This document shows, one piece after another, positions 1-48,552 of a DNA stretch of 48,552 bases (the stretch's first letter is position 1; each line of letters begins with the position of its first letter). This DNA is from an uncultured archaeon. Its GTDB lineage: Archaea; Asgardarchaeota; Lokiarchaeia; Sigyniarchaeales; SOKP01. The notes beneath the pieces are model-generated. The model saw only the letters and a program-made list of their open reading frames with translations. It had not been told where the DNA came from and did not search any database. Position numbers and translations under genes: made by a program. The DNA lies in the NCBI GenBank assembly GCA_964447495.1, contig CAYUTF010000019.1, positions 1 through 48,552 on the forward strand. Reading direction: 5' to 3'.

Positions 1-2
1 TT

Positions 3-1136
3 CTAATAGAATCCCAAACATGTTGTTCTCCGGGAGCTTGTAATATGATGGGAACAGCAAATACCATGGCATGTATCGTTGAAGCAATGGGATTATCTTT
101 GCCAGGATGTGCAACTTTAAGTGCTGTCAGCAAAAAGCGAGAGGATTTAAGTGAGGAAACCGGTAAAGTTATCATGGATTTAATTAAAAAAGATTTGAGG
201 GCTCTAGATCTTATTACAGAAAAATCAATAGAGAATGCATGTAAAGTAGCATTATCATTTGGAGGTTCTACAAATATGGTACTTCATATGTGTGCGTTAT
301 CTCATGAAATTGGAGGGAACTTAAACCATTTTGATTTTGATAAATTAAGTCGAAGTGTTCCTTTACTTGCTAAATTTAAGCCCGCCTCTGAATATAATAT
401 TTCAGAGTTCCATAAAGCTGGGGGTGTACAAGTCTTAATGAAAAAATTAGAGAAGATACTTGATTTATCGATTTTAAATGTTAGAGGCCCTTCATTAGAA
501 GATTATCTCAAAAATGTCACCTTTGATGATTATCAAATCATTAGAAATTTTGATGACCCAATTTCATCTGAAGGGGGAATCGCTATTTTAAAAGGAAATT
601 TAGCACCAGATGGAGCTATCATAAAACAAAGTGGTTTATCATTAAAAATGCGAAAACATATAGGCCCTGCAAGAGTATTTGAATCAGAAGAGCAAGTTAA
701 AGAAGCATTATTATCAAACCACATAAAGGAGGGGGATGTATTAGTAATACGTTATGAAGGACCAAAAGGCTCTCCTGGGATGAGAGAATTATCAATACCA
801 GCAGCAATTTTAGTAGGTATGGGATTTGGAGAATCGGTTGCTATGGTTACAGATGGTAGGTATTCTGGAGCAACTAGAGGCCCATGTATCGGACATGTTT
901 GTCCAGAAGCATACGAAGGAGGCCCAATCGCAGTAATCCAAGATGGAGATAAAATTGAAATTAATATTGATGAGCGGAAACTTAATGTAATATTATCAGA
1001 TGAAGAATTAAAAAAACGACTAATAAAGTGGAAAAAGCCTGAACAAAAAATAAAAAGTGGTTATTTAGGTTTATATAGCAAAATTGTGTGCTCTGCTAAA
1101 TACGGAGCATATTTGGGTGTTAATCATGATAAATGA
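3..1136 (+). CDS. ilvD: Dihydroxy-acid dehydratase (IlvD/Edd family), 5'-truncated by the window edge
   Basis: Frame is open from base 3 ([22 protein letters not shown]). Motifs [33 protein letters not shown] and GHVCPEA. Confidence 0.9.
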
Positions 1137-2304
1137 GCAGAAGATTACAGAAATTTTGCAAGAATTTTCTTTTCCGAGGTTATCAGGGACTCAATGGGAA
1201 AAAAAGGCATTCAATTTAGCTCTGAAGAAGATAAAAGATTTAGATTTAACCCCTGAGGTTCAAGAATTTAAATTCACAACATTCTTTAGTCGAGTTTATC
1301 CTAAGATTCTCTTTTTCTTAGGTTTTTTGTTAATTGTGTTCTTATTTTTCTTCATTCAAATTCCCGGTATAGTGATAAGTTCGATAATTTTAATTATTCT
1401 TATTATAATATTGATTTTTATTATGAAAAAGCCTGAAAAAGTCAAATTTTATAAATATCTAGATTCTGCCAACCTTTATGTGAAGTTATCCTCAAGAAAT
1501 TCTAGTGTTAATAATGAAGATAGTAGAATAAAGAATCTTTTTTTCTTCTGTCACCTTGATTCTAAAGGGCAAAAATTTTCAATTTCAGACCGTGTAAGAG
1601 CAACAAGAACGTGGGTTTTTACTCTTTTGATTAGTGTTGGGATAATTATCGTAAGAGGTTTATTTTCTAATTATTTTCTCGTAATTTATTTAGTAATTGG
1701 TTCAATTCCAATTATTTTTAATGGAGTATCTATGATAATATTACTCTTAAATACTACTAATAATAGTTCTTTTGGTGCTGTTGATAATGCATCTGGAATT
1801 GCGTGTGTTTATGAGCTACTAAAGTATTTTAAAAACGAAAACTCTCGTTTAAATAGCTTTACTACTTGGTTTGTATTCACCGGAAGTGAGGAATGTGGAA
1901 CTATGGGTATTCGCAATTTTTATAAAGTTATGGAAGCCTTTGATAAAGATTCCATAATTATAATTAACTTTGATGCGATTGGAAAAAATGTGACAATATT
2001 CGACAGTTGGTATAAGCCAGAAGGATATCTAGATTTTTATAAGAGCTTTATCAATAATAAAGAAGGGTTAAGGATTTTCGAAAATCCTAAAAAAATTATA
2101 TTAGGAACTCATTCTGATGGGTATTTCTTAAAAAAGAAGTTCTATCAAGGAATCGAATTTGGAGATCTGGGATCATATAACTTCATGCATTCCAGTGATG
2201 ATAATCTCGAGAAAGTTGATCCAAAATTATTAAGATCTCTTTGCGAAGTAATAATTAGGAATGTCAAAGAACTGGATGAATTGAATGCCAAAAAAGTTAA
2301 ATGA
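1126..2304 (+). CDS. Membrane-embedded M28 family zinc peptidase
   Basis: [22 protein letters not shown] and late H(SSDD) metal-ligand motifs, with four TM segments. ATG at 1126 (MINEQ) is a more likely start than GTG 1084. Confidence 0.8.
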
Positions 2305-3832
2305 TAAAGAATTGGGGTTAATTTTTACTCCATACAAAACTGTGGAATATATTATTTCAAGATTGGGTGAGATTAAAGATGATCAATTAATTTTAGACCC
2401 TTGTGTTGGACCAGGAATATTTGTAGAGGTATTATTAAGAAATGGTCTAAAGAAAGAACAAATTTATGCATTTGATATTAACCCTAATCATAAAAGAGCT
2501 TTAAACTCTTTAGGAATAAAATTTTTACAACAAGACACACTTTTAGCAATCAAGGAAAGTGATTATAATAATTATGATTTTATTATTGGAAATCCGCCCT
2601 ATCTAAATAAATCAAGTAGCTATATAAAAGATAATAGGAAGGAATTAAAAAAGATTTATGGGAAAATTAATGCCCATGAAACCTATTCAATGTTTATAGT
2701 AAATAGTATCTGGCGTTTAAAAGAGGGAGGAAAGCTAGGTTTCATAACTAGTGATTCTTTTCTGACTTTAAGCACTCATAAGCGATTAAGAAAATTTATT
2801 CTCGAAAATTGTCTAATTAATGAACTTTTATTGGCGCCTCAAGATTTATTTTCTAATCAAAAAGTCAGTACGAGTCCAGTTATTATAATTTTAACAAAAG
2901 CTTCGAAAGAAGACGATAGAAAAAACCGTTTGAATAATAGAATAAAAGTTGTTGCACGAGTGGAAAATGAGGAGGATTACTGGAGTCCGAAAAAAATGTA
3001 TGAAATTCCTCAAAAAAACTATTTTTCATTACCATTTAATATTTTCTATATAGATATAGAACCACAAGTCATAAATCTATTTGGAAGTGCGCCTAAATTA
3101 AAAAATTTTATCAAAGGATATATTGGAATGCATACACATAATAATAGAAAATACATAGCGGCTATTGAAGGAACAGATTTAGCAAGAATATTTACTAAAC
3201 GAAATTCAAAGATTATAGATTCTAACGTTCAATACAGAATTATTTCAAATACCCAATTAAAAAGAGAGAATTGGAAACCATATTTTAAAAGAGGAGGATC
3301 AGAACAATATTATCGCCCTATAATGGAAGCTTTAGAATGGAATGAAAGTTCTAAAATTAAATATGATATACCTAATAATGTTCCTTTTGAAAAGGAAGGT
3401 TTAATTATAAGTGGTATTAGTTCAAGATTAGCAGCGCGTTATATGCCAAAGGGTTGTTATTGGGATTCAAACAAGGCTATCGGTTTTATTGTTGAAAATA
3501 GTGAAATTTCTATTGAATATGCTTTAGGTTTGTTGAATAGCTCTCTTTATAATTACCTAGCGAAAGGTATAATCAATAATACTAATAGTATTCAATTATC
3601 AGGAATTCATGCTTTACCATTCATTTTACCAGACTCTAAAACCAAATTAATGGTTGAGAATTATGTGAAGGAAATTTTAATACAATTAAAACAAAATGAC
3701 AATTATAATTATGAAAAAGAACAGATGAAAATTGATGATCTTATTTTCAATTTATATACGATGAAATATAATTTCCCTGAAAGGTTGAAAAGAAATTTAG
3801 ACAAGAAATATTCAACATATAAAAAGGTTTGA
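2285..3832 (+). CDS. N6-adenine DNA methyltransferase (gamma class, Eco57I/TaqI-like) with C-terminal target-recognition region
   Basis: GLIFTP (motif X), LDPCVGPG (motif I), GNPPY (motif IV) and LKEGGKLGFIT. Confidence 0.88.
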   Translation: MPKKLNDKELGLIFTPYKTVEYIISRLGEIKDDQLILDPCVGPGIFVEVLLRNGLKKEQIYAFDINPNHKRALNSLGIKFLQQDTLLAIKESDYNNYDFIIGNPPYLNKSSSYIKDNRKELKKIYGKINAHETYSMFIVNSIWRLKEGGKLGFITSDSFLTLSTHKRLRKFILENCLINELLLAPQDLFSNQKVSTSPVIIILTKASKEDDRKNRLNNRIKVVARVENEEDYWSPKKMYEIPQKNYFSLPFNIFYIDIEPQVINLFGSAPKLKNFIKGYIGMHTHNNRKYIAAIEGTDLARIFTKRNSKIIDSNVQYRIISNTQLKRENWKPYFKRGGSEQYYRPIMEALEWNESSKIKYDIPNNVPFEKEGLIISGISSRLAARYMPKGCYWDSNKAIGFIVENSEISIEYALGLLNSSLYNYLAKGIINNTNSIQLSGIHALPFILPDSKTKLMVENYVKEILIQLKQNDNYNYEKEQMKIDDLIFNLYTMKYNFPERLKRNLDKKYSTYKKV

Positions 3833-3839
3833 TTAAATT

Positions 3840-5672
3840 TTAGATCTTTTCACCTTTTTTTTCTTCTTTATATTTCTCTCTTCGATCTTTCAAATATTCA
3901 GGTATAGGCACATCCCACCATCCTACAGCAGGTGATCCTGTGAAAGGGTAGGTTCTATTGACAAGTATTTCAATTACTGCAGGTTTTCCAGATTTGTTAG
4001 CTCTTTCTAGTGCAGGAATTATCTCTTCCTTTGTAGAAAGTTTTTCAGAGTAACAACCAAATCCTTCAGCTATTTGTTTGAAATCAGGAGAGTAAGGTTT
4101 ACCATCTTTATCTTCAAAGGCAGTTCCATACCCTCTATCTTCTCCAAAGGCAGTTTGCTGCAAATCTTTAATAGCAATCCAACCATAATTGTTTAACACT
4201 ACAAAGAAAATATTATCTAATCCTAATTGTACTGCTATAGATAATTCTGAGATAGTCATCATAAAATCACCATCTCCTATAAGCGCTACGACTTGACAAT
4301 CTGATTTACCAATATCTATTAAGCCTATCTTAGCTCCAATAGCAGCAGGAACGGAATACCCCATTGTTGAAAACCCCCCTGCTGTTAAACAAGTTCTGGG
4401 TTCGTAAAATTCTAACTCTTGAAGCATTTGAGCTTGTACATTACCAGAACTTGTGACAATTACTGCATCTCTTTCAAAAAATTTTCTTACTTCTCTAAGT
4501 ACTGTGGAGATCATGACTGGTACTTTTAAGTCATCTCGATTTTTATTAAGAAATTCAAACCAATGTTTCTTTTCCTCTTGTATTTCTTTAAAGTATGCAA
4601 ATTTTTCATAATCTCGAGAATATTTATGTTTATTTAATACTTCAATAATCTGGTTTAAACAGGCTTTAGCATCTCCATAGATTCCAACCGTAACTGGATA
4701 ATTTTTACCAATTTCATGCGGATCTAAATCAATTTGAATTAATTTTGTGGGAGGAATTGAAAAGCTTACACCTTCTTTATACGAACTTGCTGTTTCATCT
4801 GCAAATCTACAACCAACCGCTAGTATTACGTCTGCTTTTGTTGTCATATTTAATCCAATATTTGTTCCTTTTGAACCGGCAGACCAACAAAATAAGGGAT
4901 GGTCATTTGGAAACGCATCTTTTCCCATCATTGTAACTACTACAGCAGCACCTATTAACTCAGCTAACTTCTTAACCTCTTTTGATGCATTAGATGTAAG
5001 TACACCCCCGCCTAGAAATAAAACCGGCCTTTTAGCAGTTTTTAAAAGCGTAGCAGCTTCTTCGATTAATTTTGGATCACCTAATATCCTACCCCCTGCT
5101 CTTCGTTGATTTGGTTCCGGAATGTCAGCATCGATAGCTTCAGCTTGTACATCCATAGGTAAATCAATATGTACAGGACCTCTTCTTCCAGTTAACATTT
5201 GATTAAATGCACGCTGCATTATCGTTGGCAATTGATTTATGTTGGATACTTGCCAACTTCGTTTTGTAACAGGTTCAAGGATTCGAGGAAAATCGGAATC
5301 TCTCTTTCGTTCGATTTCCTGTAGCACTCCTTTTCCTCTCATATGGGTATGGGCATCACCTGTGATACATAAAACGGGAAAACCATCTACATAGGCATCT
5401 GCTAAGCCAATAACAGTGTTTGCTGCACCAGGACCAATAGAAGTAAAGACACACAATGGTTTTCCTGTGATTCTATAATATCCAACTGCTAAATGTACTG
5501 CAGCCATTTCTTGTTTAGGTTGGATTAAGTGCAAATTATCTTTATTCTTAAAAAAAGCATCAACTAGAGGTAGATTACCATGGCCCGGTATCCCAACGAC
5601 ATGTTTCACTCCTTCTTTAATTAAATAATTAGCGATTATTTCGCCTCCAGTATATTTGACCATTTGAAACAA
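3840..5672 (-). CDS. Thiamine-diphosphate-dependent enzyme, acetolactate synthase large subunit-like
   Basis: GIPGHGNL, QE..A.H.A.GY, TSIGPGA.N, GPVHIDLPMD and GDGDF-x-NN ThDP motif. True start is probably 5663. Confidence 0.85.
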   Translation of the reverse strand: MFQMVKYTGGEIIANYLIKEGVKHVVGIPGHGNLPLVDAFFKNKDNLHLIQPKQEMAAVHLAVGYYRITGKPLCVFTSIGPGAANTVIGLADAYVDGFPVLCITGDAHTHMRGKGVLQEIERKRDSDFPRILEPVTKRSWQVSNINQLPTIMQRAFNQMLTGRRGPVHIDLPMDVQAEAIDADIPEPNQRRAGGRILGDPKLIEEAATLLKTAKRPVLFLGGGVLTSNASKEVKKLAELIGAAVVVTMMGKDAFPNDHPLFCWSAGSKGTNIGLNMTTKADVILAVGCRFADETASSYKEGVSFSIPPTKLIQIDLDPHEIGKNYPVTVGIYGDAKACLNQIIEVLNKHKYSRDYEKFAYFKEIQEEKKHWFEFLNKNRDDLKVPVMISTVLREVRKFFERDAVIVTSSGNVQAQMLQELEFYEPRTCLTAGGFSTMGYSVPAAIGAKIGLIDIGKSDCQVVALIGDGDFMMTISELSIAVQLGLDNIFFVVLNNYGWIAIKDLQQTAFGEDRGYGTAFEDKDGKPYSPDFKQIAEGFGCYSEKLSTKEEIIPALERANKSGKPAVIEILVNRTYPFTGSPAVGWWDVPIPEYLKDRREKYKEEKKGEKI

Positions 5673-5772
5673 CCAGATTTATATTTCTATATTTGAAGAA
5701 TATAAATTCATTTAGAAATAAGAATTTAATTTTAATGATTTTATTTAATAATAGGATAATAAGTTAAAAAAA

Positions 5773-6549
5773 CTAAATTATTTTACTAAAAATCTTTTTT
5801 GCTTGTAGATAGGAGGCGTTTTGACTTGATATCTCTAATAAATTACCTCCAGTTAAATTGATTTTAGCGATTTCATCATTCCCCGAGATAAAACCAAGCA
5901 ACTTTACTCTATCTTTCCTAGTCTCAATAACTTCTTTTTCTAAAACATCTTGTAAATCCTCTGGAAATCTATTTCCTAATACCCAAATATTTTCAAACTT
6001 CAATTGTAATTCATCAGTAATCTCAAGAATTCGTTTTAATGTATGTATTGCCATTTTTGAAGGATCAGAAACAATAACTAGATCCGTTACATTCCTACCT
6101 GTCTTTCGCGCAAAATGTTCCAAACCAGCGGGAGAATCAAGTAACGTAATATCATAGTTTATAGAAAGTGTATCAATAACTCTTTTTAACACATCATTAA
6201 TAAAACAGTAACACCCCTCGCCTTCTTGCCTTCCCATTTCCAATAGATCAAAATCATCCATTTCTATTAAGCAATTATAGACATCCGATTCAATTAATTG
6301 GTTTTTGGGAGTGTTAGGTGATAATTTCATACTCTGTATCTTATCTTTTAGTACCTTCATCTTTCCACCAATTGTATCACAAAACTGGATTTCTCGACCA
6401 ATCACATCAGCCACATTAGCATCTGGATCTGAGTCAATAACAAGGATATCTTGAGGTTTTTTATTATCAAGAATATATTTAAGAAATAAAACTAAAGACG
6501 TAGTTTTTCCAACACCACCTTTTCCTGCGAATGCGATAATCTTTTTCAT
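5773..6549 (-). CDS. cooC: CooC/AcsF-type nickel-insertion ATPase (MinD-like)
   Basis: GKGGVGKT Walker A, IDSDPDAN, metal-binding GEGCYC and DSPAGLEH. Confidence 0.8.
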   Translation of the reverse strand: MKKIIAFAGKGGVGKTTSLVLFLKYILDNKKPQDILVIDSDPDANVADVIGREIQFCDTIGGKMKVLKDKIQSMKLSPNTPKNQLIESDVYNCLIEMDDFDLLEMGRQEGEGCYCFINDVLKRVIDTLSINYDITLLDSPAGLEHFARKTGRNVTDLVIVSDPSKMAIHTLKRILEITDELQLKFENIWVLGNRFPEDLQDVLEKEVIETRKDRVKLLGFISGNDEIAKINLTGGNLLEISSQNASYLQAKKIFSKII

Positions 6550-6718
6550 TTATTTATCAAAAATATTTAATTAATTTCTCTTATATAAAGAAAAATTATG
6601 ATTGATTAAAAATTTGTCATTCATTGAATAAAAGAAGAATGATAGGATAAGGTTAACTTTAAAATTGAAATAGAGATGAAAATTATAAGCAATAAGAAAA
6701 TAAATTCAAATTTTCTAT

Positions 6719-7549
6719 TTATTCCTGACGATACATTGGAACAATTTTAGAGGTAAATTCTTCTAACGTATATTTGAATTCTTCTTCACTTGAAATTTTT
6801 CCTAATTCAAGTAGAATTTGTCTTGCTAATAACCAGAATGCTAATCCTAAAGCTTTCTTTCCTCGATTATTTGCAGGGACTGCGAGATCTATACCATCAA
6901 GCGTATCATCAGTGTCAAATAAGGCTACAACGGGAATTCTAGCAAGCTTGGCTTCTCTCAAAATAACCTTATCAGCATGAGGGTCAACAATTACAACAAC
7001 AGAAGCATCTTTAATGTAATCATCAATAAGCGGATTAGTAAGAGATCCAGGAATAAATCTGTCGGTAATTGCCTTACAACCTAATACTTGACAGAATTTT
7101 TTAACGGGTTCTTTTCCATATCGTCTTACAGAAGTAACAATTACTCTATCACTTCCTTCTTCGATATATTTACTCAAGAATTTAGCTGCGATAGTTAAAC
7201 GTTCATCTGTTTTTGTCAAATCAATTACATACAAACCATAATTTGTTTGCCTATAAATAAATCGGCGAGCATCCCCAGATAATAATTTAGTGCCAATATG
7301 AATTCCGCAACTGAGATATAGTTGCTTTTTCTCTTCATCTTTATCAATGATTTTTTCACGGGGTTCTAAACCAGATTCTAAATCTTCAGTATCTAATAAA
7401 TCAAGCTCCTCTTCTAAATCAAGATCCTCTTCAAAATCTTCTTCGAAATCAATATCTAACTCTTCTGAGAGCTTTAAATCTATTTCCTCATCGATCTTCT
7501 CATTTTCTTGTTTTTCTTGTTCTTCTGTTTTTTTCTTCTTTCTAGCCAA
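6719..7549 (-). CDS. rps2: 30S ribosomal protein uS2 (archaeal/eukaryotic Sa type) with long acidic N-terminal extension
   Basis: GIHIGTK, YVIDL.KT.ERL, RFIPGSLTNP, DP..D...EA, PANNRGKK and WLLAR. Confidence 0.93.
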   Translation of the reverse strand: MARKKKKTEEQEKQENEKIDEEIDLKLSEELDIDFEEDFEEDLDLEEELDLLDTEDLESGLEPREKIIDKDEEKKQLYLSCGIHIGTKLLSGDARRFIYRQTNYGLYVIDLTKTDERLTIAAKFLSKYIEEGSDRVIVTSVRRYGKEPVKKFCQVLGCKAITDRFIPGSLTNPLIDDYIKDASVVVIVDPHADKVILREAKLARIPVVALFDTDDTLDGIDLAVPANNRGKKALGLAFWLLARQILLELGKISSEEEFKYTLEEFTSKIVPMYRQE

Positions 7550-7755
7550 TGTATCGACCTAAGTTATGAATATTTATTTTATCAATATAATGAACTTAAT
7601 TATCTTTAATAAAACATCATAATTTTAATATTTTATTAAAAGAAATCTCCTAATTCGCTTTGAACTAAAGATTTAATATATTCCAATTATTAAAGATATT
7701 TATAAAATCTGTTTATAATAATTGGATAGTTAATTATGAAATTAGGGTTTTAATA

Positions 7756-8244
7756 ATGGTCTCTTACAGATTATTAATAGGAATTACTGCTAGTGTATGT
7801 TTTAGTTTTTTTACCGCTTTTTTCTTCACGATGGAAGATATTATAATGCAAATCCAATTATTTAGCAGTTCAGATCCATTAAAAGTTGTGATTTTGATGA
7901 TCGGCGCTAATTTTAAGTTTGATCTCATATCATTTTTCCTTGAAACTCCTACATTCTTTGAATTCTTTGCTCCCCAACTTTTAGCGAGTATCTTTATTGG
8001 GTTTTTGAGTGGTACAATTTCTAAAGGATTTAAAAGAGGATTAATTGCAAGTACAATTGTGATAATTACGGATGTGTTAGTCTGGATTTTACTAAGTGTA
8101 ATTTCTGGGGAAGATTTAATGGCATTATTTCAAGGAGCTCAATTATCTGCCACAATTGGTGGTATTTTAACAGCAATTTTAGGAGCAATACTCGGAGGAG
8201 CTCTTGGTGGTTTTCTAAGTGGGCCCTATGAAAATAGTTATTAA
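7756..8244 (+). CDS. Hypothetical integral membrane protein (about 4 TM, Gly-rich last helix)
   Basis: Hydrophobic segments and GxxxG repeats (GAILGGALGG). Confidence 0.6.
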   Translation: MVSYRLLIGITASVCFSFFTAFFFTMEDIIMQIQLFSSSDPLKVVILMIGANFKFDLISFFLETPTFFEFFAPQLLASIFIGFLSGTISKGFKRGLIASTIVIITDVLVWILLSVISGEDLMALFQGAQLSATIGGILTAILGAILGGALGGFLSGPYENSY

Positions 8245-8386
8245 ATAATGAATATTCACTCTATTTAAGCTAATTTTTGATGTAAATGTTTATTGTTTAC
8301 TCTTTAAATAGAGGCTTTTTTCTATCAAATAAAGCGTTAATGGGTAATGACTAAAACTTAAAGGATATGATAATTTATAAATTGTA

Positions 8387-8920
8387 ATGGTAATTGAAGA
8401 TATACTCCCCTCTAGGGAAACCGCATTCGAACTTCTTAAAAAATTGAAGGTCCCATATCAAGTACGGCGCCACTCTTTAAAGGTTGCTGAAAAAGCTTTA
8501 GAAATTGCATACAAAATTAAGAAAGCGGAAGTTAACTTTGAGCTAGTTGAGATTGGAGCCATATTGCATGATATAGGCAGAGCTAAAACCCATGGTTTTA
8601 AACACGCACTAATCGGAGGAGAAATTTTAAGAGAAAGAGGGTTCCCAAATAATCTTACTCGCATATGTGAAACGCATATTTTAGGGGGTTTAGATAAAGA
8701 AGATGCAAAATTCCTTAATTTACCAGAAAAAGATTATATTCCTGAATCTCTTGAAGAGAAAATAATATGCTTAGCAGATAAACATACAGCTGGAACGAAA
8801 GATGTAAGTATTGAACAAAGATTTCAAAAATGGTTTTTAAAATACGGAAAAACAGAGATTCTGATGAAATCAAAAAGAAGAATTGAAAAAATTCAAGAGG
8901 AATTACAAAATTTAATGTAG
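8387..8920 (+). CDS. HD-domain metal-dependent phosphohydrolase (archaeal TIGR00295-like)
   Basis: HS..VA, LHDIGR, H...G, ETH..GG and EEKIICLADK. Confidence 0.85.
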   Translation: MVIEDILPSRETAFELLKKLKVPYQVRRHSLKVAEKALEIAYKIKKAEVNFELVEIGAILHDIGRAKTHGFKHALIGGEILRERGFPNNLTRICETHILGGLDKEDAKFLNLPEKDYIPESLEEKIICLADKHTAGTKDVSIEQRFQKWFLKYGKTEILMKSKRRIEKIQEELQNLM

Positions 8921-8923
8921 AAG

Positions 8924-9421
8924 TCAATTTTTAAATCTTTTTTTTAATTTGTTGATGATTCCTCCTTCATTTAATATCCCCATAATAAATTTTGATAAGC
9001 TTTTAAACTCTATTTTCACTTTTTTAGATTCATTTTCAATAATAGCTTCTTTAAGTTTAATCTTTATCAAATCACCAGAACTAAAATTATTTTCTTCCCA
9101 ATTCAATGTTATAGCAGGTATTCCCGTATTTATCAGATTTCTAAAATAAATCCTCGCAAATGATTTTGCTATAATTGCTTTTATCCCAAGAAGCTTAAAT
9201 ACATTGACCGCCTCTTCACGTGAACTTCCTGTTCCAAAATTTTCACCTGCAATTATTATATTTAACTTATTGACCTTTTTTACAAAATCGGGATCGATAA
9301 ATTCTAAAGTATGTTTAGCCATATCGATTGGTTCTCTCATGGTTAAAGTGTGGCTAGGAACTATATCATCCGTATTAATATCATCTCCCATTAAATAAGC
9401 ATGTCCCTCTATATATTCCAC
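8924..9421 (-). CDS. leuD: 3-isopropylmalate dehydratase/homoaconitase small subunit
   Basis: GDDINTDDI, AGENFGTGSSREEA and SFARIYFRN. Abuts the large subunit. Confidence 0.88.
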   Translation of the reverse strand: MEYIEGHAYLMGDDINTDDIVPSHTLTMREPIDMAKHTLEFIDPDFVKKVNKLNIIIAGENFGTGSSREEAVNVFKLLGIKAIIAKSFARIYFRNLINTGIPAITLNWEENNFSSGDLIKIKLKEAIIENESKKVKIEFKSLSKFIMGILNEGGIINKLKKRFKN

Positions 9422-10683
9422 TAAGACAACACCTCTCTTGGATCTGTGATTTTGGCATTTAATGCGGATGCCGCAACTGTTGCTGGAGATGCTAAGTATA
9501 TTTGAGAGGTTGGATCTCCCATCCTCCCAATGAAATTTCTATTTGTGCTACTAATACAAATTTCATCTTGCCCTAGTACGCCAAGATGACCTCCTATACA
9601 TGCGCCGCAGGTAGAATTTGTCACAATGGCACCAGATTCTAAGAAAATTTCAATTAGACCTTCTTTTAATGCACTTAAATAAATTTCTTTCGAAGCAGGG
9701 GTTATAATCATTCTATTTTTGGGATTTATTTTATTTCCTTTTAAAATTTTTGCTGCGATACGTAAATCTTCCATTCTTCCATTTGTACAGCTACCTAAAA
9801 AGGCTTGATCGATGGCTAAACCTTCAACTTCTTCTATATAAGCTAAATTATCTGGATTTGAAGGTTTAGCTACAACAGGAGTAATCTTTGATAAGTCATA
9901 TTCAAAAACTTGTTCATATTCTGCATCTTTATCAGGTTTTACAATATTATATGGTTTCTTTGTTCGTTCTTGTATCCATTTTTCTAAATTATTATCTGGT
10001 AAAAATACTCCGAATTTTGCTCCTGCTTCAACAACCATATTAGAAATTGTCATTCTTGAATCAATCGAAAGATTTTCAGCACCATCTCCATGAAATTCGA
10101 GTGATTTGTAAATCGCTCCTTTAGTAGAGATATCCCCAATAAAAGTTAGGATAAAATCTTTTGACATAACTCCATCGTTTAATTTATTCGATAAATTAAC
10201 CTTGTAAGAATCCGGAATCTTAAACCATAATGATCCCGTAGCAAATACCATCACTACATCGGTTGCACCAATTCCGGTTGATAAACAATTAAAAGCGCCA
10301 TATGTAGTTGTGTGACTATCTGAACCAACTATCAACATTCCTGGTCGTGAAAATCCTAATTCTGGTAAAACTTGGTGACATATACCTTTATCCATACCCA
10401 TTTTATGAACGAATTTATATTTTTCAGCGAAATCACGACAATCTTGGTGCATTTGAGCAGCAGATATTGTTGGTGCGGGAACCCAATGATCTAAAATGAA
10501 GAAAATCTTGTTAGGATCCCATACTTTATTAAGTTCTAATTTTTCATATTCTTTATGAATTCTTCCACCTAATTGTTCATGAACCATTATAAGGTCAATT
10601 TCAGCTTCAATAAATTGACCTGGTTCAATTTTATTTGAAGAAGAATGAGATTTAAATATTTTTTCTGCTATTGTAAAACTCAT
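9421..10683 (-). CDS. leuC: 3-isopropylmalate dehydratase/homoaconitase large subunit
   Basis: DH..PA, GICHQ, DSHTTTYGA, GSCTNGR, CGACIG and STNRNF.GRMG. Confidence 0.9.
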   Translation of the reverse strand: MSFTIAEKIFKSHSSSNKIEPGQFIEAEIDLIMVHEQLGGRIHKEYEKLELNKVWDPNKIFFILDHWVPAPTISAAQMHQDCRDFAEKYKFVHKMGMDKGICHQVLPELGFSRPGMLIVGSDSHTTTYGAFNCLSTGIGATDVVMVFATGSLWFKIPDSYKVNLSNKLNDGVMSKDFILTFIGDISTKGAIYKSLEFHGDGAENLSIDSRMTISNMVVEAGAKFGVFLPDNNLEKWIQERTKKPYNIVKPDKDAEYEQVFEYDLSKITPVVAKPSNPDNLAYIEEVEGLAIDQAFLGSCTNGRMEDLRIAAKILKGNKINPKNRMIITPASKEIYLSALKEGLIEIFLESGAIVTNSTCGACIGGHLGVLGQDEICISSTNRNFIGRMGDPTSQIYLASPATVAASALNAKITDPREVLS

Positions 10684-10924
10684 TTTATATCACATACAAG
10701 CTCTTCGTTTTTACATAATTTATTATAATCTTTATCAATCATTAATATAACTTTTTTAAATAGAATGCAAGCTTGAAGCAAAATGGAAGGATCACCCATA
10801 TCTAGGGTATCATTTTTGATATGAGTATATATGGCTATTGCTCTGGTTGTAATCGGGGAAAACAAACCTTTTTGACATACTCATACAGTCTTCCCTTTTT
10901 AAATATTAAATTGTCTTGATCCAT
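10680..10924 (-). pseudogene. Internally deleted M28 peptidase remnant
   Basis: ATG 10924 gives MDQDNLIFKKGRLYEYVKKVCFPRL, resembling the M28 N-terminus at 1126 ([14 protein letters not shown]). The overlapping frame gives YTHIKNDTLDMGDPSILLQAC...IDKD, resembling its C-terminus ([21 protein letters not shown]...LDE). Confidence 0.65.
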
Positions 10925-10968
10925 AGTGAGGAGAATTACTTTTTTATTATTATTCGTAAAATTTTCTG

Positions 10969-11595
10969 TTAGATTTGAAATTCGAATTCTCTTAATTTTT
11001 GAAGAACTAATTTTTGGATTTTGTCTTGGACGAATTCAATAATATCATTTGAATTTATAACAAAATATTTCTCTTTTTTGGCACGTTCAAGATAAAGAGC
11101 TCTTACTTTGTCTAAAAAGGGAGTATCCTCAAATTTTTCTAAATCTTGTTGTGTTTTTCGTGCTAATGAAATTTTCGGATCGATATCCAAAATTATTGTT
11201 AAATCGGGGAGTCCTACAAATTTATTTATACTTTTTACCCAATCTATCGTAATCAAATCCGATTGCAGAGATTGATAAATAATGGATGATTCAATATATC
11301 TATCAGAGATAACTATGTATCCTTGATCTAATTTTTCCTTAATTTCGCCATGATAATGGAGGTTTCGATCAGCAGCAAACAATAATGCATCTGTTATAGG
11401 AGGAATTTTTTTATCTTTTAAATATTTTCTAATTAAGAGCCCTATTTCACTATTAGATGGCTCTCGAGTTAAATATGCTTTGAATCCTTTTGCTTCTAAA
11501 AATCCTTTAAGTAGATTACTGTGTGTAGTAGTTCCACTCCCATCTATTCCATCTAATACAAGAAACATTGATTTATGATTCAATTTTAGCAACAA
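10969..11595 (-). CDS. tmk: Thymidylate kinase
   Basis: DGIDGSG P-loop, TREPS, LLFAADR, ISDRY..SS..YQ and PDL.IILD. Confidence 0.92.
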   Translation of the reverse strand: MLLKLNHKSMFLVLDGIDGSGTTTHSNLLKGFLEAKGFKAYLTREPSNSEIGLLIRKYLKDKKIPPITDALLFAADRNLHYHGEIKEKLDQGYIVISDRYIESSIIYQSLQSDLITIDWVKSINKFVGLPDLTIILDIDPKISLARKTQQDLEKFEDTPFLDKVRALYLERAKKEKYFVINSNDIIEFVQDKIQKLVLQKLREFEFQI

Positions 11596-11794
11596 TTCTT
11601 TTTTTATTATGATAGAATTTAATAGAGAAATATTGTTAAGATTACTTTAAATCATTAATTATTTCCTTCGAAATAATAATAAAGAAGCGCTTTTTTAATA
11701 TGTTACTCAAATTTGACTAAAGAAAATTATATTTAAGTAATCATAATCATATAATTAGTATTAAATAATTAAGTAAAATTTGTAGTCAAAAAAG

Positions 11795-12166
11795 ATGGCA
11801 ACAAGAAATCCTACGGGATATTGCCCAAGATGTGGCCAAGATGTCCTTTTAACGAGAAAAGATATTGATTGGGGTATAGCAATTTTACTATTATGCTTTA
11901 CCGGGGGTATTGGTTTAATAATCTATTTAGTAATTTATTATTCAAAACCACAGGATCGCTGTATCCATTGTAATACACATATCTTGAGTGGTTCGTCACA
12001 ATATTCTCAACCTAGTCAAATATCCCAAAATAAATCAATTTCATCTAAGGATCTTCAAAAAGTAGAGCATTTTGAAAGTGAACAACCTAAATACTGTCCC
12101 TTTTGTGGAGAACAATTGAAGTCTTCTAATGTGAAATTCTGCTCACACTGTGGAACAAAAATATAA
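11795..12166 (+). CDS. LITAF-like membrane-associated zinc-ribbon protein with C-terminal zinc ribbon
   Basis: CPRC, a hydrophobic hairpin, then CIHC, followed by CPFCG...FCSHCG. Confidence 0.7.
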   Translation: MATRNPTGYCPRCGQDVLLTRKDIDWGIAILLLCFTGGIGLIIYLVIYYSKPQDRCIHCNTHILSGSSQYSQPSQISQNKSISSKDLQKVEHFESEQPKYCPFCGEQLKSSNVKFCSHCGTKI

Positions 12167-12181
12167 TTTATAGCGACAATT

Positions 12182-12400
12182 TTAGAAATATAATCTGGTA
12201 CGAATGCTAAATAAATGTTTTTCATCGATTGAATAAATATTGAACTTGTTTTCTTTTCTAAGATGGTTCTTTTCTCTTGAAAGGATTTTTAGAACCCGAA
12301 AGTAGATTCTATTATTATCGATCCACATTCTATCTACTAAAATGTTAAGTTCTCCTTTTGTTCCTTGACCATAAACTTGGAACGAATTTAATGCTTCCAT
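12182..12400 (-). CDS. Small hypothetical protein
   Basis: ATG 12400 (MEALNSF) is preceded by a GAGGA SD-like sequence. 72-aa beta-rich pattern. Confidence 0.55.
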   Translation of the reverse strand: MEALNSFQVYGQGTKGELNILVDRMWIDNNRIYFRVLKILSREKNHLRKENKFNIYSIDEKHLFSIRTRLYF

Positions 12401-12603
12401 TGTGAATCCTCTAAGCTTTTTTTTATAGTTATTTTTTAAATATAAATTATTTGAACTACACATTTTTTAGTATATTACTAATCTTGAAAGGGTAACTTCC
12501 CTTCAATAAACATTGGACTAAAGATCATTTTAGTATCGATTACCCTATATTAAACTTAAGGATTATAACCATATAAAATTGAAAAATAATAGAGGTAAGT
12601 TAA

Positions 12604-12969
12604 ATGAGTACCATGTACTGTGAGAAATGTCAAACTAATGTTTTGACCAAAAGAGAGGATCTTGATATTGGGATTATAATCATTCTATTCATTTTTACGG
12701 CAGGTTTAGGGGTTTTAATATACCTTGTGGTGTATTATGATAAAAATTCAAATCGATGTATCCACTGCAACTCAATTTGTAAACCAGTTTTGCTTGAAAA
12801 TCAAATTAATAAAATTGTTGAACCAATTAAAGAGCCTCTTAGTGATATGGAACTAAATATCACTGAAAATAGGAATAATAAAGAATCTAAGTTCTGTTAT
12901 AATTGTGGAACCAAATTGGATGAGAGAGAGAGAAAATTCTGTCCTTTCTGTGGTGTAAGTGTAGAATAA
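12604..12969 (+). CDS. LITAF-like zinc-ribbon membrane protein, paralog of 11795-12166
   Basis: CEKC, a hydrophobic hairpin, CIHC and FCYNCG...FCPFCG. GAGGT SD upstream. Confidence 0.7.
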   Translation: MSTMYCEKCQTNVLTKREDLDIGIIIILFIFTAGLGVLIYLVVYYDKNSNRCIHCNSICKPVLLENQINKIVEPIKEPLSDMELNITENRNNKESKFCYNCGTKLDERERKFCPFCGVSVE

Positions 12970-12988
12970 ATTTTTCCATTTCCATATT

Positions 12989-13897
12989 CTATACTTCTTT
13001 TTTTTTTAAAATTTTCATAAACTCATAAAAATAGGTATATGAATTTTCAAAATGAGTATCATCTTTAGAATATTCTAATGCTTGAGTGAATAAATCATTA
13101 AATCTCTTTTTATCTTTATTTTCAATTATAGTTCTAAATTCTCCAATAATTTTTTCCAAATTTACAAGTACTTTATGAAATTCAGGATTTTCCATTTGAA
13201 TTTCTCCGAACATTTCCATTTCTCTTTGAATTATACTCTCGGCAAACACTTTTTGAAGTAAAAAAGTTGTACCAGTAAACTGGGTTAATTCATTTAGCGG
13301 TTCATTGGATCTTTTTAATAAATTTAAAAACAGGATATTTAACATATGAGGAAGGCCCAGAGTTAATGCAATTTTTCTATCATGCATATCCGGTGTCGTT
13401 TCTATTATAACTAATCCATCTGATTTAAACAATTTAAGTAATTCATTTACAAGACTATTATAATTCTTTGTACCATCAATTTTTAATAAGAGCAGTATGT
13501 AATTTTGCATATTTTTTATTCCTGGACCAAACATAGGATGAAGAGATAGGCAATTAATAGGATATTTAATTAATTCCTCTTTATAGATTTGCGAAATATC
13601 AGACTTTAATGAAGCGATATCGCATATCAATGCATCTTTTTTTAAATGGGGTGTAACCTTTTTTATAACTTCACCGGTTGAGGTTATTGGAACCGATATC
13701 ATTACAATATCGGCACTTTTAACACTCTTTTCAAGCGATATCTCAAAATTTATTCCTAATTTTTCAGCGACGTGCTTCAATTTAGCGCGATCACGTGCAT
13801 TAATTGTGACTTCAAATCCATGACTCTTAAAATATCGTGAGAAAACAATACCCATTCCTCCAGAGCCACCTATAATGGTTAAATTTTTACCTAACAT
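12989..13897 (-). CDS. tyrA: Prephenate dehydrogenase
   Basis: IIGGSGGMG, SVPI, DIASLK, HPMFGP and HD...A....LPH. Confidence 0.9.
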   Translation of the reverse strand: MLGKNLTIIGGSGGMGIVFSRYFKSHGFEVTINARDRAKLKHVAEKLGINFEISLEKSVKSADIVMISVPITSTGEVIKKVTPHLKKDALICDIASLKSDISQIYKEELIKYPINCLSLHPMFGPGIKNMQNYILLLLKIDGTKNYNSLVNELLKLFKSDGLVIIETTPDMHDRKIALTLGLPHMLNILFLNLLKRSNEPLNELTQFTGTTFLLQKVFAESIIQREMEMFGEIQMENPEFHKVLVNLEKIIGEFRTIIENKDKKRFNDLFTQALEYSKDDTHFENSYTYFYEFMKILKKKEV

Positions 13898-13899
13898 TT

Positions 13900-14760
13900 T
13901 TAGTGTACCAAATTTTCACTGATTATTTTTTTCATTAAATCTTTATTCGGTGTTTTATTTGTCCACCATTTAAAAGCTAAAGCTCCTTGATTTACTAGCA
14001 TTTCTAATCCATTTAATGTTTTACATCCAATTTCTTTAGCGTCTTTTATAAGTCGAGTCTCTAAAGGATTATAAAGCAAATCAAAAACAAATAGGTCTTT
14101 ATGTAATATTTCTTTTGGTACGACAGATTCATTTATATAAGGATACATCCCAACCGGAGTCGCATTTATTAGTATATCTGCTGTTTCTATTTCTATACCT
14201 AATATTTTTTTGTTTAATTTGCCAGCCCAAATAGTAGTTTTAAAGTCTTTTTTTAACCTATTAGCTAATTTCACAGCATTCTGCTCTGTTTTATTAAGTA
14301 TAGTTAATTTATTAACGTTCTGTATAAGAGCATAGGAGATTGCTTTCGCAGCACCTCCTGAACCTATCAAGAGCACATCTTTTCCTGAAAAGTTTATTCC
14401 AGCATTATTTATGGCTTGAATAGCTCCCTCAGCATCGGTATTTTTACCAAGAAAAAGATCATCATCCAACTTAATAGTATTAACTGCTCCAATTTTTTCA
14501 GCCAGACTGTCAATTCTATCTAAATAGGGCATTACTTTTTCCTTATAGGGGATAGTAACGTTAATCCCTCTTACATTCAACGCTTTCAATCCTTTTATAG
14601 CACCTTTTAAATTACTTGGAGCTACATCAAACGCGATATAGGCATAATCTAAATCAAGATCTTGTAAAGCTATATTATGCATTAGGGGACTCATACTATG
14701 CGTAATTGGATGTCCTAAAATACACAGGATTTTAGTATGAGCAGTAAGTCTATTTTTCAT
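13900..14760 (-). CDS. aroE: Shikimate dehydrogenase
   Basis: HSMSP.MHN, NVTIPYK, GAVNT, NTD, GSGGAA, NATPVGM and GLEMLV.QG. Confidence 0.93.
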   Translation of the reverse strand: MKNRLTAHTKILCILGHPITHSMSPLMHNIALQDLDLDYAYIAFDVAPSNLKGAIKGLKALNVRGINVTIPYKEKVMPYLDRIDSLAEKIGAVNTIKLDDDLFLGKNTDAEGAIQAINNAGINFSGKDVLLIGSGGAAKAISYALIQNVNKLTILNKTEQNAVKLANRLKKDFKTTIWAGKLNKKILGIEIETADILINATPVGMYPYINESVVPKEILHKDLFVFDLLYNPLETRLIKDAKEIGCKTLNGLEMLVNQGALAFKWWTNKTPNKDLMKKIISENLVH

Positions 14761-14865
14761 TAGTATTTATTCAATGCAATATCAATTAATAACTATTAAT
14801 AATTTTAAGGATAAGATTCATTTATAATTATTTAGCAAATATCAGATTGAAGAGGAGAAAATGAT

Positions 14866-15423
14866 ATGGAAAAAGTTGCTTTAAGTCCTAAAGTTACTCT
14901 CTTTCCTATGCCCTCAGCTGTAATATCTGTTGGAAAGGGAAATGAAGCTAATTTAATAACTTTAGCCTATATTGGTAAGGTGTGTTTAAATCCACCGATA
15001 ATTGCGATTTCTATACAACCAATACGCCATTCTTATAAATTAATAGAATCATACAGAGAATTTGTAATAAATTACCCCTCAATAGATCAATTAAAAAACA
15101 CCGATTATTGTGGAACAAGATCAGGCAGAGATGAAGATAAATGGAAGAATTTAAATTTAACAAAAGAGGAAGCATCCATCGTTAAGGTCCCTATGATCAA
15201 AGAATTCCCCTTAAATATGGAATGTAAGGTTATTAAGAGTATTAAATTAGGTTCACACGTTTGTTATTTTGGGGAGGTAGTAGCAACCCATTGTAATAAA
15301 GAATATATTTCTAATGATAACATCGATCCAACCAAAATGAAGATATTTGCATATCTTTCAGGTAATTACATCCCTTTAGAGGATAAGATTATTGGGAAGC
15401 ATGGTTTTAGTCAGGAAGAATAA
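14866..15423 (+). CDS. Flavin reductase-like (flavoredoxin) protein
   Basis: FPMP, PPIIAISI...RHS, EFVIN, CGTRSGRD.DK, ECKV and GSH....GEV. Confidence 0.85.
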   Translation: MEKVALSPKVTLFPMPSAVISVGKGNEANLITLAYIGKVCLNPPIIAISIQPIRHSYKLIESYREFVINYPSIDQLKNTDYCGTRSGRDEDKWKNLNLTKEEASIVKVPMIKEFPLNMECKVIKSIKLGSHVCYFGEVVATHCNKEYISNDNIDPTKMKIFAYLSGNYIPLEDKIIGKHGFSQEE

Positions 15424-15444
15424 TTTTAATAAATTAATTGATAT

Positions 15445-15990
15445 TTGGAATTTTTTAAGAAAATGAAAAGAAGCTCAATAGCCCTCATCGGATTCATGGC
15501 CACTGGAAAAACAACCGTTGGAAAAGCGTTAGTTAAAAATTTAGGTGATGAATATCAGTTCATAGAAACTGATGAGTTAGTAATAAGACAAGCTGGCAAA
15601 TCAATACCTGAAATCTTTGCTGAAAATGGAGAGGATGCATTTAGACAATTTGAAGCTGAAATTTGCGAAAAAGTTTCGCTTTTAGAAAAAGTGGTAATTT
15701 CATGTGGTGGAGGCATCGTACTCAACCCGGATAACATACGTAATTTGAGAAGAAATTGTTATATTGTTTTACTTAAAGCTCCAATTCAGGAGATCTATAA
15801 CCGTGTCGTGAAAAATGGAAAAGAATCTCGTCCAATTATAAATAAAAAAGATCCATTGAGAGAAATAAAGGAGGTTTTAGAGTATAGGGAACCATTATAT
15901 GAATCTGCGGCAGAATTCACTATAAATACCTCAAATAAATCAATTAATTCAATTATCAAAGCAATAATTCAATTTTATAAAACATCTTAA
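15445..15990 (+). CDS. aroK: Shikimate kinase, bacterial AroK (NMP-kinase fold) type
   Basis: GFMATGKTT, I.EIF...GE..FR..E, SCGGG, RP and R.PLY. Probable start 15463. Confidence 0.9.
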   Translation: MEFFKKMKRSSIALIGFMATGKTTVGKALVKNLGDEYQFIETDELVIRQAGKSIPEIFAENGEDAFRQFEAEICEKVSLLEKVVISCGGGIVLNPDNIRNLRRNCYIVLLKAPIQEIYNRVVKNGKESRPIINKKDPLREIKEVLEYREPLYESAAEFTINTSNKSINSIIKAIIQFYKTS

Positions 15991-16132
15991 CATAAATTGA
16001 GATCTTAATAGGAAACTCAATTTCTAATAATATCAGATACAATAACGCAATTTTATGCTAAAACCTATATTTAAATAATCAAAAATAATGTATTTATTAT
16101 TAATAAATACTAAATAAGATGAATTTGTAAAA

Positions 16133-16303
16133 ATGACAGAATATAAAAGATTTAAATGTGCTAAATGCGGAGAAGAGAACCCACGCAAACTGCAAGAAAT
16201 ACCAGATAAAACTCAAGTCTTATACTACTCCATGCAGGGAAATCCTGTGTATAAGAAGCAAATTAAATGCGGAAATTGTGGTAATACGTTTGATAAAACT
16301 TAA
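16133..16303 (+). CDS. Unannotated 56-aa zinc-ribbon protein
   Basis: Hand translation MTEYKRFKCAKCGEENPRKLQEIPDKTQVLYYSMQGNPVYKKQIKCGNCGNTFDKT, with two CxxCG knuckles. Fills the gap before the convergent aroD. Confidence 0.8.
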   Translation: MTEYKRFKCAKCGEENPRKLQEIPDKTQVLYYSMQGNPVYKKQIKCGNCGNTFDKT

Positions 16304-16305
16304 AA

Positions 16306-17055
16306 TCAAATTCTGAAAAAATCCTTATGAATTTTTCTTATTTTTTCAATTTTTAACTGTCCTGGAGCAGTTTCTTTTTCTAATGAACCGTAAGTTAAGA
16401 ATGAGCCAAATTTAGTGCAAAAAATTCTTGAGAAAGTACCAATTGTTCCCATACAGAAAGAAATTATCCTTAAATTATTCCTATGCAAATTATTACAAAG
16501 ATTTAATGGAACTAAGTTATCTATGAACTTTTCAGCGGTAAATATCATTTTAAAAACATATTGGTCAACAATATCAAAATCTTGCATCACGATGTCTTTT
16601 AATTTATCAATAAACTTATTTAAATAATTCTGAGCATCTTCATATAAAGGAGTACTCTTTAAATCATGGTGAGAAAAGATTAACTTTACATTTTCAAGAG
16701 AAGCTAATGGTATCAATTGTTTGAGCATCTGCTCTTTAGTTTCCATTTCAAGATCTATATAATCTGGTTTTGATTTAATTAATGACTTCTGTATATCTAA
16801 TCTCTCTTTCTCATCCACTTGAAATTGCCCTCCTTCACTGAAATCTCGAAAAGTATAAATAACCGGACAATATGGCTTTATAATTTTCAATAGTGAATCG
16901 GTCAAATCGGGATTAATTGCTTCTATTTGATCGATATAATCAAATCTTAATTCAATAAAATTAGGATGGTATTTCAATGCTTTCTTAATTGTTTTTACAT
17001 TATCCTGAACATTTCCCGACTTAACAGGTAAAGATATGCAAATTTTATTATTCAT
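16306..17055 (-). CDS. aroD: Type I 3-dehydroquinate dehydratase
   Basis: IELRFD, TFR..SEGG, IDLE, SHHD...TP, FCMG..G..SRI and APGQ. Confidence 0.9.
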   Translation of the reverse strand: MNNKICISLPVKSGNVQDNVKTIKKALKYHPNFIELRFDYIDQIEAINPDLTDSLLKIIKPYCPVIYTFRDFSEGGQFQVDEKERLDIQKSLIKSKPDYIDLEMETKEQMLKQLIPLASLENVKLIFSHHDLKSTPLYEDAQNYLNKFIDKLKDIVMQDFDIVDQYVFKMIFTAEKFIDNLVPLNLCNNLHRNNLRIISFCMGTIGTFSRIFCTKFGSFLTYGSLEKETAPGQLKIEKIRKIHKDFFRI

Positions 17056-17087
17056 AATTATATGTAAGAGATAATAAAAAAATTAAT

Positions 17088-17738
17088 TTAAACTTCTAAT
17101 ATGTTAGTAATTTCTTTTTCAGTTAAGGTTAAGGTATTTTCCGCGTTGATTCGTTTGAGTAATTTTTTCTTTTTATAATATTTAATTATTGGCTTGGCAT
17201 TTTTTTCGTAAGCATCTAATCTATTTTTTAGAGTTTCTTCATTATCGTCACTTCTCTGTTCAAATTTGATTGCAGCACCACATTTATCGCATAAACCTTC
17301 GTTTTTTGGAGGTAAAGTATACTTATTATATATAGCACCACATTCCTTACAAGAATATCGCCCTAAAATTCGCTTAGTTATTATATCACGATCCACTTCT
17401 AACAATAAAAATAAATCTGCTTCAGAAATATCAGATAATGCCGTTGCTTGGGAAATTGTACGTGGAAATCCATCTAATATGTATCCATTTTTTATGACAT
17501 CATCCTTATTTAATCTATCATGCACCATATCAATTACAACAGCGTCAGGAACTAGCTCACCCTTATCCATATAACTTTTTGCTTTTTTTCCTAAAGGTGT
17601 TTCATTTTTTAAATTCTCACGGAAGATATCACCAGTACTAATATGGATGATATTTGGTAGGATTTTCTTAATTTGCGAAGAAAATGTACCTTTTCCACTA
17701 CCTGGAGGTCCGAATAGTATAAATTTTGTATTTTTCAT
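17088..17738 (-). CDS. adk: Adenylate kinase, bacterial/eukaryotic long type with zinc-binding LID
   Basis: GPPGSGKGT, HISTGDIFR, GELVPD, ILDGFPRT, CKEC...CDKC LID and RSDD. Confidence 0.92.
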   Translation of the reverse strand: MKNTKFILFGPPGSGKGTFSSQIKKILPNIIHISTGDIFRENLKNETPLGKKAKSYMDKGELVPDAVVIDMVHDRLNKDDVIKNGYILDGFPRTISQATALSDISEADLFLLLEVDRDIITKRILGRYSCKECGAIYNKYTLPPKNEGLCDKCGAAIKFEQRSDDNEETLKNRLDAYEKNAKPIIKYYKKKKLLKRINAENTLTLTEKEITNILEV

Positions 17739-17771
17739 TTTAAATCGAAAAGAGAATAGTTTTGTAATATG

Positions 17772-18665
17772 TTATGTTAAAATGTTAACTGTTAATAAAT
17801 TTTCGCTGGATACACTTTTAATCGTTTTAAGTTTCCCCTCACCATAGAGGAAAAAATCGGGTATAAGTCTTGCATTAGGCACCACAGAATATTTACTTAA
17901 GTCTGTTATGCCATGTTCAATTAAGACTTCGTCATCAATGAAGAAATTACCAGTACATTCAGTACTGGGCTCTGTTATTATATAATAAGCAGCTTCAGCT
18001 ACGATTTCAGGTTTTCTAGAATGTTTAGCAGCACTTTCACCACCTAAAAGATTTTTTACAGCCGCAGTTGCAATTGCGGTACGCGGCCATAATGCGTTAA
18101 CAGCAATTTTATCTTCTTTGAATTCTTCAGCCATACCAAGTACACACATGCTCATTCCATATTTGGATATAGTGTAAGCTACATGATGAGCAAACCACTT
18201 AGAATCGATATTGAGAGGAGGTGATAGATTTAGAATATGTGGGTTTTCCGATTTTTTTAAGTAAGGAATACATAGTTTTGAGCACATGAACGTTCCACGT
18301 ACGTTTACAGAAAACATAAGATCAAATCTTTTCATTTCTGTCTCTAAAGTAGGTGTTAAATTGATTGCACTTGCATCATTAACGACTATATCTATACCAC
18401 CAAATTCTTCTACAGTGGCATCCACTGCAGCTTGAACTTGCTCTTCAAACCGAATATCTGCAATGCAAGCAAGACCTTTACCACCTATAGCATTAATTTC
18501 CTCGACTGCTGAGAATACTGTTCCTGGCAGTTTTGGATGTGGTTCTTTAGTTTTAGCAACAACTGCAATATTAGCTCCATCTCGTGCTGCACGTAAAGCA
18601 ATTGCTTTTCCAATGCCTCTACTCGCACCGGTAATAAATAGAGTCTTATTTTTCAATATTGACAT
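17772..18665 (-). CDS. Short-chain dehydrogenase/reductase (HSDL2-like)
   Basis: TGASRGIG, PHPKLPGT, HILNLSPPL, YTISK and NALWPRT. Confidence 0.88.
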   Translation of the reverse strand: MSILKNKTLFITGASRGIGKAIALRAARDGANIAVVAKTKEPHPKLPGTVFSAVEEINAIGGKGLACIADIRFEEQVQAAVDATVEEFGGIDIVVNDASAINLTPTLETEMKRFDLMFSVNVRGTFMCSKLCIPYLKKSENPHILNLSPPLNIDSKWFAHHVAYTISKYGMSMCVLGMAEEFKEDKIAVNALWPRTAIATAAVKNLLGGESAAKHSRKPEIVAEAAYYIITEPSTECTGNFFIDDEVLIEHGITDLSKYSVVPNARLIPDFFLYGEGKLKTIKSVSSENLLTVNILT

Positions 18666-18748
18666 TAATATTTATCTTTTTTGTTTTTATTTCTAATTGT
18701 AACTGGATCTTAAATATGTCTTTTTCTTATTTTTTAAAAATATACTTC

Positions 18749-19330
18749 TCATGAAGTAAAAAAGGAATTTTCTATATGTGTAACTAGAAATTCAACTCTT
18801 TTTCTTTCTAGCAAACTAATTAATCTGCTAAAACTTGATTTAATTTTTGTTCCATAATAAGAATTACCAAAAAAAGTATTAGTATTTATGATAGTTTGCA
18901 AAATATAATCTTTATCTCCTAAATGAAGATATATTGAGAGGTCATTGATAATTAAAAAATTCGTTGGGTTTTCATTAAAAAGTTGCAATGATTTGGCTGT
19001 AATCCGATAATTATGGCAGATGTTTTCAAATAATTCTTTTCTATCTCTTGCGTTAAAACGAGGAGGAATTATTTCTCCTTCAAGAGGTAGATATTTACAT
19101 TTAAGACTCAATTTAGAAAAATCTTTTATTCTACCTCCAAATTTAATATCATTTATAGTATTTAAAGGAGGCGCAAAATCTAAAATAGTGATGTCAGCAG
19201 GATTGATAGCTTCTGATAATAAAAGGTATTCAATGAATTGAGCTGTTATATATGTTTTTTTAGTATTAGCTTCTCCATATAATAATGTATGTTGCCCTAA
19301 TGCTTTAATAAAATTCATTTCTATCTTCAT
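18749..19330 (-). CDS. Hypothetical protein with degenerate P-loop-like motif
   Basis: TLLYGEANTKKT followed by ILDFAP and IINDLSIYL. Confidence 0.55.
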   Translation of the reverse strand: MKIEMNFIKALGQHTLLYGEANTKKTYITAQFIEYLLLSEAINPADITILDFAPPLNTINDIKFGGRIKDFSKLSLKCKYLPLEGEIIPPRFNARDRKELFENICHNYRITAKSLQLFNENPTNFLIINDLSIYLHLGDKDYILQTIINTNTFFGNSYYGTKIKSSFSRLISLLERKRVEFLVTHIENSFFTS

Positions 19331-19357
19331 TATTATATCATAAAAACTTAAAATTAT

Positions 19358-19912
19358 TTAATCTGAGAATGTTTTTCTTGAAAAGCCAGAATCTTTTAAG
19401 ATTTTCAGAACTATAAACCCTAAAGCAGATCCCACAACAGAGCTCAGCATAAATAGCCACCAAAAAAATAATAGATTTGCTAATGTAAATCCTTCAATTA
19501 AAGCTGTTATAGTACCCCCAATGAATACAGTACCAACTGGTTCAGTAAAAGCAGCATATTCTACATATTTTGGATATTTCTTATTTAAGAAATAAGAGAC
19601 AATTCCTACTATAATAGCACCTGATATTCCACCATGAAAGGCATGTATCGATCCTATATTAGTTGAGAATCGAATAATCGCAATTCCTAAAGCACTAATA
19701 ATTGAAAATGATAATCCCAATAAAACTCCCGTTAGTGCATTTATAAGATGCGCAAAAGGGTTTATTCTCGTTCCCGCGATTGTGAAATACCCAAAGGGAT
19801 TGAGATAACTTAAAACTACCCCTACTGCTATAAAAATCGCAGATACTGTTATTTTTAAAACTAATTTATTTTTAAGCCTTGTAGTTTTTTCTTCTGACGC
19901 CATAAAAGCCAA
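19358..19912 (-). CDS. thiW: ECF transporter S-component, ThiW-like
   Basis: P..H.IN...GVLLG, IIR....GS..AF.G and EPVGT..IGG. Fully hydrophobic. Confidence 0.8.
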   Translation of the reverse strand: MAFMASEEKTTRLKNKLVLKITVSAIFIAVGVVLSYLNPFGYFTIAGTRINPFAHLINALTGVLLGLSFSIISALGIAIIRFSTNIGSIHAFHGGISGAIIVGIVSYFLNKKYPKYVEYAAFTEPVGTVFIGGTITALIEGFTLANLLFFWWLFMLSSVVGSALGFIVLKILKDSGFSRKTFSD

Positions 19913-20025
19913 TTTAACGTGAAATTTAAAATTTAATCCTAACTTTAATATTCATAATCAATCTATTCTAATAAATCATATAACTAATATTACTAAGAAA
20001 GTAATTTGGAAAGGAGGTAAAATAA

Positions 20026-20709
20026 TTGGTCACAATTGGAACTACAAAAATAGAACCAACAAAAATAATTTGCATTGGAACAAACTATATGGATCACATT
20101 GAAGAAACAAAACTAGATGTACCCAAAGAGCCTGTTTTATTTCCAAAGACTCCAAATTGTTTAATATTAGATAAGAACCCAATTATTTATCCTAAATGGT
20201 TATATAATGATCGTAAATATAACAGAGTTGATTATGAAGTAGAACTAGCTTTTATTATAAAAGATAAATGTAAATATGTAAAAAAAGATGACGCTAATGA
20301 ACATATCCTTGGCTATACGGTTTTTAATGATGTTACTGCAAGAAAAATGCAGGTTAAAGATATTATTTCAAAATTGCCTTGGTTTCGTTCTAAATCTCTT
20401 GATACTTTTGGTCCTATAGGTCCTATAATAAAAGAGGTCAATAAAATAAAGGATCCCCATAATCTAAAGATTGAATTAAGTGTAAATGGAGAAATTAAAC
20501 AATCATCAAATACAAGTTATTTGTTATTTAAAGTTCCTGAATTATTGGAATATATTACTAAATTTTTTACAATGGAACCGGGGGATATTGTAGCGACAGG
20601 CACTCCTAGTGGTATTGGCCCCGTTCAGCCTGGGGATATTATTGAAGCTACTATAGAAAAGATAGGAACTCTTACAAATAAGGTAATTTTAGAAGGAGGC
20701 GAAAACTAG
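20026..20709 (+). CDS. Fumarylacetoacetate hydrolase family protein (FAHD1-like), copy 1
   Basis: KIICIG.NY.DH, DYEVEL, NDVTAR, KSLDTF.P.GP and GDIVATGTP.G. Confidence 0.9.
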   Translation: MVTIGTTKIEPTKIICIGTNYMDHIEETKLDVPKEPVLFPKTPNCLILDKNPIIYPKWLYNDRKYNRVDYEVELAFIIKDKCKYVKKDDANEHILGYTVFNDVTARKMQVKDIISKLPWFRSKSLDTFGPIGPIIKEVNKIKDPHNLKIELSVNGEIKQSSNTSYLLFKVPELLEYITKFFTMEPGDIVATGTPSGIGPVQPGDIIEATIEKIGTLTNKVILEGGEN

Positions 20710-20712
20710 TTC

Positions 20713-21387
20713 ATGAAAATTGGTAGAAGTAATATCAATCCTACTAAGATAATCTGCTTAGGTAGGAATTATCTAGATCATATAAAAGAAACAAATGCGC
20801 CAATCCCCACAGAACCAGTTTTTTTTGTTAAAACACTCAATACTTTGATAACAGATAATAAGCCAATTATATATCCTAAATTACTGTATGAAAATCAAGC
20901 TTTTAACAAGGTAGATCATGAAGTAGAATTGGCCTTTATTATATTTCAAACCTGTAAGAATATATCTTCCAGATTTGCATATGATTATATTCAGGGTTAT
21001 ACTATCTTTCTTGACATTACAGCAAGAAAAATGCAAATTAGTGATAGAAATATTAAATTACCTTGGTATAGAAGTAAAAATTTTGATACTTTTGGTCCTA
21101 TTGGCCCTGAAATTATTCCATGTATTGATATTGACGACCCTCACAATTTAAATATTCAATTAAAGGTAAATGGTACTTTACGACAAAAATCGAATACAAA
21201 GCATATGCTTTTCAAAATACCTGAAATTTTAGAGTATATTTCAAAATATGTAACACTTAAAAGAGGGGATATCATAGCCACAGGTACTCCCAGTGGTATA
21301 GGATCAATTATACCGGGGGATGTTATCGAAGCATCAATTGAAAAAATAGGCACAATTATACATCAGGTTCTATTAGAAGAAGATTAA
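20713..21387 (+). CDS. Fumarylacetoacetate hydrolase family protein, copy 2
   Basis: KIICLGRNY.DH, DHEVEL, DITAR, KNFDTF.P.GP and GDIIATGTP.G. Tandem paralog. Confidence 0.9.
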   Translation: MKIGRSNINPTKIICLGRNYLDHIKETNAPIPTEPVFFVKTLNTLITDNKPIIYPKLLYENQAFNKVDHEVELAFIIFQTCKNISSRFAYDYIQGYTIFLDITARKMQISDRNIKLPWYRSKNFDTFGPIGPEIIPCIDIDDPHNLNIQLKVNGTLRQKSNTKHMLFKIPEILEYISKYVTLKRGDIIATGTPSGIGSIIPGDVIEASIEKIGTIIHQVLLEED

Positions 21388-21459
21388 AATAAGAGCATTC
21401 TTTCAATCAGTAAATTATAATAGAAAAACTTTTTTAGAGATTTTTATATTTATCCTTAG

Positions 21460-21663
21460 ATGACTGAAGAAATATCGGAAGAAGTAAAAAAGGAAATTTT
21501 TCGGCTAATTGCTATACCGGGAGTCGAAATTAGTGATATACCCGAACAAGTCAATAAGCTTTTTAATACAGAACTTGATTCTGAGAAAGTTATGGAAATT
21601 TTATCTGATGAATATCTTAAACATAATCTTGACTTTGGGCGACGCCTTTGTTGTAGGTTTTAA
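21460..21663 (+). CDS. Small acidic hypothetical protein ending in RRLCCRF
   Basis: 67-aa ORF filling the intergenic space, with a helical acidic pattern. Confidence 0.55.
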   Translation: MTEEISEEVKKEIFRLIAIPGVEISDIPEQVNKLFNTELDSEKVMEILSDEYLKHNLDFGRRLCCRF

Positions 21664-21734
21664 TAATTACTAATAATTCCCTTTTTATATATAATAAAAT
21701 TTTTTAAAGGCTTTTCATTTCTCTTCATACTAAG

Positions 21735-21863
21735 TTCAGAAAACATTCTTAAAGAGCTTAGGACGTAATGGAATACGGCTTCAATATGAAAAATATATTG
21801 AAAGTTTTTAGTAATATTAAGTCATTCTTCATTTGTTCTTAATCCTTAAGGAATGAATCTGAA
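21735..21863 (+). ncRNA. Putative structured RNA (about 130-nt irregular hairpin) upstream of the rpl11 operon
   Basis: Nested complementarity: UUCAGA/UCUGAA, CAUUCUU/AGGAAUG, GGAC/GUUC, AAUG/CAUU, GAAU/AUUC and GGCUU/AAGUC. G-U pairs favour the + strand. Confidence 0.45.
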
Positions 21864-21897
21864 AAACAAATTTAATTAGAATTATGAATGGATCAAA

Positions 21898-22395
21898 ATG
21901 AGCGAGAAAGGTAAAATCATAGTTAAGGCTCTCGTTACAGGGGGTAGTGCCTCAGGAGGTCCCCCGATTGGACCTGCTGTTGGTCCTACAGGCATTAACA
22001 TAAAAGATGTTGTCGATGAGGTTAATGCAAAAACGATGGTGTTTAAAGGATTGACCGTTCCTGTTAGAATTGAGTGTGATCCTGAAACTAAACAATTTGA
22101 AATTTTTGTTGAAACCCCAAGTACCGCATCACTTCTTCTTAAAGAATTAGGAGCAGAAAAGGGAAGTTCTACTAATTTAGAACAGAGGATCGGAGATTTA
22201 ACTTTGGAACAAGTAATGAGTGTTGCAAGAGCAAAAAAAGAAATTTATATGGATAGAACTTTTAAGAAATCAGTAAAATCTGTATTAGGCACAGCTCTAT
22301 CGATTGGTGCTACCGTAGAGGGAGAAGATCCTCGAATTATCCAAAAAAAAATTGATGAAGGAGCGTATGATGATAGGATTAATGAGGAGGCGTAG
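21898..22395 (+). CDS. rpl11: 50S ribosomal protein uL11
   Basis: GG.A..GPPIGPA.GP.G, F.G..VPV, P.TA.LL.KE and GT..S.G.TV.G. Confidence 0.95.
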   Translation: MSEKGKIIVKALVTGGSASGGPPIGPAVGPTGINIKDVVDEVNAKTMVFKGLTVPVRIECDPETKQFEIFVETPSTASLLLKELGAEKGSSTNLEQRIGDLTLEQVMSVARAKKEIYMDRTFKKSVKSVLGTALSIGATVEGEDPRIIQKKIDEGAYDDRINEEA

Positions 22396-22398
22396 ATT

Positions 22399-23127
22399 GT
22401 GAAAGTTGACGATAAATTACTCAAACGATCGCTAAATGCTGCTATAAATCTTTCAATCATTAAAAAAGAAGGATTTAAAGATAAAACTCGAAATTTTGAT
22501 GAGAGCATAGATTTAATTATTAATGTTAAAGATGTTAATCTAAATGATCCAAAACAAAGAATTGATAAAGAGGTCATTTTACCAAATGAAATTGTTGTTT
22601 CTGAGAAACCAAACGTATGTGTGATAGCTTCTGACGAGATACTCCTTGAAGCCAAAAATATTGGTCTTTATACTCTTGATACTGATGAATTAGTAAAACT
22701 TAACAATGAAGAAAAGAAATATAAAAAAAAGTTCGTAAAGAAGTATGAGTTCTTCATAGTTGAGGATAAAATGATGCCAAATATTGCGCGATATTTAGCA
22801 CGATTCCTTGGACCAATAGGGAAGATGCCAAAACCTTTTCCAAGTGGTTATGGGATCATCTCAAACCCAGAAGATTTAAAGGTTGCTGTCAATAGATATT
22901 TAAAAATCATTAGAATTCAATTGAAGAAAATTCCAATAATTCAAGTTAAAGTTGGTAAAAAATCTATGGATAAACAAAAAGTCTTTGAAAATGTAAAAGC
23001 TATTGTTAACTATGTTGCAGATCAAATGCCTCATAAATATAATAATCTAAAGTCTATGTACTTAAAAACTACAATGGGTACACCAATTAAAATTGATGAA
23101 GATTTTCTAAAATCTATGGAGGTCTGA
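22399..23127 (+). CDS. rpl1: 50S ribosomal protein uL1
   Basis: RNFDESIDL, LGP.GKMPKP, VG...M and KTTMG.P. Follows rpl11. Confidence 0.93.
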   Translation: MKVDDKLLKRSLNAAINLSIIKKEGFKDKTRNFDESIDLIINVKDVNLNDPKQRIDKEVILPNEIVVSEKPNVCVIASDEILLEAKNIGLYTLDTDELVKLNNEEKKYKKKFVKKYEFFIVEDKMMPNIARYLARFLGPIGKMPKPFPSGYGIISNPEDLKVAVNRYLKIIRIQLKKIPIIQVKVGKKSMDKQKVFENVKAIVNYVADQMPHKYNNLKSMYLKTTMGTPIKIDEDFLKSMEV

Positions 23128-23131
23128 GAAA

Positions 23132-24103
23132 GTGATTGGAAAAAAAGAGATTCAACAATGGAAATTGGAAGAAGTAGTTCAATTAGTTGATTTGTTTAAA
23201 ACATATAAAAATATCGCGGTTATCGAAGTTTCTCGATTAAATGATAAACAAGTCCAAGAAATGCGAAAAATTTTACGAGGAAAGGCAATTATTCGGATGT
23301 CGAAAAAAAATTTACAGTTATTGGCAATTGAAAGTTTTAAAACAAGTACTAAAAACAAGAATTTAGATGAGTTAGCGAATAAAATTCCTGGACAAGCCGC
23401 ATTATGTTTTTCAAACATGGATATTTATGAGTTGAAGAAGATTTTTAATAATCACGAATGGATGGTCCCAGCGAAACCGAATGAAGTAGCACCAGTAGAT
23501 ATTTGGGTACCTGCAGGTGATACTGGGCTTCCTACTGGCCAAGTTATTAGTGAATTAAATATGATACTCCGTTTACCCACAAGAATTCAAAATGATACCA
23601 TTTGGATAAGAGAAGATACAAGAACTCATAAAGCTGGAGATATTGTCAATGTGAAGCAAGCTGCTGTATTAAAAAAATTAGGCATTAAACCCGTCGAGTC
23701 ATTAATCAAGATAAAATATGCTTGGAGCGAGGGAGAACTTCTGACTGAAGACATATTATATATGAATATTGAACAATTTAAGCAAGATATTCTTGCCGCT
23801 TATATTCCTGCTCAGAAATTGGCTCTAGAAATGGGTATCATTGATAGAGAAACACTTAAACCATTAACCCAAAAAGCATACAGAGAAGCGTTAGCTGTAT
23901 TATTTGAAATACCAGTATTTATTGAGGATATGCAAGATGAATATATCAAAAAAGCGGTTAGAAATGCAAATATAATTAATTCAGTCATTCTTGGAGAAGT
24001 AATAACTAGTCAACCAAAAGAAGCAGAAGGAAAAGATAAAAAGGATAAAAAAGGTAAGGACGACAAAGAAGAAGAAGTTGGAATTGGAGGATTATTTGGA
24101 TAA
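23132..24103 (+). CDS. rpl10: 50S ribosomal protein uL10 (acidic P0)
   Basis: WK...V, R..LRG, A.P..VAP.DI.VPAG.TG..., L..LGIKP and acidic C-terminal GIGGLFG. Confidence 0.93.
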   Translation: MIGKKEIQQWKLEEVVQLVDLFKTYKNIAVIEVSRLNDKQVQEMRKILRGKAIIRMSKKNLQLLAIESFKTSTKNKNLDELANKIPGQAALCFSNMDIYELKKIFNNHEWMVPAKPNEVAPVDIWVPAGDTGLPTGQVISELNMILRLPTRIQNDTIWIREDTRTHKAGDIVNVKQAAVLKKLGIKPVESLIKIKYAWSEGELLTEDILYMNIEQFKQDILAAYIPAQKLALEMGIIDRETLKPLTQKAYREALAVLFEIPVFIEDMQDEYIKKAVRNANIINSVILGEVITSQPKEAEGKDKKDKKGKDDKEEEVGIGGLFG

Positions 24104-24174
24104 ATTAAATTAGATTTTTTTTAACAATATAAATAATAAAATATATTATCGAAAATATAAAAAAGGTAAAGAAA

Positions 24175-24477
24175 ATGGAAAGTATATATGCCGCACTCTT
24201 ACTTCATAAAGCTTCTAAGGATATTACTGAGGCAAATATCGAAAAAATATTGAAAGCTGCTGGGGTTGAAGCAGATAAAGCTCAACTATCTAAATTAGTC
24301 GCTGGATTAAAAGAAACCAATATTGAAGACATCATTAGTTCAGCTGCAGTCGCTCCAGTAATGGCAGCTCCAATAGTGTCTGGAACATCAAAAGGAGCAG
24401 CACCAAAAGAAGAAAAGAAGAAGGAAAAAGAGGAAGAGGAAGAAGAGGAGCCCACAGGGATCGGATCGCTGTTTTAG
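24175..24477 (+). CDS. rpl12: 50S ribosomal stalk protein P1/L12 (aP1)
   Basis: MESIYAALLLH, Ala-rich hinge and EEEEEE..GIGSLF C-terminus. Confidence 0.95.
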   Translation: MESIYAALLLHKASKDITEANIEKILKAAGVEADKAQLSKLVAGLKETNIEDIISSAAVAPVMAAPIVSGTSKGAAPKEEKKKEKEEEEEEEPTGIGSLF

Positions 24478-24517
24478 TTGCTCTAGTTCCTGGGATTCTA
24501 TAGAAAAGTATTTTACA

Positions 24518-24542
24518 CTTTTTTTTTAATTATTTTTTTTTT
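24518..24542 (+). terminator. Oligo-T tracts, probable archaeal terminator after the rpl11-rpl1-rpl10-rpl12 operon
   Basis: Two runs of about 10 T shortly downstream of the rpl12 stop. Confidence 0.4.
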
Positions 24543-24723
24543 AATCAGCAGTTTTTCATACTCTGTGTTAGAGATTAATTATAAATGAACTAAATCAAAT
24601 CAAAAACTTTTTTTAAAATTCAATTTTTATCTTTTTATTAGATTTTTATTACATTTATCATTAATTTACTAGAATTTATAGAAATAGAATCAACATCTAA
24701 CCAAAAATTAAAGCTGATGAGAT

Positions 24724-26190
24724 ATGACGGGTAAGTTCTTAAAGGTTTTCTCTCCATTTGTCCGAATTATGCCTGAACTTAAGCAACCTCAAAGAGAGGT
24801 AAGCTTTAAAGAAAAATTTATTTGGACTGCAGTAGTCTTAGTTGTTTATCTTATTTTATCAAATATTCCGTTATACGGTGTTAATCTAGCAGAAACTACA
24901 GATTATTATTATTGGTTACGAGTCATTTTAGCCAGTCAAAGAGGAACATTAACTGAGTTAGGAATTGGACCAATAGTCACTGCTGGTTTAATCATGCAAC
25001 TGCTTTTAGGGTCCAAAATAATTAATGTCGATATGTCTGACCCGTACGATCGAGCAATGTTTAGTGGCGCTCAAAAAGTCTTAGCTATGGGTTTGACATT
25101 ATTTAACGCGGTAGCATACATTCTTGGTGGAGCATTTGGCGATCCTGCAGAATTAGGAGTCGCAAATATTTCCTTTATTTTTCTTCAGTTAATGTTTGCG
25201 GGAATTATAATTATCCTATTAGACGAATTATTACAAAAAGGTTGGGGATTGGGAAGTGGAGTTTCCTTATTCATTGCAGCAGGGGTCGCGGGTCAAATCT
25301 TTTGGAATACCTTTAGTTTTATTGAAGCTCCTGATGGTAATTTCCGGGGATTAGTTATTGCTTTTGTCAGAGCTTTAGTTGACCCGAATTTAGATGTCGG
25401 AGATTTATTCTTACGTGAACAAGCTTTGCCCTCCATATTAGGTGGAATCACTACGATGATTATATTTGTGATCGTTATATGGTTTGAGTCTACTAGAGTG
25501 GAAATCCCATTAGCATACAGTGGTCATCGAGGTTTTAAAGGGAAGTATCCAATGAAACTACTCTATGTCTCGAATATTCCTGTGATATTAGTCAACGCGT
25601 TGTATGCAAATTTTTTATTCATTGGACAACTTGTTGCAGGTCCTAGTTCAGGGTTAAGAGGACAAAACCGAACCCTTGATGGCTTCCTAAATCTCATAGG
25701 TATTTTTGAACCATCATCGGAAGGAACATCTTTTGGTAATTATTTAATTCCAAAAAGTGGGTTAATTTATTTTCTTTCCCCGCCTCAAGGAATTAATGCG
25801 TTACTAGATGATCCGATTCGAGCGGTTATATATCTGGTTATTTTTATATTTTTGTGCGTGATGCTCGGCCGTGTATGGGTAGAGGTGAGCGGTCTTGCTC
25901 CACGAGATATTGCGGGCCAAATACTAGATTCGGGAATGCAAATTCCGGGCTTTAGAAGCTCCGAAAGAATTATTGAACGAATTCTTAAAAGGTATATTCC
26001 AACCCTTATAATTTTGAACGGCTTCATTATCGCAATTATGAGCTTCTTCGCTGACTCCCTTGGGGCATTGACATCAGGGACAGGTCTACTAATCGCAATA
26101 GGAATTGTGCATCAATATTCAGAAACAATTGCTAAGGAGGTCGCTGCCTCACAATATCCGGGCATGCGAGGTTTTCTTGGACTTGATTAA
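24724..26190 (+). CDS. secY: Preprotein translocase SecY (Sec61alpha)
   Basis: IPLYG, GTL.ELGIGPIVTAG, GWGLGSG.SLFI, YPMKLLYVSNIP and GTGLL. Confidence 0.97.
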   Translation: MTGKFLKVFSPFVRIMPELKQPQREVSFKEKFIWTAVVLVVYLILSNIPLYGVNLAETTDYYYWLRVILASQRGTLTELGIGPIVTAGLIMQLLLGSKIINVDMSDPYDRAMFSGAQKVLAMGLTLFNAVAYILGGAFGDPAELGVANISFIFLQLMFAGIIIILLDELLQKGWGLGSGVSLFIAAGVAGQIFWNTFSFIEAPDGNFRGLVIAFVRALVDPNLDVGDLFLREQALPSILGGITTMIIFVIVIWFESTRVEIPLAYSGHRGFKGKYPMKLLYVSNIPVILVNALYANFLFIGQLVAGPSSGLRGQNRTLDGFLNLIGIFEPSSEGTSFGNYLIPKSGLIYFLSPPQGINALLDDPIRAVIYLVIFIFLCVMLGRVWVEVSGLAPRDIAGQILDSGMQIPGFRSSERIIERILKRYIPTLIILNGFIIAIMSFFADSLGALTSGTGLLIAIGIVHQYSETIAKEVAASQYPGMRGFLGLD

Positions 26191-26303
26191 ATTAAATTTT
26201 ATTGAAGTAAATTAAAGTTTCAATAACATTTTTTAATATAAATTATATAACATTTATTAAGAATAGAGAAATATCAAATGTCTCACATCTAGTCGATTCT
26301 TAC

Positions 26304-26378
26304 ATCTGAGTTAAAATATTATTGTGAAACCATTGCGAAAGAAGTAGTTGCGTGGATGAAACAATAATTTTATCAGAT
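26304..26378 (+). ncRNA. Putative structured RNA hairpin with tandem-GA internal loop (SECIS/K-turn-like)
   Basis: AUCUGA/UCAGAU and AUUAUUGU/ACAAUAAU stems, a GAAA/AUGAA internal loop, a CCAUUGCG/UGCGUGG stem and an apical loop starting AAA. Confidence 0.45.
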
Positions 26379-26469
26379 AGCAATGTAGTTAAAGAGTATT
26401 AAAACAAAATTATTCATTATTTTTTAATCTAAAAAATTTTAAAATATTGAAAAATTATAGAGAATTAAT

Positions 26470-27153
26470 ATGATTTTCTTAATAATTCAAGATCCTAACC
26501 CATTTGTAGATTGGATCAGTACGCCCCCGGGCTCTATGTTCTTTATATTATTGATCGCAATCATGACCGCACTATTAAGTATCGGATTAACACGCTGGCT
26601 AGTCGATACTGACGCTATAAATCGTAAGCAAGTACAGATGAAAGCTCATGACGAAGAAAAGGCAAAGATAATAGAGTTAGCAGAGATAGATGTAGAACGT
26701 TATAGAAAAGCCCGCAAACGGTGGGAACGAAAAGATGCAATGTTTAAGCAATCTCAGCAGAAAATGTCATTACAAAGATTAAAACCTACGTGTATAACCT
26801 TTTTACCGATGATAGTAATTTTTGGTTTTATTCGAGCGTTATATGATGTAGGTGGTATCAGCTTACCAGTTGCATTATCACCAATGAACGCAAACGATGT
26901 GCCGTTGCTTGGCAGTATGTTAGCAGCGGTGACACCGGGAGATGTATCCTGGACCCAGTATGTGTATAATGTGATACGAACTATTAGATTAGAGGATGGT
27001 TGGATAAATTTTACCGCATGGTATTTTCTATGTAGTTTTGGAATGAACACCCTTCTTCAGAGACTACTTAAAATGCAAACTCAAGCGACAGGCGGTATGG
27101 AACAGATGATGGGCGGATCTAAGGCTAAAGGATTAGAATTCCCTAATGTGTAA
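26470..27153 (+). CDS. DUF106 / EMC3-TMCO1 (Oxa1 superfamily) membrane insertase
   Basis: TM, coiled coil, then KP...T.LPM TM, and WYFLCSF near the C-terminus. Conserved position downstream of secY. Confidence 0.88.
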   Translation: MIFLIIQDPNPFVDWISTPPGSMFFILLIAIMTALLSIGLTRWLVDTDAINRKQVQMKAHDEEKAKIIELAEIDVERYRKARKRWERKDAMFKQSQQKMSLQRLKPTCITFLPMIVIFGFIRALYDVGGISLPVALSPMNANDVPLLGSMLAAVTPGDVSWTQYVYNVIRTIRLEDGWINFTAWYFLCSFGMNTLLQRLLKMQTQATGGMEQMMGGSKAKGLEFPNV

Positions 27154-27201
27154 TCTCTTACAATCTTTCACTATTTTAAGTTCAAATTGAAAAAAAGAAA
27201 T

Positions 27202-27585
27202 TTAGTTTGAGTGGTTATGATTTTGGCCTTCACCACAACTAGGACCGCCTAAAGGTTTTAATTTGCCTTCCAATAATAACGCGATATTTTGTTCTAATGT
27301 TTCGCCCTGAATTCCCTGATACAAATTAATTCCCATTTGGATAAATCCCATATAGGGTCTGCCTCCGATTCCACCAACAATCATTTCAGTCACAGCACGA
27401 TTTTTCATATTTATTACAGGCTCCATGCAACTCGAATGACCATTGTTGGGTAAAGAAAATGTCTTCTCGTAGGTATTATCTTCATTAAGTTTAATTCCAA
27501 CAAAATAAAGACAGTGGCCAAAGTGTTCAGAAATAGGATCGGCTAATTCCGGACCGTTTGAAGGTATTCCAATTACTTTCGACAT
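27202..27585 (-). CDS. NifB/NifX family (dinitrogenase FeMo-cofactor biosynthesis domain) protein
   Basis: ISEHFGHC.YF, GGIG.RP, GI..Y.G and a C-terminal Cys/His tail. Confidence 0.8.
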   Translation of the reverse strand: MSKVIGIPSNGPELADPISEHFGHCLYFVGIKLNEDNTYEKTFSLPNNGHSSCMEPVINMKNRAVTEMIVGGIGGRPYMGFIQMGINLYQGIQGETLEQNIALLLEGKLKPLGGPSCGEGQNHNHSN

Positions 27586-27702
27586 TTTTTGTTTAAACCA
27601 ATATTTTTTGTAATAATAGAATTAAATTTATAAAAACTGATTTGCTTTAATATTTTTAGGTTATATTTTAAAATTCTGAAGGGCTAATTTATCATAAGCT
27701 TA

Positions 27703-28110
27703 TTATGGAAAAGCCCCCACATCGCCATCTGCGATATATGATTTTTTAAGAATTTCATAACACTTCTCGCAGTACCAAACCCTATCCACGGGATTGAAAA
27801 TATGGTCTTTCTCAAAATCACCGCAAACGGGACAGACACAAATCGATGCGTCAAGTTGTTTGCGATTCGCAATCTCTTGTTTATAAAGGATTTGATACTT
27901 TTTATGAAATTCTTCTTCACTCAAATCTGGGAATTTAAGAAGACTCCCTTTTTTACCTAATATTTCTAACAACCGTGCGATTGATTCCCTTACTAAGAGT
28001 GTACGCAGTCCGAGCCGAATCTTCCGCAACCGCGGATCCTTTACCCGTATGACTCGCTTCCTCTTCATCATACATCTCTTATATATTTCATTTTTTCTTA
28101 ACTCCCTCAT
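27703..28110 (-). CDS. Basic hypothetical protein with C-terminal zinc finger
   Basis: CVCPVC...WYCEKCY with an Arg/Lys-rich N-terminus. Start uncertain. Confidence 0.6.
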   Translation of the reverse strand: MRELRKNEIYKRCMMKRKRVIRVKDPRLRKIRLGLRTLLVRESIARLLEILGKKGSLLKFPDLSEEEFHKKYQILYKQEIANRKQLDASICVCPVCGDFEKDHIFNPVDRVWYCEKCYEILKKSYIADGDVGAFP

Positions 28111-28294
28111 AAAATGAGAGAGATTCTCTCTCGAATGAGTTGAAATATTAAATTTTATATATTGTTATAGAATTCCTCATCTTCATTATAATTGTTTGAT
28201 CTTTCATTAGGAATGAATTCCTGCCAAATTTATTTTCTTACCAAAAAATCTTTATTTTAATAATTTTTTATTATTATTATATTATTATAAATCT

Positions 28295-28451
28295 GCAGCA
28301 GTAGCGTAGCTCGGTAAGCAATGCCCGGAAACGCGCTGGCTTGGAGTTTTTTAACTGAAATTTCTAGAACCAATAAGCCAGTGTCCTCACGGACTCATGG
28401 GTTCGAAATGATCACTCATTTCGAGGGATTTGGAAAATCCCATCTGCTGCG
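28295..28451 (+). tRNA. tRNA-Ser(GGA) with three introns (21/22: 28317-28330; 37/38: 28347-28375; 59/60: 28408-28437)
   Basis: Acceptor GCAGCAG/CUGCUGC plus G73, D stem GCGU/ACGC, anticodon stem CUGGC/GCCAG, long variable arm GUCC/GGAC and T stem AUGGG/CCCAU. BHB helices UCGG/CCGG and UUGG/CCAA; the third is relaxed. Confidence 0.85.
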
Positions 28452-28604
28452 TTTTATTTTATAACTTATAAATATAGCCTTCTTTATAATTAAGTCCTCT
28501 GGCTTAAAATAACATAAGAACATAGTGGTTAAACACAATTCTGATTTTGAAAAATAAAAATTAATATAAAAAAAAATATAAAAAAAATTATGATGGGAAC
28601 TTTA

Positions 28605-28892
28605 TTAATGGAGCGGGATGGTAATCTTTTCTTTGAACTTCTTTTCCATTTTTGCTTTTTTTATAGCATCTTCAACTTCTTTGTGTTTTGCGCCTTTTTT
28701 AATTTCAATACTATCAGATACGGGCTCGATATGGTTGAAATTCACTCTCCTTCTTTTCACTTTTAATCCGTCAATTAGTAAATAGTTTTTATCAATGATA
28801 TCTACAATTACACAGTAGTATCCCGCTTCTCTTCCCATAGTTTTTATACAAACTCTTCCTATATCATAAACACTCATATAATTTGTCACCAA
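28605..28892 (-). CDS. rpl14e: 50S ribosomal protein eL14
   Basis: IGRVCIKT.GREAG..CVIVD.ID, VKRRRVN..HIEP. Probable start 28877. Confidence 0.93.
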   Translation of the reverse strand: MVTNYMSVYDIGRVCIKTMGREAGYYCVIVDIIDKNYLLIDGLKVKRRRVNFNHIEPVSDSIEIKKGAKHKEVEDAIKKAKMEKKFKEKITIPLH

Positions 28893-29016
28893 ATTATTTA
28901 CTTTATTTTATCTCTGCTAGAATTTTTAATTTCCAGTAAAGATAAAACATCATAAGTAATTTAAAAAATACGCATAGAAATAAAATTTTTATGATTTTTA
29001 GGAGTAAATTTTAATT

Positions 29017-29556
29017 TTATTTAAATTTCTCTTTAATTTTTAAGAGAATTTGATCCACAATTTCATTAATTGACAGTTTTTCTGTATCAATTATAAGATC
29101 GTAAAGTTGTTTATGCATTTTGGGATCTTTTAAATTAATTTTATATAACTTTTTGAAGCGTTCTAACTCTGATGATTCTCTTAAGACAGTTTCATTCAGC
29201 TTCTCTTCAAGGGGAACATCGTCTCTTTCGGACATACGCGAAATTCTGATTTCAGTAGGACATGTAAGCAAAATCTTGAAGTCTGCTAAATCTTTTAAAA
29301 GATATGCGCTTAATTGGCTATCAATTAGAATATCTCCTGTATGTGCGATATTGATTATTTTATTATCTAATTCAATGTCAATTTCGGGATGAGCTTCAAC
29401 ATAATCAGTAAATTCTTTAATATTCATATGCTTCTCTTGTGCAAGATCTCTAAAAGCTTGTCCTGTAGAATAATACTTTATACCTAATCTTTCAGAGAGA
29501 ATTTTACCAACAGTGGACTTTCCAGTTCCATGAAGTCCTGAAATAGTTATGATCAT
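29017..29556 (-). CDS. cmk: Archaeal cytidylate kinase
   Basis: MIITISG..GTGKST, G..FR..A, ID..LD, RE.SE..R....Y and YDL.IDT. Confidence 0.9.
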   Translation of the reverse strand: MIITISGLHGTGKSTVGKILSERLGIKYYSTGQAFRDLAQEKHMNIKEFTDYVEAHPEIDIELDNKIINIAHTGDILIDSQLSAYLLKDLADFKILLTCPTEIRISRMSERDDVPLEEKLNETVLRESSELERFKKLYKINLKDPKMHKQLYDLIIDTEKLSINEIVDQILLKIKEKFK

Positions 29557-29630
29557 ATATCTTTCACAAAATTTATTAATAATGGCAAAGTAATAAAAAC
29601 TTTGATTAGAAATAATGAGCTAAGGTGCTT

Positions 29631-29906
29631 TTATTGCCTTACAGATTCTTTTATTAATGTTTGTAAGCATTTAGAACAGTATCTTCCACTTTCAATCCTA
29701 TTTGCTCTTCTTGATGTTCTAGTGGTTTTTTTCATTTTTGAGTCTCTTAAACGTGGTATAGATTGAAGAGGTCTTTTACAGATACTACAATGAGCTCTCT
29801 TAGGTTTAATTCTCCAATAATGTAGATTATTTTGAGTTCCAGGTAGTTTTACATTTTTGCGAGCTTGAGCCTTTGATCTTAAACCAGGTCTTGGCAAGAT
29901 AATCAC
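29631..29906 (-). CDS. rpl34e: 50S ribosomal protein eL34
   Basis: PRP..RS, K.PG, C..C..PL...PR and R......C..C. Precedes cmk-rpl14e. Confidence 0.88.
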   Translation of the reverse strand: MIILPRPGLRSKAQARKNVKLPGTQNNLHYWRIKPKRAHCSICKRPLQSIPRLRDSKMKKTTRTSRRANRIESGRYCSKCLQTLIKESVRQ

Positions 29907-29987
29907 TTTACTTCTTTTTAGTTAGGTGTGAATTATTAATTAATATGATTTAAAATATCAAAAACTTAATTAATTTTGTGATTTCAG

Positions 29988-30620
29988 CTATCTTTGAATG
30001 TTTAGTTTATTTTGAAATTCCTTATAAATTTTATAGAGGTCATCCTCAATTAAGCTTCTAAAATTTTTATTTTTCATGAATTTGTTTTTATTATTTAATA
30101 GATAATTGTGCATCTTATTAATTTGAACTTCTAATTTTTCTAACCCGGGGAATTTGCGAATGTTGACTATTAATTCATCAAATAATTTGTCTAAGAGTTC
30201 TATATCTTCAAAAAACTCTAACTTCATTACATCTAATAGAGTAATAAAAGAGCTGGTAATATTAGAAGTTATTCCAGGTAATTCTAAAAGAGATGTGCTT
30301 AAAGTTTTGGAATAATTAAGCCCCTTTTGATAGAGTTTACTGGCATAATTAAGAGAGGACACTTCATTAATGATATCGAGAGCTTGATAATATTTTATTG
30401 TAAGATTTGTTTTTTCAAGTATTTCTGAAAGAAGAATATTTTGTTCTCTTAATCTGAAATGAATTTTTAAAAGATCATTCATAACTGCTTTTATTGATTT
30501 TTGAAAAAAATTTTCTTTTAAATCCCCCTTTTGGTATCTCTCAGATAAATTAATTATAGTGTTTGTTAACGCATAGAGCTTAGATTCAATTTCAATATTT
30601 TGCTTTTTATTTTCGGTCAT
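29988..30620 (-). CDS. Vps28-like ESCRT-I subunit homolog
   Basis: N-terminal ESKLYAL...L.ERYQKG.L, core ITSSFITLLDVMKL and C-terminal DLYKIYKEF match the recalled Vps28 pattern (FITvMDaLKL ... DLe.aY..F). Size about 210 aa. Confidence 0.7.
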   Translation of the reverse strand: MTENKKQNIEIESKLYALTNTIINLSERYQKGDLKENFFQKSIKAVMNDLLKIHFRLREQNILLSEILEKTNLTIKYYQALDIINEVSSLNYASKLYQKGLNYSKTLSTSLLELPGITSNITSSFITLLDVMKLEFFEDIELLDKLFDELIVNIRKFPGLEKLEVQINKMHNYLLNNKNKFMKNKNFRSLIEDDLYKIYKEFQNKLNIQR

Positions 30621-30668
30621 TTTTCATATACTGAAAGAAAGTATTTGATTTGTTTTTGAGTAACTTGG

Positions 30669-31577
30669 CTATAATACAAAAGTGGGCCTCATAAAATAGA
30701 AAATAATGGCAATTAATATTCCAATAGTTAATGAAGAGAGGAGAACTCGAGTAGTGGATGAATTTGATAATTCTCTTATCGCTATAGAAATCAAAATTGG
30801 TATCCAAACAGCAATTATCAAAGCATCAATTAAATGAAGCACCATCCAAGTTGGAGAATTAAAGATTGCATTGAAAACATTTGGATCGAATGGGCCAAAT
30901 ACATCAAGAGGTACAGTTGGGAATGCTGTCAATACTATAAGAATATCTATTAAATTGGTTAATAGAAATGGTGCAAATGCACAAAACATCATTTTATATT
31001 TATAAGCATGTTGTTGATGTAATGTACCTCCTTTATATATACTGAAAGGACTCATTTCTGCCTGACTATATTTTACTTTTTCATCTTCTGTCCCTCCAAA
31101 TCGGCTTTCTAACCTTTCTGAGAAGTCTACCGCGTAATTCGCTCCTTTTCCGAATAACCAAATCAATACAAATCCAAATAGGAAATAATAAACAATTCCA
31201 AATAATAGAAAAGCAACAAAAATACTCATACTATACAAAAACAATTCAGGCGAATTTACGATAAAATGGCTAAAAAAAGCTAGACCCATTAATCCAAATA
31301 GCAAGGCATTAAAAAGTAATATATAATATCCTGGAGCATTTTTTCTTCTATGATTTATACTCCAAAATGCTTTATTTGGTTTTGTAAATAACCATAAGAG
31401 TTGAATGTACCATTTATCGGGAGTTTGCCATTCTGCTTCTATTCTTTTAAAAATCCAAAAATTCTCGATTCTTTCGAACATTAAACGTTTACCACAGAAA
31501 GCACACACATAAGAATCAACACGATTATCGTTTCCACATCTAGGGCATCTATTTAATATTGTTGCTGCCATTCCCAT
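30669..31577 (-). CDS. Yip1-like multi-pass membrane protein with N-terminal zinc ribbon
   Basis: CPRCG...CAFCG, then LFTKP.KAF.SI amphipathic motif, about 5 TM and IRELSNSST.R before the last TM. Confidence 0.6.
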   Translation of the reverse strand: MGMAATILNRCPRCGNDNRVDSYVCAFCGKRLMFERIENFWIFKRIEAEWQTPDKWYIQLLWLFTKPNKAFWSINHRRKNAPGYYILLFNALLFGLMGLAFFSHFIVNSPELFLYSMSIFVAFLLFGIVYYFLFGFVLIWLFGKGANYAVDFSERLESRFGGTEDEKVKYSQAEMSPFSIYKGGTLHQQHAYKYKMMFCAFAPFLLTNLIDILIVLTAFPTVPLDVFGPFDPNVFNAIFNSPTWMVLHLIDALIIAVWIPILISIAIRELSNSSTTRVLLSSLTIGILIAIIFYFMRPTFVL

Positions 31578-31709
31578 TACGCACTTTTTAAATTTTTATA
31601 TTAAACATATAATTGTAATCATATAAAAATTTCCACAAATAATTTACAATTTTAAATTAAAAGAGGTTTTTTTAAAATTACTTTTTTTTAAGATAAGGAT
31701 ATAATTTCC

Positions 31710-32780
31710 CTAATAAAATTTAATTAAGAAACCTTTTTTCTCTTTAATGATTTCAAATTTTCTTTTAGTGAATTTTGCAATTAACTGCAAATTTGTTTTT
31801 GTATGATTAGTTATTTGTAATACTTTAATTGTTGAAGGTTTGTTAATATATGCCATTAGAGGGATAAGTTGATCACTTAGGTAGTCATCAACAGGGATAT
31901 TATTATTTATATATTTCATAAGGTCTGCTGCTGTCATTTTCCCTAACCGTTCTGAAGAAAGATTGGGCTCTCCTAACACAGTTCCCGATGAAATTATTGC
32001 TTGAGTATCAGATTTAGCCCATAAACACAAACCCACTCCGGGGCTCAAAGTTTCTACCCATTTTTCTTTTATATCTAAGTCAGCTGAATATCTACCTTTG
32101 AGTTCAGATCGAATGGAATTCTTAATTCTAAGAGCTATATCACTTTTATTTCGTTTTAATTGATTACTTATGACAATTTCTCCTTTTATTAACTCGATTT
32201 CTCCTAATTCAATTAAATTCAAGGGTTTTAACTCATTTTTAGGTAAATCTATTGAACAGAGAGTTTGAGCACCACCTTTAGGGTAAAATCCGTATTTAAT
32301 TGTTTCAATTTCAATTTGCAATCCTGATTTTTTGAATAACGGGAATGTAACATGTTCCAAATAATTTAAACTAGGTGCCCATTTACCGAATGTCCCTCCA
32401 CCATTAAGCGAAATAGTAATTTTTTCATTACTAGTTATTCCAAGGCACGCTACCTGAATAGGTTGAAGCAATAACCCTATACTTGCTGCAGTTGGAATAT
32501 TAATATGTATAGTTCTATTTTTAATCATATTATTTGGTAAAAATGTTAATTCTCTTGACCCTACTTCACAGTGACTCAGAGTACTGCCTGTTAAATCAGC
32601 AAGAATTGATAACCCTAATAAGTGTTGCATTCTTAATCCAGGTTGAGGGCGATTTGCTCGGATATTTTTTATCCGGATGGGGCAATTGTAGAGGATTGAA
32701 AATCCTGCACTTAATCGAAGTATAGCACCCCCTCCTTCTCCTATTGCTCCATCTATTTCAATATATGGCATATTGTTCAT
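31710..32780 (-). CDS. rtcA: RNA 3'-terminal phosphate cyclase
   Basis: IDG..GEGGG, IRANRP.PGL..QH, GFYPKGG, D..L.DQL and catalytic T.H..TN. Probable start 32771. Confidence 0.9.
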   Translation of the reverse strand: MNNMPYIEIDGAIGEGGGAILRLSAGFSILYNCPIRIKNIRANRPQPGLRMQHLLGLSILADLTGSTLSHCEVGSRELTFLPNNMIKNRTIHINIPTAASIGLLLQPIQVACLGITSNEKITISLNGGGTFGKWAPSLNYLEHVTFPLFKKSGLQIEIETIKYGFYPKGGAQTLCSIDLPKNELKPLNLIELGEIELIKGEIVISNQLKRNKSDIALRIKNSIRSELKGRYSADLDIKEKWVETLSPGVGLCLWAKSDTQAIISSGTVLGEPNLSSERLGKMTAADLMKYINNNIPVDDYLSDQLIPLMAYINKPSTIKVLQITNHTKTNLQLIAKFTKRKFEIIKEKKGFLIKFY

Positions 32781-32787
32781 AGAAGTC

Positions 32788-33930
32788 CTAGTCTCCCATC
32801 ATTAGTGACCTTATTCTCTCAGGACCGTTAAACCTTATGATTAAATTTGCTACTTCTTTTGGAACTAACTGCGTCCATAATTTATTATTCTTTTTTAGTA
32901 AGTTTCTAATATTTGTTCCATTATATTTTTTTTTAAAAAGCCCTAACTTCTTTCCAACCTTGTAGCCCTTATTAATGAATAATTCCCGTACCCAATCACT
33001 ATTTGAGTATACAGTGTCAACTTTACCGACAATCGAGATCACATGTTCCGTCCATTTTTGCGCATTAAAAATATCGGGAATATTATATATAGAATAACAA
33101 TCAGGATTTACATTCCTTTTCTCTAATGCTGCTTCAATAAAAGCATATCTTTCTTCACTAGTAAAAGGATCTGTTTTAGTATTTGAAATTTGGGAACTTC
33201 CTATTCCAATTTTTAAGTTATTATGCTTTTTTATAATGTAATTGATAATATAGATGTGTCCGTGATGAAGCGGCTGAAATCTACCGAGAAATAAAGCTAT
33301 ATCTGCTTTTTTAATCTCATTTTTCATGATAGAAGCATTTTTCACAAAATTTTCTGTGATATTCATGTTAATTAGTTTTTTCCAAATTTTTTTTGAGTAA
33401 TCGATTGAACTTTCATCATTTAAAATAGTTTTTAATTCTTCTTTTGTAAAAAATCTACTATGAGATTCTTCTAATTCATCTTTATTAGGGATAAGAATTA
33501 CATCAGAATCCACGATTCCTATAAAAGTGTAAGCAATTTCAGTACTTTTCTTATTCTTTTCCGCATTTAAATCATAAAAATGTACATATTTTACGCTTTT
33601 TTGATCTATTCCAAATTCTTCTTTTAACTCCCTCATAGCATCTTCTTTAATATCTTTTAAGGTTAGATTTTTTCGATATTTTACATGTCCAGAAGCAGAA
33701 TCAGTATAATATCCTGGAAAGCTTGCTTTATTTTTACTTCGTTTTTGTACTAAATAAAGCGTTTTTAAATCATCTGTAATGGTAACTATAAAAAATCTAA
33801 TAATTAAATGACTTATTCCTCTCTCATGTGCTTTACTTCTCTCTAATGGAAAAATAAATTTTGAGATTTGTCCAGAATGTAAGAATTTTATGTGTTTATC
33901 AGCAATACAAGCAATAATTTCTTCTTCCAT
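32788..33930 (-). CDS. Fusion: N-terminal Nudix hydrolase + C-terminal NMN adenylyltransferase (NadM)
   Basis: QKRS..K..FPG..TDSASGHV and A.REL.EE.GI (Nudix box), then GRFQPLH.GH, GSSQ, PFT..ER, GT.IR and W..LVP (NadM). Confidence 0.88.
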   Translation of the reverse strand: MEEEIIACIADKHIKFLHSGQISKFIFPLERSKAHERGISHLIIRFFIVTITDDLKTLYLVQKRSKNKASFPGYYTDSASGHVKYRKNLTLKDIKEDAMRELKEEFGIDQKSVKYVHFYDLNAEKNKKSTEIAYTFIGIVDSDVILIPNKDELEESHSRFFTKEELKTILNDESSIDYSKKIWKKLINMNITENFVKNASIMKNEIKKADIALFLGRFQPLHHGHIYIINYIIKKHNNLKIGIGSSQISNTKTDPFTSEERYAFIEAALEKRNVNPDCYSIYNIPDIFNAQKWTEHVISIVGKVDTVYSNSDWVRELFINKGYKVGKKLGLFKKKYNGTNIRNLLKKNNKLWTQLVPKEVANLIIRFNGPERIRSLMMGD

Positions 33931-33943
33931 ATCATTCCCTTCA

Positions 33944-34777
33944 TTATAATTTAAATCTTAGAGAATCTCCTACGTGTAAGCTAAGTTTTTCTGCAGCATT
34001 TCCTTGATTTATTGATATTTCAAGGTATCCCGAAGATCCTTTTATAAATATTAACGTATTAAAATCCGAGGCTATATAAACCGATTTAAATATACCTTCG
34101 AATTCTTTCCTATTAAATTGAAATCTTAATGGCATCTTATCTACAAATTTTATTTTAGTTCCTTCAATTTTGTTATCAACTATTGGTATATTAGTTACCG
34201 CATTACCGAAGTTATCTATATATTGAATAATACAATCTATAGTATTATTTTTTAGGGAAACATTATACTCTATAGGGTAAGGTATAAAATTCTTTAGGTT
34301 GAATGTTGGTCCGAAATTTTCAAGTGGAATGTTTTTTGAAATATAAGCCCCAACAGGAGCCATAATATCACGACCATGAAATGTATTTGAAACTGGTTTA
34401 TTAAAGAATTTTTCATTTTGAATATGAATGCATTTATTAACTTCATTTATTTCAAAAATGAGAGAGAAAATTCCATTATTTGGACCAATAAAATAATAAT
34501 TTGAATTAGTTTTTACAGCTAAAATTTCTCTTGAAGTTCCTACTCCAGGATCAACAACAATTATAAAAATAGAGTTTTGGGGAAAGAGATTATAAGTTGT
34601 TTTGATGATATATGATGCTTCTAATATAGAATAAGAAGAAATATGATGGGTAATATCTATAATTGGTATGTTTGAATTAATCCCTAAAATGATAGCTTTC
34701 ATAGCAGCCGCATAATGAGAGCCTTTATCTCCAAAATCGGTAATTAATCCTATTATTTTATTAGAATTAGTATGCAT
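33944..34777 (-). CDS. SAM hydroxide adenosyltransferase / chlorinase-fluorinase family (DUF62)
   Basis: LITDFG, DITH, VVDPGVGT.R, GPNNG, TFHGRDIMAP, ID.FGN and LEISINQG.A. Confidence 0.9.
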   Translation of the reverse strand: MHTNSNKIIGLITDFGDKGSHYAAAMKAIILGINSNIPIIDITHHISSYSILEASYIIKTTYNLFPQNSIFIIVVDPGVGTSREILAVKTNSNYYFIGPNNGIFSLIFEINEVNKCIHIQNEKFFNKPVSNTFHGRDIMAPVGAYISKNIPLENFGPTFNLKNFIPYPIEYNVSLKNNTIDCIIQYIDNFGNAVTNIPIVDNKIEGTKIKFVDKMPLRFQFNRKEFEGIFKSVYIASDFNTLIFIKGSSGYLEISINQGNAAEKLSLHVGDSLRFKL

Positions 34778-34836
34778 TTTTAACGTATAAAAAATTAACT
34801 CAACGATAAAATTAGACGTTTGAATTTTTTAATGAA

Positions 34837-35739
34837 TTATTTAGATTTATATTTTTCATCTATTTTATAGAATTCTTCTAGTGCTTTGGATTTCAAGCGA
34901 TATTCTTCTTCCTTATCGAAATCAACTAATTTTTTTGATAAATCACTTGCTTCTTTATATGCAGTATAAGCAGAATGAAGATCCTCGTTTCTAAGGAAAT
35001 TTCTTGCATCTTGCACTACCTTTTCTCTTCTTTTAGATAAATCAGGTACTTTATTAGAAAAATTAGCTTTCTCTTTTAATGATTCTGCTATATCGACAAC
35101 ATACATTTCTTCAGCTAATTCTGATGCTTTTTTAAAAAACTTCGCTGCTTTCTCATAATCAAACACTTTTAATGCACTATCAGCGATATCATAATATTCA
35201 CTTATTTTCTTATGTTCTCCATCTTCAACTTTCTTTAATAGCTCTTGAGCTGTTCTTCTTTCGTTTTTACCACCACTCAGCATAAATTTGGTAACATTAA
35301 TTATGCTATTTTTAAGAGCATCTGGTTTTAAAATGTCTATCAGGGGTTCAAGATGCTCTAAATATATATCTTTCAAAATCGATTCAAATTCTTTCTGAGA
35401 TAAACTTATGACTTCCGGTCCCAGTACTTCTAAAGCTTCAGCACCCTCTTTTAAAGAAGATCTAAACGTTTCTGGTTTCTCATTTTCATTTAACAGGATT
35501 CCAATTATTACTCCTGATGCTTTTCGCTTTGATTTTCCTTTAAATTTATATAAATATGAAAGTATAATGTGTTCTTTTAACTTCAATAAATTATATTCAT
35601 CTTTTGAGTGATCTAAGTTAAGTCTTAAAAATAAATCGTTAGATATTTCAAAATTGGATTTACCTTCCTTAAAATAATAGCCTAAAACTTTATAGTCCTT
35701 ATCTAAGGGCAATATTATAACAAAACTTCCTTTAGGCAT
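34837..35739 (-). CDS. Hypothetical protein: longin-like N-terminal domain + TPR/MIT-like helical repeats
   Basis: beta-beta-alpha-beta-beta-beta-alpha pattern over about 105 aa, then two repeats of A..A....dY..A...y.kAs.La..l. Confidence 0.5.
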   Translation of the reverse strand: MPKGSFVIILPLDKDYKVLGYYFKEGKSNFEISNDLFLRLNLDHSKDEYNLLKLKEHIILSYLYKFKGKSKRKASGVIIGILLNENEKPETFRSSLKEGAEALEVLGPEVISLSQKEFESILKDIYLEHLEPLIDILKPDALKNSIINVTKFMLSGGKNERRTAQELLKKVEDGEHKKISEYYDIADSALKVFDYEKAAKFFKKASELAEEMYVVDIAESLKEKANFSNKVPDLSKRREKVVQDARNFLRNEDLHSAYTAYKEASDLSKKLVDFDKEEEYRLKSKALEEFYKIDEKYKSK

Positions 35740-35807
35740 TGTTATTTACACTCCATAGTATTATTTCATAGAATAACAATTTTTAAAAATACTAAAACTT
35801 ATTCATA

Positions 35808-36227
35808 TTATTCTTTACAACTAATAATTCTATTAGTTTCTTCCCGAATTGATTGAATTATATTAAGTAATTGAGCGTAATATAAATTATTTGATACTAC
35901 TTTCTCTACTTGTTTTATGATCTCTATTGATTTTTTCTCTTCTTCTGTGATAGATTCAATAGATTTCTTATCATATAATTCCTTAATTTTAGCATTAAAG
36001 TCATCTGCGATTTCTTGTAAATTTTCACTTGACTTCATGCGAAATTGTTTTAAAACTTCTACAATAAGACGAATATTCTCATTTACTGAAATTGTTTCTT
36101 CGGAAAATTTTTGAGACATTGATTGAATTGCAGTACTCATTTGATTAATTTGTGCTATAGTGCCATCTAAAGATGCGGTAATTTGATTGATTTTATTAAT
36201 CATCTCATCCAATAATCTTTCAGCCAA
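35808..36227 (-). CDS. Coiled-coil hypothetical protein
   Basis: Heptad pattern throughout, with a TTG start preceded by AGGTG. Confidence 0.65.
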   Translation of the reverse strand: MAERLLDEMINKINQITASLDGTIAQINQMSTAIQSMSQKFSEETISVNENIRLIVEVLKQFRMKSSENLQEIADDFNAKIKELYDKKSIESITEEEKKSIEIIKQVEKVVSNNLYYAQLLNIIQSIREETNRIISCKE

Positions 36228-36267
36228 ATTTTACACCTTTTTAATTTTTATTTTTTTAATTTTTATA

Positions 36268-36672
36268 TTATACCTTATTAGGGATTTGCTCTTTTAAATT
36301 TTTCACAGAGTTAATGGCTTCTGCAAGGATTAAATTAACTGTGTCTTGATTTAAAACTTCACCCGATAATTTCTCAAATTCTTCTAATTTTGCTATTAAA
36401 TTTACAAGAGCGTCTAAACCCAATCCTTCTTGAATTTTCTTCAATTCTTCTTTAGTACCCTCTCCAATATCTTTTAATACATTTAGATGTTTATTTTGTG
36501 TCAAGTTAATTTCATGTGAAAATTCCTTTAATTTTTCATTTAAATTAGTAACTTTTTGTTCGATATTTTGATTGAGTCCATCTAGTGAAGTTTTTAACCC
36601 TTGGATAGCTTGTCCTAACTGGGCTATTCTTTTATAGATATTTTGAAGTAGATCTGTTAACATTTCTGCCAA
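36268..36672 (-). CDS. Coiled-coil hypothetical protein, likely distant paralog of 35808-36227
   Basis: TTG 36672 (MAEMLTDLL) after GAGGTG. Heptad pattern and shared SLDG. Confidence 0.65.
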   Translation of the reverse strand: MAEMLTDLLQNIYKRIAQLGQAIQGLKTSLDGLNQNIEQKVTNLNEKLKEFSHEINLTQNKHLNVLKDIGEGTKEELKKIQEGLGLDALVNLIAKLEEFEKLSGEVLNQDTVNLILAEAINSVKNLKEQIPNKV

Positions 36673-36851
36673 TTGAAAGTACACCTCAATTATTTTTTTT
36701 TGGAGATAAAATAATTATGTAATATTTACTTCGATTATTAATATAACAGATTATTAGAATAAAAAAATTTTTATGTTTTTGTTCTTTTTGGTTTTATAAT
36801 ATACCGCTACTAGTTTAAGTATTTATTAGTACCGTAATTAAATAATACTAA

Positions 36852-37061
36852 GGGCCATTAGCTCAGTTATCACCGAGAGCTTATCTCGCCAACTGAAATG
36901 GTTAACAAGGTTTAAAACAAGCTTGGTCAACAAGCGCAGGTCTTATAAATGGCATACAGACATACAAAATTAAGGATTTGTCTGTATTTAGTAAAAACCT
37001 GAGATCCGGGGTTCAAAATGATCAATCCTAAAGATTGAACATGAAATTCCCCGATGGCCCA
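36852..37061 (+). tRNA. tRNA-Ile(UAU) with four introns (36869-36898, 36905-36931, 36949-36996, 37018-37047)
   Basis: Acceptor GGGCCAU/AUGGCCC plus A73, anticodon stem CAGGU/ACCUG with loop CU-UAU-AA, short variable loop AGAUC and T stem CGGGG/CCCCG. BHB helices UCAG/CUGA, UGGU/GUCA, UUAU/GUAA and UUCA/UGAA give a 75-nt cloverleaf. Confidence 0.82.
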
Positions 37062-37065
37062 TAAA

Positions 37066-37746
37066 TTATTTATCTAATTTTGTATCAATTAAGTTCAAAA
37101 CCCATTTTTTAATCTGCATTAAATTTTTCAATAAACCTGGAACCAAGTTGTCTGGAAATTGTTTTTCTTGATCTAATGTTTGAACATTAGTCATCCACTT
37201 ATTTAATGCTAATTGAACTAAACTTGATCCCTCTGCTTCCATAAATATTGGAACTACTGCAGCGCTTTCTCTTGCATCACCGATAGTGAAATAGATTTTT
37301 CTATTAATTTCTTTCAACATAACATAATTAGCACATTGATCTATTTTTCTTTCTACTAATATCGTTTTAAGAATTTGACTCTTTAATTCATTCTCTTTCT
37401 TAAAAAATATTTGTTTTCGTTTTTCAAGTTTTGGTTTGATCTCAGTTATCAACTTATCTCCAGTTGTTCTTTCAGGAAAATATTTTGTAATTTGTAATTT
37501 CTCATCTAATGCTTCAATAAAAGTAAACTTTTTTGTGTTTGAATAAAAAATAGTTTGAGATCCTTCTTTATTTTCGCTCGTAGATTGTTTTATAAAGATA
37601 TTTCTCATACTAACTGAATTGGTTGTATGATATGCTAATTCAAACAGTTGTTTTGGAATTAAAGGTTCATAGGGTAATTCGATTTGCTTAAATGCCCATT
37701 GAACTCGAATAACATTATTAAATTGATTTAGAAGTTGATTTTCCAT
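37066..37746 (-). CDS. Hypothetical protein
   Basis: 226-aa ORF with no recognised motif. Its stop is 4 nt from the 3' end of the convergent tRNA-Ile. Confidence 0.65.
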   Translation of the reverse strand: MENQLLNQFNNVIRVQWAFKQIELPYEPLIPKQLFELAYHTTNSVSMRNIFIKQSTSENKEGSQTIFYSNTKKFTFIEALDEKLQITKYFPERTTGDKLITEIKPKLEKRKQIFFKKENELKSQILKTILVERKIDQCANYVMLKEINRKIYFTIGDARESAAVVPIFMEAEGSSLVQLALNKWMTNVQTLDQEKQFPDNLVPGLLKNLMQIKKWVLNLIDTKLDK

Positions 37747-37851
37747 CGTATTAAAATTCCATAAATAGTTATTATTATATTATTCTTCTAGTTTTTATTT
37801 TTATTTTTTTTTATTGCCATTTAAATAAAAATTAAGACCTAAGGAAATTAG

Positions 37852-39228
37852 TTATTTTTGAGTAATTTGAAAATAGACTTTTTCAAGCCTCTCGACAGCA
37901 GAAGTTATATCTTGTTTTGTTGACCCAATCGCAGCATTCATGACTATATAAGGAGTTGAATAATCAATACAACATGTTCCAAATGTATCTTCACTTGGAT
38001 TAAATACTCTTGGACCCGTCACCCTCATATTATAAAGGGCGCCTCCAAGTGCGGTTAATTTTTCTATTTTTATGTTTTTTAGTGTCATAGCAACTGCTAC
38101 TGGGTTAAAAATACTTAATAAGCGTTCATTGACTTTTTCAGCTAAATTTCTCAACTTCTCTTCTAAAATTTTTCTATTTTGTTGTTGATCTTTTAATAAT
38201 TTATTGTAGCCATTAATTCCTAAAGAAAGCATTGAGATTAAAAAGTTTACAATAGGAGTAGCTGATGCACGTCCTGCGTAAGCTTGGCTTATTTTTGTCA
38301 ATATTTCTTCGTTTGGAGATCCAATAATAGCTCCTCCTACAGGAGTGAGAGCATTTTTATCAGTTGATTGAATAACAGCATCTACCCTTCCAGCATCAAT
38401 TGCACTTCTAATTAATTTCATCCATTCTGGACTTTGAACACCATACGCATTTATGACAATATGATTTAAACCTTTTTCTTGAGCAAATTTACTAATTTCC
38501 TTAATATCGTCATGTTCTCGAGGGGGAAAAAAACTTGTTATAGAGATTACTGCAAAACAATCTTCATCATAACTCTTTATAATATCCTCGATAGGAACTC
38601 TAACCGCATCTCCATAAATTTTTCCTCTTATAATTTTAGGGGTTGTTCCCATTAAATTTAATGCTTTCAAGATAGATTTATGGTCTATTTGAGGAACTAA
38701 TACCTTTCTTTTTCGAAGCATATCATTATTATTCCAATCTGGCTTAAGAGCTCCCAAACATAATGCTAAGGACATTCCCGTACAAAGTGGGCTAACAATT
38801 GCTTTTTTTATATTAGGTAAACCGAAATTTCTAAGAAAATCCCGAGCCAAATAATTTACGATTTCATACATTATTGAGCCCCCCGGAGCTTTTGGTTGGG
38901 CGGCAGTTAAATATCCACTTCTACCCACTCCATGACAAAATCCGGCACTGGTGAGTAGGTGGAGTTTAGACGCGATTCTTGCCTCTCTTTCTCCTACACG
39001 TGATGCTTTATCATCTTTATCTGTATCCATATTCGAAAGTGTTTGCAATAAATATTTAATTTGTTCATCAGTCCAAGAATCCATAGGGATGCTTTTTTGT
39101 TCAAATAGAATTTTCATAGGTTTCAGAAAATTATCTAAAACCATGCTTCCTCGATTTAGCATATTCTGAGGGATAGGAGTATTTTCAAAATAATTAATTA
39201 TATTGTTAAAATCAACCAAAACTATCAC
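37852..39228 (-). CDS. spcS: O-phosphoseryl-tRNA(Sec) selenium transferase (SepSecS)
   Basis: GEREARI, HGVGRSG, QPKAPGGS, TGMS, NAYGVQ, GRVDA.IQSTDKN (PLP Lys), Y.GRAS and AAIG. Adjacent to tRNA-Sec. Confidence 0.95.
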   Translation of the reverse strand: MIVLVDFNNIINYFENTPIPQNMLNRGSMVLDNFLKPMKILFEQKSIPMDSWTDEQIKYLLQTLSNMDTDKDDKASRVGEREARIASKLHLLTSAGFCHGVGRSGYLTAAQPKAPGGSIMYEIVNYLARDFLRNFGLPNIKKAIVSPLCTGMSLALCLGALKPDWNNNDMLRKRKVLVPQIDHKSILKALNLMGTTPKIIRGKIYGDAVRVPIEDIIKSYDEDCFAVISITSFFPPREHDDIKEISKFAQEKGLNHIVINAYGVQSPEWMKLIRSAIDAGRVDAVIQSTDKNALTPVGGAIIGSPNEEILTKISQAYAGRASATPIVNFLISMLSLGINGYNKLLKDQQQNRKILEEKLRNLAEKVNERLLSIFNPVAVAMTLKNIKIEKLTALGGALYNMRVTGPRVFNPSEDTFGTCCIDYSTPYIVMNAAIGSTKQDITSAVERLEKVYFQITQK

Positions 39229-39250
39229 TATTTTTTATTTTTAAGGATAA

Positions 39251-39343
39251 TGGCGGCCCTCGAGGAGAATCGAACTCCTATCCCTCCGCAGGATAACTAG
39301 GTTTGAAGCCTAGCGTCAGAGACCACTCCGACCGTCAAGGGCC
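39251..39343 (-). tRNA. selC: tRNA-Sec(UCA), 9/4 fold, CCA encoded
   Basis: GGCCCUUGA/UCGAGGGCC 9-bp acceptor, GUCGGAG/CUCUGAC 7-bp D stem with 4-nt loop, GCUAGG/CCUAGU 6-bp anticodon stem, UCA anticodon, long variable arm, GGAG/CUCC 4-bp T stem and GCCA end. Confidence 0.96.
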
Positions 39344-39422
39344 ATTAAATTATGAATTATTAATAATTACAATATATTTTAAAATTTTAATGAATTTTAT
39401 GATTTTTTTAAAAATAATTCTG

Positions 39423-40448
39423 TCACAGATTATTAATCGCTAGATTTTCCATAAGGAATTTCCCTTGTTTTAAAATCTGTGTTTCATCAAACCAAAGAGA
39501 ACAATTTTTCATAATTCCATCCACATGACCCGGAGAATTCCAATCTGCACCAGTTTTATGAGGTAATGGACTTCCAAATGCTAAATGCACGCCAGGAAAT
39601 TTCTCATCTTGTAATAAATTGCTTATTAAATCATTAAGAGCAATATTAGTACCACATGCGAATTCTCCAACCTTATTTCCATTTTTGTCGTTCCTTAAAT
39701 ATTCTTTAAATTCTGATAAGAGATCACTATTATCACAAGAAATTTCATCTACAATTGCTCTTGAGTTTTTTATTGGAATCGAAATTGGAGTATCCTCAAG
39801 ATTACCATATTTTTCATTGAAAAAATCACCTAATGTCCCATCTACAACCATTATACCTTCAATAGATTCAGGGCAAGTAAATACTTCCCCGGCAGGTAGA
39901 TTCCCCCACATACCCTTATACCATAACAACCCCGTATCAGGCACCCATTTTAATTTATTAGAGAACCTTACTTTTAAATCTGTTCCATTTGGTGTAATTA
40001 CTTTTGCACTTTTGGAGTTAACAGCAATTCCCATTATCGCATAAGTTAGACTGGCAACTTTATAATAATCCGCTTGCATCCCTGTCATCATAATTTTGCT
40101 GTTGATATTAGGCATATGAATTTCCCTTCCAGAAATTATTGCTTGTTCTACAAGAGGACCTCTGAACTTTTGAAGTTCACCTTGTTTAGCTTGAGCTGCA
40201 TAATAGGTCACATCACTTCTTTTTACATCATCCTTAATCTCTTTAGGAATATGATTTAATGGTCTTTGATCATATTCCTCTAAGATATGGAAATTTACTT
40301 TTGGTGTTATCTCTTCGGCAAATTTTCTGATAATTGTTCCTATTTTTATCGTTTCCCTATCAGTTATTATTGTTGCTTTTTCATTATGTAATAATTGAGA
40401 ACAAGTCTCAACAATAGTCCTTCCAGCCTGTTCAAAAGTTTTTTCCAT
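39423..40448 (-). CDS. M29 family (thermophilic metalloprotease) aminopeptidase
   Basis: GTDL, GNLPAGEVF..P, G.MVVDG, GEF.CGTN, DEK..GVH.AFG and H.D. Confidence 0.87.
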   Translation of the reverse strand: MEKTFEQAGRTIVETCSQLLHNEKATIITDRETIKIGTIIRKFAEEITPKVNFHILEEYDQRPLNHIPKEIKDDVKRSDVTYYAAQAKQGELQKFRGPLVEQAIISGREIHMPNINSKIMMTGMQADYYKVASLTYAIMGIAVNSKSAKVITPNGTDLKVRFSNKLKWVPDTGLLWYKGMWGNLPAGEVFTCPESIEGIMVVDGTLGDFFNEKYGNLEDTPISIPIKNSRAIVDEISCDNSDLLSEFKEYLRNDKNGNKVGEFACGTNIALNDLISNLLQDEKFPGVHLAFGSPLPHKTGADWNSPGHVDGIMKNCSLWFDETQILKQGKFLMENLAINNL

Positions 40449-40469
40449 TAAATTTACCTTTATTTTAAA

Positions 40470-41138
40470 TTATTTAATAATTCTATCTTTAATATCTTCA
40501 CATCTTATCCTTCTACATCCGGGAGTCATCAGACCTAAATTGTATACAGTATCCAAAAAGTTGACAATTATATGCGATGTAGCACCAAATATTACGTATC
40601 TCTTATTATCTTGTGGCTTATAATTAAATTTACCCACTCCAATTAATTCATCTTTCAGCTTATAGGTTCTTTCCTTAAAATTTCGTTTATTTGCAAAAAA
40701 AGTAATTGGTATCTTCACAATTTCTTTTACTTCATAATCCTGTTTTTCCATTCTTTGATTTTCGCTTATACATGCAACAAATGCTGTAATTATGAAACCT
40801 TTAGGAGTTAGATGATCATCAATGCATCCCAATATTTTTACGTTTTCTTTAGATATTCCTAATTCCTCTTCTAATTCTCTTAGAGCTGTATCTAAGTAAG
40901 ACTTATCAAGATAAGGATCAAATTTACCACCCGGGAATGACATCTCTCCTGAATGTTTATCATTTATCTGTTTTGTTCTACGAATCAATACAAGATCATA
41001 TGGCTTATCGTCATAGGGAATAATTAAAAATACAATTGCGGAATTAACAAAAAATTCATGATGCATAGATATACGTTCTGGTGAATCAAAATCAAACAAA
41101 CGACTTCTGATATACTTCTCGTCAAATATAAAATCCAT
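40470..41138 (-). CDS. CoA pyrophosphatase (Nudix, NudL-like), copy 1
   Basis: R.....KHSGEMSFPGG, TALRE.EEELGI, EV and IFGAT. Confidence 0.88.
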   Translation of the reverse strand: MDFIFDEKYIRSRLFDFDSPERISMHHEFFVNSAIVFLIIPYDDKPYDLVLIRRTKQINDKHSGEMSFPGGKFDPYLDKSYLDTALRELEEELGISKENVKILGCIDDHLTPKGFIITAFVACISENQRMEKQDYEVKEIVKIPITFFANKRNFKERTYKLKDELIGVGKFNYKPQDNKRYVIFGATSHIIVNFLDTVYNLGLMTPGCRRIRCEDIKDRIIK

Positions 41139-41150
41139 AGACTCTCGCTT

Positions 41151-41861
41151 TTAAAAATTTTTAGTAATTTGATTCCTGTATTTTATATATTCCTTAAGAT
41201 CTTTAATTTTTTCCAATTTAAACCTTTTTAAACCCAAATTTGACATTTTAATATCATACACTGTCTCGATAAAAGTAGTAATTAAATAAGCTGTTGCTCC
41301 CCAAATTGTATATTTTTCCTTATTCTTATCGTCAATGAAATTGAAATAAAAAATTGGGAATTTATTGCCGCCAATATCTACTGCTTGTTCACGAAAATTC
41401 TTTTTTTTTATAAAAAAATCTATTGGTATATTTAGAATTCTTTGAACCTCTCTATCTTCTTTTACTAATTGTTGATTCTCATTTATTATCGCGACAAAAG
41501 GGGTTATTACATACTTAGTCATAGTAGGAAAATCATCCAAACAACCAAGGAATTTAATTTTTTCTTTGGGAACTCCAATTTCCTCTTCAGTTTCTCTTAG
41601 TGCAGTATCTTTTAATGATTTATCTTTTGGAAATTCAAATTTACCCCCTGGAAATGATATCTCTCCTCTGTGTCGGGTCCCTCTATTAGAGCGATGGATT
41701 AATATTAAATCATAAGGTCTATCCTTATATGGGATAATAGAAAATAGCACAGCAGAACTTGTAAAAAATTCATCTTTAAGAGAAATTCTTTGTGGAGCTT
41801 CATAAGGAATTAATCTGCTTTTAATTAGAGTTTCATTGAAAATTAAATCTAAAGAGGTCAT
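41151..41861 (-). CDS. CoA pyrophosphatase (Nudix, NudL-like), copy 2
   Basis: RS....H.GEISFPGG, TALRETEEEIG and IWGATA. Tandem paralog. Confidence 0.88.
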   Translation of the reverse strand: MTSLDLIFNETLIKSRLIPYEAPQRISLKDEFFTSSAVLFSIIPYKDRPYDLILIHRSNRGTRHRGEISFPGGKFEFPKDKSLKDTALRETEEEIGVPKEKIKFLGCLDDFPTMTKYVITPFVAIINENQQLVKEDREVQRILNIPIDFFIKKKNFREQAVDIGGNKFPIFYFNFIDDKNKEKYTIWGATAYLITTFIETVYDIKMSNLGLKRFKLEKIKDLKEYIKYRNQITKNF

Positions 41862-41946
41862 TAAATTAGAGAAAAATTTTAAGATGTTAAATAATTACAA
41901 TTCATAATATTATATTGTAATAAAATTTTTAGAAAGCTGATAAAAG

Positions 41947-42249
41947 TTGAAACTCCCAAAAGAACTCAGAGAAAAGAGAGAACTTAGCACCACTGTTGGT
42001 AAAGAAAAGATGTGTTCCATTAAAGGATGTGGTGAAATTGCAATTCGTTCACTTTCAGAAAACAAATGGAAAGATTATGTCGAAAAAGCTAATTTAAAAT
42101 ATATCGAAAATAAGCAGCACAAAATCTATTTATGCAAAAAGCACTATAAAGATGCAAATAAGTTCAGAAAATCTCAGGAAAAAAGGTATCAGAAGAAGGG
42201 ATTCTTAGAAGACACAGAAAAATTAAGTCCTGGAAAGAGATTTGATTAA
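41947..42249 (+). CDS. Small basic zinc-binding protein
   Basis: CSIKGC...LCKKHY Cys3His pattern, Lys-rich. Confidence 0.65.
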   Translation: MKLPKELREKRELSTTVGKEKMCSIKGCGEIAIRSLSENKWKDYVEKANLKYIENKQHKIYLCKKHYKDANKFRKSQEKRYQKKGFLEDTEKLSPGKRFD

Positions 42250-42266
42250 TTGTTGTTTTATAACTA

Positions 42267-42392
42267 TTACGGAACAAGCGTCATTTGTTCATAAAGTAAT
42301 GTGAAGTCTGTAAATTGAGCTTCTATTATACCTATTGTTAGAAATGATAAAGCTAACAGTAAGATTATAAAACCAATTAATTTTTTTCTCAT
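42267..42392 (-). CDS. Unannotated 41-aa single-pass membrane peptide
   Basis: Hand translation MRKKLIGFIILLLALSFLTIGIIEAQFTDFTLLYEQMTLVP: basic N-terminus plus hydrophobic core, co-directional with the upstream gene. Confidence 0.55.
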   Translation of the reverse strand: MRKKLIGFIILLLALSFLTIGIIEAQFTDFTLLYEQMTLVP

Positions 42393-42441
42393 ATAAATCG
42401 ATTATTAAAATATTTGAAATAAATTAAAAGTTTACTTTATA

Positions 42442-43332
42442 CTATTTGGCTAAATCTACTAAAGTATTAATTTTAGATTCTATCTTTTTTAGCCTTACTT
42501 CAAATTCTTTATCATAATTATTAAATTCGTCTTCTGAGATTTCTTTAGCAGAGTATCTCCCTTTATTAAGATTCTTTTCAGTTTGCAATTCTGCTTTCTC
42601 CATCTTCAACTCTTTTATCCATAATTTCATGCCTGTTGTTAAATCTTCTTTTTCTTGTTCTAGATCCGACTTTTCTTCCTTATATTTTTCTCGCAATGTT
42701 TCAAATGTTTCTTGGTCAATTTTGTGTAATTTATATTCTTTCGTTAAATTTTTAAGTTGGAAGATTTTAGTTTCGATATCATTCGCAATTCTTTGGACAA
42801 TGAATGGTTTACTTTTTTTCTTATCAATTTCTGCCTCTTTCTCCTTATATTCATTAATAAGTGCTTTTATCGCATCTACTTTTACATTTATAGATGTTTT
42901 ATATTCCTCATCAACTTCGTATCTTGGATCTTTTAGAGACTTCTGAATCTCTTTTAATCTATCAGATAAAAACTGTTTATTGATTTGAATATCATTATAA
43001 TCAATATAAAGGATCATTTGCTCCTTTACTTCAAAAGGAAGTGGTTTTTCAATAATTTCATCTTTTCCCTTTTTCTTTTTCTTCTTTTTATCTTTTTTTT
43101 CTGATTCTACGTCTTTTTCTGTAATATCACTCTCAATTCCCTCTTCTTCCAGAATTTCCTCTCTTGTAATTGGTTTCCTAGGTATAGTTTCTGTTTGTTT
43201 TATTTCTTTTGATGTTGTTTTGTCCTCCTTGGTTGATTTTGGCAAATCTCTTAGAACAGGCTTACCACAAATGATACAGAACTTATCACTTGACTTTAAG
43301 GGATTCCCGCAATAGACGCAGTACTTTGACAT
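42442..43332 (-). CDS. Zinc-ribbon + charged linker + coiled-coil protein (CdvA/SHOCT-like repeats)
   Basis: YCVYCG...FCIICG, a Lys/Glu-rich linker and two repeats (Y.LHKIDQETF..L..KY / YSAKEISEDEF....KEF). Confidence 0.6.
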   Translation of the reverse strand: MSKYCVYCGNPLKSSDKFCIICGKPVLRDLPKSTKEDKTTSKEIKQTETIPRKPITREEILEEEGIESDITEKDVESEKKDKKKKKKKGKDEIIEKPLPFEVKEQMILYIDYNDIQINKQFLSDRLKEIQKSLKDPRYEVDEEYKTSINVKVDAIKALINEYKEKEAEIDKKKSKPFIVQRIANDIETKIFQLKNLTKEYKLHKIDQETFETLREKYKEEKSDLEQEKEDLTTGMKLWIKELKMEKAELQTEKNLNKGRYSAKEISEDEFNNYDKEFEVRLKKIESKINTLVDLAK

Positions 43333-43550
43333 GATTTCTTCACTTTATAAATTCTATAAGATTCAAATAATAAAATGTGTATATATTTAAAAGTAAAATC
43401 TAATTAATTAAATTTTATTGGAGTCCAATTTTTAAACTACTTTCTTTAGAATAATGCTGTACCTTATTTGAGTTTGGTGTTTAAAATCTTAATGAATTTA
43501 AAGTTTGAATGAATAATTTAACATAAGATAAATTTGAAATAACTATTGTA

Positions 43551-45005
43551 GTGATTGTAATTTTTGACATAGAAAATAAAACATCGGTTCATATTGGACT
43601 ATTCGGGCATATTGATTCAGGAAAAACAGCAATAGCAGCTCGATTAAGTGAAATAATATCAACTGCGGGAATTGATGCGCATCCCCAGAGTAAGGAACGT
43701 GGGATTACAATAGATTTAGGATTTACTAGTTTTATACTGGATAAATATCTGATTACTTTGGTAGATGGACCTGGTCATGCAGATCTGATTAAAATAAGTG
43801 CTTCCTCAATTGAAATTATTGATTGTGCCATTATAGTAATTGATATTGTTAAAGGACCGCAAATTCAGACGGGTGAGCATCTAATTATGATTGAATCTTT
43901 AGATATTAAGGATGTAATCGTGATATTAAACAAAACAGATTTATTTAAGGGAAACATTGATGATGAAATAAAAAAAATAAGAAAATTTTTTGAGTCTACT
44001 TCTTTTGGTCCTAATGTCCCTATATTTGCTGTATCTGCTATGAAAAATGAGGGATTCGAAGATTTAAAAAATGGCATTTTGGAAAAAGTAAAAAGTTTAG
44101 ATATACAACGAGATATTCAAGATCCAATAATTATTCCCATAGATCATCATTTTTCTATCAAGGGAAGAGGGGCTGTTATTACAGGAACAATATTAAAGGG
44201 AAAATTAGAATTAAACCAAAAATTAGACATAATCCCGGTAAACACCTCAGGACGAGTAAAATCGATTCAAATTTTTCACCAAAACGTTGAGTCTGCTAAA
44301 GCAGGAGATAGAGTAGGATTAAATATAAAAGGATTAGATATTAAGAAAATATATCGGGGTTGTTATGCTACAAACGATATTTATCAATTTGATCAGAGTG
44401 ATTTATTAGAAATTGAGGTGAAATCAAATAAACTATTCAAGAAGGAAACTAATTTTGGCACGCAAGTGCATGCTACCATTGGAATGTATACAACTGTGGG
44501 AAATATATACCCTTACTATCAAATTGAGGAAAAAAAAATCAAATTAGACTCCATAACAAATCAATACCGTTTTAAAGCGTTCTTATGGTTAAATGAAAAT
44601 GTTATCATTAGCAGAGAAAAGTCTCCTTTACTATTGAGCAGATTAGACTTACCTCCTACTACTCTAAGGATATTAGGTTCGGCTAATTTAATTAAAGTAC
44701 ATAAAGAGCCCCCACTATTATATAGATTTAAAGAAAAGAAAGGGATCATCCAAAATCCAGATCACAGTCAAGGAGTTGTATGTAAAGGATTAGCAGAATC
44801 TCATGAAGGAGCAAAAAAGATTATAGGACGCAAACTTGAATCTCCGTTTACAAAAATATTAAGCCCATTTGGAACCAAAGGAGCAGTAATTATTGGTGTA
44901 GAAAAATCTGCCGTTAAAAACATTAAAAAAGGAGATAAAGTAATTTTAAAAGAATTGAGAAGTTTTAGACTTAAATCCAAAAAAGATTTAAATGTGCAGA
45001 ATTAA
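43551..45005 (+). CDS. selB: Selenocysteine-specific elongation factor SelB (archaeal/eukaryotic type)
   Basis: GHIDSGKT, ERGITIDLGF, DGPGHADLI, QTGEH, NKTD, IDHHF.IKG.G, RLDLPPTTLRI.G and a C-terminal GLA.S...FGTKG domain IV. Confidence 0.93.
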   Translation: MIVIFDIENKTSVHIGLFGHIDSGKTAIAARLSEIISTAGIDAHPQSKERGITIDLGFTSFILDKYLITLVDGPGHADLIKISASSIEIIDCAIIVIDIVKGPQIQTGEHLIMIESLDIKDVIVILNKTDLFKGNIDDEIKKIRKFFESTSFGPNVPIFAVSAMKNEGFEDLKNGILEKVKSLDIQRDIQDPIIIPIDHHFSIKGRGAVITGTILKGKLELNQKLDIIPVNTSGRVKSIQIFHQNVESAKAGDRVGLNIKGLDIKKIYRGCYATNDIYQFDQSDLLEIEVKSNKLFKKETNFGTQVHATIGMYTTVGNIYPYYQIEEKKIKLDSITNQYRFKAFLWLNENVIISREKSPLLLSRLDLPPTTLRILGSANLIKVHKEPPLLYRFKEKKGIIQNPDHSQGVVCKGLAESHEGAKKIIGRKLESPFTKILSPFGTKGAVIIGVEKSAVKNIKKGDKVILKELRSFRLKSKKDLNVQN

Positions 45006-45032
45006 TTAATAATATTAAGTGAGGTAGCAAAA

Positions 45033-45467
45033 ATGGAAAGAATACACCCTTCTGAAATTGAAATAAATAAAGATATTTTAGCTGAATTAATGCGATTTCT
45101 TGAGAATTTAGAAAGCTCAACCGATTTAGAAGGAACAGCAATTGTATCAAAAACAGGTTTAAGAATCGCAAGCTCAGAAACCGCTGATATTGTGGCAGAT
45201 ATTTACAGTGCAAGTCCAGCTACACTAATCTCTTTAGGGGAAAAAATAAGTAATGGATTGGGTCAAGGAGATTTAAAAGAAATTGTTATACGGGGCGTAA
45301 AGGGTTATACTATTATACTTGTAGGAGATGCGGATAATAATTTTATGCTTTTTACAAATTGCAAGAAAGGATATAAATTAGGATATTATTTCCATAAAAT
45401 TAGAAAAGCTTTTAAAGAAATGGAACCGTTCTTAAAGAAAGTAGAACAAATAGAAATGAAGTATTAG
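45033..45467 (+). CDS. Roadblock/LC7 domain protein
   Basis: L..L....DLEG.AIVS..GL.IAS, A.L..LG.....L..G.L.EI..RG..GY.I and LG. Confidence 0.85.
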   Translation: MERIHPSEIEINKDILAELMRFLENLESSTDLEGTAIVSKTGLRIASSETADIVADIYSASPATLISLGEKISNGLGQGDLKEIVIRGVKGYTIILVGDADNNFMLFTNCKKGYKLGYYFHKIRKAFKEMEPFLKKVEQIEMKY

Positions 45468-45510
45468 TTTTATTCATTTTTTAATTTAAGGAATAGAATA
45501 AAAGAATTTT

Positions 45511-45939
45511 TTAAACATTTACATGTTTCCAGTAAATACTATCTCCATGATTTAAATAATAGTCGGCTGCTCCAACTCCAGCAAATAAACCATTCACATA
45601 GTATACCCAATCTCCATTAACTCCATTAATCCCTATGACTAATGCCCCACTTCCAAAGAGCGATAATTGTACAGTGCATTTTTCTTCAAGAGCATCTAAA
45701 ACTGCAGTATTATACCCAAAAAGGGAAAAGTTTTCCCAAGATTCGATAGGTTGAGTTACATACTCAATAGTTAAACTAATATTATACACTTCAGGTAGAC
45801 GGCTACTTCTCCCCGTAATTAGTCCCCCTTGATTCAATAAGGGGAGATAAAAAAAACTGAATACCATAAGACCTGTAAAACTTGATATTCCTACAGCCGC
45901 AATGAGTATAATCTTTAAGTGTTTTTTCATTATTCCCAA
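45511..45939 (-). CDS. Membrane-anchored DUF4430 (transcobalamin C-terminal-like) protein
   Basis: N-terminal TM, then LDAL, G..V.GINGV, W.YYVNG...VGA..Y.L..GD.I.W. Confidence 0.8.
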   Translation of the reverse strand: MGIMKKHLKIILIAAVGISSFTGLMVFSFFYLPLLNQGGLITGRSSRLPEVYNISLTIEYVTQPIESWENFSLFGYNTAVLDALEEKCTVQLSLFGSGALVIGINGVNGDWVYYVNGLFAGVGAADYYLNHGDSIYWKHVNV

Positions 45940-45955
45940 AAATAAAAAAAAATAA

Positions 45956-47353
45956 TTATGAATTAATTTTTATTTTCCTTCTAAAAGTATATATAATCAT
46001 ACTAAAGGTAATTATGCTGACGCTTAAGATAAGATTAATTGAAAATGAAGGAATTTGCACTTGAGGTCCTTCTTCACCTAAATCTACATCATAGTTTTCT
46101 ATGGTGATTTCGAGATGGTAATTTTGACCTATCGTATCAGTATACAGAAGCAATCCGGTTAATTTTTCGTATATTAATCTTGTCTCTTGAGGAAATGAGC
46201 CTCCGCATTTAAAATACATATCTATTGTTAAATCTGTTTCTTTGTAAGAAAATTCACGATCTGCTATATATGACGATGCTGCTAATACCTCTGATTCTAT
46301 ATCATATGTATCATTATTTATTATAGGTAATAGAAATCCGGAGAGAAAGCTTGGGAATGAAATTAATAATGCATTAGCGCTCTCCGTATTTGAGATATTA
46401 TTCATCTGCATTGTTATATCAGTGCGCACATCACCTACATAAACAATCTTAATATCTAACCATGGTCTCCCATTTGCATATTTGAATGGATCAGGATCCC
46501 ATAATAGCGGATCTCCATGGTAGAAACCTGTGAAATTAACCAATATATATCCCCTTTCTGAACTTGTAGCAAAAATGTCTTTATAATTACCCCATAAGTC
46601 AGTCCATATTGCCCAACCTAAAGGTTCAAATGTATTTACCTCATATTTATATTCTTCCTCAATGTTCAATGTGTAATTAGCTAAAGAAATAGTCAGTTTA
46701 TAATCCCCTATCGAGGTGTTTGCCCTCACTAACAATCCTGAATTGACATCATATATCAATTCTGAATCCTGGTTTTGAGTAGAGCCAAATTCTTCAAAAT
46801 GAAAATAGAGAAAATTATATGACTCTTCCATAGTAAGAGTTGCTGTTTTTCCTGACGCACCCCCAGATTCTAAAGTAGCATTTGCTTTTATCCACGCGCT
46901 TTGATTGTATGGGATAATGAATCCCGACTGAAATTTTGAAAACCCTAATTTTAGATTTCTTGCAACTTCACCATTAGAGACATTTGAAAGGGAGAAGTTA
47001 AGATTTGTGTCTTTATAGATTTCAATATTAAACCAGGGCATAGTTACATCTGAAAAGACATCTCCGATTACATCATCGGGATCACGCGCAAAAAAACCAG
47101 TGATATTGACCCTTATCTCATCACCTATCGAAGTAGCCCAATAACCTTCTGATTCGTCAGAAAAGTTAAACCAATTTGAATCTTCACCAAATTCTAGAAC
47201 GTTATATATATAAATTCCATTCAATTTTAATCGATCAGAGTATTCTGGAGGGATAGTTCCATTCGCTTTGACATTAGGAACTGCAAAGTAACATATACTT
47301 AAAAATAAAATAGTTACGGTTAGAAGTCCAATTAGATTCTTTTTTGATTTCAT
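45956..47353 (-). CDS. Secreted cell-surface protein with two tandem ~200-aa repeats and C-terminal sorting signal
   Basis: Signal peptide, duplicated VN.TGF/PW..I.I/N.SN.E.A/F.SGF..P/LIY...GLL blocks, and IPSF + TM + RRK tail. Confidence 0.75.
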   Translation of the reverse strand: MKSKKNLIGLLTVTILFLSICYFAVPNVKANGTIPPEYSDRLKLNGIYIYNVLEFGEDSNWFNFSDESEGYWATSIGDEIRVNITGFFARDPDDVIGDVFSDVTMPWFNIEIYKDTNLNFSLSNVSNGEVARNLKLGFSKFQSGFIIPYNQSAWIKANATLESGGASGKTATLTMEESYNFLYFHFEEFGSTQNQDSELIYDVNSGLLVRANTSIGDYKLTISLANYTLNIEEEYKYEVNTFEPLGWAIWTDLWGNYKDIFATSSERGYILVNFTGFYHGDPLLWDPDPFKYANGRPWLDIKIVYVGDVRTDITMQMNNISNTESANALLISFPSFLSGFLLPIINNDTYDIESEVLAASSYIADREFSYKETDLTIDMYFKCGGSFPQETRLIYEKLTGLLLYTDTIGQNYHLEITIENYDVDLGEEGPQVQIPSFSINLILSVSIITFSMIIYTFRRKIKINS

Positions 47354-47547
47354 AGAAGGTTCCTTTATTATAATTTTAATTATATTAATTTTTAGATAAA
47401 TAGGAAATATAACCTATTTTTCTTTTAATGAATAATCACAATCTTTATCATATATAAAGCTTTTTAATTGGGTTTAATATCGAAAATTCGTTAAAAAATT
47501 GTAGGTAAAAACGCCTTATTTTTAAATGTTGAAATATTAAGAATATT

Positions 47548-48261
47548 ATGCCACTTAATTTTAAATCAAAATCTTCGGATCGTAATTTATTTTTAGAATC
47601 ATCTAATATAACAGAATTAACCCACGACAATAATGATAATAGAGTGAACGCAAGAGAAAAAGATGCTCTTATAGACGTGGAGATAGCAAATAATTCAATA
47701 TGGCGAGAGAAGAAAACATTTCATGTTGCTCTGGTAAGCACATTCTCTGATTTATCAGTTGTGTTAGGTTATATGTTGGCATACATCCCTAATATTGAGC
47801 TATTTACCTTATTTATTTTTATGTCTGGGTTTGTTTTAAGTAAAAGAGATGGTTTATTAACTGGGTTATTAAGTTCAGCGATATTTACATTTTATAACCC
47901 ATTAGGTCCCTCTCCTCCCCCGCTTTTTATATACCAATTAATCCATTATTCACTTACAGGCTATTTTGGTGGTATAACTAAAGAATTTCTAAGTAAGAAA
48001 AAATTTTTCAAACCAAAAGAGGACCTGTATGTCTTTCAAGTTTTGATTATTTTTGGAATAGTTGGTGGAACAATTACATTTATATATGATATTCTGAGTA
48101 CATTAATAGGTGGTTATATGGTTTCTATAACAATTGAGTATTTTATAACTTCTTATTTAGCAGGAATTATATTCACTCTGATTCATCTTGTTGGCAATGT
48201 TTTGGGATTTGTATTTATTTTACCCGGATTAATTCAACTAATAATGAGAATAATTGATTAA
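47548..48261 (+). CDS. ECF transporter S-component (CbrT-like)
   Basis: IPNIEL.T...F.SG, G, NP.G, YD and F...H...N, about 6 TM. True start probably downstream (GTG near 47677). Confidence 0.7.
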   Translation: MPLNFKSKSSDRNLFLESSNITELTHDNNDNRVNAREKDALIDVEIANNSIWREKKTFHVALVSTFSDLSVVLGYMLAYIPNIELFTLFIFMSGFVLSKRDGLLTGLLSSAIFTFYNPLGPSPPPLFIYQLIHYSLTGYFGGITKEFLSKKKFFKPKEDLYVFQVLIIFGIVGGTITFIYDILSTLIGGYMVSITIEYFITSYLAGIIFTLIHLVGNVLGFVFILPGLIQLIMRIID

Positions 48262-48316
48262 TTTGGCTAAAAATAAAAATTTTAAAAAATTAGTAAAGGT
48301 AAGATGTAATAATTTC

Positions 48317-48552
48317 TTATCCTGCTTTAGAAATAAGGGTTACTTTTCCACCCGCGGCTTCTATCTTTTCAATAGCTCGATTTGAAGCTTTTTTTACGGA
48401 GACATTCACTTTTTTATTGATTTCTCCACGTCCTAAAATTTTTTGGATATTCAATTTATCTAAATTAATGGTGTATATATTACCAGATTTAGTAGCATTA
48501 TTTTTTTGAGTTAAATTTTCAAGTTTTAAATCTAAATCTTTAACATTAATAG
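48317..48552 (-). CDS. rpl15: 50S ribosomal protein uL15, C-terminal part (truncated by the window edge)
   Basis: Hand translation ...INVKDL...KILGRGEINKKVNVSVKKASNRAIEKIEAAGGKVTL*, with the uL15 K.LG.G ... AS..A..KIEAAGG motif. Confidence 0.9.
   Translation of the reverse strand, partial: INVKDLDLKLENLTQKNNATKSGNIYTINLDKLNIQKILGRGEINKKVNVSVKKASNRAIEKIEAAGGKVTLISKAG

Follow-up and report, generated by a model that had tools for sequence, protein, structure and literature searches.

Most archaea read the codon AUA via tRNA-Ile2(CAU), which carries agmatidine introduced by the enzyme TiaS. To our knowledge, the genetic code has just one place, AUA/AUG, at which two amino acids are told apart by a single wobble base, and the fixes for this have been thought to be domain-specific: lysidine in bacteria, agmatidine in archaea and inosine or pseudouridine in eukaryotes. 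For the eukaryotic tRNA-Ile(UAU), the formation of pseudouridine depends on the intron of the tRNA and on Pus1.

Within the archaea, exceptions have been described. For ARMAN-2, ARMAN-4 and ARMAN-5, a tRNA-Ile with the anticodon UAU has been reported together with the lack of TiaS and of tRNA-Ile(CAU), which was viewed by the authors as a replacement of the agmatidine route (Fujishima et al., 2011, PMC3239211). Here, the tRNA gene is described with one 25-nt intron of strict motif at position 37/38, in an organism with an epsilon2 endonuclease and an ultrasmall genome (PMC3239211). In a survey of 167 archaeal genomes, only Nanoarchaeum equitans and Korarchaeum cryptofilum were reported to possess a UAU tRNA (PMC6000648), and this has been linked in the literature to the lack of tiaS (PMC6000648; PMC3575796).

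Outside the archaea, the eukaryotic cytosolic tRNA-Ile(UAU) is described as being read as pseudouridine-A-pseudouridine (PMC3575796; PMC8879553), and pseudouridine or inosine at position 34 is reported to serve AUA in eukaryotes (PMC3575796). For the tRNA-Ile2(UAU) of Mycoplasma mobile, mass spectrometry revealed an unmodified U34 (Taniguchi et al., 2013, PMC3575796). Two ways of avoiding the misreading of AUG are documented in these sources: in M. mobile, U34 is left unmodified and its partners are adapted, and in eukaryotes pseudouridine is used.

The tRNA genes of Asgard archaea have been described as heavily interrupted by multiple non-canonical bulge-helix-bulge (BHB) introns, often located in the D arm, which are missed by standard finders (PMC11291895; bioRxiv 10.64898/2026.10.13.758758). 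The accessible text of these two studies makes no mention of a UAU anticodon or of TiaS. Among the matches listed in full-text literature searches (in one case the 25 best of 455), no paper connected a UAU tRNA or the loss of TiaS to the Asgard archaea.

Here, a tRNA locus from a Loki-type Asgard archaeon (Promethearchaeia) is described. The window, i.e., the whole stretch of DNA analyzed with its 48,552 nucleotides, belongs to a metagenome-assembled genome of 3.8 Mb with a G+C content of 31%, a completeness of 98.4% and an estimated contamination of 3.75%. Judged from sequence, the locus is with high probability a functional chromosomal tRNA-Ile(UAU) gene, which would replace the agmatidine-modified tRNA-Ile2(CAU) in a TiaS-less lineage.

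Gene Anatomy and Predicted Splicing

The original prediction placed a tRNA-Ile with UAU anticodon at positions 36937-37001. These are the exact limits of the anticodon stem with its loop and intron and only a part of the gene, which in full spans 36852-37061 on the forward strand (210 nt) and whose D-loop and T-loop are also split by introns (Table 1). The elements named in the prediction, an anticodon loop C-T-TAT-A-A, a short variable loop (with a length of 5 nt), a GGGCC acceptor and A73, are all present, and so is the BHB helix TTAT/GTAA, in which the anticodon pairs with the 3' end of the intron. An intron at 38/39 had been proposed, which would leave the anticodon intact. The site itself is indistinguishable from 37/38 or 36/37, since the flanking bases are all A and the loop is identical in each case.

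Table 1. Exons and introns of the candidate tRNA-Ile(UAU) gene (positions within the window).
Feature	Position	Strand	Length	Description
Exon 1	36852..36868	+		Acceptor 5' strand GGGCCAT (pairs with 37054-37060), positions 8-9, D-stem 5' strand GCTC, start of D-loop
Intron 1	36869..36898	+	30 nt	D-loop; BHB-like, 4-bp helix TCAG/CTGA, 3-nt bulges, inner hairpin
Exon 2	36899..36904	+		TGGTTA, G18-G19 part of the D-loop; putative assignment
Intron 2	36905..36931	+	about 27 nt	Border of D-loop and D-stem; register uncertain
Exon 3	36932..36948	+		D-stem 3' strand AAGC, G26, anticodon-stem 5' strand CAGGT, loop CTTATAA; anticodon TAT at 36944-36946
Intron 3	36949..36996	+	48 nt	Anticodon loop, 38/39 or equally 37/38
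Exon 4	36997..37017	+		Anticodon-stem 3' strand ACCTG, variable loop AGATC (5 nt), T-stem CGGGG, T-loop TTCAAA
Intron 4	37018..37047	+	30 nt	T-loop at 59/60; strict BHB
Exon 5	37048..37061	+		Last T-loop base, T-stem 3' strand CCCCG, acceptor 3' strand ATGGCCC, A73 (discriminator A at 37061; CCA not encoded)

Joining of the exons results in a cloverleaf with a 7-bp acceptor stem, a D arm, a 5-bp anticodon stem with a 7-nt loop and a 5-bp T stem, in which U33, A37 and the T-loop TTCAAAT are found. The exons joined by coordinates were called as tRNA-Ile(tat) by ARAGORN in both models of the D-loop (76 nt and 75 nt). For the unspliced gene, no call was obtained by ARAGORN, either without introns or with an anticodon-loop intron, and the covariance model RF00005 gave no match at 36852-37061, neither at the gathering score nor at E<=10. 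The finders miss the unspliced gene because the D-loop and the T-loop are interrupted as well, and RF00005 models a tRNA without introns. The 210-nt precursor folds with -65.5 kcal/mol in comparison to -42.4 +/- 4.0 kcal/mol for 200 shuffled sequences (z = -5.77), none of which was as good. The acceptor, anticodon and T stems are all formed in this fold, each with an intron hairpin enclosed.

For the analysis of the introns, 30 genes (the own gene and 29 others) were aligned, among the matches listed from 65 genomes of the family. A further point of reference is G032, a closed 4.4-Mb genome of the same order and another family, which is without TiaS and possesses its own tRNA-Ile(UAU); this is interrupted only once, by an intron of 45 nt in the anticodon loop at the same site as intron 3. 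Intron 4 is the top-scoring BHB of the gene, with the helix TTCA/TGAA and the bulges AAA and ATT, flanked by one helix of 3 bp and one of 2 bp; it occurs in 10 of the 30 orthologs, the own gene among them, and its hairpin appears in computed folds. Intron 3 forms its helix TTAT/GTAA with the anticodon and displays a 5' bulge AAA and an inner hairpin of 8-9 bp. On its 3' side just two A lie opposite C32 and a clean 3-nt bulge is missing, so the motif is a relaxed one. This intron is found in all 30 orthologs with a length of 44-60 nt, and the pairing of its hairpin survives changes on both strands.

The D-loop is less clear-cut. Intron 1 is present in 12 of the 30 aligned orthologs and missing from 18; its motif was also scored in one ortholog (L009), and the helix is visible in the MFE and centroid folds. 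For intron 2, the BHB scorer found more than one register, all overlapping in a single G-U-rich helix, and two models are given, an insertion of this type (about 25 nt) being present in 30/30 orthologs of the family and missing from G032. In the first model, exon 2 would be assigned by analogy with the D-loops of the tRNA-Ile(GAU) of the same genome and of the tRNA-Ile(UAU) of G032. In the alternative model, the exon is the second copy at 36923-36931 instead of 36899-36904. The count is three or four introns, depending on whether the D-loop holds two introns or one 56-nt block, and the arrangement predicted as most likely is the one with four (Table 1). Both models leave the anticodon intact. 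An intron in the variable loop is found in 4/30 orthologs and not in the own gene.

The 3' part of intron 2 is nearly a repeat of the D-loop exon (TGGTTAACAAGG versus TGGTCAACAAGCG, window 36899-36935). The tRNA-Ile(GAU) gene of the genome (C54:20011-20126) has a D-arm intron, which is flanked by the direct repeat GTGGCTT. Such direct repeats at intron borders might bear on the arrival of the introns.

The runs of A on both sides of intron 3 permit, on paper, a splice register that yields another anticodon: CTTA joined to AAA would result in the loop CUUAAAA and thereby in UAA, an anticodon for leucine. This formal alternative is extremely improbable, since the cut would fall inside the 4-bp helix TTAT/GTAA and not in a bulge, and the variable loop has 5 nt here, in contrast to the long arm of tRNA-Leu. 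Furthermore, the genome already has long-arm UAA tRNAs, and in three orthologs the helix partner GTAA is changed to ATAA with the pairing to TTAT kept.

For the UAU register, the archaeal splicing endonuclease would cut the precursor of about 210 nt at the BHB motifs, and ligation of the exons would yield a tRNA of 75 or 76 nt. The genome contains two genes of the EndA family (PF01974) with about 206-208 codons each, on contigs C196 and C3, which is consistent with a broad-specificity alpha-beta (two-subunit) endonuclease. This type of endonuclease is reported to be able to cut non-canonical introns (PMC5829648).

Conservation and Genomic Neighborhood

By BLAST, the tRNA gene was matched in 65 of the 81 genomes of the family. 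All 30 aligned genes share the same anticodon-arm 15-mer and A73. Within a phylum-wide sample, the 15-base arm was detected, with at most one mismatch, in 50/51 other genomes of the family. Beyond the family it was found in 14/149 genomes, all with one mismatch, a rate similar to that of a reversed-pattern control. The other stems vary in a compensatory manner. Here, the acceptor occurs as GGGCCAT/ATGGCCC, GGTCCAT/ATGGACC, GGTCCAC/GTGGACC, GCTCCCG/CGGGAGC and GGTCCCG/CGGGACC and the T-stem as CGGGG/CCCCG, GGGGG/CCCCC and CCGGG/CCCGG; compensatory pairs are found at 2:71, 3:70, 6:67 and 7:66 of the acceptor and at 49:65 and 50:64 of the T-stem. In independent named Promethearchaeota MAGs, the anticodon-arm 15-mer lies at most 2.5 kb from the gene of SepSecS in 38 of 48 loci, and several of the ten non-syntenic loci are contigs that end before the SepSecS position.

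In the window, the SepSecS gene (458 codons, PF05889, E 2e-113) adjoins a tRNA-Sec gene (39255-39343, Rfam 57.7 bits), the pair occupying 37852-39343 on the reverse strand. The proximity of the tRNA-Ile(UAU) gene to the selenocysteine machinery is conserved.

Three or four introns, of which one has a relaxed and one an unclear motif, could also be expected of a decaying, non-functional tRNA gene, and the D stem of the own gene carries a C13-A22 mismatch where relatives with GCTT have a T13-A22 pair. Such a relic is nevertheless very unlikely: the arm persists in nearly every family genome of the phylum-wide sample and is syntenic in most loci, the anticodon arm is invariant and the stems are compensated. 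In the absence of both a UAU tRNA and TiaS, 3.3% of the codons would be left without a cognate reader. Moreover, heavy interruption of tRNAs is described as normal in genomes of this kind (PMC11291895; bioRxiv 10.64898/2026.10.13.758758).

TiaS and the tRNA Inventories

The tiaS gene was searched in the own genome by several means. For PF08489, the FLD domain of TiaS, no match was found, the control being positive in four reference archaea. The TCKD domain (PF22641) gave no match at E<=1, and neither did a four-domain TiaS from another Asgard genome used as query (E<=1). This absence extends to the order, where TiaS was detected in 0/41 genomes including the own one (own family 0/24; three other families 0/16).

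In a phylum sample of 201 Asgard genomes with a completeness of at least 85%, TiaS is present in 120. The TiaS-less genomes are concentrated in particular families: the own family (0/51), a second family of the order (0/4) and one of the class (0/1) as well as five families elsewhere in Asgard (0/4, 0/2, 0/7, 0/3 and 0/1). Nearly all other Asgard families possess the enzyme, for example in 52/55, 18/21 and 15/15 genomes. For the UAU and CAU tRNAs, the inventories outside the class are incomplete. In 25 genomes of TiaS-less families outside the order, a BLAST search with an intron-poor ortholog returned only unrelated tRNAs sharing the T arm. A TiaS-less genome (G041) gave 33 Rfam tRNA matches without UAU, and a TiaS-positive one (G201) gave 34 without UAU; both inventories are incomplete, and in G201 tRNA-Ile(GAU) was also undetected. 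Two closed genomes of other classes, G052 (TiaS-less, 2.8 Mb) and G077 (TiaS-positive, 3.6 Mb), yielded 16 and 14 tRNAs by Rfam, respectively; here, almost the whole tRNA set is hidden by introns.

For G041, ARAGORN called an Ile(tat) with an intron at 32/33 (L109, G041:C1, about 634681-634782). This candidate was rejected, as the locus is much better explained as a tRNA-Thr(GGU) that has U73 and whose variable loop is interrupted by about 28 nt; the UAU call is a false one that originates from a misplaced intron.

In the own genome, the sole CAU tRNA found on the chromosome is initiator-like (C27:28684-28819, locus L216). It starts with AGCGGGG and displays A1-U72 and GGG/CCC in the anticodon stem. 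This initiator-like tRNA has two introns, in the anticodon loop and the T-loop, and was missed by ARAGORN and Rfam. Neither ARAGORN nor Rfam nor any of four custom scans located an elongator tRNA-Met on the chromosomal contigs, and BLAST with a class-level tRNA, which proved to be an initiator, gave nothing credible beyond the initiator. The gene of the elongator is either unassembled or of unusual structure. An intron-aware scan recovers 41 of the 53 tRNAs detected by Rfam. The census is thus incomplete, and for this reason both the term "replaced" and the lack of a tRNA-Ile2(CAU) rest on the absence of TiaS. The search for a tRNA-Ile2(CAU) suggested by the original prediction is accordingly answered in part, with a single initiator-like CAU tRNA in an incomplete census.

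The tRNA-Ile(GAU) and the tRNA-Ile(UAU) of the genome differ in the acceptor, anticodon and T stems, which shows that the latter is not a recent copy of the former.

Contig C80 (locus L214, 1-15220) contains 16 (ARAGORN) to 22 (Rfam) intron-less tRNAs on one strand, among them a tRNA-Met(cat) and, at 12510-12582, a second tRNA-Ile(tat). Between the tRNA genes lie those of an HNH endonuclease and of phage-family proteins, one of them a methyltransferase, and the contig is probably a fragment of a virus or mobile element that was binned with the genome. Its tRNA-Ile(tat) was rejected as a cellular gene, since the contig is virus-like. Another family of the order has similar tRNA arrays with Ile(tat) or Met(cat) in two of its genomes (L075 and L081).

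Since the lineage lacks TiaS according to these searches, the UAU tRNA would take the place of the agmatidine-modified tRNA-Ile2(CAU). Instead of a replacement, the UAU tRNA could be a second reader of AUA beside a hidden, multi-intron tRNA-Ile2(CAU), whose C34 is modified by an enzyme unrelated to TiaS. The incomplete census, which also missed the elongator tRNA-Met, leaves room for such a tRNA, and a non-homologous C34-modifying enzyme would be invisible to homology searches. This scenario is nevertheless regarded as quite unlikely. We know of no precedent for a third enzyme in archaea that adapts C34 to AUA. The only chromosomal CAU tRNA found looks like an initiator, TiaS is missing across the whole order sample, and all TiaS-less archaea documented with a UAU tRNA are reported to be without tRNA-Ile(CAU) as well (PMC3239211).

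Usage and Meaning of AUA

AUA is by no means a rare codon in this genome. In 1344 long ORFs genome-wide, ATA amounts to 33.2 per 1000 codons and 32.5% of the isoleucine codons; it is the ninth commonest codon and outnumbers ATG. In the long ORFs of the window its share of the isoleucine codons is 35%, in agreement with the original prediction that ATA is common there.

The meaning of the codon was addressed using SepSecS and 47 orthologs. At the 15 ATA sites of SepSecS, ATT was found 191, ATA 135 and ATC 66 times, i.e., 392 of 669 aligned codons, and ATG was outside the ten commonest codons. At the 14 ATG sites, ATG was found in 352/647 aligned codons. Since the ATA columns are filled by ATT, ATA and ATC and not by ATG, AUA evolves as an isoleucine codon.

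A73 and A37 are known as identity elements for isoleucine from work on E. coli and yeast. Based on these identity features and on the codon evolution, the tRNA would be charged by IleRS, and its U34 would pair with the A of AUA. A change of the code as in mitochondria, with AUA read as methionine or AUA and AUG being equivalent, might be considered, since wobbling to G is possible for a U34 that is unmodified or of the xm5 type (PMC8879553 and general knowledge). With the distribution of codons in SepSecS described above and A as the discriminator base, a code change is hardly credible.

The suggestion that the TiaS system has been replaced or supplemented by a UAU tRNA is borne out, at the level of sequence, by the absence of TiaS from family and order, the near-universal presence of the tRNA in the family, the tRNA-Ile(UAU) of G032 and the isoleucine meaning of ATA, with replacement as the preferred reading.

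Comparison to Known Systems

The original prediction described the decoding as eukaryote-style. The data give no support to this label; the closest documented parallels are the TiaS-less archaea ARMAN, Nanoarchaeum and Korarchaeum and not eukaryotes. With the reported ARMAN system, the locus shares the archaeal host, the UAU anticodon, an anticodon-loop intron of BHB-like form and the lack of TiaS. In contrast to ARMAN, three or four introns, a relaxed motif in the anticodon loop and two EndA genes are found here, in a 3.8-Mb Asgard genome. The UAU gene of Korarchaeum is likewise reported to contain an intron; it is described as a near copy of the tRNA-Ile(GAU) of that organism, whereas the stems of the two tRNAs differ here, and the phyla differ. 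M. mobile has also lost its C34-modifying enzyme and uses UAU; it differs in being a bacterium and in the lack of an intron.

The eukaryotic tRNA-Ile(UAU) resembles the tRNA described here in its anticodon and in an anticodon-adjacent intron that pairs with the anticodon, and the host is kin to the archaeal ancestor of eukaryotes. In contrast to eukaryotes, the D-loop and T-loop introns are of the archaeal BHB type, and eukaryotes also use an inosine-34 tRNA. An anticodon-loop intron was found in every tRNA-Ile(UAU) examined, i.e., in 30/30 genes of the family and in G032, where it is the only intron. By analogy, the helix between anticodon and intron might be the substrate for a modification of U34 and/or U36 as in eukaryotes, and the eukaryotic way of reading AUA might predate the eukaryotes and have existed in Asgard archaea; this idea is tentative and rather unlikely. 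The genome contains a single gene of the TruA/Pus1 family (PF01416) and thus no dedicated extra Pus1-like paralogue. If the idea were true, a UAU tRNA with an obligatory intron would already have been present in Asgard archaea and would not be a later eukaryotic invention.

Conclusion

Since the solution of ARMAN, Nanoarchaeum and Korarchaeum is repeated here, no new mechanism is implied. What the findings suggest is that the archaeal fix for the reading of AUA was abandoned in an order-level, Loki-type branch of the Asgard archaea, which includes cultured strains. They also indicate that these genomes can decode more than standard tRNA finders report. A UAU tRNA together with a conserved anticodon intron is, formally, the eukaryotic arrangement. 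This branch would therefore offer a concrete, culturable system for asking how U34 avoids AUG and whether the intron matters for this.
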